Shown: one piece after another, positions 1 to 64,000 of the stretch
Position numbering within the stretch: position 1 is the first letter of the stretch
How the letters are laid out: every line of letters starts with the position of its first letter
DNA from: Catajapyx aquilonaris
Lineage: Eukaryota
Reading direction: 5' to 3'
Length of the DNA stretch: 64,000 bases
Assembly (NCBI GenBank): GCA_000934665.2
Contig: KZ538166.1
Coordinates: 1 to 64,000 of the forward strand
The notes under the pieces: generated by a model
The model's input: only the letters and a program-made list of their open reading frames with translations
Databases searched by the model: none
Told to the model about the DNA's origin: nothing
Program-made: the position numbers and the translations under genes

Positions 1-3000
1 GGGGGGAGGAGAAGGGGCTCAAAAAAAGAGTCTTGGAAATGGTGACATCCGTCCAAGAAATTGACAGGAGCTTTTCCGAGACTCACTCCAGGACGGGATA
101 AGGAATGACGAGTAGGGTCTGCGGTTCCAAATGGTATGGAAGCCCCTCCGTTCCGATAAAGAACTGAATTTCTAATCGAACAAAAAGAACGCCGAGGAAA
201 CTGTCGGCGCGGAAAACTCTCTTCCAGTCACGAGCCTCCTTTCTCATATTGATCGTTCAACTAGCAAACCTATATAAATAAGGGGGAGAAAAAAAATCTG
301 GGACTGAGGAAATGAAGGGAAAGCTTTTTTTTCAACAAAAAAAATGTTATGCCTAATATTTGTGGAGAGGATAGCGAAAGTTCCGGATTTCTGTCAAATG
401 CGTTTGCAAAAATTTTGTACCTTGAGTTGGGATTGAAATTTGCGGTAACATTGTGAACGCCTATTAAACCGCGACAACTGGAGTATAGGACGAATCGAAA
501 GCACAAAATAATGCTGCTGGATACAATTTAAGGTGTTTGTTTTGTATATGCCTACTGAATTTTTGTTATCACAGCATGTTAAGCGTATCAACTCTCGCAC
601 TGTACTTTGTTGGTGTATTATGCCAAGCGTATCAACATTGTGGTGTTTCTGGCCATACTGTGTTTTGCTCTCTGTGCTATGAAAATATTGCCCAGTCTGT
701 AAAATTGATTACACTGTAAGTCACTGCTCTGTTTCGTCAAATATTTGTTTTCAGTTATTACTATGTAAAAAAATGGTACTCCATGCAATGGCTTATGGTT
801 TCATCCTGTATTTCCGTCTCTAATACCCCAAGATCACTCGCTGCACTTTAAAAAGTCGGACGACATACATTTTTGCTGACATGTTTGTTTCTAGAAGGAC
901 TTATGTTACGCTGTATTTATTTGCGAAAAAATGCTTTGTCCCTTTAATAGCCTGCGGTCCAATCAAGAGCGTTAATGAATATAAGGTCTGGCGAACGAGA
1001 AAGGAGAAACCCGTTGGGAAACAGTAATCTTTTTAAATTGAGTTCCCTTAAGAAGTTTGGCCCTCCCAGCTAGATTGGAAGTTATGATGGCAATGCAATG
1101 TCAACTCATGGCCCAGCCTGCACTTTATGGCGCGTGATTGCAGGGAGAGCAGCCATTAGGAATGTCATCCTCGCCAAGAGGGAATCTCTGCCCGCAGGGG
1201 ATGGGGCAAAAAAACAGGGGGCTTCCATCCATCATAGCACGAGGTACACACCACACACCTCATATTAGACTAGCAACCGTATACTGTACCTGGTGCTCCA
1301 GAATAGATACGTTGCATTTCTGCTTCCCGCCACCGGGTCTAATGTCACAACAGCTTGCTTTGCTTATATGCAGTGCCCAGCTTTAAAGCGAACATCTCGA
1401 CAAGCTGCGTCCTGTAACTTTGTGTTTCTGTATCCGACCGCAAGGGTTCACTGACTTCAACACTATTCTGCATTTGCAAACAGTCTTTGAGTACAGGCAC
1501 TATGATAGCTAGTTTACAAACTGTATGAAAGCCAAGTTATTATCAAACTTGTCTGAATGAGCGGATATTTTTTCCCTCGAACCAGGCATTATGGATGAAC
1601 CTGCGTAGATAACCCTTTGACATGTTATCGCGTGTATTGGGAGGATTATGTAAAAGAAAATCCCCTGGAGTATATTGCGTGTTGGCAGGTATTTTTTGTT
1701 GGCAGGTAATGTAAAAAATATTTTGATGTGCTTTGTTCCCTCGGGGGATTTATAATATGGCTAAAAGTTACTTGCAACTGGGCTCATTACCATATCATAA
1801 CCGAGAACTAAATTAATATACTGCTGCCGTTATTATTGTACGCCATCCATTGCTAAACACATTTGTTGGTTATAATATGTGCTCTGTTAACACCGTGTTT
1901 AGTATCATATTGCGGTTAGTGCATCTACAGCACAAGCATAAATTAGGCTCTCCATTAATCCTGTCAGATATTAATAAGCGTTGAGCACCTACTAGTATGT
2001 ATTATATTTACTAAGCAAATCAATTCGAAATGATTCATTTTGCAAATTGTTGCTTAAGTTGTACAGTACATCATAAGCTGTCCTTATACCTGTCCTTTGA
2101 GTTCTCTAAAGTACCTTTGAGAAGTCCATGGGCAGAAAACCAGGAACCTTCAAGCTAATTCCGCGCCTTGGGAATCAACTACTCGTACCATTAGTGGAAC
2201 CAAGTATTAGGCTTTGCTTGGCTCCTTTTCCTCCGGTTTCGGCCTTGTCAAGATGTTCATGCCAAGCATTTTCTAATGCCTGGAGCGCCTGTAGGTTATA
2301 TGGCCGGTACTACAAGTGTGCTGTTGTCTATAGGTCAGGATGAAGTGTACCAATATGAAAAAGTGGATTGTATATTTGGGTACTTACCGAGAGGCTATAT
2401 GTATGGCTTAAAATATTATCTAATTATTGTAGCTGATTAAAAATATTGAGGACAGATTATTATCACGGTGGGACAAAATTGATGATGTGGAACCCCCCCT
2501 CAACGTAAGCATTTGACACGCTGATGCTTGACACCCTAATTTTTAAGTGTTGTTGCGGCAGTTATTGATCATACCTCGGTCCTTAAACGTCCAGAATTTA
2601 TAGTTTGCCTTGCCATTTTGAGCAAGTTGGCGCGCACTAGAAGAGCCCTGGCAACGGGTGGGGTTTACGCGCTTGAAATTCAGGCTGTTGGTAGGGGGTG
2701 GGGGGGGGGGNGTGGAATATTGCGACAAAAGAAAAGGGGCGACAGCGGTTGACACCCCGTCATTGTCGCGCTTGCTTTTCGGGAGAGTAGCCCTGGGGGA
2801 CCCATCCACCAGCCGAGGAAAGGTTTGGGAAGGGGGGTGGGGGATTGTTGGGAAGCGAATCAGCTTCGCCTAGGACCAGTTTTATGATAGAGGACAAGTG
2901 GACCCACACACTTGCTGAAAAAAAAAGAAAACCTTTTGCACGTGTACCCACTACCTGTTCATATACATCATCAACTGGGCAGAGCCTGCTGTTATCACTT

Positions 3001-6000
3001 TACTAGCTTGTTTTTCGAGATTAAGCCATGCACTAGGTAGATTTGATGGTATGGTGAATGACCAGCGTTTTGTAAAGATAATATTTGTTTTTAACAAACA
3101 GGCTCCATACATGCTCCACACTGAAGAAAAAAACATGGGGGTGAGAGTGTAGCATGTGATGTGGTTTGAGGTCCAGATTATATTTCCCTGTTTACTCCAA
3201 CATGAAAGGAAATCCACTGTGCCTAAAAAATGTATCGCAAACCCATCTCCATAAACCCTCACATACGTACCCCTCCCTGGGTAGCTATATGTCTCCTTGG
3301 CAACCATCTGACGCATCTTACTCAAAAACGGACCCTTTTTTATACAAGATCGTACAATGTTTTTTTTGGGGGTGGGGGGTGGGGGGGTTGGACCTATGAC
3401 CTGAAGCTATTCGCCGCACAGATCGAGTCGTGCTGATTACTACCTTTTTTGCACGCCATGCAGGGACAGACTTGATGTAGAGTAAAGCAATGATTTGCGT
3501 GGGCGTGGGGTGCCTATGGGGTTCTGCTGTACGGGGGGTATGGTTCCAGGGTTGGGTGTGAGGGTAGAGGGGGTGCACGGTTCGATGCAGGATATCCCTC
3601 GGACCGGAATGAAGGCACTGGCAGATAAGCCGAGCCCTGGTAGGCCCAGAAGCGTGATAACACGTGCTGTGCATCATGCATTGCAAAAATAGTACCACCT
3701 CCCGGTATAAAGAATTGCGTTCCACATTGCGGAAACGATTCTCATTTTAATAACGTGCTGTGCACGTGAGGAACTAGCTGTGGGCCAAAAGTTTGGAGCG
3801 GCTAATTATTTTCAAGCTGCAAGCGGACAGATTTTTTTGTATTTTTTTAATAAAGGGAAAGAATTTTGTTACAAATACAGTGCGTTGCTGGAGTCCGTGT
3901 GAAATCATGTTGTACTTTTTATGTCGAATTGTATGCAGTGTTTGAAAGATAATGCAGTAAATGTAGAGTAACGATTTTGTGTCATGGGGGAACAGTATGT
4001 AGCTACTAATTGTTATGTTGTAGGCCTGCCATGTCTAGTCACTTAATCTGTCCAGTGAAGGCTCTTTGGCTTTACAAGCCATCATCCAGTCGTATCCAAT
4101 CCTTGACATGCTATCAGACACATCCCCTCAAAATGTGACTTCAAAAATGACAGTTTCGGAAAGCATTACAGTCATGACAGTGATACTTCGAACCATTCGT
4201 TCTGCTGTATACTAGCAGAGTCTACTCTCCACCCCCATACCACAGCTCGAACACACCGCACATTCTAAAGTTGAAAGGGACTTTTGTTGCACCGAGTATT
4301 TGCGGTCTGGAGGTTTTCCCAAACCCCAGGATTTGCAGTCGTGTTTCATTCATAGGGCAAGTTCCGCAGGAACAAATCGAACAGGCCCTACCGTAAAGCA
4401 TTGGATCAGCCCCTTTAGTCATATTGCATACAACAAGGTCCATAACAATACCCCTCTTTTTCCGCCCTTCTATTTTTTTTCCAGGAGAATCCAATTCGGA
4501 GTGAAGAAAAGGGAAGGAGTTCAGCCGAAGGGAAAGGGAGTTGTTAGGTGAATGCACCGGATCGGAGAAACTATCTGGACAATCGAATTAGACCTGACGA
4601 CCATATCCGGGGGAAAGGGGAGGGGGGGAGTTATTTAAGGAATCGAAAAGTTTGGACTCCAGGGCAATTTACCCGCTCGGGTCCCCGCATCCCAGCAATG
4701 AATCGTCGCCGATTTTATGGCATGCGAATAGTCGGCAAGTAAAATGAGATTGGGATTAGCGTGATGATGATGCGCCTTAGAGGTCGATTTTTTCCGGGCC
4801 ATGTCCCGTAATGTGCCCAGGGGCTTCTTTCGGATTGAACCTTGGTCGCCAGCCGGGGTCAATGGCGATAGACTTGCCCCGACCCCCGAGCATCTGCTTA
4901 CTTATCCCAACTCCAGGTTTTAAGGGTGCCATTATCCCAGTTTACGTGTGGGGATAGGTGAACCCATCGGTCTGGTTTAATGGAGGCCGCTGGTAAAAGT
5001 TGTCTCAGAGCTTGGCACGACATTGTGCATTCAGGACCGACCTATAATATTTTTTTTGAAAGCTGTAAACATGGTGACCTCATTCATGTTTGCGTTTTTT
5101 TAAAGTGTACATAAGTGATGGCTGCTTGCGTGGTTCGTGGCGCAATGCAATAACACGGTTTATAATGCGGCTTGCCACCATTTTATATTGTGACGTGGGG
5201 TCATCACAGCAGCAGTCAAAAACAGGTGTGATGTTATTGTGTTGTCCGTTGGCGAGGGGATGCAAGCAGGAACACACTCAGACGAAATGTTACATAATTT
5301 GCTGAAGGCCCTTTTGTTTCAAATACGGCACATTGTGCCAGAGGGTAGAGGCATATATTCGACAGCAATAGTTACAGCACGGGGACATGTGGGTAACCTC
5401 CCCGTGCTTGCTTGTGGCTGTGGTAACAACACCATAGAGTCAACAGTTTAAATACCGTGTACACATGTGCATACGATGACTGTATGGATGAGGTATGGGT
5501 GGGCGGGAGCAGGCGAGAGGGTAAGCGCAAATCAACAACTGAACTCACTGCGGTTAGCTGCACTTTGGCCACTTCTAGCGTCACTACCGGCTACCATCCA
5601 CTTTACACCATCTCGCAAACCCAACATGGGTTTTCAAAAGTCATTTTTAGGGGGGTCGGCTGGGGCCAGCAGTCCATCTGAACATTTCTAATTACAAATC
5701 TAATTCCACCGCATGTTTCATAACTTCCGAACACCCTGTGGGACCTTTCGCCAACCCTGTACATTTTGGCGTTACAACTAGTGTGAGAAATGTCTTGGGA
5801 ACGACCGGTTGGAAAAAAAAGCCCCAGCTTATCGCAGCTATTAACCTTTTACTTTAGGGAGGTAAAGGGGGCGCATAATAGGACTGTCAACTAATTCACA
5901 GAGCAGCCTGATAATCCCTGGCAACGGGAGTTGAGCCGCACAGCGCCATGTGCCTTGAAATATTCCTGGCATTAATTTCCATGTGCAGTACAAACAGATT

Positions 6001-9000
6001 TAACCAGGAGCGGGGAGGTTTCACTCAGTTAGGACATTCCAAATGCAGCCTGGGCTTTTCTACTGGGTTGGGGGGTGGGGGTGAAAGTGTGTATGTGAAA
6101 GAAGGGGTGGACAGGATGGGAATGATTGGGCCCAAGTCCAAGTCGGACAGTGGCCACCACATGACTGGGCTCGAATCCAACTCGGCGATAATAAACTAGG
6201 CTCGGACATTGTTCCTCCCTGGTGTACCGGGGGCAAGAATGACATGGAGGTCGCTACTCGTGGGACTTTGGTGAGGATGTTTGCCTTACTGAAACCCAGC
6301 CTTTATCGCGTCTGGAGTCGAGGATTAGCGTCGTTTTTGCCCTCGCGCCTTGGAAGGGGGTCGTCGCAAAAGTGAGCGTTGCTTACAGGGGGGAGAGGGG
6401 GTGGTTAAAATGGCGGAATTTTTGCGGGCGTCTTTTATGGACGACCCCCGAGGCGGTGCATGGAAATGAAAAAAAAGAGGAGAAAATAAAGAAAAGGAAA
6501 ATGGGAGTCGGATTTTTACACGCCTGACAAATTTATTGTTCTTCCTTCAATCGAATGAAAGGCGGCGGCGAATGGAGGCGGGTGGTAGCAGCTGTTGTCT
6601 GGAGCTGCTGCAGCGGAACTGGCAAAATATCGATGGCTTCTGGTGGCGGTGGATATGGAGCTTAGGAAGTCAGTGCACTGCAGCCCTAACTGACCTTACC
6701 TTTTGCAATCCATTTTATTGGAGACCCCAGGGCATGCAGCGGCATGTTGACAAAACAAAGGAGGCTTACCCTTCACTATATTGATGAGAGTAAAGTGGCG
6801 GTTAATGAATTAATGCACTGCTTAATGTAAATTAGTGGTTGAGATATTTACATCTTTGTGTAATGTGCTCAGTCACGTATGCGCTTTGATGTGTACCATA
6901 CACACTACATTACACTTGCTGTTCATTAAAAGGTAAACAAACCTAGTCCGCCACAGGCCCTATTCAACTCATCGTGCCTGTTGACCCTTGCACACATTTT
7001 GTATTAGCGAGAGAGCGTATAAAACCGCTTCCGAAATTCACCCCACTTAGAACCATGTTGCCACCTCTGCTTCGTGTTTGCAATACTAGGTGAAACATTT
7101 CAGAATTGCTTTACATTTTTTGAGCTAGTTACGTCTATTGCATTTCAGTCCACGCCGCTTTTTGTAACTTTTCACTGGGTGCAGAGCCAGGGGAATACTC
7201 TAATGATTGCTACTTCAAAACCGTGGCCGCCACAAATAACGTATTTCCCCTTTTCCAATAACGATCGACTAGTGGAGAAGCATGAGGCCAGCTTTGTTTC
7301 CTCGCCACTATGCTGGAAAATGCAGCACCGTGTTTATACAGTATGTGCGTATCTGCTGCAGTATTACTTGCATCTACATTAAACCTGTTGTATACTTATA
7401 AACTGTCACAAAAGTTGCTCCCCTAAACGAGATCCATATGCACGTGAAAAATGATTATGATATTTAATTTATAGTCCTGTAGTGTCATCGTAGGAGGTTT
7501 CTACCTGCTCACATCTTGTGACTGGCATTGTAACTTGAAAATTTGGAACCCCCTGTACTGCATAGGAATAATTAGAAGTGTTAGAAACTTCTGTGGGTTT
7601 AGCAAGATAGTGTGAGGAAAGAGGTGAGATTTCAAAAGGCGTGGGAGTGTGAAATGTGAGGCTTCGGTGTTAGTGCCAAAATCCCCTGTGGGTTTCTGGT
7701 ACTAGAGAGGATTGGAGGGTGTGAAAGGAAGTGATTGAGTCCTTTTGCATGATGCAGGGCTTCCTTCGAATTGTTGGCTGGTTAAGTGGAAATAGTTGGA
7801 GCGAAAGTAGCGCTTCTTTTCCTTTCGGTGATCGAGAAGGCCTCCCAAATGAAGGCTCGGATTCCTTTTTTTCCCCTTCTTCTCCCCCTTTTTTTCACTC
7901 CCTACCCTACCCCTCCTCTCCCTCACCCTTGCCTCAAGAGAACCGTCCTGTGTACGGCACTGATTTAATCTTCCGGGCACAAAGGATGTCGGAAAGTGGT
8001 GAATCGGTTTTCTAGACTCAAGCCGCATTTTCACCCTTAGAGTTCGCTCGAATTTCAAAGCCACTCACCTGTAGCCTATTCTACGCCAATGCATCCCTTG
8101 TGCTGTCTTCTTTTCATCAGACCTGCAGAGGGATTTTATCTGCCGATTGCCACGTATTGGAAAAGAATTTTTCTTTTTCTCCGACGTACCATCTTGCAAG
8201 TGAGGAATATCCTCGATCTTTGCCTTCCGCTGCAGTTTATCCATTCTTATCATCTGCGCCAGCCTCACCAAAATGTCTCCGATTTCATTCTAGAGAGTGT
8301 CTTTAATCGCACTAGAGACCTCGTCGTGGAATAGACCTTGACGTCAACCGCTTAGTAAAAAGGAAGCAATATTTCAAAGTGTATTCAATCTTTTATTCTT
8401 TCGATGTGGTAAAAATGCATTAATGAAATTGTATGTAAATAGCGCGGTATTGAAAAATGTATGACATTATTGAAGGCAGAATTACTTAAAATTAATTTCC
8501 GCTGAGCACAATGGGCCCATAGTTCCTTGAAATTACCCCCATCCGGAATAAGCGCTAATTGTGCGAGATACTGTTGCATGCCAGCTAATATTGATTTGCC
8601 TGGAGTCAGATATACAGGACCACGTTTAAAGCGCTTGGCGGGAAGCCGCAAACGCAATTTTTGTGTGATCCAGCAGATGGCCCTGTCACAGACCGGGTTT
8701 CTCTCGGGTTCACATGTTCTGTATCATGGCGGCGGACTATCCGTGGAAATTGTTAGTCCTATACTACACGAGTCTCCGGGGCGATTGTTCAGTCAGTGTT
8801 CAAGCGCTTCAGGCGAATAGTGGGCTCGTTAGTATTAGCCCTGTGGTATTAGCAGAACGGCTCCTCACGCGGTGTCGCGGAAGCGTGTGTGGGGGGTGAA
8901 TAAAGGCCACGATGACCAAAGTTGGCGGCTAGCCCTAAGACCTAGAGGTTTTTGTAGGTACGATAGTGTTTAGAGTACAGTATTCTGCAAGTGGCCACCA

Positions 9001-12000
9001 GTAACCCAGCTTATGATTAAATCCTTCATGAAGGCCCACTGACTGAAACGAAGGGACGTGAGTGGGCTGGTGGTGGGATGGTATTGTGACGATGAATGCA
9101 AAGGAAACTATCTCATAATTGATAATATTAGTAGAGAAGCAACCTAACTTAAACTTTCGACTGAAACCTACTTCTGCACAATTCACACACAGCAATATAC
9201 TGTGTAACTTTTCGCAGAGCCCTCTGGTAACACAACTGAAACTTATAATACGTATGAGACGCCTCCACCAGTTTGATTTTGAGAACAAGACCTTGAATGG
9301 AGCAGTCTGCTTGACATGAAACTTTTTCTGGAGGCTTTCAATGTGCACTTGAGTAACGGCGAGTCCCATACTTTAGGAAGTGCCGAGACTGGAGTGATAT
9401 AAGGCGTGTAGGTGAAAATTTCCCCTAACTCAGACCTAAGATCCGCTTTCAGGAGACTAACTTTGCCTGGGGCCTTGTTACAGTGAGCAACGCGGCAGCT
9501 TTTCCTTGCACAGGAGCACCATTAGGAAGGCAGCCCGGGCGTTGTCCCGGATGCATCTCCCCTTATATTCAAAAGAGCCTTCTCCTCCCTCCCTCCCACT
9601 GACTACCATTCCCTCCACTACTACTAGAGGTGGTAACTGAGAGAGGCTAGATGGAAAGTGCACCATACTAGTGCAAAGTGGCGTGTAATGAGCCTGCTTA
9701 GGCCTCTCCGATAGCCTAAAACCCAGTGCCCCCTGTTAGCCTAATTCGGACCCCACGGTTGCAACTTCATTAAGTGGACAGTTTACATTGAAAAGCTAAA
9801 AGCCTTGCAACTGGACATATCTAGAGCCATCATCGTTTATGTCGAGTGTTTATTACGGCGTTATTCATGGCTCCACTCCGTCCCCCAAGTGGTGTTCATC
9901 AATAATTCCTGGACTACTAAGCTTGCTCTTGGCCCTGCCGTTTCTCCGTCGAATTCTCCTCCGACTGGATTGGAGTTCAATAGCAGGAATTATTATCAGT
10001 GCCGGCTCAATTGTTACGTTGTTTGCCTGTAAAGGCGGGTAATTGAATGCCGCCGGGTAACGATTGTCTGCGCTTTTGTACTAGTTCACGTTTGTCGTGT
10101 AATCAAGGAAGACGCGTCAATTTCACCGCATTCCCCTAATTGCTTGTAATTTACTTGCGTTTGCAGATCCATCCCCTGCAAGGATGGGACGATCAAGTGC
10201 GCTCTAAATGGGTACAATTGCTGCGTGATCCAATCTATTTACGCAGGTTTCCATGTTTGCGTGCCCATATTTTTTTTCTACCTCAGCTTGTCGGCATTGC
10301 CTTTGACGTTTGGTGCTATACCGAAATACGGAATGAAATGTCCCACTGGCACGTCCACTTCCCTATCAGCACGGTACAAAAAAAGGCTAGCTTGATTCCC
10401 CAATTATCCACCGGGGAGATTCACGGCGTCCTCTGCCCTTTCATGTTCTTGACTTGAATTGGCTATGCCACACACCATATTAACTCTAGTAATAAGCTTC
10501 GGTATAGAAATCCTACAGAACGTTACTATGCCACAGCCTCTCGGTGCTAGATCATGTGCGTGATTGAACAGTCCCCCAAAAAATATTAAATGTGACCCAG
10601 AGTCACGCAACTTTTTTGACCTGATATTCTATCAGGCCACCTTGTCAAGATGTTCACGTTTATCTTGACTGCGTGTTCTTTGGCACTTGTGAATTCCCCC
10701 CCCCCNCCCCCCCCCCCCCTGCTTAATCCTAAGAGGCAAGAGACAGAATGGCATGTCCATTACCTTCTTGCTTGTGAACATGGCTGAGGTCGTGTTAAAC
10801 ACTTGTTTCTTTTTGAGTGTTCACTATTTGGGAGAACCGGTTTATGGTAGGCTCGGTTAGATATTGAGGAAGGTTTAAATAGCACTGAGAGGTTCGTGTC
10901 AAATCCATTCTTTCTTTTTTCCTCTGGCGGGTTCGTAAAACGGAAAAGTGGGTGGGGGTTAGGAGAGCAGATAAGAGTGAATTAATTTGAGAGGGGGACC
11001 CAGCATGCGGTGCGAATCCGAAAAATCTTCGAGAGTGGTGGCTCTTTTCCTCATTGTAATGCAATCGGAGAGTGTCATATGGTGGGCTGGTTGATTACAA
11101 AAGCAGAGAAGGGAAAATGGCGGCTGAACTCTATCTCTGCCATTCTTCTAGGGTGGTGTCACTTTTTGGGTGTCACTGTGTGAAAATTCTTATTGATCCT
11201 GTTCGCAACTGGTGATGTGTACGTTTGTTGAACCAACGAGTGAACAGAGTCAATAGCAGAGCTGCCTGTAGGAACGCTGGGGCATATTGAATTATAGGAT
11301 GAAAATTGCAATTCTCGCACCAGGCTGAAGCTTATTTCATTCCTGTCAGGTTTATTACTTCCGTACAACAGGAACATATTACTATGCGGTAATGGGTGGT
11401 TTTTTTGGGCACAAAAAATTAGGGACCACAACGGTTTGAACTATTCAAATTTTGTTTTTTATGGTTTTTTTGGGGTCCCCTTTTCGCTGGAATTTTTTGC
11501 GGTAGAACAAATGTCAACTAGATCGAATGGCGGTACACCGCACTACAAAACATAAGCCCTGGAGATTTGTTGACGTTGATTCACGCGATGGATTTTGCAC
11601 TGGTATCAAAATAAACTTTTGTGCTTTATGCACTAGTGTTTAGGAGCAGTTTCTGTCATTAATTGTGTTGTTTATGGAGCACATAAACATGTCACGATTC
11701 AACCCGATCGTTGGGTGGATAATATTAATGTCGCGTACCGAAGCACATGTCTCACAATCTGTAGATTCAGTATGTAGACGTTTACATTTTTCATATTTTG
11801 CAACCAGAATTACACGCATGTATAATTAAAAATCCACGAGCGAGCACTTTTCTTACAAAATAACCCACTGGTAGTAACTTCCAAGGTCTCACTACAGGGT
11901 AGAGCTTATTTCCAAATCTGAATTTTTTTCCGTAAGAAACAGAAAGACCCTTGCTAAATGGGACATATTTGAAAAAATATGCTGGCTAGGAAGTTGCAGA

Positions 12001-12352
12001 ACAAAACGCAATCGATAATCAATCAGACTGCGTTTTGTGCCCAGGATTTTAATGACGTGATTTCAGCCAACTGCTGGAAATGGGAGGGTTGCAATTAGAC
12101 TTGTCGACTCCCCAACTCGGTCCATTGTGCGACGTGCCCATGCAGGCCCTTTCAGAAGGGGTGGTGAGGAGTAGGGGTGTGTATAGGGGCGGGTAGAAAT
12201 AATCCCTTGGATGCAACCCAGAGCCCTGCTTGAGCTGAAGAATGGTACGCCTTTCATTTGCACGCAGCAATGACTTTATCGAGCTTCAACCCTCCAACCA
12301 TACGGTTAATTGCCACGCTCTCTGCCACGATGAGCTTTTGAAGCTGGTAGCT

Positions 12353-12353
<1 letters not shown>

Positions 12354-12399
<46 letters not shown>
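12354..12399. repeat. (CT)n microsatellite
   Basis: About 23 uninterrupted CT units. Confidence 0.95.
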
Positions 12400-12403
<4 letters not shown>

Positions 12404-15400
12404 CGCAATAGAAAGTGGCTTGCCTGACGGTATAGAGGGCACTGAGGTTATAGGGAAGCAACGCGGAGGCTTTTCCTTCGGGCAATTTAACATACTGCAC
12501 TACCAAATGTCTTTATACTCCTGCAGGGAAAGCTTGTAAATTAAATGCAAGGGCGTCAAACCCGGAGCATTATTCTCGCGGCTGCAATTAATCCTAAACA
12601 AGAGGGCTTTTGCTCCTTTATTAGAAATAACTTCAGGAACCAAACCTGGTAGCGGCGGTTCTCTTTGCCCTATTTATAAGGGACATATCATGTTCAAAAC
12701 CCACGCGATTCAGTAGGAATTTGAGCATTACTTGACCATGCCATTTCAAGTGACCTGAGTAGAAGTGCATGCTCACTATAATAGTCAAAAACTTACTAGT
12801 AAGGAGGAAGCATATTTTCTCCTTATCTTCACCTTACTAGAATTCTAACGCGAGTAGGGTATACAATTGTCAGAAACTTTTTTTCGGTGTACATAACCAA
12901 ATATTAATAATGCAAGCACATTGTGCGAGTACAGCACTTTTTCTCTTTACTCGCTGACTTGAAAGGCTTTCTGAAATATTTTGGAATATTCTACAATATT
13001 TCTTGGTCAGCTTTGATGCCATAATAACTAGCGCAACGTCAAATTAAATTTTTCGAGTGTTTTAGAAACTTACATTTTTAAGATCACATTCAGAACAAAC
13101 ACTGTTAAAAGCATATCTGATCTTGAGTCATCTGACGAAAAAGATCACTCTTTAACATGGCAAAACGACGCCATGATGGGTTGAGCTCCGGTTGAGCTCC
13201 AACCCCTCTTTAGAACGACCATCCAACTAATCTCCGAGAGTCGTCAAATCTTCCCCGCCTTAATCACTTTTGTCCTTATAATAAAGTCCAGGAATGAAGG
13301 AGGACTTGGTAGCTACCGGGGACGAGTTGCGCCAATTAATTTAATTATAACCGTCGTGGAAATCTGCAGCGAGAACGATTTGGCTAAGCAATTTGACAGT
13401 TTGGCACGCAGCAGACGCCAGCATTGCCTCCACCGGCCATTAGCCGCGAGCCATAATTACACACGTTTCCCGGGTCCCTGCCCTTAACAATGCTAGTCAT
13501 TACGTGAAAAGTCTATGTGGAAAAGGGACAGCACTTGGCCGGCTCGGGGAACGCAAATTAACCATCAATCTTCGCCGTGTCGTTCTGTTAATAGACCGAC
13601 AAGCAAGACCCGGCGGGATAAGCCGAGTTGGTATCAAACGATCCGTGGAGACACCCCCTCGTAGAAAGTACAGGGGGCAGTAGTCAGAGGGGGCGGAATG
13701 TTGGACCCTGCCTGCCAGCCGTCACACTTAAGGCCTGACTTTACGTGGAGAAACTTCAGCATTGCCAACACTACTGCTGGCTACTTTGCCAGGTGCTTTT
13801 ACCAAATTGTTGATTGTTTTCATTAATTGGCAATGGAAGTGTCATGGAAAAATCAAATATTTAAAAAAAACAGTTTCGATATTATCCAAAGAAAATAGGC
13901 AGACAGAAAATGATGGCGTTCTGGCTCATTATAACTCTTCCGGGATTAATGGACTTCACCTAGCGATAGAACAGAAATATGCTACTTAATGGTGTAAACA
14001 GAAAACCTGTATGTCCACGATAGGGTTATCATAAGAGAAAAAAATGAGGTCACATTTCAAAGGGTATTGTATAATTTAAACCGTTTCAAGAAATATGCAC
14101 AATTCAGGACAGCTTGAATCATCCTTTTTGGTAGATTAATATTCTCAACTAGTTTCGTCCTGGACAGAAAATGTAAACAAGAAACGCCGTCACCAATTCC
14201 CTCCAGGGGGCAAAAGTATTGTTCGGGACATTATATGAAAAGGAGTCTCATAAATGACATCCAAATGAGTTTCTTTTTTTCCCTCCTCATTCTTCAGAAT
14301 GTTTTTACCGGGCTCGCTCTTCAACAGCTTATTTGCACAAGAATATACGCCAGAGATAAAGAAATGGGCATCTTTTTCTTATATTCTTGTGAGGCTGTAA
14401 TAATAGAAACGCCTGTCTTTTGCCTGGTGCAGTCACTTCAGCTGCCTGTTGACACTAGCTGGAGTGACAAGTACAAACTGAGTGCCACTCCCTATGTAGA
14501 ACCTTTGAAAAAGTGCTCTTTTCCATTCAACAAATTGTCATTTCAGGCATTGACCCGCCAGGTATATAGAACTACTTTTTTGAAGTATATTGCTTGACAT
14601 ATAAGGCCACTCCTTGTGCATGTGTGGCAGGTTATTTGGTCCGCATCGATTTTGTTTTCTTATTCAAGGCCGGCTTGGAATTGCCAATCCGAGAAGCTTA
14701 CCCAGACTTGATAAACATTATCCCTACAGACCATCCCTCAGATTGCCATTACGCTAAAAGCTCTGTTGTGATGGGAAGGAATCGTCGCAAGACTCTGGGA
14801 TCCCAAGGTTTGACGTGTCTGATTTGGTGTCCCTAGGCGCCCTTGTTTTCATCAGTCGGGTTCGAATTTTCCGAGGCGATGAGCTCGAAATGAAGTCAGA
14901 AACGTCGAGGCCCTTTTGCAGCCCACGTCACAGCTCAATTTCCGGGATCAGCCAATGCCAGATAACCGTGCCCATGATTGGTGGAAAGTGGTTCTTGAAG
15001 CGCAACACAATGTTTCTTGCGGGGAATTTTTTTACAGAGTTGGATCATTGCCAGGTAAGAGGATTCAGGGTAATATCCGATATATTTACGCACCATTGGC
15101 GCACCGAAGCGAACGGTATCGGACCATCGCTCATGATAATGATCCATGACTTGGTTAACTGCTGCGTTGCTGGTTGGCTGAGGGGGAAAAAAACTGGGGC
15201 GCACTGGTGTTGCAAAACATTGGCGACACAAATTTTGTTGCATGTGCAGTCTCGGTTTCATTTCCAACGGCTAGGGAAGCAGTCGTGTATAATAGTTGAA
15301 CCGCAAGTGGTGTTATGCATTCCATATATTTCCAACTCGCACCTTTACTAGGAGGGAAAAATTGCCAGGGGGTCAAAATGGCTGAGCATATTGTAGTCAC

Positions 15401-18294
15401 AACATTAGACAACAGGATGCAGTATACTTTAAGAATGGCATCAATCATTTATCCTAGTTGTCAAGCAGGACCATGCAGAAAGCAGTATAAACTGTTATGG
15501 AAGCATTTTTTTGTTATTTTCCGCCATACATCTCGAGGTTGATGTCACACTTAAGGGACTTTAGTTACACTCTTATGTCGTTGCTTTTGCGCCTGCATAG
15601 CCAACAGGGAGGGAGCTGGTGTAAGGTTTGCTGGGAGTCACTTTGCTTGAATTAATTTCCATCTGTTAAAATTGCACGCAATTAAGGGAATGGCTGGTAA
15701 AACTGGATGCAGTGCAACTTTATTACGTAATGGTGTATACGCACTATGCATTCTGCGAGTGGCCATGACATATACAACCAAAGATGCTTTCGCGGCTGTG
15801 GTCAACAGAATTGGCCTGAGCCTTGCTTTCTTTCTGAACCCGTAATTTGGTCGTTACGAGTGAAACAGAGATTGTAAGTTACAGTTGGAGCCCCAGAGAA
15901 AGTAACGGGCCCTTTGTAATGAACCCTATTAGGTGTAATGAAGCATCTAAGGAATTGGGCTTGCAGGGGCATCCGTTGTAGGTTACGTTAGACCCGGGAC
16001 GAAAAGTTTCCAGACGAATAAAACCCCCTGCCTGACCACAATTGACTGCAAGTCTGACGTTGAAAGCGCAAAACTTCCTTCTTCCCCCATCCCCTACGCC
16101 CAGTTGGGGCCAAAGGACGGCGCAGTTTCTCTAACGAAGACCAGGCCAAAAACTAAACGATTTCTGGAGGGGTCTGACGTCCGTGATCTATAACCTGTAA
16201 CTTTACTCCCCTTATTTCTCCCCCAACTTTATTAATGGGCTCCATCGAGCGATTCCAAAATGAAGCTCCGAACCTTGTTTACGTGTATGGGAACGCGGCT
16301 TATGCCTTTGTGTCGGCAGCACTCCCTGGCCCTATGAGGAGTATTTTCCCTCAAACTGACTCAACGTCTCCCAGTGGTCGAAGAATCCTCGCGGTTACGG
16401 AATATTTAGGACAGGAACTGGTAGGGTGTTCCGAGCCGTTTCTCGTTTCCAGGGCTGCTGGCTTTTGTGTGCTGGTTTTTTGGGGGAAAGAGAGAGCCTG
16501 TTCTGGACTAGGCCATCTTCCTCCGGAATCGCTCTTCCCGGACAGATACAGATGAGCACGAAATATTGCGCTGAGAGACCGGGCGACCTCCAGGGGACCC
16601 CCAGCTCTTCATCACCTGCAACCGAACTCACTACATCATGGTGATTGCACTGCCCGTCAAGTTTATCGTGTGGATGTAGTCAAAATTTGGTATGCAGGAG
16701 GAAAAGGCGGTGCATGATTATGAGGGGGGATTGGACGTGGTGCTGTTAGCGGATCTCACCAGCTGTCCTCTAATCGCGATCACTTGCTATATGCGACAGT
16801 ATTATGTGCATGATAGGATGGGAGGAGCTGCTAACGTTATATCATACGACTAGATGAGGTTATCTTGATAATGCAACCATGCTGATGGTGATTTCACCGC
16901 CTTTACCCTGGGTGTGTAATCAATATAGTGCAAGACTGCGTTTTATGCTTACGAGGGGGTTGGACTTAGTGCAATGACGCCATCTGCAGATGTCGCTAGA
17001 AATCAAGCCAGTCTTGTTTTCTAGTTCCCTGGTTGGTGTGTATGAGAGGAGTGCATGTGCTGTTTAGAGTCCAGTTATGTAGTAGGTAGTGGTAGCAGTG
17101 ACTGGGGAATATTTTGTCGGTGCCGCAGAGGCCGGTTGCGGAATTTAGGAGCGTCCATTGCAGGCCTGGGGAAGTAAGGCCAACTTTTGCACGGCGCGCG
17201 TGTTTGAGGTTACCGGAAGTGTTTAGATGTTGGCGTTAATATTCGCCTGGCGTCGAGAGCGCCGTCCCCGCCCCATTCTTTAAAAAGGGCATTAGCATGA
17301 AATGCGGAGATGTAAATTTTGCGCCACGGACTGGCAATATCACTGGCGGTTCTTGGTACATGAGAGAACTATGTCTTTCAACACCCCCCAAAAAATTGAG
17401 GGAGGACAATGTGAGTTAATATCCAGCAGGTTTTTGATAGAACTACATGTGGAGCTTCATTCGAAATCAGTGCCTTAGTCAGGAATGATTGTATCAATGT
17501 GGTATAAAATTAATCACGTGATACGCAGGCAAATATCCCACGTCCTGCTCTAATGTTGAGTACACAGTCAACATATTATGTCATTTGGCAGGGAAAAATA
17601 AAGCACAAAATTAATATTCAACATTTTAATGCGGATAAATTCTATAATAACAGGCACTGTCGCTTTCTCCATGTCAGTGTACTGTAGAGTGAAATACCCT
17701 ACTTTGGGGAATAAGCTCCTTACGTGATCCGATTTGACTTAAACTATTACCTGCTTTTCCTATTGTGTTTTACTGCTGAACAAATTATGGTTGTGCCGCA
17801 TATGCATGCATGCTCCCTTTTACCACCCAAAGTAACCAGCTTGTTTGCATGACAGGCCTCAAGGAGCGTGTAATCAGCTTAGCTGCAGGCGTTCAAATAT
17901 GTCCTATTGGCCGGGCCAGTCATAAATTGTGGTGATCATGGTCACGTTCGGTTCCTGAGCTTTCGTTGTGAACTATTGGATCAGTTTTTGTAACCTTACA
18001 TTTGAACAAAAAATGCAGGCTGTGTAGAGCTGGAGTAATAATGTCACAGAGCGTCAGAGGAACATTTGTTTTGTAGACACTTTCGTCGCTGTCAAATGTC
18101 AGAAGGTCATGAACAAGAGAGCTACAAGTGGGTAAAAACACTGTAAAATCTAGGTCGGCAATTTTTAAAAGAGCTGCACGTAATTGAAGAGCTTTTGTAA
18201 CACCCCCCGTTCACCCCTGCCCGACTCCTGTACTCCTGATGCCCCTCTCAACCCCCTTTTTGTGTCCTAGGCTGCATTAACTCTCAACCCAACA

Positions 18295-18366
18295 GTCTCT
18301 TTAGTTTAGTGGCAGAACACACATTCAACAAGAGTGTGGACCTGGGTTCAATTCCCAGCGGAGGCA
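18295..18366 (+). pseudogene. tRNA-Val(AAC)-like pseudogene or SINE head (the SINE may extend to the A-run near 18604)
   Basis: Folds as a degenerate cloverleaf: A box tagtttagtgg, D-stem gttt/gaac, anticodon loop tcAACaa, perfect T-arm ctggg-ttcaatt-cccag. Mismatches in the acceptor and anticodon stems and C at position 33 argue against a functional tRNA. Confidence 0.65.
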
Positions 18367-18876
18367 AATGGGTTTGAGTTACTGTGCGTTGCAGGTCATA
18401 AATGTGGCAGCTGTCCATTGGGAATCTCAGGTAGTCAGAAAAAAAAGTAGGGTAGTAGTCGGTGTATTTCATGCTAGAGGGAAGTAGGTGAGTTAAGAGC
18501 TCCCTTTTAGTTAGGGTATCAGGCTCACACGGTGGATACTGTTCCTCCCAAGTACTTTGCCCATCCGACCAGTACCAAGTGAGGGGTACGAGGGCAAAAA
18601 AAAATGGTCTCAGGTTGGAATAATTCCAGGCGAAAATGTACCCGGTGCAGGTGTTGTATTATTAACGGCGTCATGCGCATGTTCTCGGGTGATAAATTTT
18701 ACAGCACAGTTTATGAAGCAGCTAGCCTAGAGCTTTCTTTACGAGACTATTGCATTTTTAATGATGATGGCTCTCTTTAGGCAGTATATTTATGAAGGAA
18801 GGTCAGACTGTGGCCCCTGAGTGTTCAGTACATGGTAGATGAAGGCGTTGCATTCATTTCCAGCCGAACATCTAAC

Positions 18877-18982
18877 GTACTATATCGCCCAAAAAGATAG
18901 AGACGATTTTGCATTTGACTCAAGTGCAACTTGCACTTGAATCAAATGCCAATCGTCTCTATCTTTTTGAGCGATATAGTAC
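18877..18982. mobile_element. Foldback (palindromic) MITE with TA flanks
   Basis: Arms of about 52 bp form a near-perfect palindrome: gtactatatcgcccaaaaagatagagacgatt...aatcgtctctatctttttgagcgatatagtac. Termini are TA|CTAT...ATAG|TA. Confidence 0.8.
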
Positions 18983-21900
18983 CTCTGACCTCCCACAAGG
19001 ACATGAGATCTGAGAAAGGTGTTTTGACTTTTACCAAAGTGTGCATGGGTTACATGCTCTGGTGAGAACCGCAGACGTTCTCTCCCCTCACATCATCATA
19101 CATTCATGAACGGTAATAAACAACCTACCCTCTCACACTCCATCACGCTTTTGCTTCAGGGAAAAAGGCTGACCAGATTAATGCAGTGTGTTGGGACAGT
19201 GCATCAGCGAGCCTTGCATTAGGTTATATGAACCAAAAATTGGCAACCAAATCTGGCTCACATTTTTCCCCTCTTTCCTCCAGCCTTGTCCCCAAACCCT
19301 ACTGTCAAAGAAGATATTTTAGAACCAGGCCTGGCGTCGACGTTTTGCTTCCCCTTGCAACAATTATCCGTCCTGGTAGTTTACTCTGGGGGCTTTCAGG
19401 CACTCTCTCCCACAAAGAGGCCGCTGAGATCCTTCCTCCCCACTCCTCTTCCCTCTCCCTTCCTTCCCTCCCATCCGACAGTAACTTTGCACAAGTTCTC
19501 CTCGCCTGTGACATGAACAATCAAGCATTCCTGAAGCCAGGAGTGCTCAAGAACCACCAAATCTGTGCATGCTGCAAAGCACTTTGGAGACCTGGTGCCA
19601 CTGTATTGATTCAGACTCTTACTAATTAGGCGACAAGCCAGGCAGCAAAATGCAACACAGGCAGGAATAAGGCGCCTAACCGATGGTTCGTGGGTTTTTG
19701 GAGTCACAAGTAGCATATGGCGTGATAGTCATGCAGTAATGGCGCATCATTCACGTTCTTGCCCCCAGCAAATTTGTCAGCTGCTTTACAAAGTTATGTT
19801 ACTCGGTTGTGATATGTAACTTACAGGACTTCCCTCACGTTGCAAGCGAATGTGACTGCAGGTTGGAAAGGATAGTGGTCGTTGTCGATATTTACCCTGG
19901 GAAATGGGTCTAACGCTGGCCGCCTCCTGGAAGCTGCAATATGCAAGGGTGTTCTGGAATATGTCATCCATCTGACGCTGCAACATTAGTTTCGCAGTTT
20001 AAGTGGGACTCGAACTCGAAGTGCAACAAACTTGATTCAGAACTTCAGAAACACTCTCTACAGCCTACTACATCTCAATTGACTTCCTGATGCAATATCT
20101 TGCTCTTAGGCTCTTGTAACAATCGCATATAATACTGACTCTGATTAATCTTGTAGCAAAAAGGGTGTCATACTTAGCCTATCATCAATGTCAGAAAACC
20201 TATTTCTGTCTACGAATGAATAATAATTAATGCACTGTAGATAGCGTGCAGTAGGCCTACTGGGCAGTTTCTATTTATGTATAACGTTTCTGAAATTGTA
20301 CGAGATGATTCAGGCTGCTCTACTGTATATGCAGTTAAGGAAAATAATTGCTGGAGACGGATACCTGTGTCAAGCCTAGTTAATATGAGTGTAAGTACTG
20401 ATGCATGTAAAAATGCTGCATAATAAGACATTCCATAAAGATCTGTTGGATACGATTCTGAGAGTCTAGACTAAAATTAGTGTCATACATTTTCCTCGAG
20501 ATGCCAAAAATACCAAACCTGTTCCACTCAACTAATAAGGAAAATGCGAAAGTTCATGATAGAATGCTCTCCTCGAAAACTAGCGGCCCAAATTCAAACC
20601 CCTTGTTGACGAAAACAACCTCCCTGTGCCCCCTAGTTGCCGCCCCATTAATTGCCCCAGCCAACTCTTGTCACCCTTGTCACACTTGAAACATGTACTT
20701 TCTCACCCGCCATGTAGTGTCCTCCGTAACAAGACACGTATGTCCAACCTCAGGATTAGATTGCCCCGCATGTTCCAACCTCCAAAAAGAACAAGCCACC
20801 CTGAGGTCCCCATCTGCACTGCTTTCCTCCTAGAAACAGTGGACGTTTAATTTTGTCCTGAACCCAGCCAGCCCCATCCGGACGACCTAGTTCAGGTGTT
20901 TTGTGTTGCCTGACACGACGAGCGAGACACGTTCGTCAGGAATACGATATTTGCTTAGAGAGAGAGGGAGAAAGGACCCTCCTGAATGCCACGCTGCTTG
21001 CCCCCGAGGCGTTTTCCTTCATCAAGGCGACACCAGCCATTGCCACCTGGGATTAGACCCCTCCGAATCGCTGATGAGTCTGGAACCGAGTCCCGGCGAA
21101 GGGTGCCGTTAAACCTGCAAGCCACGCACGGGTATATAGAATGAAGGGGGGGGGGGGGAGTTGAAAAGCCGGGCCATATATGGAAACAGGGACAATTAAT
21201 TAACGATAACATCTTATCGGTTTTACCTCCACTCTTTCGGCTGTGCTGGGGACTTTGGGAAGGTGAAATAGGAGGCTTATGCATGCCAAAGTCACATTGT
21301 TCTTGTGAGTTTTAGTGGGGGTGGATTTTGGTGGGTGAAAGGAAGGGAAGGAAGAGCTGGGGATTAGAAATACAAATTGCGACAGTTCATGACCGCCTTT
21401 CACTATATAATCGGGGGAGCTTTCTTTCTCGTTTTCTGGGGCTCGCAATGGCAATCGTAGTTGGTTTCGATACTTGGGGATAGAATGGGAAGGGTTTGGG
21501 TAGGATTGTATCATCAGGTTCGGTGGAATTAATGAGATGAAGAGCAAATGCATGTTACATCTGGGAGCAGGTGTTAGATTTTCATTATTTTGTTGGCTTA
21601 ATTCGTGAAAAATTGATCCTGTTCGTTGACATTTTCATGATTTTCGGGGGTGATGGCGTGGAAAATGAAGTGCTGTCGGCCGGAACTTTCTCAGATCAAA
21701 GAATTGGTTAATGAGCTCTGAAATCACACTCCCTTTAAAAATTAGGGGATTCCCAAAGAGCGCATTATTCGTGGGCTACTGGCTGAAAACATTGTTCAGA
21801 GGAGGCGTATGCAAGAAAACCCTTCCAATTTTTTAGTGAATTGGAATTCAGATTAACTCTGGAAATCATATTCTTAACATACCGTAACTTCGGTTAAGAA

Positions 21901-22365
21901 CTTATCTTTGATGTGATTATATAGGCAGGAGTGATTATACTGGGAAATATTAGCAGAATTTACAGATCGTATCATCTCTATTATAAGGACACCATTTGGC
22001 ATCATGTGCAACATTCCACTATCAAGTAAATCATAAATATGTAGGATTTATATGCCTTTTAAGTATACTATTATAAATATTTTCCGAGATAGGCCATGAA
22101 AGCGAATAATACAGTAATTCATATTGGAGCCGAGTTTTTTGCTTAACACCATTAACACCATAAAAAATGTTATGGTGAATCTACGCATTAGAACTATATA
22201 AAAGTACGTACAGTCTCGAGAAAAACGATGAAGACTGGCCTTACAAAGGGTGCCAATGTTCACTGTAAGACAGTGGTGAAGGGTCTGCTCCAATAATACT
22301 GGACTGGATCGGATATCACTTACAAGTTACAATAGCATTAGAGCAGAGGCATTACCAGTTTTACT

Positions 22366-22516
22366 TGTATCATCGGTTCAAAAAGAATTGTCCCAGTCAT
22401 CCTGATGTGTGTGCTGCCCGCTCGACACACACCATGTACTTACATGGTGTGTGTCGAGCAGCGGCCAGCCCACACGTCAGGATGACTGGGACAGTTCTTT
22501 TTGCACTGTTGATACA
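22366..22516. mobile_element. Foldback MITE-like palindrome
   Basis: Arms of about 73 bp: tgtatcatcggttcaaaaagaattgtcccagtcatcctga...gctcgacacacaccatgta, loop ct, then tacatggtgtgtgtcgagc...tcaggatgactgggacagttctttttgcactgttgataca. Confidence 0.8.
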
Positions 22517-25500
22517 GAGTAGCCTACTCGTTGGAGTTCCATACCTCGAGTCCTTCTTTCATTATGTGCCCTTGACTGTACAGTAGCCTACATGGCACTG
22601 TAGCAATGCATAATACATTAATTTTAACTTTCTGGTGGCACCTGATAATGAATAAAACGATCTCGTACTACACAGAAAAGTCTAAATCCATGCAAATGTT
22701 ACTGTTGCATGAAAGGACCTGTTCAAGGTTACCCTGAGTAGCCCCACAGCCCAAACGACAAAAATTAGGCTCATCTTGTAGTGTATATTCTATGCACCTA
22801 GTTTTACGCTATACACCGCTGTGTTCGCCACTCACTGTATCTTTGATGTGGTAGGGGGTGCTATCTGTCGGCCTTGGTAGTATTCAAAATATGTTGCCAA
22901 ATCGGGCATCATATCATAATGACAGTTGCGTCAACGACAATTTATGTGGTTTTTACACCGTAAAAATGTTGTAAGAATAATAGCGTTGGACAAATGCCTG
23001 ACGCGAGTGTCAAACATGCGAAATGTAACCCCCATCTTGATATGCCGTGTATGTCCCATCGCGTATCTCTCCCGCTCTTCTCTTTCTCTCTCCTTCAATC
23101 CCCCGCAAAGAGAGAGAGAGGAAAGAGAAAGAGGGATTCAAAATGGCGTTCGTTGGCAAAGCAAGGCCGAACCCTTGCTCCAATCTGTTGAACGCGTTGA
23201 AGGTCACCCTGAGGTCACCTATTAGAAGCATTCTTCCTTTGAATGACAATATATTAGAGTGGCTGGACAGCGTCCATTTCGATCCAACTCCCCTGCATTG
23301 CCAAGTTTCAGTGATCTGCTCCAATCTAAAGAAACGAATCATTGTGCCATGCGGGTTGCTTTGCTTAGTCAGGATAACCTTGAACAGGTCCTTTCGAAAT
23401 ATAATAAATCACTGACCATTATGAATGACTTTGTTCACACTCCACGAGCTTTATTTTCCTTTCCGAAATATGCACCTAGTAATATTTTCGTCCATTTCGA
23501 GTTTTCAATATAGTATTCTGTGTAAGTTTCTCAAAATATATTATTTCTATATGAAATGCGATCTGCAATTGATGAATAATTTCCATTATGTGTGACTTAC
23601 ACCATTATTAGTCGTATGTATTACATTGTTTTAATATCTGACAGCACGTACAAGCACAAAATATGGATGAAAAGCCCTTCTAGCTCGTTACTTTTTAGGC
23701 TTTGGATCAATGTTTTTTTTTTCAAAGTGGTCATACAGCTAGGTGTTTGCAATTTGTGTTAATCCCTAAATGAGTAATTCAAACGGGATCCTTGCTATTG
23801 ATATTGTCCTGCCTGAAGCAGCCCCTTTCTATTTATGAAAGCACACGTAATTTATATAAGTTGTCGGTAACTTACTACTATCCTAACACGACACAGGAGT
23901 TCAGAGCTGGTTCACGTCTCGTTCAACACTCCACAACAACCTTTGACGAGGTACGGCCCTTCCAAATACAGGCACAGGACAGTTCCAGATAATTATATAC
24001 TAGTATATTCTTCCACCAGAGGTATGATACAGATAAGCATCGTTGTGTGATCTAATATAATATGGCAATCACTCTTCAACTCCTCTATTCCAAACACTAT
24101 CAACACTATACAGTATACATTGTTCACATAGCAACAGTTTCCATATTACACAATCCACCATGTTTCCAGGTAAAGACTATTCATTTGATAGCATTCCATT
24201 AAATTATTACATCACTTAAGATTTTGTTCCTGTACAATCAGATCTCTACTCTCACGAATTATTGGCAGTTATCATTGATCGGAGTTTATGATAGCAGCCA
24301 CTATCCAGTTGCATATTGCAGATAATTTTTTCAGATATTGAGACAGGTCAGCTCCCAAAACTTGGAACTGAACAATATGCCATTTCCCGAGCACTAATAT
24401 GGTTCTGAAACCACATGATAGCTTTCAGTTGTTTTGTAATTTTATCATATCACACCAGACTGATTGAATGCTATCATCTCAGTAGATAACTTATAGGTAT
24501 TCCTGAAAATGAAATTAGAAATTCTGTATCCTTGAAGTTAAGTCTGCTACACTTTTATGAGACAGTTATTTTTATAATATTTGCTCCTGTAACATTTTTA
24601 AAACATTGAATTTGCGGATGACATTTATTCATTCTTATGATGTACACAAAATCCCTCCGTTGATTAATTTACATTAGCATAACCGTTGGACCCATTTTTA
24701 TTGTAGAACATCCTAAAAGGCAAGCCCCATAGTGTCCACATATCATTGTCAGCACTAACAGGGTGACAACAAAAGTATGTGGACAGTGACAAGTACATGA
24801 ACACTTTCTGGTTACACGCATGTGGGTTCCTTTTGAGTCTCGTCGATTTGCGTCTATTATTCAGACCAACATTGAATAATGAAAGAAAAGGCCCGACAGA
24901 AGGTCCTAGCATACCCACGGGGAAAAGGGAGGGGTCTAAATATAGCTGGTTTTCATTTTTGCAAGCGTGAATGAAGCCGGCCGTACTTTTGTCGCCAGCA
25001 GGAGTGATTATGGAGGCCAGGCGTCAGCCATCATTCATCAGCAACCAATCCCAGGAGTCCACGTGGGAAAATGGAGGTTGCCAGTCTGACCGCACTGTTG
25101 AGGGAATGAAGGAAAAGCTGTGACGTGTAATATCTTCTCCCTTGCGGAATTGGCTATCCGTTTTCTCGAGCGCCGAGAAAGGACGTTCCCATAACGTTCC
25201 CCTTAAACGTTCCCTTCTGTAGTCTGAAATGAATTGAAAAGGAGCATCTCGCCGTGCTCGGATGCGTGATATGATTTCACAAAGGCCTCAACTCCACGGA
25301 ATTTTTTTTTGCGCGCTTCCAGAATATTGTAACATTTCAACACCTATCATCTCTCCACTCACGATGTCAGAAAAATGGTGTCTTCTTTAATGCCCCTTTA
25401 CTTCCCGACGATCTTATTTCAACAACACATTTATTAGTTTTTTGTTCTATTTGAAGTGCTCAGAAACAAGATATGACGCCTATTTTTTTAAATTTTATTT

Positions 25501-28500
25501 TCTAAATGGTATGTTGCTACGAATACGTTATTGCTGAGGCTATGCTTTAAATATTGCATCATAGTTAGGCCTGTTAACCCCTGTTAATTTCCTGACAACT
25601 GAATTAAATGAAACTGTAATTAGTATATAATTTTGAATCACTGTAGTATAGGCCAACATCCACTCTGCATTTTGCTGCGATAAGAGAGCAACTAAATAAT
25701 TGAGACAAAGGATGGGATTAATGTCGTTGCTCTGAAAGCATTGCTTTACTGCGCTAATAAAAATAGGAAAGCTTTCTCCTACAAAGTAAACGCGAATGTG
25801 AACTAATGCTCTTTAGCACGCAAAAAATGACAGTCATAATCCATTTGCATTTTTAAGTCAGCATTAGTTTGAAAGCCGTTCTACTATGTATAGAAATAGC
25901 TTTTCTTCTTATAATGTTATTATTTCTGCAGCGTTGTAGCTAAAATGTCAAAATAAATTAGTGTTTCTTAACTTGAATGAAAATGCAGAGGTGACAAATA
26001 TTACTGAATATTTTACATTCTATCAAGAACTTGCATTATTTAGAGCCCTGCTAATCAGTATGATATTATGAAGAAATCCTTCATTTTAGAGCATGGTATA
26101 CAGTCCAAAGTATTCATGCCAGGGTCTACGAATCATTCCATGTCAAAACCGCCCAATTCTTCAAAATTAGGAACTCGGCCACTTAAACTTAGTATTCCAA
26201 TAAAACCATGTGCGACTTGCTCTCAATAAATGATTACCAAACCTAAGGTTTTACATTTTTAGAAGAACATTTATCATAATGAGGGCAATCAATAACGTTA
26301 CATTTTTAAAATTAATACTATAACAAATTATAATAACAAAACAGAGTAAAAGTGCTGTGTCTGGAATAATAAAAACAATAGTTATCCGTAGGCTAACAAA
26401 ATAAAAATTAATACAAGATAATGTGTGGCCTCTAAGGTCATTCACACATGGATTTACTGCCCTGAATTAACCAAGCTTTAAAATAAAAAATAGGAAATGC
26501 CAAAAAACTGCGAAATGTGTGATATTTGATCGATTTTTTTTCTTTTAGTGGGACTGGAGGTGTTTCTTTAGAGTTTAGTGCATCAAATTTTCACGTGTGC
26601 ATGACTTTAGACGCCACGTTATCAAATTATTAGATGTACATTTGACATCGTGGTTCGAGTATTGGTTTAACTGGGATGAATTTCTTTACAAGTTGCAAGG
26701 AATGGTCAGCGTGACCTATGTATCATGTCTTAGGTGGGATTTCGATGTCATCTAAAGTTTGTCCGTTTCCCCGGGCGATCCCAGTACACGATCTGGTGGG
26801 ATTAAGCTTTTGCTGTGCCTCTTGGCGCGAAGATAAATGCTACAATCTCCAGGGGATCCGATTGCACTCGGAATAGGGAGGGAGAGAGGTAACAAAAGTA
26901 AGACTCGGCTTCGGCTTTCCATAAGTAAACGAAGTGGTAGACGATGGGCTTGTCCCTAAAGGATTGTTGAGTTCTCACAACCAATCTGAAGAACCAGGAC
27001 CAGTTCACCATATGTTGTCAGTCTTGTTGATACCGACAGTAAACTAATCCTCCGTCGTGCTCTTGCTATAAAAAAATGAGTTATGACGCCAAAGGCTGAT
27101 CTTTTGCATTATCTCAGAAGAGGGGAAGCTGAACTGTCTTGTCTGTTGTATACGAAATTTTTATGAGGTCGGTGCAAAAATGCGTAATGAGACCATGTTT
27201 AATCTCGAGGCCGAAAAAGGAAGTCGCCAGCGGCTGTATATCTTGTGAGATGACGTTTCTTATTATCCTCCCACAAATTCTAGTCACACGTACATTAGCC
27301 TACTCTGCTTTTTTTTGCTTTTTTTCCCCCCTGAGCTTCTGGGTTTTCCGTAATCTTGAGAGCCCGATCTGAGTAATTCTGGCCAGTAACGTTGCGAGTT
27401 GCGTCGTAATTGCTAGGCCGCTTACAGTCTATTACAACGGCATGTCTCTATATAGCAGATGATCCACGAAACGATCTTCATAATCAGGGGGGTCGCACGT
27501 GTGGCCGGGACAAAGCCGCTGTCATGCCATTTTGTCCTACTCGTCAGCATTATTCCTAGTGTTTCACGAGTTTGTTTCGCATAAACTGAGCCTCCACTTG
27601 TCGTGCTTAAAACACGCTTTCCGGCTCATTTATAATCGCGCTTTGATGTGTGTCTGCCGCATGTCGAAACAGCGGCCCATCACTATGACAAGTCTGGTGA
27701 ACCCATCTTGGAGACTATTATGTGAGGCGCCACAAACGATGTCGACAAAAGCGCCATCAAAGTGCTGCAAGGATGCAAAATGGTTCCCACAAAATGGGCT
27801 TGGTAACTGCATGGTCGCTGTGGGATAAGTGAGCCGTTGGAGAGAGGGGGTTGGGGAGTAAGGGGGCGGTGAGGAAGGAGGCCATCATTGTCTTCAGTCC
27901 TTAGCTGCCGACTTCCACTTTCCCTATCCTACCTTCAAATAGCCATTTACTCCGCGATTTCTCCTGGGTTTTCTTATCATGTAAATCCTGCGTTTATGAA
28001 AACTGCCTGTGTCTTATGGTAAGGATACGGTCGCGAATATGAAGATTGAGTGATTCGAAGGTAACTTGCTAGATTGCTCGACATGTTTTCACTGCGTCGT
28101 GATGGCATGACGTGCTATTTATTTAACAGGGCGATAAAGTCATTTCCCAAGCAGGGTGCAGTCATGTATACAAGCTTATGCATTTTGCCATATAACATGA
28201 TGCATAGAGAGGGCTTGCATCAGCCGTTCCAGAAATGAGGTAGTCAAGAAGTGGGATGTCAAATTTTCCTTACCATGCTGGGTGTCCTGAGGAGAATGGC
28301 TTTATTAAATTAATATAATAAGTTAGGACATTTTAGATACTTATACTTGTCAATTTTGTTTCTTCTTTTAAAAGTTCAACTAAGAGCACTGTCATCATCA
28401 ATGAAACCTGTGGGAAGACAAACATTCTCCATTCTATTTGTACTCTCACAGAGTTCTAAAAGCCCTTTCCCATCAATTTTTCGCCTCATTCCCAGTCCAA

Positions 28501-28604
28501 AGAATGCAACAAAACCAATGCACTAGAGCCCCACGTCAATATTACTACACTTCCTAACCAGTTCCAAAATGACCTTACACTGAAAACCTGGGGTGCATAA
28601 TTTT

Positions 28605-28839
28605 ATTCACTTACCAACTCGAAACTGGGACAGGTGAATAATTTCACTTTATTCATTTCAAATGCATTAATATATGCATTGAGTGCATTTTTAAATTCAC
28701 CATATTGGAGAAGTGAATAATTTCACTCTATTCATTTAGTAAATAAACTTATGCATCAATGTGAATATATTAATTCACTTGCCAACTTGAAACTGGGACA
28801 GGTGAATAAAGTCACTTTATTCATTTAAGTGCATTAATA
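28605..28839. repeat. Subterminal direct repeats of the CACT-ended element
   Basis: An approximately 67 bp unit, attcactt(a/g)ccaact(c/t)gaaactgggacaggtgaataa...cactttattcattt...tgcattaata, occurs at 28605-28672 and 28773-28839, with a degenerate partial copy between them (about 28693-28738). Confidence 0.8.
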
Positions 28840-28899
28840 GACTATATGCATTGGATGAATTCTTTGGCAGTTCAATACACACCTGTATAAATAAATGTA

Positions 28900-29790
28900 T
28901 GCATTTTGCAATAATCATTTATTTCCAATACTAATTGACATACATTGAGTAAATACATGCACAGTATTAAAATATGCTGCAGCTGATTCCTTTCATAACA
29001 ACATCCTTATATAATATTTCCTTTGATCGTCATAAAATTCTGCATTTCTGATGCGGTCATTATAAGGATTATCCTAATAATCTTCTGCATAATATGACAT
29101 GAAATTATGAGCCACAAATTAATGAAATGAAGCACAGCCGAGGCATACACTTACGTACAGTTAATACTGACATTTGTATACATTGACGGAGGAGAAGTGT
29201 GCAATTCTACATGTACCATGCTTCCTTTGTTCAATATTCATAATCTCCGGTACGGATGCGGCTGTCTGGAAGAAAAGGGTTGGAGTAAATGCATGAAATT
29301 AATTACTGCGTAATTATTAACATTATTACTCTGAAATATTAAAGATTATGATTACACAAATTACTGTACACATACTTACATATTTCATTTCCTTTTTCAT
29401 CCGCGCCTTGTGGTTAATTATTTTTGAAGCCATGTGGAGTCACGTTTTGGAGTGAAGTAAGTCGATTTCCAAAACAAATAATTTTTGCTGTAAGTGGAAC
29501 AGTAATTAGTGCTAACGCCAAAAATGCACTCAAATGGGGGAAATCAAATAGAAACGGAGTGTCGCATAGAGGAACAGATCAAACATATAGTACGACAGCA
29601 GTGTAAAGGTCAACAAATACGGATACATTATTACTTGGTCATCTAGGCTACTTACGTTGCTGATGTGTCCATAGTACTCGCGGCCCCGCCTTCCGTCATC
29701 CCTTCCGTTGCCAAACGAAGGCTGCTTCAGTCTTGTCAGTATAAGTTGGCTCCCGATGACCGCAAGCCCGATAGACCTGACCTTCATCAT
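28900..29790 (-). ncRNA. Putative spliced non-coding or micropeptide transcription unit inside the transposon (4 predicted exons)
   Basis: Minus-strand GTAAGT donors begin at 29655, 29379 and 29154. Acceptors are ctaattactgttccacttacAG (29489-88), ccttttcttccAG (29267-66) and tattatgcAG (29086-85). AATAAA at 28923-28918. Transcript ends are approximate and there is no expression evidence. Confidence 0.45.
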
Positions 29791-30009
29791 GACGTCACAC
29801 GCATGACGTCATGCCCTAATCAAACCTTTAATTTATTCACTACCTGCATAAAATGCATAAATGCAGTAAGTGAATGGAAAAAAGCAGTACATTATTTCAT
29901 TCACTTATTGCATTTGATGCAGTTATGCAGTAAGTGAATAAACTAACGCACTGCTTTTGTTCCATTCACTTACTGCATAAACTGCATGAAATGAATAAAA
30001 ATGACGTCA
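29790..30009. promoter_or_regulatory. Cluster of three perfect CRE palindromes (TGACGTCA)
   Basis: TGACGTCA at 29790-29797, 29804-29811 and 30002-30009, directly upstream of the predicted minus-strand exon 1. Confidence 0.4.
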
Positions 30010-31789
30010 ATATGCACTATATGAATAACATCATTCATATAGTGAATTTAATTACTTACTTAGCGAATGTTGTCGCTGCATAAATTTATGCAGCTTTCAC
30101 AAGTGAATAAAATAATGCAAACCATTGACATTTCGTGCATAATTTCATGCGATAGGTGCATATTCTGCTCCACATATTCACTTCGTGCATATTTTAATGC
30201 ACTCCAGGTTTTCAGTGTACCTTCCACCCTGAAGGCTTTCTCTCACCTTTCGCTCACTCACAATTCAACATTTTACTTGCTCTCACGCAAACTGGACCTT
30301 TACCTTACAACGTTTCTATGCTCTTGAGGAACGGAATGTGTCACCTTATCATTTCACCTCTACCAAGGTGGTATACGTCTTTCTTGTGTTATCTTTTTTA
30401 TCTCTTGTTCAAGCAAGCCATGCATACACTGGCCAACTACGCAACGGTCATAGGTTTAACTTTACTATTCCCATCGCGTAGAGCACACAAACTAAGAGTT
30501 AGGCAAATTATGCAGTTGGCAAGTGAAAATGGTTAAACGGACTTTATCAGCTATGGGTCATAGTTTTTTAAACTTAAGAACCGCGTTGTACTTAATACTC
30601 TCTTCATAATGTCGTATAGCGTACATTCTCTCACCCCCTCCCTCGCATTTCAAGGAATTTATGGCGCAGACTGTACACGTATTTTATACCAGTCTACATG
30701 GCTAAGTACCCCCCACCTCCTCCCAATTAGACAATTACTGGAACCACCATTGCGTTGTAGGGTTTAGTGTGCCTCCAGCAGGCTCTGTTCAGAATAAAAG
30801 CTCTCCCGACTTCGAAAAAGTTGGGAACCATTGGCTTAATGACTCATATAAACATTGTTAAATGACTTTTGCCGTAGCCTCTAGTTATATATTTTTTAAA
30901 TAGGCACGGATGTCACATTATAGTAGTTGTTGCAGTCACAAACCACAACAGAGGGAATATTGAAGCTCACGTCAGCCACTCTGAGGTTAATTTGTATGAA
31001 GCTATATCCATGAGATGAATGTGTCAACACCCTTTTAGGCCTAATTGTCACCATTATAACTGAAAGAATCATTATAAATAAATAATATAATGACATTTCA
31101 TTTTGCATACGGTACTGCATTGTTGAGATATAGCTAGGCCACTGGGTAGCTAAGCATAAAAGTCGTGGATTTATGCACATTTATATGCATAATATAATAA
31201 TTTGGTTATACCCCAACAAAGGGCTTCGGCCTTTTAATGGATCTTCTTTTTAACTGACCGACTAGCTGGCGATGGATTTTGATTGTGGGAGGAAATACAA
31301 TAATACCGAACGAAACCACGCACGCAGGGAGAGATCCCATCGAAACTCTTTGCAAATGAGAAATATCTTCTGTCCATCCCTGGAATCTAACTCGAGACAT
31401 CAGAGGTGGAAGGCTGTGTATAGTCAATATATTCACCACCATGTCGCCTATATTGTTGATATTAGTAAAATTATATTGAGTTGAAGTACTGTACAAAGCA
31501 ATTAATAGATTATTAGTATACCAATAAACTTTCACAATTGATAAATAGTCTTTAACTACGTATTATGAGTAGCAAGATACATCACGCTTTGATGGTCATA
31601 ATATTCAATCCAACCCACATAATTTTCCGAGACATGCATGAACATTATGCACACTTTCGAGTACGAATTTGATTGTCTTGGTGTCCTGTCACCAGCAAAT
31701 ACGACGTATTAACCACTATATACAGTATACAGGGTGTTTCTTACATATAGGTCCACCACCACAAAGTTACTCTTGGTAAAAACATTTAT

Positions 31790-31943
31790 GACTCTTGCTC
31801 TTAACAGTGGTTGCCTAGGGAGCAGGACATAAGCGTGATAATCATGACTATCTTTTGGGATTTTACGAGATCAGCTCCTTCAGAGTAGCGATTATCACTC
31901 TCACATCCTGCTCCCTAGGCAATCACTGTAAAGTGCAAGAGTC
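31790..31943. mobile_element. Degenerate MITE-like inverted repeat
   Basis: gactcttgctcttaacagtggttgcctagggagcagga...gtgataatc pairs with gattatcac...tcctgctccctaggcaatcactgtaaagtgcaagagtc. Confidence 0.7.
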
Positions 31944-32640
31944 CATCTGCCAGGAGATCTCCCTACAAAGATGCGTCGTGTGTGTTGCCGCATGTGTCTA
32001 GGGGTAGGCCAATTTTTCTAGTCGTCTACCTCGTTACCGGTTGGTCCCTCGGCATCCCACCTCCCCCTAACATTTTAGACTTGGTTTGGGCGGGATCACC
32101 TACTAGTAAAAACAACCTGTGTACGTATGGGTTCAATATCAAAAACCGCTTTTATGACATGTGGTTGATATCCTTCTAGGCAGCAACATACGCCTATAGG
32201 CGGCCACACGATATGCAAATTCATCTCCTAGAGAAGGCGAAAACTTACTTCACTTTAAAAGCTGCACTCCGAAGCCCCCTTTATTCTGGTCTAGTACATC
32301 GTCTAAAATTAAAATTAATGATTTAATTAATGTATAATGTAATTAATGAATTAATTACAAGCCTCCCTCCTCCGCACTAGAGATGACGGAGGATTCAAAG
32401 GCGAGGAGGAAAGTTCAAAATCCACTTGTTTCAAGGCATTCAAAAATGGTTGTGGTCTTAAGACCATCAATTTTGAAACGCGAAGGAACTACTCAAAGAA
32501 AATAAAAACAGCAAGTAAGCCCAAATAGACCTGCAACTCGCTTATCGAATATTTTTATAAGCTCTGTTTGTTACAAACCATTTGTATGGATTATCAAAAT
32601 TGTGAAAACAGGATTGCTCAAACATAGTATGGCTACACTT

Positions 32641-32843
32641 TCATATCGGCTGTCAAGGGAATTGATGGACTGGCTAAGCTTGAGAAGGCCCTTAATATCG
32701 GCTGACGCCCACTTTTACCTACATTCCTAGGCTTGTATCTGCTGAAGGATATAGGTATGTATCCGCCGGGAAGGAAAGATAGGTCATGGGTTATGTTGGT
32801 ACAGCACACCCCTACCCCTCCCAAATTCTGTCAGCCGATATGA
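32641..32843. mobile_element. Possible MITE
   Basis: TIRs of about 15 bp, tcatatcggctgtca / tgtcagccgatatga (1 mismatch), plus an internal copy atatcggctgac near 32695. No clear TSD. Confidence 0.45.
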
Positions 32844-33408
32844 GTCCTTCCCATAATACTCGTATTTCATCAAATGTTACTATTAGTGAACTGTAATCAA
32901 CTGTAAAATGAGATCATTTTCTAACATTGCCGCATTTTTAAAAATTTATCCAATACTCCTAATAACGCTTTATGTGGCCATTTGAAGTTTGCAAACACTG
33001 CAAATTCGCTATTTACAAATCCAGATTACTCAATGAATTATATAACTAGGCAAATACATCGTTACATTTTTCATATAAGTCACAGAAACAACGACGACAA
33101 TGGTGGGATACATGGAAAAGTTAATAAAATCATCTGATGCAAAATCGTGAAAAAGTATACGTATATTAACTGCACAGGTCTCCTTACATCACCTTTGTTG
33201 AATCCATGTGCCCAGATCCAATTAAGTTTAGTGATTTTTAAATACGTGTGTAATGCATTCCCACAGCTCCACGGTTTTGTTATCCACTGTTTCAAAGTAT
33301 TAAATGAGTGTTAAATTTTAAATATCCAGCACACATGTTTATTACAGCACGCAGTAGTAAGCTGTGGGACCATTATTGGCCGGTTCAGCCATGTTGTTAT
33401 AACTATTC

Positions 33409-33411
33409 TAT

Positions 33412-33454
<43 letters not shown>

Positions 33455-33473
33455 TTTTATTTTATTTTATTTA
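33409..33473. repeat. (TATT)n/(TATTT)n microsatellite
   Basis: Tandem TATT units grading into TATTT units. Confidence 0.93.
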
Positions 33474-35280
33474 CGATACCCCTTGCGAGGGCAGGGCCCT
33501 TTTTGGGGGACGTATCTATTTCATATTTGTCTTCGTTGATGACTTAATGCGTACAATTTTAAATAAAACTGAACCAGAAGTATGTATGTTTAAAAACGTA
33601 CATTATAATTATGTGGTTCCGTATTATCCACACATATTATTTCCGACCCGTATAGTTTCACCAGTACAGGAGATAAGCAAGTGAGGGCAAGCCATTATCA
33701 CCACCCACTAGCCACTCTCACAGTCAGCATGTGGCACCAAGTGACATACAGTACCTATATAATATCCTTTCAAGGCTGAAATATACAGGGATTAAGTGCA
33801 TTTTTTTACAGTGACACTTGCAGTTGTGGTAGGGTAATCCGCCGGAAACCCTTCCCAGTGCATTTTGAAATTTTTTTTATATTTTTCAAATTGACTTTGT
33901 GTAATTACTGATGGATCAGGTCACATGTACGCTAATCCCACGACGTGAAGAGCCAGATGCTGTGGTACCACAATGTTAGACGATTCTATAGGAACAATTG
34001 AGTGTTTGTATAGTTAATGTTGTGCCATATCGGACACTTGAAATCTATTTGGGACATTTCCACCTAATGTAATGGCCCATTAAGTCCTGGGTCATTTCAA
34101 CCGAATCCAATCAGATAACAACTCCCACCACTCTCCTGCGCTTTGCCATAGGCACCAGTTTGTCACGAGTGGTGCAAACAGGTACAACACTAGGCATACT
34201 GAAAAATATAAGCACTGGCAAAGATTGTCGTCCTGTGATTCTGCAGACGTATAGGAAAGGGGATGACTTTCGTTCCTCGTACCCGAAAGCGAGAGGCAAT
34301 ACGCAATCTCTTCGCCTTAGGAGCAGCTGGATCCTTCTGGTCCAGGTCGAAGGCGAAAACGACTTGCCAGGTTTAGGAGACGTAGCTTCCTGTCCCCACC
34401 TCTCTCCCTCCCCTGAAGGCGGGAGATGTCACTAGGCTTCAGGCCTGGCCCCTCCCGTAATGCGTCAGGCTATTCGGGAGCTCTTCGCCTCGGGGTGAGC
34501 CCATCCATATCAGACTGCCTGCATGTGATCCCGTCTGTCATTAATTCATGGCTTCGTGCCACCCCTGCCTTTCCCCTCTTTCGTTCACCCCCTATACTTG
34601 CGGTACCGGCTTTCCGCTATTTCTCCTGAAATTCGTGAATTGGAGTGGAAACGTTGGTGCTACAGGAGGATATAGCAGAGGGCGTTGCTGGAATAGATTC
34701 AGCTCGTGATAATGGCTGAGCAGGTTAATTTATATGATTGAAACATTTGATATTATTGTACAAAATCAATCACGTTTATTGTTTTGTATAGGTTCATACC
34801 AATCTGGTAAGTTCGTTATTCTCGATAAGTGGCGAAATTGATCTTCACGTGGCCTTTTGTTTAGATCAGGACTAGCTGTCGACGAGGCTTGTTATTGGAA
34901 TATGATCACTCATCTGTTGATGAAGCACCTGATGCAATATAGGTTTCTGTGCATCAGAGGGCGCGTGCTGGTGATTCTTTCATGTGGAGGGAAATATGGT
35001 CCTAGTGGCAATTCTGGAGAAGGAGAGCTTCATGTTTCACGTATAGTTATTAGCCAATTTTTGTTTACATTAATGAAAATCCTGTACAAAATGAAAGGTC
35101 AACCTAGGCTAATATGCAGTTTACATTAAATGAGTCTTTCAGAACTTCCAGGACAAAAGTCCATTTCATTATGCGTGGATTATGGACGGATTAATTGCTT
35201 CGTCAAAGCATATCATTCTGTCCATAAACCGCACAAGAGTTTCCAGAACCGAACGCCTCTATACACTGTTACGATCTCTG

Positions 35281-35425
35281 TACTATGGGGCTCAAATTGT
35301 TTTGGACACTTTGTCCTGGTCTTGAAGCAACCCTTCGCACAGGCTTCACGTTGAGCAGGTGTGTGTGTGTGAATGGTTGCTTCAAGACCAGGATAAAGTG
35401 TCCAAAACAATTGAGCCCCATAGTA
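35281..35425. mobile_element. MITE with long TIRs and TA flanks
   Basis: Arms of about 52 bp: tactatggggctcaaattgttttggacactttgtcctggtcttgaagcaacc / ggttgcttcaagaccaggataaagtgtccaaaacaattgagccccatagta. Termini are TA|CTAT...ATAG|TA. Confidence 0.82.
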
Positions 35426-36865
35426 TATACATCAAGTATGAATTCATCCGGCGTAGTGCGATATTTATACTCATGGCGACAAAAATTATTTTGCTACAAG
35501 ACAAAATTTATGTAATTAGGGTTACAGTGTTTATGATTATTATGTGTTGGGCAGAAAGGGTACAGCATCTGGATGCTGCAGCTCTTCTACCAGGAGGGTC
35601 CCAATTCAATACCCGGAACCATCAGCTTGTCAGAAAGGTCTGCATGAAGCCCTCCCATATCCAGTCCTCCCACCTGTCTATCGCCTGGCTCGTCAAAAAA
35701 TAGCACACGTCTCATCATGTCCGCAATATTTTATCGATTGAACCCAAAACCTACGATTGATAGCATAGTTGTGTAAAGACTTCCTTCTTCTTCCTCCAAA
35801 TCCTTTTTGCATGGCTGTAGTTCCAAAAGTAATGTATTTTATAGACTATGTCAGTATTTGCCTGAAATTATAATTATATATTTTGAAAGATTGCATGTTT
35901 TTTATTACTATCTACAGATGGTAGGTAATTTTTGGTAGATTAATTTGGAATAAAAATAATAAAAAAGATGGCGAGGGAAAGAGAGGATGAGGAGGGGTAG
36001 AGAAGGATTTGGCGCCGAGTGGCAGATGTTAGGAGCATCTACGCTCTAGATATCCCGTGGCTGGAGTTGAGTGATTCCCACTGCAAAAAAGAGCCTCCAT
36101 GATTGATAACGCGCCTGCTCCTTGGCATTTTTCTATTCTTCGCCAGGAGAAGTTTTATAGTCAGTCTTTTCTCTTTAAGAAAAAAAGTTCTTCCACACTT
36201 TTCTCACAATGTTTTTGACATGAGATTTCCAACTTTATAACTACATGGCTAAGGAAATCGCTTACCCGGTTTTACAGCTAATAATACTGGAATTTATACT
36301 CCGAAACTTTGTTGTCTTTTCACGCTGGGAGGAATGAAACTTTCACACTGTTGTTGTAAGCCCACGTGGCTTCAATTAGACCAATAAGCCTGGGTTGTAA
36401 TCCCATTGCACATACTGAATCTGCCTTGTCCTGATGGCAGTAGCCTATTAGTCCTAAGCGCAGGCTATGCATTACGCACGAATCCATTGCAATTAACATT
36501 GGAACTTTTATTACTCATAAAAGTGGTTATCACCTTTAATGGCGCATTTACTTCGACAGTTGTGGAAAAGGTAGGTAGTACTTAGAAGTGATCGTAGCAC
36601 CTTTTTTTATATACCGCATGCTATATTCTTTTGGTGGCGTGTTTTTCGAATATTAGATGACCATCTGGGACTTCCGCAAATCTCTTCTTTTCCGGAGACA
36701 GAGAAGAACTCTCGAATCCTCTGCCGGATTTTTTTTTCTCCTCCTTTCCCCACGGCCTCGCCAATGGTCTATGAAATCTACTTTCCGGGTGCGTCCTCTC
36801 CTTCTCCGGAAAATTTGATTCCGGAAGCGGGGGTCGTATGTAATCTGATGCCTCCTTGTTGACAG

Positions 36866-37020
36866 GGCCTTGCTGAGCTACGACACCAATGCCACCGTCA
36901 CCAAACTGGATATTCGTCCTCTCAACACCACAGACGAGGGCACCTACAAATGTGACATCACCTACTTGAATGTTCGAGACAAGTGCGCCGTTGCACAGTT
37001 CATTCAGCTGGCAACATTGG
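36866..37020 (+). CDS. Internal coding exon, C-terminal half of a V-type Ig domain of a Sidestep/faint-sausage/nephrin-like IgSF protein
   Basis: Acceptor ccttgttgacAG at 36864-65 and donor GTgagt at 37021. Translation (R)ALLSYDTNATVTKLDIRPLNTTDEGTYKCDITYLNVRDKCAVAQFIQLATL contains the Ig L-x-I...D-x-G-x-Y-x-C motif and N-glycosylation sequons. Ends in phase 1, matching the next exon. Confidence 0.9.
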
Positions 37021-37823
37021 GTGAGTACAGCCTTTTTAAGCTTTTCCAATATGGCTTGGACGCGCATAAGTTACCAACATCAAAGTATAATTGGCTCAGA
37101 AAATGACTGCAAGGTCACGTGGATCTGTCCAAATTATCTGGCCCCTCACCCATCCACATCGTCTCCTATGATGTTTACCCTGGAGAAATGTTCAGATGTC
37201 AGAAGGGATTTTTAAACGTGGGTATCACGTATTTCGGGTTCCATTTGCGTCTGGCAACTCAATTCAAAATCCCAGAAATCCCGTGTAGTCTTTTCCTGGG
37301 CCGGTTATGTGTGTTTTCGTATGTATGAGAGAGTGTGTGTGTTGATCCGCGATTTTTTTAAATAATTGTTGAAGGAGTTGTGTATTCAGTAAGTGCCTTA
37401 ATATCAGTATGGTATAGGATACTCCATGCTGAAATGGTTTTCTGAGGGCTGAGTTAGGTGGAACAAAAGTAGGGAACTTCACGTTACAATGGAGGCTTGC
37501 ATTTCAAGCTGCTCAGAATTCCGCTACTTGTCAAACAATGGCATGTGCAGAATTTGCGCTGGGAATGGAAACTTAAGACATTATAAATTCATGATATAGA
37601 GTGGCCAAGACTCCGATGAGAGTGTATAGGAAGGGAAATAATAATTAACACGTAACTCGAAAGGCTGATTTTTGATTAGTCGTAGGCGGTCATAGGACTA
37701 AAACCAGTAATAATTGGCAATTTTTTGCGACAACGTATTTTAGGGAGTGGTTACCCAGCAGCAAGATTTCACAATATTAGTAAATAATTACTATGCTGTT
37801 ACTATACCTGCTAGTCACGTATT

Positions 37824-37945
37824 GAGTACGTTGCTATAAACTCAGCGGCTGCCGCAGCGAAGTAAACAAGTAACAATAAAATAACAATAAGTAACCAATA
37901 GGAGAGCTCAGCAGTGCTGACAGCGCTGAGTTTAGCAACGTACTC
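37824..37945. mobile_element. Short MITE-like element
   Basis: TIRs gagtacgttgcta(ta)aactcagcg / cgctgagtttagcaacgtactc around an A-rich spacer. Confidence 0.62.
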
Positions 37946-40900
37946 CTTGTACCTCTGTTATAATCTGTGGTACGTCAACTCAATTTCATATCGTAGCTTG
38001 TAACGGCAGTGACAAAAATTATGAATGAACTCTATCGGTGTTTCCCAAATAGGACGTGAGTGTCTGTCAATTTGCACCGACTTTGACATGCATCTTGTCC
38101 TACTAAATATAATGGAAGCGAAAGGCGTTACATGGCCCAAAAGCATCAACGTCGACCGTCGCTTAAGGACTGCTGCTCTGAGATATCAGCTTTGTCATCC
38201 CCGCCATGAAAAATGGCGGCCGACAATGAAATACGGGTAGGGCAGGAAACTTGAAGATGAAGATATATTTTTAAAAAGTACGGCAACATGGGTGAAAAAG
38301 TTTTTGCGGGAAAGAGAGGGTGAGGACCTGGAAAACTTGACGCTTTTTTCTCCTACTTCTTTCGGTACGAGTGTTACTTCTCGGACATGTCAAAGACGGT
38401 GGCTATATAGTGGTGAAAAGAAAGGGAATTCCGAAAGGTTACTGGACCCAATTTGATCCGCTGGTTGGCTGGTACCCATGATCGAAGGACTGTCGCAACA
38501 GGTTATTGGCAGAAGCCCCCATGTAATTGATTACTGTAGGACGGATCCAATCATGCAATTGCTAATTGTCTACTTTTTTTGAGTGGAATAAGTGGATTGG
38601 ATAGCAACTCCCAGCTTGCCATCAAGTACGAGTAAATAAATTCAGTGCCGGAGAAATGTGGTTTTGGTAGGTCGGAAAACGTCTCCCAGGTCTGGTGTAG
38701 GTTGCATTGCAGTAGTACATCTACGAGTTAGAAATGACCGCAGGGTTCCCATAGGCGTTACATTTTTTATGGACGGCAAAACTAGCTCCTGCTGGCTGCT
38801 CCCATGAGACTGCTCCAACACGACTGCTCCAACACGGCCAAAGGGAAAATTGTAGGCAACGGTACTTTTTTTTTCCACCCACGTGTTTTTTTTGCAAACC
38901 TGCTGTAAAATGGCGTCACACTAATAACGATTCGGTTCCAAATCCCTTCCAATCAATCTGGAATGTTAATTCAGATGGGAGTGTTCGTTATGAGCATTAA
39001 CTAATGAGCTCTGGCGCAAAAACGTTAGATCCAATATCGGCATTTTTACCACACCTTTATAACCATTAGGCAAAGTTGCATGATGAAAAGTAATATACCA
39101 CTGGCCAAAATCCCACCAATTATTAAGATTTATTAGCCTCATAACGGGGGGAGTCTGAACAGCTTCAGTAGTCCCACCAAAATCAGAGCGCAGGACTAGT
39201 GTATCTTCAGTGTCCCGAATAGTAACAGTGTCCTTGAAATGAAAATTCTGACATATCTTTTTAGGAACAAGACAATTGAGGCTTGTTATGTAAGGCCAAA
39301 ATAATGGAATATTGGAAAGAATCATTTGTTTTCTTCTGTAATGAGATTTTTCAATCCCTTAATTTCCAAGCGAAGCATCACTCGGAACTGCACAGGATCC
39401 ATCATCGGAAGCTCTTTGAAAAGAAGTGCCTCATTAACCAATTTTTTCCCTTTCCTTTCTCACTACACCCCGGCCTCCCTTATACGCCTCTGCAGACATG
39501 AAAAAAGTGAACCATTTATGGCCAGAAATAGGAGAGAGCAAGAACTTTGCCATCTTAATATTGTAGGTAGATTTTCAAAGAAATTGTTAATATTTTATGC
39601 TAATATTACGAGTTCTTGTGTCTGCTATATGTACAGAAATTATCATGTTATACAACTCGCGTTTCAATATCTTTAATGGGTTTTGGTCCGTAGAAAAACT
39701 TACGTAGTAATCACTTTCTGAAGAAGAATCGCAGTTTTCTAAGGCGTTATGGAATGAAGGTGTGTATAAATTATTTTTGAACCGACTTATTTATACATCA
39801 CATCACCAGTTTTGGAACAATGAAACTGTAGGATTGTTTCTAATGACAATAATCGGCAATAATCCTTGCCTTGGGAAAATAGGGTACATGTAATAAAACA
39901 TCCTTCTCTAGGATCCTTTTATTCCATTGTGATTTTGACTTTCCCAGCTTTATTTAGATTTGATAATAAAAACATCGTGTGAAGTGGTTCTTAATTATAC
40001 TACTACTGTAGGTATTGCGAACTGCTTCTACTGTAATTAAGGGACAGGAAAAGTTAAACCCTTTTTGAGACATTAAACCCATCCATTTGATGATTTGTGT
40101 AGGTCAGTGCTCTCTCAGATTATAATCAGGGAGGGACCACAACAGGGTTTGATTGTGTAACACAAGTGGTTAGCCCATAGTTGTCCAGCTATGCAGTAAT
40201 TATTGGTGCGTTCATCAGTCATTTGGCAGACGGAATTATTTCACGCCAGTTTCAATTAAATCCCTACGCTAGCATGTGCATGGCTGTAAAAAAAATAAGT
40301 GTATCAGTGCAGCGCGCTATAATGTCACAGCGCGAAAGTGTATACGGCATTGTGTACTTCATGAACGCAGCCATTGTTTACTGCGTTCGTTATGAAAGCC
40401 TCATCAATTAGGACGCTTCGTTTATTCATTTATACACCACTTTGTTCGAAATACAGCGGGGCCAACTGTGTCTCTGTCGCCTGCTCTTACACTGTCGAAT
40501 ATACAGGGCATTGAAGACTGCCGAGCACATGAAACTGAACGCCATCAACAATTAAACTCTATTGATAATTTTATAAGCTATCGGGTGCCATTGGAGCGAA
40601 TGCTTTCTACTCTGATAAGGGTGACGACTAGATTCAGCGACGTTAATTGAGTACACTTCCACCTACACTCTGGATGGCGCATTAGTGTTGCTTTTATTTT
40701 GAAAAATACAGGTAGTTTCACGAGGCTCCTGCATAATTCTCGCTGATTAAGATTTCCCTTTGAAATCCTTCACTTGATTGCCAGAATAAAGAACACCTGA
40801 TATGGACACCTGACAAATTAATGCGTACAGAGGTGCTGATGCATTAATGCAAGCAGCTCGTTAGAAGATCCACCTGCTCAAAGGAATAGACCCGGTTGTT

Positions 40901-42471
40901 GAACCCATGCATGACATATTAAAAGTTAAAAGGGACAGATATCAACATAGCGTCGGATAATTAATATCATCTCATGTTGCCACCATTAGTGCATCAGTCT
41001 GTGTTTGCTACGATATAGGTTGGTGGTTGATGGCATCGTCAGGTATATAGGTATTCCTGAGGCACAGTGCTGGCACTAACACTGTTATTTTGTGCTATAG
41101 TGCATTCGGGCTAGTCCGCAGCCTGGAAACCAAAATAGTCTTGGGGTCTCTTGTGCAGCCCTAGAATAAAAAGGAATCCCATGTCCCTGCGGCTTGGTGT
41201 CACTGTTGGACATGGCCGACGCATCTGTGTCAAACTCAATGTATTCCACGCATCCGCTGACAGGTCTGACAAAGGGATTTCCGTAGTGAATACTTTTGTA
41301 CGTGAAAGCACATACAAAGCAGGACAAAAAAAATGAAAAATGGATGATTTGGGACCCTGCATTATGCTATCCTTTTACAGAGGATACCATTTTACACCCA
41401 GGCTGCTACTAGGTCTTGCAGCCTGGTTCAGTGTCCAGCTGGCCTTGCTTTTACTGTAGTTCATTCGCCTTATTGCAATAAGAATGCCTGCTGGGGGGTC
41501 TTGACACTACTTGACATAAAGAGACTCGCTAGACTGGTGACAGATATCTCCTAATAACGGTTCAATATGCAGTTGGGATTTTTCAAACTATAGAACAAAG
41601 ACATCAGTTAGTTTAAAAGTAACTCCTGGTCAGCATGGTATGCTCAGAGCAAACTCATTTAAATTATTTAAAATAACAACCACTGTAATAGATTCCTCCA
41701 TGGGCAGCATATGAAGACTGTTATACTCTCTCGTTTTATAAAAACAAAAAGTTATTATTTTAGGAACGAGTAGGAAGTTGGAGAGAAACGTGCAAACTGA
41801 CCCTATCTTCTCTCTTCCCCCCTCAGCCCCCCACCCTCTCCCTTTTCATCCCCCTCACCCCAACGCTCATAGCTATTGGAGCGTCCAACCAAAATATTGA
41901 CCTTCTCAGTGGAAGTTGGATGATAGAAGGCAACTCTGTTTGCCAGAGAAGGATGAGATTCTTTGTCAATAGACGGGAGAGATGATGGGAAGGGGCATTT
42001 TAGGTACGTTCTCTAGCCAAGATTGTTGTTGCAGAGAATCGCAGCCAGATTTCTTTTCTTCTTCTTTTTTTTTACTTCCCACTAGAAGCAAATTTACAAT
42101 TGAAGTTGGACCGATCGTTGAAATTGCAGATATTTATGGTGGAATTAGCGCACGGAGTAAAAGGAAAATAATGTATGCGACTAATTGATTATGCTAAAAT
42201 CTTGGAAGAGGGGTGTTTAGATGCGAATTAGATCAGTACCTTTAAAGAGCGAGTTTTCTTTTCTAACATGGCGCATATCCAAATCCGAAAATAAATGAGG
42301 CCTTCAAAGTCCCTAATTTTGGGAAGTTGTTTTCATGGAACTCCTCTAATGATAAATCCTCCCGTAATTTATGGGAGCTTCCTTGGGTAGGGTGAAACTC
42401 ACTTCCTTCTGGCTCTTATCCTCCAGTGTTCACTCCATCCAACAGTGATCTTGCCCCCAAGACTTTCTCTC

Positions 42472-42476
<5 letters not shown>

Positions 42477-42529
<53 letters not shown>
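42477..42529. repeat. (TC)n microsatellite
   Basis: About 26 uninterrupted TC units. Confidence 0.95.
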
Positions 42530-42530
<1 letters not shown>

Positions 42531-43017
42531 ATGCAGGACGCGATTCCCGTCACGCGTCATGATCAATCATATATGTATTACGCTCTATGGGATATTAAGA
42601 AAAAAAAGGGGGGAGGGGGGGGGCGACAAGGGCAGGAAGCATCATTTGTCATCAGCCGAGTGGGCACTACGACCAGCAAGCGTCACTCCGAGCTTTCTCC
42701 TCCAACTGGCCTAGGTCGTCTTCCTTCTAGAAAACTTCATAACTTTTTTTTTTCCAAACCCCCGACCCCAACCCCTTCCCTCCCTCTTCAATGGAATGGA
42801 TAACAGTGACGAATCTAAGAGGACGAAAATTCAGACATTAGCACTCGATTTCCAGTCGGAAGCTATTCATTCACCCTGACTGACATGTAAAATGTGACAT
42901 GCGAAGTGCAGGATGGAACAAAAGTATTGGAAGAAAAAAAAAAAACTTTTCCTGTCGACCCCGCATACATTCAGTAGACTGGTGAAAAGTGTTGACTTTT
43001 TTCTTTCAAATGATGGG

Positions 43018-43021
<4 letters not shown>

Positions 43022-43066
<45 letters not shown>

Positions 43067-43339
43067 TCATACCCCGTTATCAGCCTATCTGCTCTTTAGG
43101 GGGGAAGTTTTGTTTTGCCTGGAACTCTTTGCTTTCATTTTACTGCGCTTTTTGGGATAGGATAGGGACGGGAGGAAGCGGCTGTGGCCTATTAATTATG
43201 GAAACATCTCCGGAATTTTCCTGGAAGGACAGTGGGAAACCACAGAAAACCACGGTCAGAGTTGCCGGCCCCGGGATTTGATCCCAGGACCTCACGATTA
43301 CCAGCCGGACACCATATCCCCTACTCCAAACTGCTTCGG
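43022..43339 (-). mobile_element. tRNA-derived SINE with (TTA)n tail
   Basis: Perfect 17 bp TSD ttcaaatgatgggatat at 43005-43021 and 43340-43356. The minus-strand head has the B-box-like ggtcctgggatcaaatcccgg, the body reads gtggttttctgtggtttcccactgtccttccagg...ggccacagccgcttcc, and the (TAA)n tail lies at about 43021-43066 on the + strand. Confidence 0.88.
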
Positions 43340-45559
43340 TTCAAATGATGGGATATTCGAATCCCACTATTGTTGTGATTATGTGGAATGAAATGACTGG
43401 AATTAGCTTATAAAATATTTATAATCATTTTAAAATTATTAATTGTATATCAATTTGGTCGGCGAAGCACTTCAGGCAGTATAGGATACAATGCAATGTT
43501 TTAAGCCTGGGCCTAGGAGATAGGTCGTCTTTAAAGCACTTATAGGTAGGAAATACTATCCATTTATTGCTCTGACAGCATTTCTTTTGGATTTTTGCTC
43601 TAGAAGGCACCCTGGAGCGAGGGTGAAATCTAGTGTACAATATCTTGTACGCTGTATATAAAACTTGAGCGATGAGATTTTTTTGTACCCCCCTCCCCCC
43701 TATGCGGTCTAGGGTGATGTAAAGCGTACATGCTGAGGGATTTATTGCCACGGTGGGCTGCAAAATCATTCCGATGCAAATTTAATGTAAAGCCATCCGG
43801 GTATCCGAATAAATTTCGCGGCGAAACGGAATAAATATCTGATGGAAATCGAAAGATGCTGTTTAGGACAGGAGCCTGCCGGAGGCGAAAATCAGGCAAG
43901 AAGAATTTTTCCTTCCCAACCCGGTTTCAGGGAAATAAGCGGTTGCAATCTGACTTCCTCGCAACACGGTGTCCCAAAAAACCCACCGGATTTTTTTTCT
44001 GCCGAACTTTTTCTCCCCGTAAGTTTCCAGCAGCTGCCAACAACAAAACACTTCCCTAAAATAACAGCGTTGATGAAACCGGCTGCAACTGCAAGCCCGT
44101 AATAAATTGTCAGCATTGTTTTCTCCGCTGACTGCTAACATGACGGCTCTTTCATTAGACTCTGTGCGTCTTTATCCCACTAAAATATCTCAAACTTCCC
44201 TTTTTTTCGGAGCCATAGCTGCCGAAGTTGGCTTAATGCAATGAAAACCGTACTTGGTTTCTGGAAACATCGCCATTAGACCTAATTGACTTCAAAGGGG
44301 CACCCCCCACAACATATTTGCTTAAGCGTCGTAATTTAAATAGTTGCCGCATGCTGCACGGTACATGCCACGCAGGTAATTGTGCACGATACACACTTAG
44401 TATGGCCTCACGAATTAGTGCTCCAGTCTGTTAATTGTAAACGCCGTCCTTTTATACCATGGAATTTTTGAGATGCCAAAGGGGTCCTCTGTGCTAGCAC
44501 AATACGTGTTTGACCGGCATAATTGGACGCACCCGAGTGTGTACCTGCCATGAAGGTGTATATGATTGACTCCCCAGCCGACAACAATGGCAACAATGGG
44601 CAAGTCGTACCAACCTTTAATTTTATTCCGATTGCTTTTGCCCTTTGTTATCATCCTCCTGCAGTTCTTTCCCTCTGGCATCTTCCACCAGCACTTATAC
44701 GGTGGCTCAATCTTGATACGGAATTGAAAGTTTGCCTTGGCGAAATGCTCCGGGCGCACCAAACGCAGGAAATCCGCAGAAGGAAGCTAATCAACAGGAT
44801 GGCGAAAATGTGTCGGCTTACATTCACCCAAGTTTCTTCCCCTAGCTGCTTATACCTGCCTATAGCTCTTGCTTTTATCAAGCTAGGATCGGCCGCATTT
44901 CGAGCCCTTAGGCTGGATGAGAGAAGGAAGGAGGGAGAAGGGGGTACTGTAGGTAGACTCCCCCCCCTCCCTCCCCCCTTCATTAAAAGAGCGGATAGAC
45001 TACTCTTGGGCAAGATCTTGCGCTCGGATTGGTCCGGGTTATTGTGCTCCACTGATTATCCGGCGCTGCGTGCGGAGCATGTTTCAATAGCGGAGACTAT
45101 TGTGCTTCTCATCCTAGCTCCCTCCACTCCACCCCGCTCGTGGCTTTCCTCATCTGCCGTCTTGCCAATAAAGATGATTGCTTTTCATTCTGCTGGATAA
45201 ATCAGGGGGGCGGAAATCTTGCGCTACAATGCGGATGAGGTATCAGCTCTTCATTAGGAAAAGTAGCGCTCTCGGGTTATTCAGACTTGGCCTACGTTTT
45301 CAACAGAGTGAATGACGTGAATGACCCCCCCCCTCCCACCCCACTTCCTCCTACCCATCTCCCAAACCCCTCTTCCTTCATCCCTGGCCCCCGTGGCATT
45401 CCTTGTATATAGAGGACTATCATGCTTTTCGTACCATGGGTAACTGTATTGATTGCAGAGATATAGGTGAGGGCTGGGCAAGAAGGACAACTGGAGACTT
45501 TTGAAGATTTTAGCTTTGGTTTTCTGGGTTGTTGTTGTTGTTTTTTGCCACGAGTAATC

Positions 45560-45773
45560 TCCAGCACAATGAAGGTACCAGGCCTGAATCAGGTTTATCC
45601 TGAAGGGTAGGCCACCCGCACCACCCAGACAGGCTTGGAAATGAAGACCCTCTCGGGGTGGAAGTGGAGCAGTGGGAAGGCAGTGAGAGACCCATTATTT
45701 CCAAGCATGTCGGTGGCTTACCCTTCATGATAAACCTGATTCAGGTCTGGTACTGTAGCTTCATTGTTCTGGA
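45560..45773. mobile_element. Degenerate MITE-like inverted repeat
   Basis: tccagcacaatgaag-gtaccaggcctgaatcaggtttatcctgaagggtaggccacc pairs with ggtggcttacccttcatgataaacctgattcaggtctggtac(tgtag)cttcattgttctgga. Inner arms are gcttggaaat / atttccaagc. Confidence 0.72.
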
Positions 45774-48700
45774 TACTGTACAAAGTGATGTGTGTCCATT
45801 GCCTGAAGATAAACTGAGACAGGATAGTGGGTCCTAATCATCATACGAGACTCGTATATGCAGTAACATTGAAGGTAGTTTTGTAGCGTCCAATATGGCT
45901 GCTGGCTGAGACAGGCTTTAGGCTAGTGAAGTTTAACTTAGTTTGACATTTGGTGTCATGAGACATTTAGGTCTATAGCCTGAGTCGGTGGAGAGCAAAG
46001 CTAGAAAAAAATCTTCACCGTTTTCTCGGAAGGGCCAATGCAATAAGTACATTTTTTTGAAGGTATATTGTCGATAACAAGCTAAACTCTGCTGAGCCAA
46101 ACACAGCGTAATCAGGTTCATCGGCCTCCGGAGTATTTGACTAGGTGCAAAACTTACTTCGGTAGGAAATTGCTTTTACAGTGTCTTGGCGCTACATTGA
46201 AGAAATGCCTGGCATGTGACAGGTTGCAATTTCTTTGGGTTTGGCGCATTAAAATGTTTTGGTAAAGTTGCCGTGCAAGATAATTTACTTAAGGACAGGA
46301 TCCGATTAATTACCGACTTCATTCATTAATGCTTAATAAACTGGGTGATGCGATGTCCAAGTCTACAGTCCAAGAGCTTATCCAGTAAAAGACAATGGAT
46401 TTTGTCGACATACAAGTGAAATCCGCTAAGTACAAACTTAAATAAAGTAAATAACTCGAAACAGTCAAAAATGGACTTACTGTTAGTAGACTTCACGATA
46501 ATAAACGATGTAGTTATGAGAAGCCAAGACATGTTGAAAATTTTTATCTATAATCAGAAAGCGTAACCTCTGCTGCAAAGTAGTTACATGAAATCTACAC
46601 GTCTTTGATGCCGCCAGACATAAACGCCTGAGACTTTGATCCAACGATTATTTGATTTTCTGAAAGGATATTATTAGGAAGTGAATCTGCACCATTGCCC
46701 TCAGCCATAATTAATACGAAACCCACTCCAACATGAAGACGCTTTTAGTCGAGAAAAGTAGTTGTACAGCACTGGCACTGTGATGGTTTGCTATCTCGTT
46801 TTTGAAGAAAGGTGATCATATAAAGTTCTTAATCTGAGCTGACTGATCCTCCCAGGGCTGGAGGGCCGAGCTCCCAATTAGCTGGCCGCAAGCCGTTACA
46901 GTTGGACTGGCCTCCGATGATCGGGGAATGGTCCTCATCCCTGTAATTTTCGCCGGAAACCGAGGGGGCTGGACATCGTTGCCAGGACCGGATAAAATGA
47001 CCACTGCTTGGGACGGAGATTAGGATTTTAACCGGCTCGACATAATATGGAGCAAATTGCTCTTCATATTTTTTTTTGCCCTCAATCTACACTCACCCAC
47101 ACCGAATTGCTTTTGGAGGGCACAGGGGTTCAAATGGACCAATGGTAAGAGGAAATGTATTATAAGAGCTTAGAATGGGGTGGTTTGAGTTTCGGATTTA
47201 TTTCCATAATGGATTCTAATTTTCAGATTTACGATGGGAATAGGGAAAGAGGGGATGTGGCTTGAGATAGTTGCATCGCTAAAGTAGAGATGGCGCTCGA
47301 AAAATGTGATTTCCAAATTCATTAGGGCACATATAGCTGTGCCACTGATTTTTTTTTACATTGTCAGATTTGTATCAAACCTACCTATAGCCCTTGCGCC
47401 ATTTTGTTCCTACATGTTGTCAACAATTATTAGTTGACAATGAAAGTCCCGGAAGCTCTCGACCCAACCGTAATAAAAGGGGAAACGTAAACAGAGTCAT
47501 CACGACATTCAGGATATTTTATGGGTTCGCTTTTGGCCTGATTAGGAATTCACAATTAAGAGAAGGCTCATCCCCACAGTAATGAAAAGATACAAGGGTT
47601 TAATTCTCTTTCCAACTCGGCAGATTGGAGAATGGGCGGGTAATGTCAGACGAAACAGAGCCTAATGAGACGGGGCAGTTGCAAAATCTGGAAAAACGAG
47701 GAGAAGGCGGAGGAAAGCTGGGAGAAAAGGCCTCTTCGTCTTGTTTCCAAGGGCTACTTCCTGACGGCCTGTTTTTATAGGCAAGACATATCCTTTTTTT
47801 TGTACCAACCGTGCCATCAGCATTCATGTCTCAGTTGCGTCCAACTCTGGTTGATCACAAAAGTGCTCTGCCAGCATCAATTTGTAGGAAAAATGCAACC
47901 ACAAACGCGTGCAAAAAAAAAAATCCCCATACTAACAGTAGTTGTACAAACTGTGATGGAGGTGGGAGTTTTGGAGAAAAAAAAATGAACAGTGTAGATT
48001 GCTTGTTTCATTTGGGAAGTGAAATTGGTTAATTGCGTGCGTCCAGAGGAGCAGAGAGAGGACCAGCCTGCATGTGTTCTAAGGGTATTTTTTGGACCCC
48101 TCTCCGCCGAAAGCAGTGCATTGAAACGCGTGCTGCGGTCATAGTTTCGAAATGAAAATTGAAGTTTTAGAGAATCCCACACTGTGTTAGTAATGAAAGT
48201 TTAGGGCAGTTATCGCTGCAACTGAAAACCCTGCTGCAGGGGTGGAAGCTGCCTTTATGGGTTTAACCAGATTTAACCGGGGAAATTTAGTTAGTAGAGC
48301 CTCGTTGCGTACATGCAGGATAGTACGTACTTTTTTTAGTGAGAGGGGGGAGGCAGTCCTTTTCGCTCAGCCATGAACACACATTTCGGTGATCCCATAA
48401 TGGGCACCTGATTGCGATGATTTACGTCTCTCGAGGCCTTTTTGGAAGTGCTGCCTCTCAAACACTTTTGCTGCTGTGTGCATAATGAAAGATATTTGTT
48501 TATTTTGATCAACGTTACGCGGCTGCATATTTTTTTTAAAAATAATGTTATGTGTGAACGATTTCTCCCTGGAGTGTGCTCTGGGTGCTCCATCTCATTT
48601 CATATTTTATGGGTACAACGTTGATTAATGAGGCCACAGAATTGCTCGTGTTAGCGGTTAAACCAGATATGCAGTCGCTTTGAATATACCACCAGTGAAT

Positions 48701-49131
48701 ACTTGTAAATACTGTATAATGACACTTTAAAGTTATTTTCCATAGTAATTATTTTGCATTGATATATGGACGAAAGTGTTTTTTATGAGGAAAGAAGCGC
48801 AGTAATTGCATTAAATCATGATTAATTATTGGTCAGGTAATATAAAAGGGCAATATTTATGAGTCGTGCTTCATGACCTTTGCACTTTTATGGAGCACAT
48901 GTTACTACAACATGAATTATGAGCTTTTGAAAATTATCTGATGTTATTCCTGAGGGAATATATTTACCGGTAATCATGTAACAACTTGTAATTAGTTTTT
49001 AGTGTAAATAGACTACCCAGATATTATTACAATCCATTTCTATCGCACAGTTACAAATTAAGTTTAGTTAAGTTTAATAAATTAGCCATCAAATTCAAGC
49101 AACTGAGCTAGAGCAAATAGTCAGCGGTGCT

Positions 49132-49335
49132 ATAATAAACGGACATCTCCGAGAATACACTTATGGAACTTCCCACCTTTCAAGTTTCCATGGAGATGCC
49201 CCCACCCAACAAAAGAAGTAAACAGTGCCCTTTTGTTGACACTGTTTATTCCTTTTATTGGGTGGGGGGATCTCCATGGAAACTTGAAAGGTGGGAGGTT
49301 CCATAAGTGCATTCTCGGAGATGTCCGTTGACTAT
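49132..49335. mobile_element. Foldback MITE-like palindrome (about 200 bp)
   Basis: Arms of about 95 bp: aacggacatctccgagaatacacttatggaacttcccacctttcaagtttccatggagat... / ...atctccatggaaacttgaaaggtgggaggttccataagtgcattctcggagatgtccgtt. Confidence 0.82.
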
Positions 49336-49826
49336 GTGACGTTTTGTGGAGAAGGAGAACAAAGAAACCCACACAATCAGAGCCAAGGTGGTGATTGACC
49401 TTGGTAACCGTTGCCAGGCAAGTTTGTTGATGTGACCAACAGGCATGCTTATGTCCGGTTCCACCACTTCCAACAAGTATTTTCCGGATGGATAAAAGCC
49501 AGAAATGTGTTCTATGAAAAATATTTTCTGGAGGTGGTGAGACCGGGCATAAATGGGTTAAGATGAAAAGCACCCACCTCTCACTTATCTAATTAGCTCA
49601 GGAGCTGAACAGTACAAATTTGGTCTTACATATATTTCTAGCATTATGCATCAGATGGCTTCCGACTTTGTTATATCGCCAAGGGTCCATCCATCCATTC
49701 TCTCCTTTCAGACAGTTTTCTTGGAGCTTACGTTAGACAAAGTACACCTTAGGTAGAGAGGTAGTGAAATAAATAAATTATTAAGCCCCGACTTCTATAG
49801 CGTATGTTATAATTATAAACAGATCT

Positions 49827-50156
49827 AGGAAGGCGAAATGGCGCTTCGGTAACGTACGCGCCCACGTATGTTAAGGTCCCAGGATCAAATCCCGTCCGGG
49901 GACACCCCCTTCATCTCGTGCAGCGTTCTGGGTCACCTCTGGCTTCGTCTCGGGTAGTATTTCCAATAGACTAAACCACGCGGGGAAGTTCACTAAAAAT
50001 GGCCACACAAGGACATTCCACTGCACCTTGCACATCCCCTCCTGTCATCCTCCCCGTGGACCCGGGCGTTTCAATAAAAGGCGCCGAAATGTCCTTCAAT
50101 TAAATAAAGGATCGTGCGATATACCCCCAGGTGGGGGCGAAAGCACATTACCCCAG

Positions 50157-50217
<61 letters not shown>
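49827..50217 (+). mobile_element. tRNA-derived SINE with (TTA)n tail
   Basis: A-box-like tggcgcttcgg, B-box-like ggatcaaatcc, and a long (TTA)n tail at about 50158-50220. An approximately 15 bp TSD attataaac(a/c)gatct lies at 49812-49826 and 50218-50232. Confidence 0.82.
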
Positions 50218-50223
<6 letters not shown>

Positions 50224-51707
50224 AACCGATCTCTCAGGCACAGTTTTAAGTATTCTATAAAAAGCCCCACGCCCGCTTCCTGCTTATAGAAATTTGCAAT
50301 TTTCCTTGCTCTAAAAGCAACCAGTTATTTGCATCTGTACTTATGTGAAGCCCGTGACTTATCACCTGCTGGCTTGTGATTGTAAACGTTCCCCCATGTG
50401 CAAAATGACGCTGTATAGCATTTGTCAAAGCTCTCATAATCTCTTAAAGTGGACTATGACATGAAGGAAGGAAAGAAAAATAACTAAAATTGTTGCTACG
50501 AATCGTGCACAGAAATGAATGTTTGCAACACTCTTACACAAACAGATCACATCCTGGGTATGAGAAACTGCCTCAATTTCTCTCCCAACCAATCAAGGTC
50601 ATCTTCGAAGTTATGCGCGACAGACCATCATAGTTTCTACTGCCATAGGGCGCCTATACTTGACTCCTGTAATGACCATCCCTGCAAGTCAGTGAGGGTG
50701 AATCGAATTGGTGAAGTCACCCCTAGCATGCAATATGGCACGGGGATGTGATTTCCGTCGAGATCCATGGTTTGTATGGGTCGTCCTTAGCGCCTGCTCC
50801 CTGGAGGCCGTCTCTACCGAGATGGAGATGAGTTTTAATCTCCCCATATTGGCATCTGCGGGGGATTCCCTTCCCCGCCGATGTGTGAAATTTGCGCCTC
50901 GTGAATTGGGCTTCACGAGCCATTCCTGAAGCTATTCGGGGTTATCGGGATTAAGCGGAAGGGAGCAGGAGCGGCTGGCATGAAACCGGAGATTATATGC
51001 CTGCCTCCAGGATATCCGCCGTTACAAGAGAGCGAGTAGCTATCTCTCTGCCCGTAATCTGCATTGATGTATGGGATTGCTTAAGTGTCCTCTCTAGAAT
51101 ACTAAACCCATTTACCAGCAGACCACTTTGCTGTTTTTGTTTCTTCCCGGCAGACCGTATTTTATACTCGGCTGCTGGGCTTTTCCCCTGCCCCCACCCC
51201 CTCCTTAATCTATGCAGCCAGCGGACGAAAATAATAGTTGGAGGGCGAAACCATCACGACCGCAGATATTTTACTCTTTGATCGGCCACGGTGAAGAACA
51301 GGCCCCAGTGGGAGGGTCGTGAATCAAGCCTTATGCAGCAAAACCTTCATTCCTTGCCGCCTCTTACTTACGCCTCCTCCTCTTCAAGCTACCAGAATCT
51401 GCCAGCTATGTTCTTCGCTCCTCTCTCCCATTTTTTGGCTCTTTTGAGATCTGTATGAGCAACTTGAGGCTGGAAGGGTCTCATCCTCTTATAGGAAGGG
51501 GAACAAAAAAAATAGGGGCACACACGCGTTGGAGTTGTCAGGTGCACTCATCTGGGTAAATCTGCGGGCTGATCGCCCATATAAGCCATTCCCCCTGTCA
51601 AATATGGCTCATTTTTGATATGAGTTATGCAGGATGTATTTTCCACGGTTGTCAGGCAGGAAGAGCAGGACTTGGTCCACCAATCAGAGCAGTGCACTTC
51701 ATTCATG

Positions 51708-51759
51708 TTCATGAGAGAGACATCACCTTACTGCAGTGAGGTGATGTCTTTCTTATGAA
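51708..51759. repeat. 52 bp palindrome
   Basis: ttcatgagagagacatcaccttactg|cagtgaggtgatgtctttcttatgaa: 26 bp arms with 3 transition differences and no spacer. Confidence 0.7.
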
Positions 51760-54700
51760 AATTTTCACTTTATGAGAATTATACTCTCTAATGATAAAAA
51801 CAATTTTGTACCATTCATTACAACTACGGTAATGAATTGAGAAGTTGGTATTTATTACATTGCTCCACGTTACTTTACAAAAGCATCTGGATAAGACAAG
51901 GATTTATCGACTCTATACTATCGTCCTTTCAAATAGCTTCAATAAATTGACTCAAACATCGGTCCCGAAATACGACAAGTCTAGCTGTCGTAAATAGGCA
52001 ATACGTCACGTCTCTGTATTAGTGTGCGGTATAATTTTCAATTGATTGGGTGCAGAATAGCCATTGTTATAGTGATTGATGATAGTCGTTCAAAAAGTCC
52101 CATACATCAAATACGTACAACCACTATTGAGCGAATTATTTTCTACTACTGGGGTGTCATGAACCTCTGATGCACAGTTCTTTGTACACTACTGGAAAAA
52201 AAAACAACCTTGTACCCCCGCAAGCCGCTCCAAGAGGCCAGTCAAGAGGGCGAGGGTGGAAACGTGCATGAATCAACTCGCATGATCGCCATTGTTTCCC
52301 CCCGCGCCCGCATGTACGCTGCTTGCCAGGGTATGTGATATTTTTTTACAGTAGTACACGGAAGCCAAAAAAATTGCTACAGTCAGATATTTTTCAATGC
52401 TAATAATACCCAACACGAAGTTTTTTGTTCGATGACTTTGTTTCATGCTAATTAGCATTATCAGCCGCACAGAATACCTAGACTGGAACATATTTGAATT
52501 TTTAAATGCCCTGCCTTTTTTTTAGGAAATAAAATACTTCTTACCACAAATCTACGTTATATTTTCACCTTTTTGCGCTCATCGAAACTTGGCAGAACCA
52601 AATCTGTGTCCGTTACTTACATGAACCATGTCCGAAAAATTTACTTGCTGCTCCATGATATGTAACTTGCAATCCACCTTGTACGTACTTCCGAAATTGG
52701 GAGTTTGAAAAATCTGCCGCTGTTTATGACTTTTGGAACTCCCACGACAGGCATAAAAGAGACGAAGCAGCATAATTTTTGACGCAACAAACATAATCGA
52801 TGAAATACCTCCATCATAAAGTTGCTATAGGCACTCTTGCCTTTAGAGTTGTTTCAGTCCTACAGAAATATTTCTGGGAAAGTTGAACTATTCGGAGAGA
52901 AGTGTAAATGTCCAAGATTGTGGCAACAAATGCGTCTTTTTATTGACTACTCCATAAAAGCACACTCCATGACTACGGTACAGTATTAAAAGGAATGTAC
53001 AACAAAGGGACGGGAAGTGACGCCCTCAGATTCACAATTGGAAAATTTCGAACAAAAAAATGTGGTGCCTATAGGACGGAATGGAACTAGAGAAGTGTGT
53101 AATGAACCCGGGAAGGAAATGGGAGATATTGGTGGAGACCCAACCCCGATGGGGGAATGATGTGTTTCCCTCTTTGTCATGCACCCGAGGAGCTGTCGGC
53201 CTTTTATTGTCTCCCCACTCTGCGATATGAGACGCACCTTTATTGGATTCTGCGGCTACCTTTGACCGTGAAGGCGAGCTTGGCGCCTAAGAATGTGCTT
53301 TGTGGAATTGGGGTAATTGTGCGGTAACGTTCCAACGAAGGGCCTCCTTCAGATCGAGAGACAAAGAAAGACGAAGAAAATCCGATTTCATGCACGGTTC
53401 ACGGATCAGGGGGGGGAAAATCCGAGGCGGTGTTATGTAGCCTATACTTTCGAGGCTCAAGTGAAATACTTTAGTATGTGAACCTTGTAATGAAACTATC
53501 CTACCCAGCATGTTGAAGGAGCTAGTGCACACTTTCAAAAATAAACTTCAAAATAATGATGCTGTTGCTCTTTCAAAGTTTAATGATAAAAATAAATTAT
53601 CCAAAAAAACGATCAATTGTTATCTCGGTCAACCAACAACCATACACGTACACTGCGTGTAACAGTATAGAGCTAACATCCGCAACGGAGAAATTTGCGG
53701 ACTCACCTGCATTAATGGGATACCCGAATGGTGCCCACTGAAATACGAGCGAAGCAGGAAAATCGAAGTCACGTTCTCCCATACGCGACTTCCCCTTTTT
53801 GAAATTAGGGAGGCTTACTCTTATGAGAGTTCGCGACATATCCCTAGATACTGATACGTGCTAAATTAAGTAGGGTAGAGTGGTGGACTTTGTTTCTCAG
53901 ACTGCCAAATTATCAATCTTCTTGTTATCGTATAGACACTGGCTGTCCCGCACTGGCCAACCACATTGAATTCGGTAACATATTACAGCTCCGTACCTGT
54001 CAGCGTATATAACCTGGAAGAAAACATAAAACTGATTGCAGCACTGCAGGTTTGCAGACTGGTCCTGTGGTCATTCAGTCTCAATGCATTGCGTCATATC
54101 CTGTACAGTACAACGAATACGTCGTGAGCGCTGGGAAAATTTAGATGCATCATATCTGACTCGTCTATTCCGGCATAGTGGGAGGTAGGCACGTGACATG
54201 TTTTAGTTGCAGCCCATAAAAGAAGAAAGTGAAAGATGGAAAATATCTCATTCCTCCCCACTCTCATCTGCTACGGTGTTATGCTTCTCAAATGCAAAAA
54301 AATAATGCAACAAATACTCGGCTTTTTATTGAGGGATGACTATGCGCAGAAATCGATGCAGGAATTAATTTTTTCAGAGTACCGTGTATCGTTTTTATGA
54401 GAGTGGCCTAACTTTAATCACTCAACCACTATGCACAACGATAAAAATATTTTATTGCAATTTTTATTTAGCCAGAAACAACAGACAGTATTCATGACAA
54501 CTCGGATCGAAGGTAATACTGGTCAAATGTATTACAGCCACCAGAGGAATAGACTGTTCTGCCTTGACAGCCGTCATAAAAAATGCATGCCAATGGACCT
54601 CACATATGAAAAGTATAACTACCTCCATGTAGTGTGTGCGTATGTGGGTGAGTTGGGGGCTAGGGACCAGCTGATTGCATCTGATTATGCAATAAAGTGT

Positions 54701-56333
54701 ACACTCCCACTTTCACGTAGTTGAGCTTGTAAATTCTACCGTTTACAGCAGTTTTTTATGCTGGGCTTGTTCCTCCTTCCAATTAATAGTTAAGACTGCA
54801 GCTAATGGGGTGTCGTGCACTGTACCGTACTTGCAGCTATTATTTTCCTTGCTCTTTTGCAGCAGCTTTAAAATGCCACTCCAGGTATACTGTACACCAT
54901 CTAACAAGACCACGTCAAATACAGCCTACAAAAACTGAAGCAGTCTGACATCTTAGAACTTAGAGGTTCTATTTCTCGTGAATTGTTGCACTTCTTCCCC
55001 ATATCTCACCACTAATTATCGCGCCTCACCCACCCAAGACTTTGGGGAATAGTTGTATAATGGGTGAAAATAGGTAAGAGTTGAAGGCCCAGGCAACTCC
55101 TCCCTAATGGCAAAAGCAACTTTCCCGGTCTCTTCGTACCTGATCAGGAGTTGCCTAAGCTCTCCTCATTACAAAATACGGGCAGGCTGGTAATTACCCA
55201 GAGAGAGCCAAAGCGATCTTCTCTCACTCTCCCCAGCGGATGGCATCAAATCTCCCCGCTTGAGTTTGAGACTATGACCCGCACTTAAGCTCTGCCCCGC
55301 CCTCTAATGGGCGCATTAATGAACGCGAGAGATCTGGCAAGTTTACTTCAAGAGGAAAGAGTCGAGAGCGAGGAAGATATAAAAAAAAAGAGAGTGGAAA
55401 AAAGTAGGAGAAGAGGTTCTTTAGTATAGCACAGGCCTGATCTGCGTCCGAACACGCCTTAGGGGAGCTGTAAAGGGATGTGAGGACTGGGATGGTCCGT
55501 CGCCATGACGCTCTCTGGTTGCATCTTGACAATGATGCGCGCGCAGCTTTGGGAGTGTCAATATATTTAACATAGTTGGTATGGCCCGCTTGGGGGCTTA
55601 TGCACTAACGGCTAAATCCGAACATAAGCCGGTAATTTAATTTGGATGTAGTGTCATTCTCGTATTTGTTATCCATGTAATCTTCGGTTGTGCTGTGTTG
55701 AATTTGGATTTCTGACCCGCCGGATTTGGGTGAATTCATTTTATAACGTGTTTACTGTGAGCTTTATCGTTAATTATGCGTGAGCGAATCGACTGACAGA
55801 GTTTGAATGTAATATGACTACTTGTTTTGGACTTATGAGGAAATTCTATTGGTGAGGCTAATAATATGAACCTGTCTCCAGCTGTCAACGTCAAGCAAAT
55901 CTCGGGTTCAGTAATATTTAAAATTCAGTTATTTTGAATTTTATGTCGCATGTAACATCAAAGAGTTGAAGAAGTTGGCAACAATTACAACGAATAGGAC
56001 AAAATACGTAGAATATGCCCAATTAAACCAAATGATGCTTCATAATTTGCATGTTTTCGTAAGTGCTGATCTGAATAGTAAAGAGCATTATGAGACAGTC
56101 TCCTGCTGTTACTGTACTGTATGAACTGTGTATTAGCTTCACTAGATTTGCATTGTATTTTTTGTCATTGAAATCGCGCTTTGCTTGTCTTTGACATTCA
56201 TGAAGACATACTGTACATGTGCTGTACACTTTCATTCCGGCAATATCTGCATTAGGTTTAGAGATCTGCATGTACGTAGAAAGATAATAATTAAACCTAA
56301 TGCACGTACAGTACGAGAATTGATCCAGAACGT

Positions 56334-56382
56334 ATAGCACTGTACATTAAGTATTTCTCACGCGCTTAATGTACAGTGCTAT
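56334..56382. repeat. Hairpin with perfect 18 bp arms
   Basis: atagcactgtacattaag, a 13 nt loop, then cttaatgtacagtgctat. Confidence 0.7.
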
Positions 56383-58851
56383 TGGTAAAATAGAGTTATA
56401 AACTGCTGTGTAAACAGTCAGCAAAAATGTAATGGAATATTCAAACGCACAATAAGTGACGCATAATTAATTCGCAATATTTGAAGAGTTTAGAAAACTG
56501 CTCTGATTTTTAAAATGAATTCGACTGCAATGTGACGCTGTGAGACCTAGTGTATCGTAAGTTACATGGGTAAACTGCGATAGCAAGCCATGCAATACTG
56601 CATAAAACGGCATACAAATCTGTTGACGTAAACCAAAATGTGAGTCAGTCACAAGTTTTGAATGAAATCACCGTCGTTGCTTTCAACCCGGTTCTCAGTA
56701 CACCCATTGAAACTCTTTTAATGAACCCACTTAATCCATCCCACCCCCCACGATCCATCCCAGGCTCCCAAACTGCGGAATCATTATAGTTCACGGCCCG
56801 CCTTGAAACTTGTTTTCCTCATCCGAGAAGTTTCAAGTTGCATAAACCAGTGTAGTGGAGCAAAGGCGTCAAGATGAGATTGCTGCATGAAAATGAGACG
56901 CTTCTGACTTCGCCCAAGACGTGGTTGCAGGTGTACTAAGTTGTTCAACTTCTTGTCACAGCCGCATTTGCCACACGATATTACTAATACTTGCCCCGTT
57001 AGTATATTCTGTCGGTTTGTGTTATACGAACATAGTCGTCTGCATGTGCCAGTGCCACGATGATCCTTCGAGGCAGCCAAAATTTTGTGCATAACCAAGT
57101 ATAGGTATGGCTCTCAGGAAAAATTCCAAGAAAATCTCGACAGAGATCAGTATGGATGTCATTAGTTTTAATCCTATGAAAGAGGCTGAGCCTATTAGAA
57201 TATTTGAGATGCGCACACCGCCATTCGGAGAAAACTGGCTCTTTGGTGGGCCATATTTGGGTCGAAATGACGCGACCCCGCTGTCGAGCGGCCAAGTGGC
57301 TTTGATTTCCTTTTGTATATGCAACGAAGGGGGAATGTCCTGGAAATTCGCATGCCCGGAAAGGACGCTGAGCAAGTTGGGAATGAAGCTTTTAAAAATA
57401 CTTCCCAGAGTGACTTGTGATGATGACGGGGCGGTTTTATGGAGATCGTTTGATTGCAATTAGGATAAAAAGGAGGTGGATGGAATGCCAGAGATTTCGC
57501 CTCACCGGCTTTGCCAGACTTTATGATCTCATAACACGTACCATTTTTGGAAAGAGTTGGGAAATAGACCCGGTATTATTAATTTTTTGCCACGTCGTGT
57601 CTATCTAGGACGGCGATTCATTTGGAGAGAGAATATATTTTCAAAATATTTGAATGGCAAATGCAGGTAATTTTTCGGTTATTTAAACACTGCGTTATGT
57701 GTAGCAGGGTCGAGAAAAGGATGAATCAAATCATGATAAATAGTATAACGCTACCAACATTCTGCAGAAAAGAATGAATAATTTTTCCATAATTTTTATT
57801 TTTGCAACATTTTTTTGCAGGGGAGAGGGAATGAATTAGAGAATTTCAATGAAACTGAGATGAGACTAAAAATTGGTGCTTTGTTGCCAAATGCGGGCTC
57901 CATTCCGTTCCTCACTATATGTTTTACTCTCGATTCGCTACAGTTCTAGGAACAAAAAGGAGACCATGCCACATAGCCTATGTCAACATCTCTCCCGGGA
58001 TGCTCCGTCATTTGTTCTGTTGGATTTTTTTACATTCTGGCTATTTTTGTTTGTGTACTCGTCGGTTTCGCGTGAAATGTGAGTAGGTCTATACTCAAAA
58101 CAAAATAATAAAAATTACCGGTAGTGATCATAATTATGTAAAATCGCGGGCACTTTAGATGGCCTTACACAATGGATGCCTTCGACGTATCAGCAAAGAC
58201 ATAACCCCTACATTACAATCATAATCCAGCAATTACATAGCTTCTTAGCAACCTCTGTGGGTTGTCCGGAGTGGATCGCATTCTAATAAGGCGGTGGATG
58301 GTATCTGCCTTTTTGGCAGAAAAATAACATAGGCCTACATGAATCCAGCGACTTACTCATCATTGCTATATTTTGAGGACATTTTAACTCCGAAAAAGAA
58401 AACGATTATATCTCTGTTTTGCTGTTTACGTGGTTGTAAGATGCTTAAGCAATATTAGCGAAGAGGATTACACTCGTAATGAGAGGATTTTCCAATACAT
58501 GTGTTTTGTAACATCAATGCGAAAGCTGCAGTTGCAATGTGGAAAAGAAGGTGACTGGAGTTGAGTTGCTGGGGTTTAAGCCCAAAGCCCGCCATAACGA
58601 TGGCACCGTAATTGTCCACACTCACAATGAACTAATCCTCTCAGGTGCAATCGCCCGGACCTGTCATGCCTTTTGAAAGAACAGGTAATCACTTGGCTGC
58701 GAATCCTAATGATAAAAGCTCCGGCTTTGCTTACAACCACACCGAATGCCAAGGAATAAGGCAACTTTTGTCACTCATAATACTGGCCCGTCCAAATCAA
58801 CTGCTTCATTTAGGCTGCCGCAGTGACGCTGAAATCCCGTATAGACCGCTA

Positions 58852-58879
58852 GTGTGTGTGTGTGTGTGTGNGGGGGGGG
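58852..58879. repeat. (GT)n microsatellite followed by a poly-G run containing an N
   Basis: gtgtgtgtgtgtgtgtgtg-n-gggggggg. Confidence 0.85.
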
Positions 58880-59235
58880 TATAGGGATGGGAGGGATGGG
58901 GAGGATGTCGCTCATGCATGCCATCCGACAGTGTTTTTCGGTTGCATGGACTCGCCGGTCGTCCACTGACACGAATGCTGCTGGCTTTGAAGATGCATGG
59001 CTATAACCATAACTCGACCACTTGTGTGAAAGCGGATGTCATACAAGAGGACATGACGCATAAAAATTGCAGCAGATGGGCACTAATCTTGGGAACCTGG
59101 ATCATGTCGCGTTATGTATGTGACCGGAGACTCTTCACTGTCGGGGACTGATTTTTTTTATACGGTTAGGTTGCCACCGCTATCTCTTGATCATAATTTC
59201 GCTTGTTTTGATAGTACCATTTTCTGTCCTTTCAG

Positions 59236-59403
59236 CTGCACCCAAGTCGGTGAACATCAGCCTAGCCGAAGGGGGTTTGCTACAAAATGCCACCCTTCTT
59301 GGACCCTTCAACGAAGGGATTACATTGTCGCTCTTATGCGAATCGGGCGGAGGAAAGCCCGTGGCTCGATTGTCCTGGTGGAATGGATCCGAAGAGGTTG
59401 CGG
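59236..59403 (+). CDS. Internal coding exon, N-terminal half of the second Ig (C2-like) domain of the same IgSF gene
   Basis: Acceptor tttctgtcctttcAG at 59234-35 and donor GTaagt at 59404; phase 1/1. Translation AAPKSVNISLAEGGLLQNATLLGPFNEGITLSLLCESGGGKPVARLSWWNGSEEVA(G) has the GP-x-x-EG...L-x-C...GG-x-P...W pattern typical of Sidestep-family Ig2. Confidence 0.92.
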
Positions 59404-59688
59404 GTAAGTTTATGTGCATTGCTGCCTGGACAGGTGGCCACGACGTAGTTTTCAGTTCATTGTAGGATCCTAGATTATGTTCACAAGGTTATATGATTCA
59501 AGCGATGCTTGTAATGCACAGCTAATTTATTAATAGACTACGTAGGTGGAAGATTATCGATAAGGGTTAACTGCAATGTACTGTACCGACTAGAGGTACA
59601 AAAGAGGGGTACGTTTTACAGTTAGATGTAAGAGGCCTATTAGTTTCAGTTAGATAGGGTCAGCCCAGGCATGTTGCGATTCTATTCA

Positions 59689-59793
59689 GGGCCAGTTTCA
59701 CCGAGGTTTCTTTCTGAAAATCCATACAAAATTGTATGGATTTTTAGAAAGAAACCTGGTTTTATCATATACCAAGCTCGGTGAAACTGGCCC
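59689..59793. mobile_element. PIF/Harbinger (Tourist-like) MITE
   Basis: Perfect 17 bp TIRs gggccagtttcaccgag / ctcggtgaaactggccc and a 3 bp TSD (TCA). Internal palindrome ggtttctttctgaaaatccatacaa..ttgtatggatttttagaaagaaacc. Confidence 0.8.
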
Positions 59794-60647
59794 TCAATGA
59801 GATAAAAGTGGCAGGAGTGGAAGTTCGAGCCGTCAGCCAACTGACATGATAGGAAAGACCAAGCAGTTCTTTGCTTGCTCTTAGGTATACTGTATTGTGA
59901 ATATAAAAAATATTTTACTGAATTTTTATTGTGTGATGTTAAAGCCAAATCCGTTGTCAACCCCTCTTTATACAAAATTGCATCGGTAATAAAATAGGGA
60001 AAACGTTATATTGCTCCAAGACGTTTCCGTCCTGCAGTGCTTCCACATTATCTTGATGTTCGTAACATACTGTACTGTGCATGCTATGACTGTTACGACG
60101 GTTAGATTAGAATATACACAGATAAAGTAGGCGTGGCAAGAAAAATGTTCGTCACATAGAATCATTGTGTGTCGATGCTGCTTAGGCATGAAGTAACGCA
60201 AAGGTTCTGTAACTGGTAGGATACAAATAATCTGCCCCTATTTGCGCAGGTAATATAGGAAAGGTCACATTATGCGGTTCAATAATTGAAGCACACGAAT
60301 ATTGCTTCCTTACTCCTTAAAAGGGAATGATATAGCTTCCGAGTCTTCTACAAAAAGCTGTGTTTGATATAGAGGCAAGGATCTATTTCATTTTGAAACC
60401 TGACTGGCGACTTATTGTCCTCTATACGTGAGTTCACGTTTTACTTTTCTAATAAAAGGAAGAATGACGACAATATATCTTCTCTCTGCTGGGGAAGGGG
60501 AGAAACGGAAACCGGTTGGCAAAGGGAAGACCTGTCGTCGCAATAAGTTCACATACAAAAACATATTATTAGGAAGATAACTATACACTAACTGACGAGA
60601 ACCTCATTTTCTGGCATGTGAGTGACTATATTTCTTTGTGAATTTAG

Positions 60648-60809
60648 GTCAATACAGCGCTGAGGAGGAGGAAGACCTGACCGGAATCGGACGTAGTTTG
60701 CTGACCGTGACCCTGACTCGGGGTGACTTGGGTGCCAAGTTGGAGTGTCAGTCCATGAACGACGCCTTGGAACATCCACTGAGAGCTTGGGTCGAAGTCG
60801 ACGTTTACG
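60648..60809 (+). CDS. Internal coding exon, C-terminal half of the second Ig domain (not in the ORF track because it lacks an upstream start codon)
   Basis: Acceptor tttctttgtgaatttAG at 60646-47 and donor GTgagt at 60810; phase 1/1. Translation GQYSAEEEEDLTGIGRSLLTVTLTRGDLGAKLECQSMNDALEHPLRAWVEVDVY has the R-x-DL-x-x-x-L-x-C-x-x-x-N motif that completes the Ig domain begun in the previous exon. Confidence 0.9.
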
Positions 60810-63800
60810 GTGAGTAACAACAATCAGCTGTTCGCTTGAATTCATATTGAAGTTGACTTGTGCAAATACGTCGCGTACCTTACAATTAGAACTTTTCAAA
60901 ACATTTTGATTAGGATCGACCTGCCTCAATGCTCCTTATTGCTTCACGTATTATGACTTGTAGCAAATGTAGTCCGAATGACAGACCATATATTGATGCG
61001 GGTTAAAATCTCCAGATTCTTGTTCCACCCTAAATGCTACTTAAAGTCACACGCATAATGAAGCTCCTAGACCACTGCAGAGAAGTCAGGTGCGAAATTT
61101 TTTACTCATTTTCAGAGTCAGGCTTACCAACAGAAATCCAATTTTCTTGCATGATATAGGGATGCACCAGCTACTCCTCTGGCACTGGGCCGGCGCAGAG
61201 AGCAATTTGGATATATCCAGGCACTGTTAACTCCATTTGACCTCACCTTATCTTGGTGGCTCAATTTATCCCGTGATTTATCACCCGAGGTTGACTCGGT
61301 ACAAGCGATGTAAATTGCAGGTAGGAAATCATGCCTAAGGGGGGAAAGTTTCACTAACAGGCTTCCCCGGAAACCTGCAAGTGGCAGACATTCGATAGTG
61401 AAGCTAGATAGTGTGAGCTGAAAAGACAGTTAATCTTAGAGCGAACCGGAAAAAGAAGAATCGATAGTCCACTAGTAGGTCTTGTTCTGTCAGCAAGAAG
61501 CGTCTATCGCTCTCTTCAATCTAATCACCGTTCATTGTCCTAGTCAGTTATCTAGGCGCACCCAAGTCGTTCGTTCTGCAATGCAAATGACTGCTTTGTA
61601 GTGGAGGGAGGGCATGGTTCTATAGTGTCGGCAGCATGTTGTCTATTGGTATCGTGTTTGGGTGCATTTGGGCATGGGCTCCCTTCATTGTGCTTATGGT
61701 GGTGCTGCTGGCGGGCATTCTTGGCTGTATATATTGATATGTGAATTACGCGCATTTGTGGTCGGGAAAGCATTGGAATACGTGCATTATCCCTGCAACA
61801 TGAAACGTTCCGCATATTGCACGGATTCCTTCATTTTAATAACGGCCCAATGTGAACGTGTTCACTTTTGCGGATGACCGGCCTTCATTACAGTTGTTAG
61901 GGGAAACTAATGTTTTCATAATTAAGTGCGTTCCGCAATAAATGCAGGTGTACCTATTATGTTGCGTGAATATCTTTAGGCAGCATTGGAATTAATTGAG
62001 AGGCAGATACACTGATTTCCTTTTGATGGCGAATTTCAAGCTGAAAATAGGGGACATTGACATTTCTGGTGCAAAAGCATGAACTAATTAGGATTCTGCC
62101 GCATAAGGTTGTCGTTGGAGTGCCGCACAGACCTTTCCCACTGTTTTCGACTTCGCTATAGGCTTCCAGTGCAATCCTGTCCAAAGGCATTTTCCCATTA
62201 ATTTTAGAAAGGCTTTGACGTACGTAAAACTGCGTACTGATAAACTGCTGCAGGGCCTTACACAGTATTTCATCATTTTCGTGCTGTGCCATAATTATGT
62301 ACGATACTCACTGAGTAACTGCGTAACATAACAGTATTTTATTTATCATAAGCTGCCGTTACTTAGGTGGTTAGATATCTGTAGAAGAACAGTTTGGCCG
62401 TCAACAGTAATTTTCATTATGTAACTTCGAGCTGGAGGCTGCACTAATCAAAGCACAAGAATATCAGCAAGTTACCTGTGATGTATAATGTAGACCGGAA
62501 GCAGCGGTACGAACTAGGGAACTAGTGTAGTCTGTAATAATTACAAGACTGGAATATGAAAAGTAGGCCTATACTAATAATCAAAATCGATATAGTCTCG
62601 TGGAAGACATAACATTGTTACCTAACAAAATTTCACCTTCTACATTGTAAAGTTGATTTATTTCTCTTCGGACATCTCAGCGTATTTATTCTCAAACATT
62701 CATAATTGTGCAACAATGCAAAATTAACATGTATTGCTGTAGAATTGAAAATGCCTCAAGATAGACAGGGATATTTGATGGAAATAATAGTGGCTGTGCT
62801 ATATGCGTCGATTACGGCTGTATAATAATATTAATAACCAATTCGGGTACAGATTCATAGTATGTAAGTGCAATACCAAAAGTCCCCAGTTCAAGGGAAA
62901 AAGACAGAGGCGAAACCCTTGGGAAGCAACAGTCAGTGCCACGTGTATACCTCTCGGGATTGTTGTTTCTCTGAGTTGCTGGGATACACCGTAACTTCAT
63001 CCCTTGAAATTATAATTATGAGGGCTCTGTATATAATACTGTACAGTGTACAGTCACGTGTAAAGAAGATGGAAAAGGCCTAAAGGCTCAATCCAGTTAC
63101 AGTGAACTCGTTGAAGCCCCCCCCCCCCCTAGTCCAGTTTCTTTTAGCCCGCCACTGTGCACCTAGCAAAATTAATAAGACTTGTAAAGTCCAACAGTGC
63201 ATAAACGAGCAAACGAGCTACAAAAAAGTACTCCAAAAAACACCTTAAAGTAAAGCACATCTCTAATAAGTAATCCGCACCTTCTGCTGCTCTAGGGCAT
63301 TTCTAGGCCCTCTTTGTTTAACTGGTCCTATGCTGAACATTCAACCGCCCTGTCACCCACGTTGTTAGTCCAAATCCGCCTATTTCCAGGATAGGAAGAG
63401 TAGGGTGGGGAGAGAATGGAAAGGCAGTGAGAGGGAGAGGTCGGAAGGAAGGTAACTGCAAGTGAGGCATAGCCAGAAGGGTAACCGCAACCTCCGCCCC
63501 TTTCCTGCACTTTACCAGAATATCCTTTTCGCGGGTTCGCCTTTTCATTACAGAGGAGGGGTACAGAAAGCGAGCATTTATCATTGCCTGGTGCAATTCA
63601 TGCAGTATTTAGTCTAGGTTCTGGTCCAGATTTATCCAGCTGGGTATAATCTGGTTGTTGTACTTGACACCTGTTTCTCTATGCAGTTATTTGGCATTTA
63701 AAAAAATGTTGGATGGGTTTCAACAAGTGGAATGGTTGTGGACAAATGTGACTTGGAATTTAGCAGGCTATTTTTGCTCGTAAAATAAGAGCTGACGTGA

Positions 63801-64000
63801 AGTTACACTCAATAATTACAAGGAATCAATTATGATTATTAGACCCTATAGAGCTAAACATTAAAAGGTTATTTCAATGGATCACCTGCATAGGAAAGGT
63901 GACAATCAGTTGAGAGCCAATATATTATAACTGCCGAGATTTGTCATACTCGTTCTCTTACATTTTTTGTTGGTGGTTACAGTTTAATACACCTGTCAGG

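Follow-up and report, generated by a model that had tools for sequence, protein, structure and literature searches.

The dSpm and Ds elements of maize are internal-deletion elements, and in Spm the subterminal repeats contain the promoter, with an untranslated first exon of high G+C content downstream of it. Autonomous elements of the CMC/CMCT group encode a DDE transposase with C(2)C and H(3-4)H motifs, and the target duplication is 3 bp in EnSpm and 3-4 bp in Chapaev, while Chapaev3 makes TWA duplications. Sources of hairpin RNA derived from transposons include MITE-derived miRNA precursors and Mu killer in maize.

In excerpts of two reports, CMC/CMCT elements are described with 5'-CAC..GTG-3' ends and duplications of 2-5 bp (PMC4079192, PMC12730594). 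Excerpts of another report state that non-autonomous CACTA elements are generally internal-deletion derivatives and that internal deletion gives rise to the dSpm / I elements, which are mobilized in trans; they also speak of binding to the subterminal repeats, blocks of which are a hallmark of CACTA (PMC2613891). In plants, the Pack-CACTA / Pack-TYPE elements are reported to be non-autonomous, to carry exon-intron cargo and to be transcribed in some cases (PMC6379663, PMC8903248). The literature search gave no report of spliced units within non-autonomous DNA transposons of animals, though such reports may exist.

Anatomy, copy number and affiliation of the element

The element analyzed here was located within a 64-kb stretch of Catajapyx DNA, the whole of which is referred to as the window. 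Its features are as follows.

28578..30217, no strand assigned: copy of a non-autonomous DNA transposon, with CACTG...CAGTG ends; 1.64 kb
28578..28612, plus strand: left terminal inverted repeat (inverted pair I1, 83% over 35 nt)
30183..30217, minus strand: right terminal inverted repeat, which pairs with 28578-28612
28593..28864, no strand assigned: left subterminal repeat block (families D1, D2 and D6; units with GTGAATAA and TGCAT)
29820..30005, minus strand: right subterminal repeat block (inverted pairs I2, I4, I6, I7 and I12); as RNA, a single long hairpin
30002..30009, no strand assigned: third TGACGTCA palindrome, which precedes the hairpin when read along the minus-strand unit

The terminal inverted repeats (28578-28612 vs 30183-30217) match at 27 of 35 bases, the first 14 being identical, and subterminal repeats are present at both ends of the element (families D1-D8, inverted pairs I2-I12). 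Summed contig depth was 205-1573 in all 11 bins of the element versus 28-43 in 18 of the 19 bins of the flanks, and the whole element, including its interior, was multi-copy in three DNA runs (X1-X3). As originally predicted, the element is non-autonomous and has inverted ends; it is multi-copy and carries no ORF with a match to a transposase or any other family. The stretch 28578-30217 is best explained as one diverged copy of a high-copy family of non-autonomous cut-and-paste transposons. Self-BLAST of the 64-kb window gave no second copy, all the matches being internal repeats of the element; a 21-base pattern of the ends gave 0 matches each in metagenome_contigs, genome_contigs and viral_contigs, and an interior 21-mer gave 0 matches in metagenome_contigs. 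The remaining flank bin (one of 19) represents a separate repeat.

Subfamilies without 29475-30080 or without 29542-30123, that is, without the leader and intron 1 of the minus-strand unit described below, were present among the DNA contigs. The joints of these deletions (29474->30081 and 29541->30124) showed depths of 165-200 and 22-42, and the ends at such joints were non-canonical (CA..CA, AA..CC). Since these subfamilies have spread, the unit is dispensable for spread, which fits a relic and fits cargo equally well.

With CACTG at 28578 and CAGTG ending at 30217, the element has CAC...GTG ends, and it has subterminal repeat blocks at both ends as do CACTA elements; the ends, the probable short target duplication and the subterminal repeats fit the CACTA/EnSpm-Mirage-Chapaev group. 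TA adjoins the element on each side (28576-28577 and 30218-30219), but it can alternatively be read as part of the ends: with TACACTG as the ends, the duplication would be CCT, and with ACACTG, it would be ACCTT. The duplication in this one copy is thus TA (2 bp), CCT (3 bp) or ACCTT (5 bp). Directly next to CACTG, no 3-bp duplication was found (TTA on the left vs TAC on the right). Because the target duplication is ambiguous (2, 3 or 5 bp), the assignment to a superfamily is tentative, and a TA duplication would also fit Tc1/mariner or a relative of Harbinger. To our knowledge, subterminal repeat blocks of many units are not typical of Tc1/mariner.

Like maize dSpm / I (En/Spm), the element is non-autonomous and has CAC... 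ends, subterminal repeat blocks and, probably, a short target duplication, and its layout, with subterminal repeats followed by a G+C-rich leader, matches that of Spm. It differs from dSpm in that the ends are CACTG instead of CACTA, that the duplication may be TA instead of 3 bp, that the host is probably an animal, as judged from weak Ig-like exons, and that no autonomous partner or transposase remnant was seen. Unlike Chapaev3, it lacks a 3-bp TWA duplication (TTA on the left, TAC on the right). The CAC..GTG ends and probably a duplication of 2-5 bp are shared with the Chapaev, Mirage and 'CMCT' elements of animals and fungi, as described in the excerpts cited above (PMC4079192, PMC12730594), but CMCT membership needs a transposase and the element is without one.

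Probable splice joints and exon layout of the minus-strand unit

A gene of four exons had been predicted on the minus strand inside the inverted ends. The three GTAAGT donors of this gene (29655-29650, 29379-29374 and 29154-29149) and its three AG acceptors (29489-29488, 29267-29266 and 29086-29085) were all confirmed by reading of the minus-strand sequence, and the predicted intron lengths of 168, 114 and 70 nt agree with it. A branch-like CTAAT motif is located about 18 nt upstream of the acceptor at 29489-29488, and the acceptor at 29267-29266 has a good pyrimidine tract. GTAAGT was found 10 times in the element, both strands included, corresponding to 6.1 per kb versus 0.42 per kb elsewhere in the window (about 15-fold enrichment). 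Four of the 10 fall in the subterminal repeat unit, so that the motif is partly a property of the transposon's repeats, and the predicted set of motifs exceeds chance only in part.

Contigs of an additional run, X5, were placed on the element at a likeness threshold of 80. The library kind of X5 is not on record, and we take it to be RNA or cDNA. No RNA run was listed as containing the sequence, which says nothing about expression. A total of 8 among the 12 contigs were less than 90% alike to this copy, and the X5 contigs derive from other copies of the element, not from the one at 28578-30217. X5 contigs were absent from the unique flanks, from two end bins and from 28726-28875, which is a hint of RNA but was not counted as evidence. 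The layout of the unit as read from these contigs is as follows.

29656..29949, minus strand: first exon, as far as the contigs reach (X5 records 27 and 28)
29488..29655, minus strand: intron 1, 168 nt, GT..AG, with donor GTAAGT and CTAAT motif (X5 joint 29487->29656)
29380..29487, minus strand: exon 2 (X5 record 27), which contains the ATG (29433-29431) of a 52-aa ORF
29266..29379, minus strand: intron 2, 114 nt, GT..AG (X5 joint 29263->29383)
28904..29265, minus strand: last exon as the contigs show it (X5 record 25, 28904-29263, 362 letters over 360 bases)
28918..28923, minus strand: AATAAA, by motif reading, 14 nt before the X5 contig stop at 28904

One X5 contig carried a joint, 29487->29656, that skips 168 nt with the plus-strand ends CT..AC (shorter side 30 letters, depth 2.8). 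The segment skipped is exactly the predicted intron 1, from the G of GTAAGT through the G of AG. The same joint was not found in the DNA runs X1-X3 (about 30-fold unique depth), though contigs of these runs (records 5, 13 and 21) cross the position. A second X5 joint, 29263->29383 (depth 2), skips 119 nt with 7 letters in between, resulting in a net loss of 112, which equals intron 2 (114) minus a 2-letter insertion behind 29262 that is common to most copies; the shorter side of this joint is 22 letters, and with the 7 letters unplaced, the match to intron 2 is by net length. Each of the splice joints is a single contig of low depth (2-2.8), and the short sides and the repeats call for caution. 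The strand of the unit was taken from the GT..AG polarity alone.

It is improbable that there is no gene in the element, the motifs being chance by-products of a GTAAGT-bearing repeat and the X5 joints being DNA deletion variants or assembly artefacts. Such an explanation would agree with the enrichment of GTAAGT and its partial location in the subterminal repeat units, with the missing record of the X5 library kind, with the joints being single low-depth contigs placed at likeness 80 with short sides and repeats, and with the existence of real DNA deletion variants (29474->30081, 29541->30124), but these variants have the non-canonical ends CA..CA and AA..CC, whereas the first X5 joint removes exactly the 168 nt predicted, with 30 matching letters on its shorter side, and is unlisted in three DNA runs at about 30-fold unique depth. 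In addition, the position of the second joint is that of the following predicted intron. Other than by splicing, it is difficult to account for a loss of sequence that agrees to the base with consensus sites known in advance from the prediction.

Intron 2 was gone in one X5 contig and retained in another (record 26, 29242-29404, colinear). The predicted intron 3 (29085-29154) was kept in the one X5 contig that covers it (28904-29263, colinear), and the last exon, 28904..29265, takes in what had been predicted as exon 3, intron 3 and exon 4. At the other end, the first exon had been predicted to start at about 29790, but an X5 contig (record 28) spans 29702-29949, beginning in the G+C-rich leader and continuing into the hairpin of subterminal repeats, so that the first exon extends to at least 29949. 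Thus, the prediction of a spliced minus-strand unit is supported for introns 1 and 2, both absent in X5 contigs, but not for intron 3, and the complete four-exon structure has to be abandoned; a unit of at least three exons, not four, fits the contig evidence. The stop of a contig (28904) cannot prove an RNA end, and the contigs show neither strand, start nor end; the 3' end at this position is a putative one.

Where variants were listed, the letters of the X5 contigs are for the most part those of the DNA contigs of high depth. Since letters are shared in this way and an X5 contig runs from the leader into the subterminal hairpin, the minus-strand unit is best explained as belonging to the transposon family, not to this locus. 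Better conservation of exons than of introns was not observed: in the listed differences between the major DNA contig over 29441-29956 and this copy, intron 1 (168 nt) showed 2 differences versus 12 plus 19 gap letters in exon 1 (301 nt).

Within a small defective DNA transposon, junctions predicted from the raw sequence alone were recovered to the base in public data, and a non-autonomous element of high copy number can therefore probably distribute a functional promoter, splice sites and a 3' signal across a genome. When such copies enter genes, they can give rise to antisense transcripts, to alternative exons and to premature transcript ends. For annotation, gene finders will call the copies short multi-exon genes, and these should be masked as transposon-derived.

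Coding potential and leader hairpin

The 52-aa ORF across exons 2 and 3, for which a micropeptide product had been proposed, reads as predicted in this copy, with its ATG in a fair context, but the frame is broken in most copies. In the X5 contig and the majority of the DNA contigs, two letters are inserted behind 29430, directly after the start codon, and one letter each at 29420, 29422 and 29423, and the two additional letters behind 29262 are located where exon 3 begins; an insertion at 29435 (exon 2) is also found in other copies. By the insertions in exon 2 (2 + 1 + 1 + 1 letters) and exon 3 (2 letters), the 52-aa frame is disrupted in X5 and in most DNA contigs, and therefore it is not common to the copies. 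A micropeptide gene with this ORF as the product is thus very hard to believe, the more so since the ORF belongs to no family and its relatives consist of a repeat-inflated chance match only.

The minus-strand unit is non-coding because no ORF is common to the copies. None of 11 interior ORFs gave a Pfam family at E <= 0.01, and no transposase remnant was detected among them by Pfam. The longest ones (92 and 96 aa) are without family match, and the 92-aa ORF gave no homologues and no usable Atlas match. Three weak Pfam matches of interior ORFs (E 0.088-0.22, listed at E <= 1) were dismissed as noise. A match of the 45-aa frame in exon 3 to a 1938-aa ankyrin-repeat protein (E 3.3e-24) was dismissed as repeat inflation: this protein is a tandem repeat, and each of the matching pieces is at most 27.7 bits over 16-25 residues but was counted up to 15 times. 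By tblastn, no colinear extension was found in the element, and the full protein gave nothing in the window at E 0.01.

The right subterminal block (29820-30005) is predicted to form a hairpin of -82.2 kcal/mol (z -12.05), and none of 200 shuffled sequences was as good. Because an X5 contig covers this block up to 29949, it forms part of the leader. Another leader segment, 29656-29815 (160 nt), is 56% in G+C content, versus about 30% in the A+T-rich remainder, and its CpG observed/expected ratio is 1.01, the ratio in the repeat blocks of the element being 0.13-0.22. Two TGACGTCA palindromes are present in the leader (29790-29797 and 29804-29811); with the third, the element has three of the four palindromes of the window, against 0.57 expected. 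The palindromes and the CpG level may be regarded as promoter-like features.

As in the MITE-derived miRNA precursors and Mu killer, a long near-perfect hairpin of transposon end sequence lies within a probably transcribed region, but here the hairpin is built into every full copy and does not come from rearrangement. It is possible, though unlikely, that the unit is a selected mobile gene for a non-coding RNA, of which the product acts, for instance by dicing of the leader hairpin, built from the transposase-binding repeats, into small RNAs that regulate the family or by antisense action on the host genes in which copies land. The stability of the hairpin far beyond that of shuffles (z -12.05) and its cover by X5 up to 29949, the use of splice sites despite the absent coding frame, and the preservation of intron 1, which in the comparison of this copy with the major contig is at least as good as that of the exons, all point in this direction. 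The same comparison also counts against it, as exons are no better kept than introns, and the abundant subfamilies without leader and intron 1 (depths 165-200 and 22-42) indicate that spread is independent of the unit. Rfam analysis of the element gave miRNA-like matches on the hairpin only, far below the gathering score, and there is no sign that this copy is expressed or sits inside an Ig-like gene. A more specific form, in which every full copy would be a mobile RNA polymerase II gene that gives a spliced polyadenylated non-coding RNA with a hairpin leader of about 70 bp, diced into small RNAs against the ends of the family including the autonomous partner, is more doubtful still. If it were true, a defective element would spread a silencer of its own family, and it could silence host genes or act antisense on them. 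More generally, with a leader hairpin that entered small-RNA pathways, silencing of the family would have a source built into the family itself.

Origin of the unit and its genomic context

The unit spans the whole interior, with less than 270 nt between it and the right end and about 325 nt between it and the left end, as the transposon's own gene would presumably do. In line with internal deletion, both ends of the element are kept and no transposase ORF is present. We give about an even chance to the view that the element derives by internal deletion from a CACTA/Mirage/Chapaev-like transposon and has retained the family's own leader, 5' introns and 3' end; since no autonomous relative was seen, the deletion origin rests on analogy. 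The lack of any transposase remnant among the interior ORFs in the Pfam search speaks against this view. That the exons are remnants of the transposon's own gene, which the original prediction had named as the alternative opposed to it, is thus the origin that we prefer and infer, and the unit most likely represents the leftover ends of a lost transposase gene instead of a new kind of mobile gene.

Under this deletion origin, a single minus-strand RNA polymerase II unit would fill the interior between the repeat blocks. Its leader would begin in or beyond the right subterminal hairpin and then cross the CpG-rich segment with 56% G+C, the GT-AG introns 29655-29488 and 29379-29266 would be removed, the second in only part of the transcripts, and the last exon would end at about 28904, just past AATAAA. 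An internal deletion in the transposase gene of the autonomous ancestor would have spared the promoter, the untranslated leader, the 5' introns and the 3' end; transcription and splicing of the unit would then be by-products, and the copy would be mobilized in trans by transposase that binds the subterminal repeats. As a relic of a transposase gene, the unit would help in the search for the autonomous partner and in the classification of the family.

Capture of host sequence, in which a CACTA-like element would have picked up a cellular gene's promoter together with its first exons and introns and then amplified them, so that the splicing signals stem from the parent gene, is rather unlikely. 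The CpG-rich leader with 56% G+C and TGACGTCA palindromes does resemble a housekeeping promoter and is unlike the A+T-rich remainder, and gene capture by CACTA elements is known in plants from the reports on Pack-CACTA (PMC6379663, PMC8903248). A weak lead is the resemblance of the 45-aa exon-3 frame to a repeat piece of 16-25 residues in two ankyrin-repeat proteins, but this likeness is one short piece (at most 27.7 bits) without colinear extension, in a frame that is not common to the copies. Unlike the cargo of Pack-CACTA, the interior showed no homology to host genes in Pfam and homologue searches at the protein level, there being no Pfam match for any interior ORF, and the transcript includes the element's own subterminal repeats; the X5 contig that joins the leader to these repeats indicates that the transcripts come from transposon copies. 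The unit also has all its parts, from the leader through AATAAA, and occupies the interior, an arrangement that would be unusual for captured fragments.

With respect to the surroundings of the element, Pfam search over 123 plus-strand and 85 minus-strand stop-to-stop frames of the window gave two weak Ig matches only, both from Ig-like exons downstream of the element: 36849-37103 (V-set, E 0.0068) and 59124-59462 (C2-set_2, E 0.0097). A total of 61 shorter plus-strand frames within 15-37 kb gave no Ig match, so that no upstream exon was found, and the homologue search with the C2-set-like exon gave nothing. At the gathering score of Rfam, a tRNA outside the element was the only match in the window.

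Ends, repeats and copies of the element

By reading of 28000-30900 on both strands and repeat search, the element (28578-30217) was found to be about 1.64 kb long, starting with CACTG and finishing with CAGTG. Its inverted ends, 28578-28612 and 30183-30217, were identical at 27 of 35 bases, including all of the first 14, and no Pfam family was hit at E <= 0.01 by any of 11 frames from the interior, in agreement with the original prediction of a non-autonomous element with inverted ends. Inward of both ends, short repeats around GTGAATAA and TGCAT formed blocks, which were located by repeat search.

28593-28864, left subterminal repeats (families D1, D2 and D6)
29828-29999 and beyond, right subterminal repeats (families D4 and D5, inverted pairs I2-I12)

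In this one copy the target duplication reads as TA (2 bp), CCT (3 bp, with ends TACACTG) or ACCTT (5 bp, with ends ACACTG). With CAC..GTG termini, subterminal repeats and a short duplication, the element fits the CACTA/EnSpm-Mirage-Chapaev group as a putative member, membership depending on the transposase; for this group, PMC4079192 describes 5'-CAC..GTG-3' ends and duplications of 3-4 bp, and PMC12730594 describes CA..TG ends and duplications of 2-5 bp.

Self-comparison gave no second copy within the 64-kb window. Contigs of the public runs X1, X2, X3 and X5 were placed on 27076-31575 at a likeness of at least 80; X1-X4 are four runs of a single sample marked "DNA?" (X1-X3 hereafter DNA runs), and X5 is from another study, its kind not being on record. 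The summed contig depth of X1-X3, which according to the tool's warning is no copy number, was 205-1573 in all 11 bins of the element versus 28-43 in the unique flanks, and thus the whole element, including its interior, is present as many similar copies. The family to which this non-autonomous element belongs is high-copy, and the window copy is a diverged one, most overlapping contigs differing from it by 5-10% or more.

Just outside the element, 14 bases (30514-30527) matched part of the left subterminal repeat unit, at 28774-28787, exactly in reverse complement (pair I19) and are possibly left over from a related element; a joint of the DNA runs (a contig jumping from 30527 to 31271) begins at this stretch. 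A very high-copy short repeat at 31276-31425 (summed depth about 7000-8300 in the DNA runs versus about 30 in the flanks; 17 in X5), with several joints that vary in length and, at 31316-31418, many differing loose ends, resembles a SINE-like element.

Splice signals on the minus strand and X5 joints

A four-exon gene with introns of 168, 114 and 70 nt had been predicted on the minus strand, and by sequence reading each of its signals was found in place.

29655, 29379 and 29154, minus strand, GTAAGT donors
29488, 29266 and 29085, minus strand, acceptors
28923-28918, minus strand, AATAAA

GTAAGT is not an independent signal here, since the element carries 10 copies on both strands (6.1 per kb versus 0.42 per kb in the rest of the window), four of which fall in the subterminal repeat unit. 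This abundance favors the view that there is no gene and that the joints are DNA variants or artefacts, a view that is nevertheless very unlikely, because one X5 joint, 29487->29656, corresponds to predicted intron 1 to the base. On the interior, X5 yielded four pieces together with two joints, both absent from the DNA runs. The joint at intron 1 (depth 2.8, shorter side 30 letters) skips 168 nt with + strand ends CT..AC, equivalent to GT..AG on the minus strand, and records (assembled contigs) 5, 13 and 21 of the DNA runs cross the same place uninterrupted. The weaker joint, 29263->29383 (short side 22 letters), skips 119 nt with seven letters between; its net loss of 112 fits the predicted 114-nt intron 2, because most copies, X5 included, have a 2-letter insertion behind 29262.

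The X5 contigs, which derive from copies other than the window copy, thus support introns 1 and 2, and the third was not supported, as record 25 (28904-29263; 362 letters over 360 bases) runs through it; the prediction is partly confirmed. The four-exon reading as a whole fails: record 26 (29242-29404) retains intron 2, and record 28 spans 29702-29949, so that the first exon reaches 160 nt or more beyond the predicted start near 29790. Record 28 crosses two TGACGTCA palindromes and enters the subterminal hairpin. Record 25 ends 14 nt past AATAAA, at 28904, a contig end being no proof of an RNA end.

Coding capacity and origin of the minus-strand unit

The predicted 52-aa frame across exons 2 and 3 is readable in the window copy and is private to it: in the X5 contig and the majority of DNA contigs, two letters are inserted right behind its start codon (behind 29430), single letters at 29420, 29422 and 29423, and two letters behind 29262. 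A micropeptide is therefore hardly credible. Nor were exons better conserved than introns when the window copy was set against the major DNA contig, judged by a listing that covered 40 of 107 substitutions and 12 of 27 indels. Over 29441-29956 the two differed by 17 other letters and 19 gap letters; of the differences listed, two fell within intron 1 (168 nt), 12 and the gaps within exon 1 (301 nt), and two within the part of exon 2 that this contig covers (47 nt).

Three Pfam matches of interior frames at E <= 1 (E 0.088-0.22) were dismissed as noise. Frames of 92 and 96 aa had no match in window-wide Pfam scans, and the former gave nothing in Atlas or in a homologue search. A 45-aa frame over exon 3 matched a 1938-aa protein (E 3.3e-24), but this was read as chance similarity multiplied by repetition, since the protein is a tandem ankyrin-type repeat, the aligned pieces were each of 16-25 residues (<=27.7 bits), and the similarity had no colinear extension in the DNA.

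A single minus-strand unit makes up the whole interior; it extends from one repeat block to the other and overlaps the right one. In Spm the promoter lies among the subterminal repeats, with a G+C-rich untranslated first exon downstream of it. Non-autonomous CACTA elements in general derive from internal deletion, according to an excerpt of PMC2613891. On these grounds, we consider the unit most likely, with about an even chance, to be what remains of the transposase gene of the family: its leader, its 5' introns and its 3' end, all still being transcribed and spliced. The transposase gene of an autonomous ancestor would have lost its interior by deletion, with these parts left in place, and the leftover ends would have stayed transcribed and spliced. 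The element would belong to a kind already known, deletion derivatives of DNA transposons that are transcribed. The leader segment 29656-29815 has 56% G+C and a CpG observed/expected ratio of 1.01, and the repeat blocks about 31% and 0.13-0.22. That the unit is a captured host promoter with its first exons is quite unlikely.

Leader hairpin and the host locus

Of four TGACGTCA palindromes in the whole window, where 0.57 were expected, three lie in the element (29790, 29804 and 30002); the sole one outside is at 8339-8346. The right subterminal block 29820-30005 folds as RNA into a single long, nearly perfect hairpin (-82.2 kcal/mol; z -12.05; equalled by 0 of 200 shuffles), at least partly within the contig-supported first exon. 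As folded, it could be a small-RNA source; Rfam gave miRNA-like matches only, all far below gathering scores. A selected non-coding or hairpin-RNA cassette is unlikely. The DNA runs include two deletion forms, lacking 29475-30080 (depth 165-200, 25 other letters in between, ends CA..CA) or 29542-30123 (depth 22-42, ends AA..CC), both with non-canonical ends in contrast to the X5 joints; these subfamilies are therefore without the leader, palindromes, hairpin and intron 1.

As for the + strand Ig gene, in an intron of which the element had been predicted to lie and to which the unit would be antisense, the search brought up no more than two weak Ig-like frames on that strand, a V-set match at 36849-37103 (E 0.0068) and a C2-set_2 match at 59124-59462 (E 0.0097), both below Pfam cut-offs and downstream of the element. 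Lying 22 kb apart, they suggest a putative long-intron Ig-superfamily gene of adhesion type. No Ig exon upstream of the element was detected among 61 further frames, and a homologue search with the C2-set_2 exon gave no relatives.

A tRNA-like gene on the + strand at 18295-18366 (ARAGORN tRNA-Cys with the unusual anticodon ACA; Rfam tRNA, 39.8 bits) perhaps represents a pseudogene or forms the head of a repeat. Single N letters occur at 2711, 10706 and 58871, and simple-sequence runs at about 42.4-42.8 kb and 49.9-50.2 kb are visible as poly-SL and poly-Y in stop-to-stop frames.
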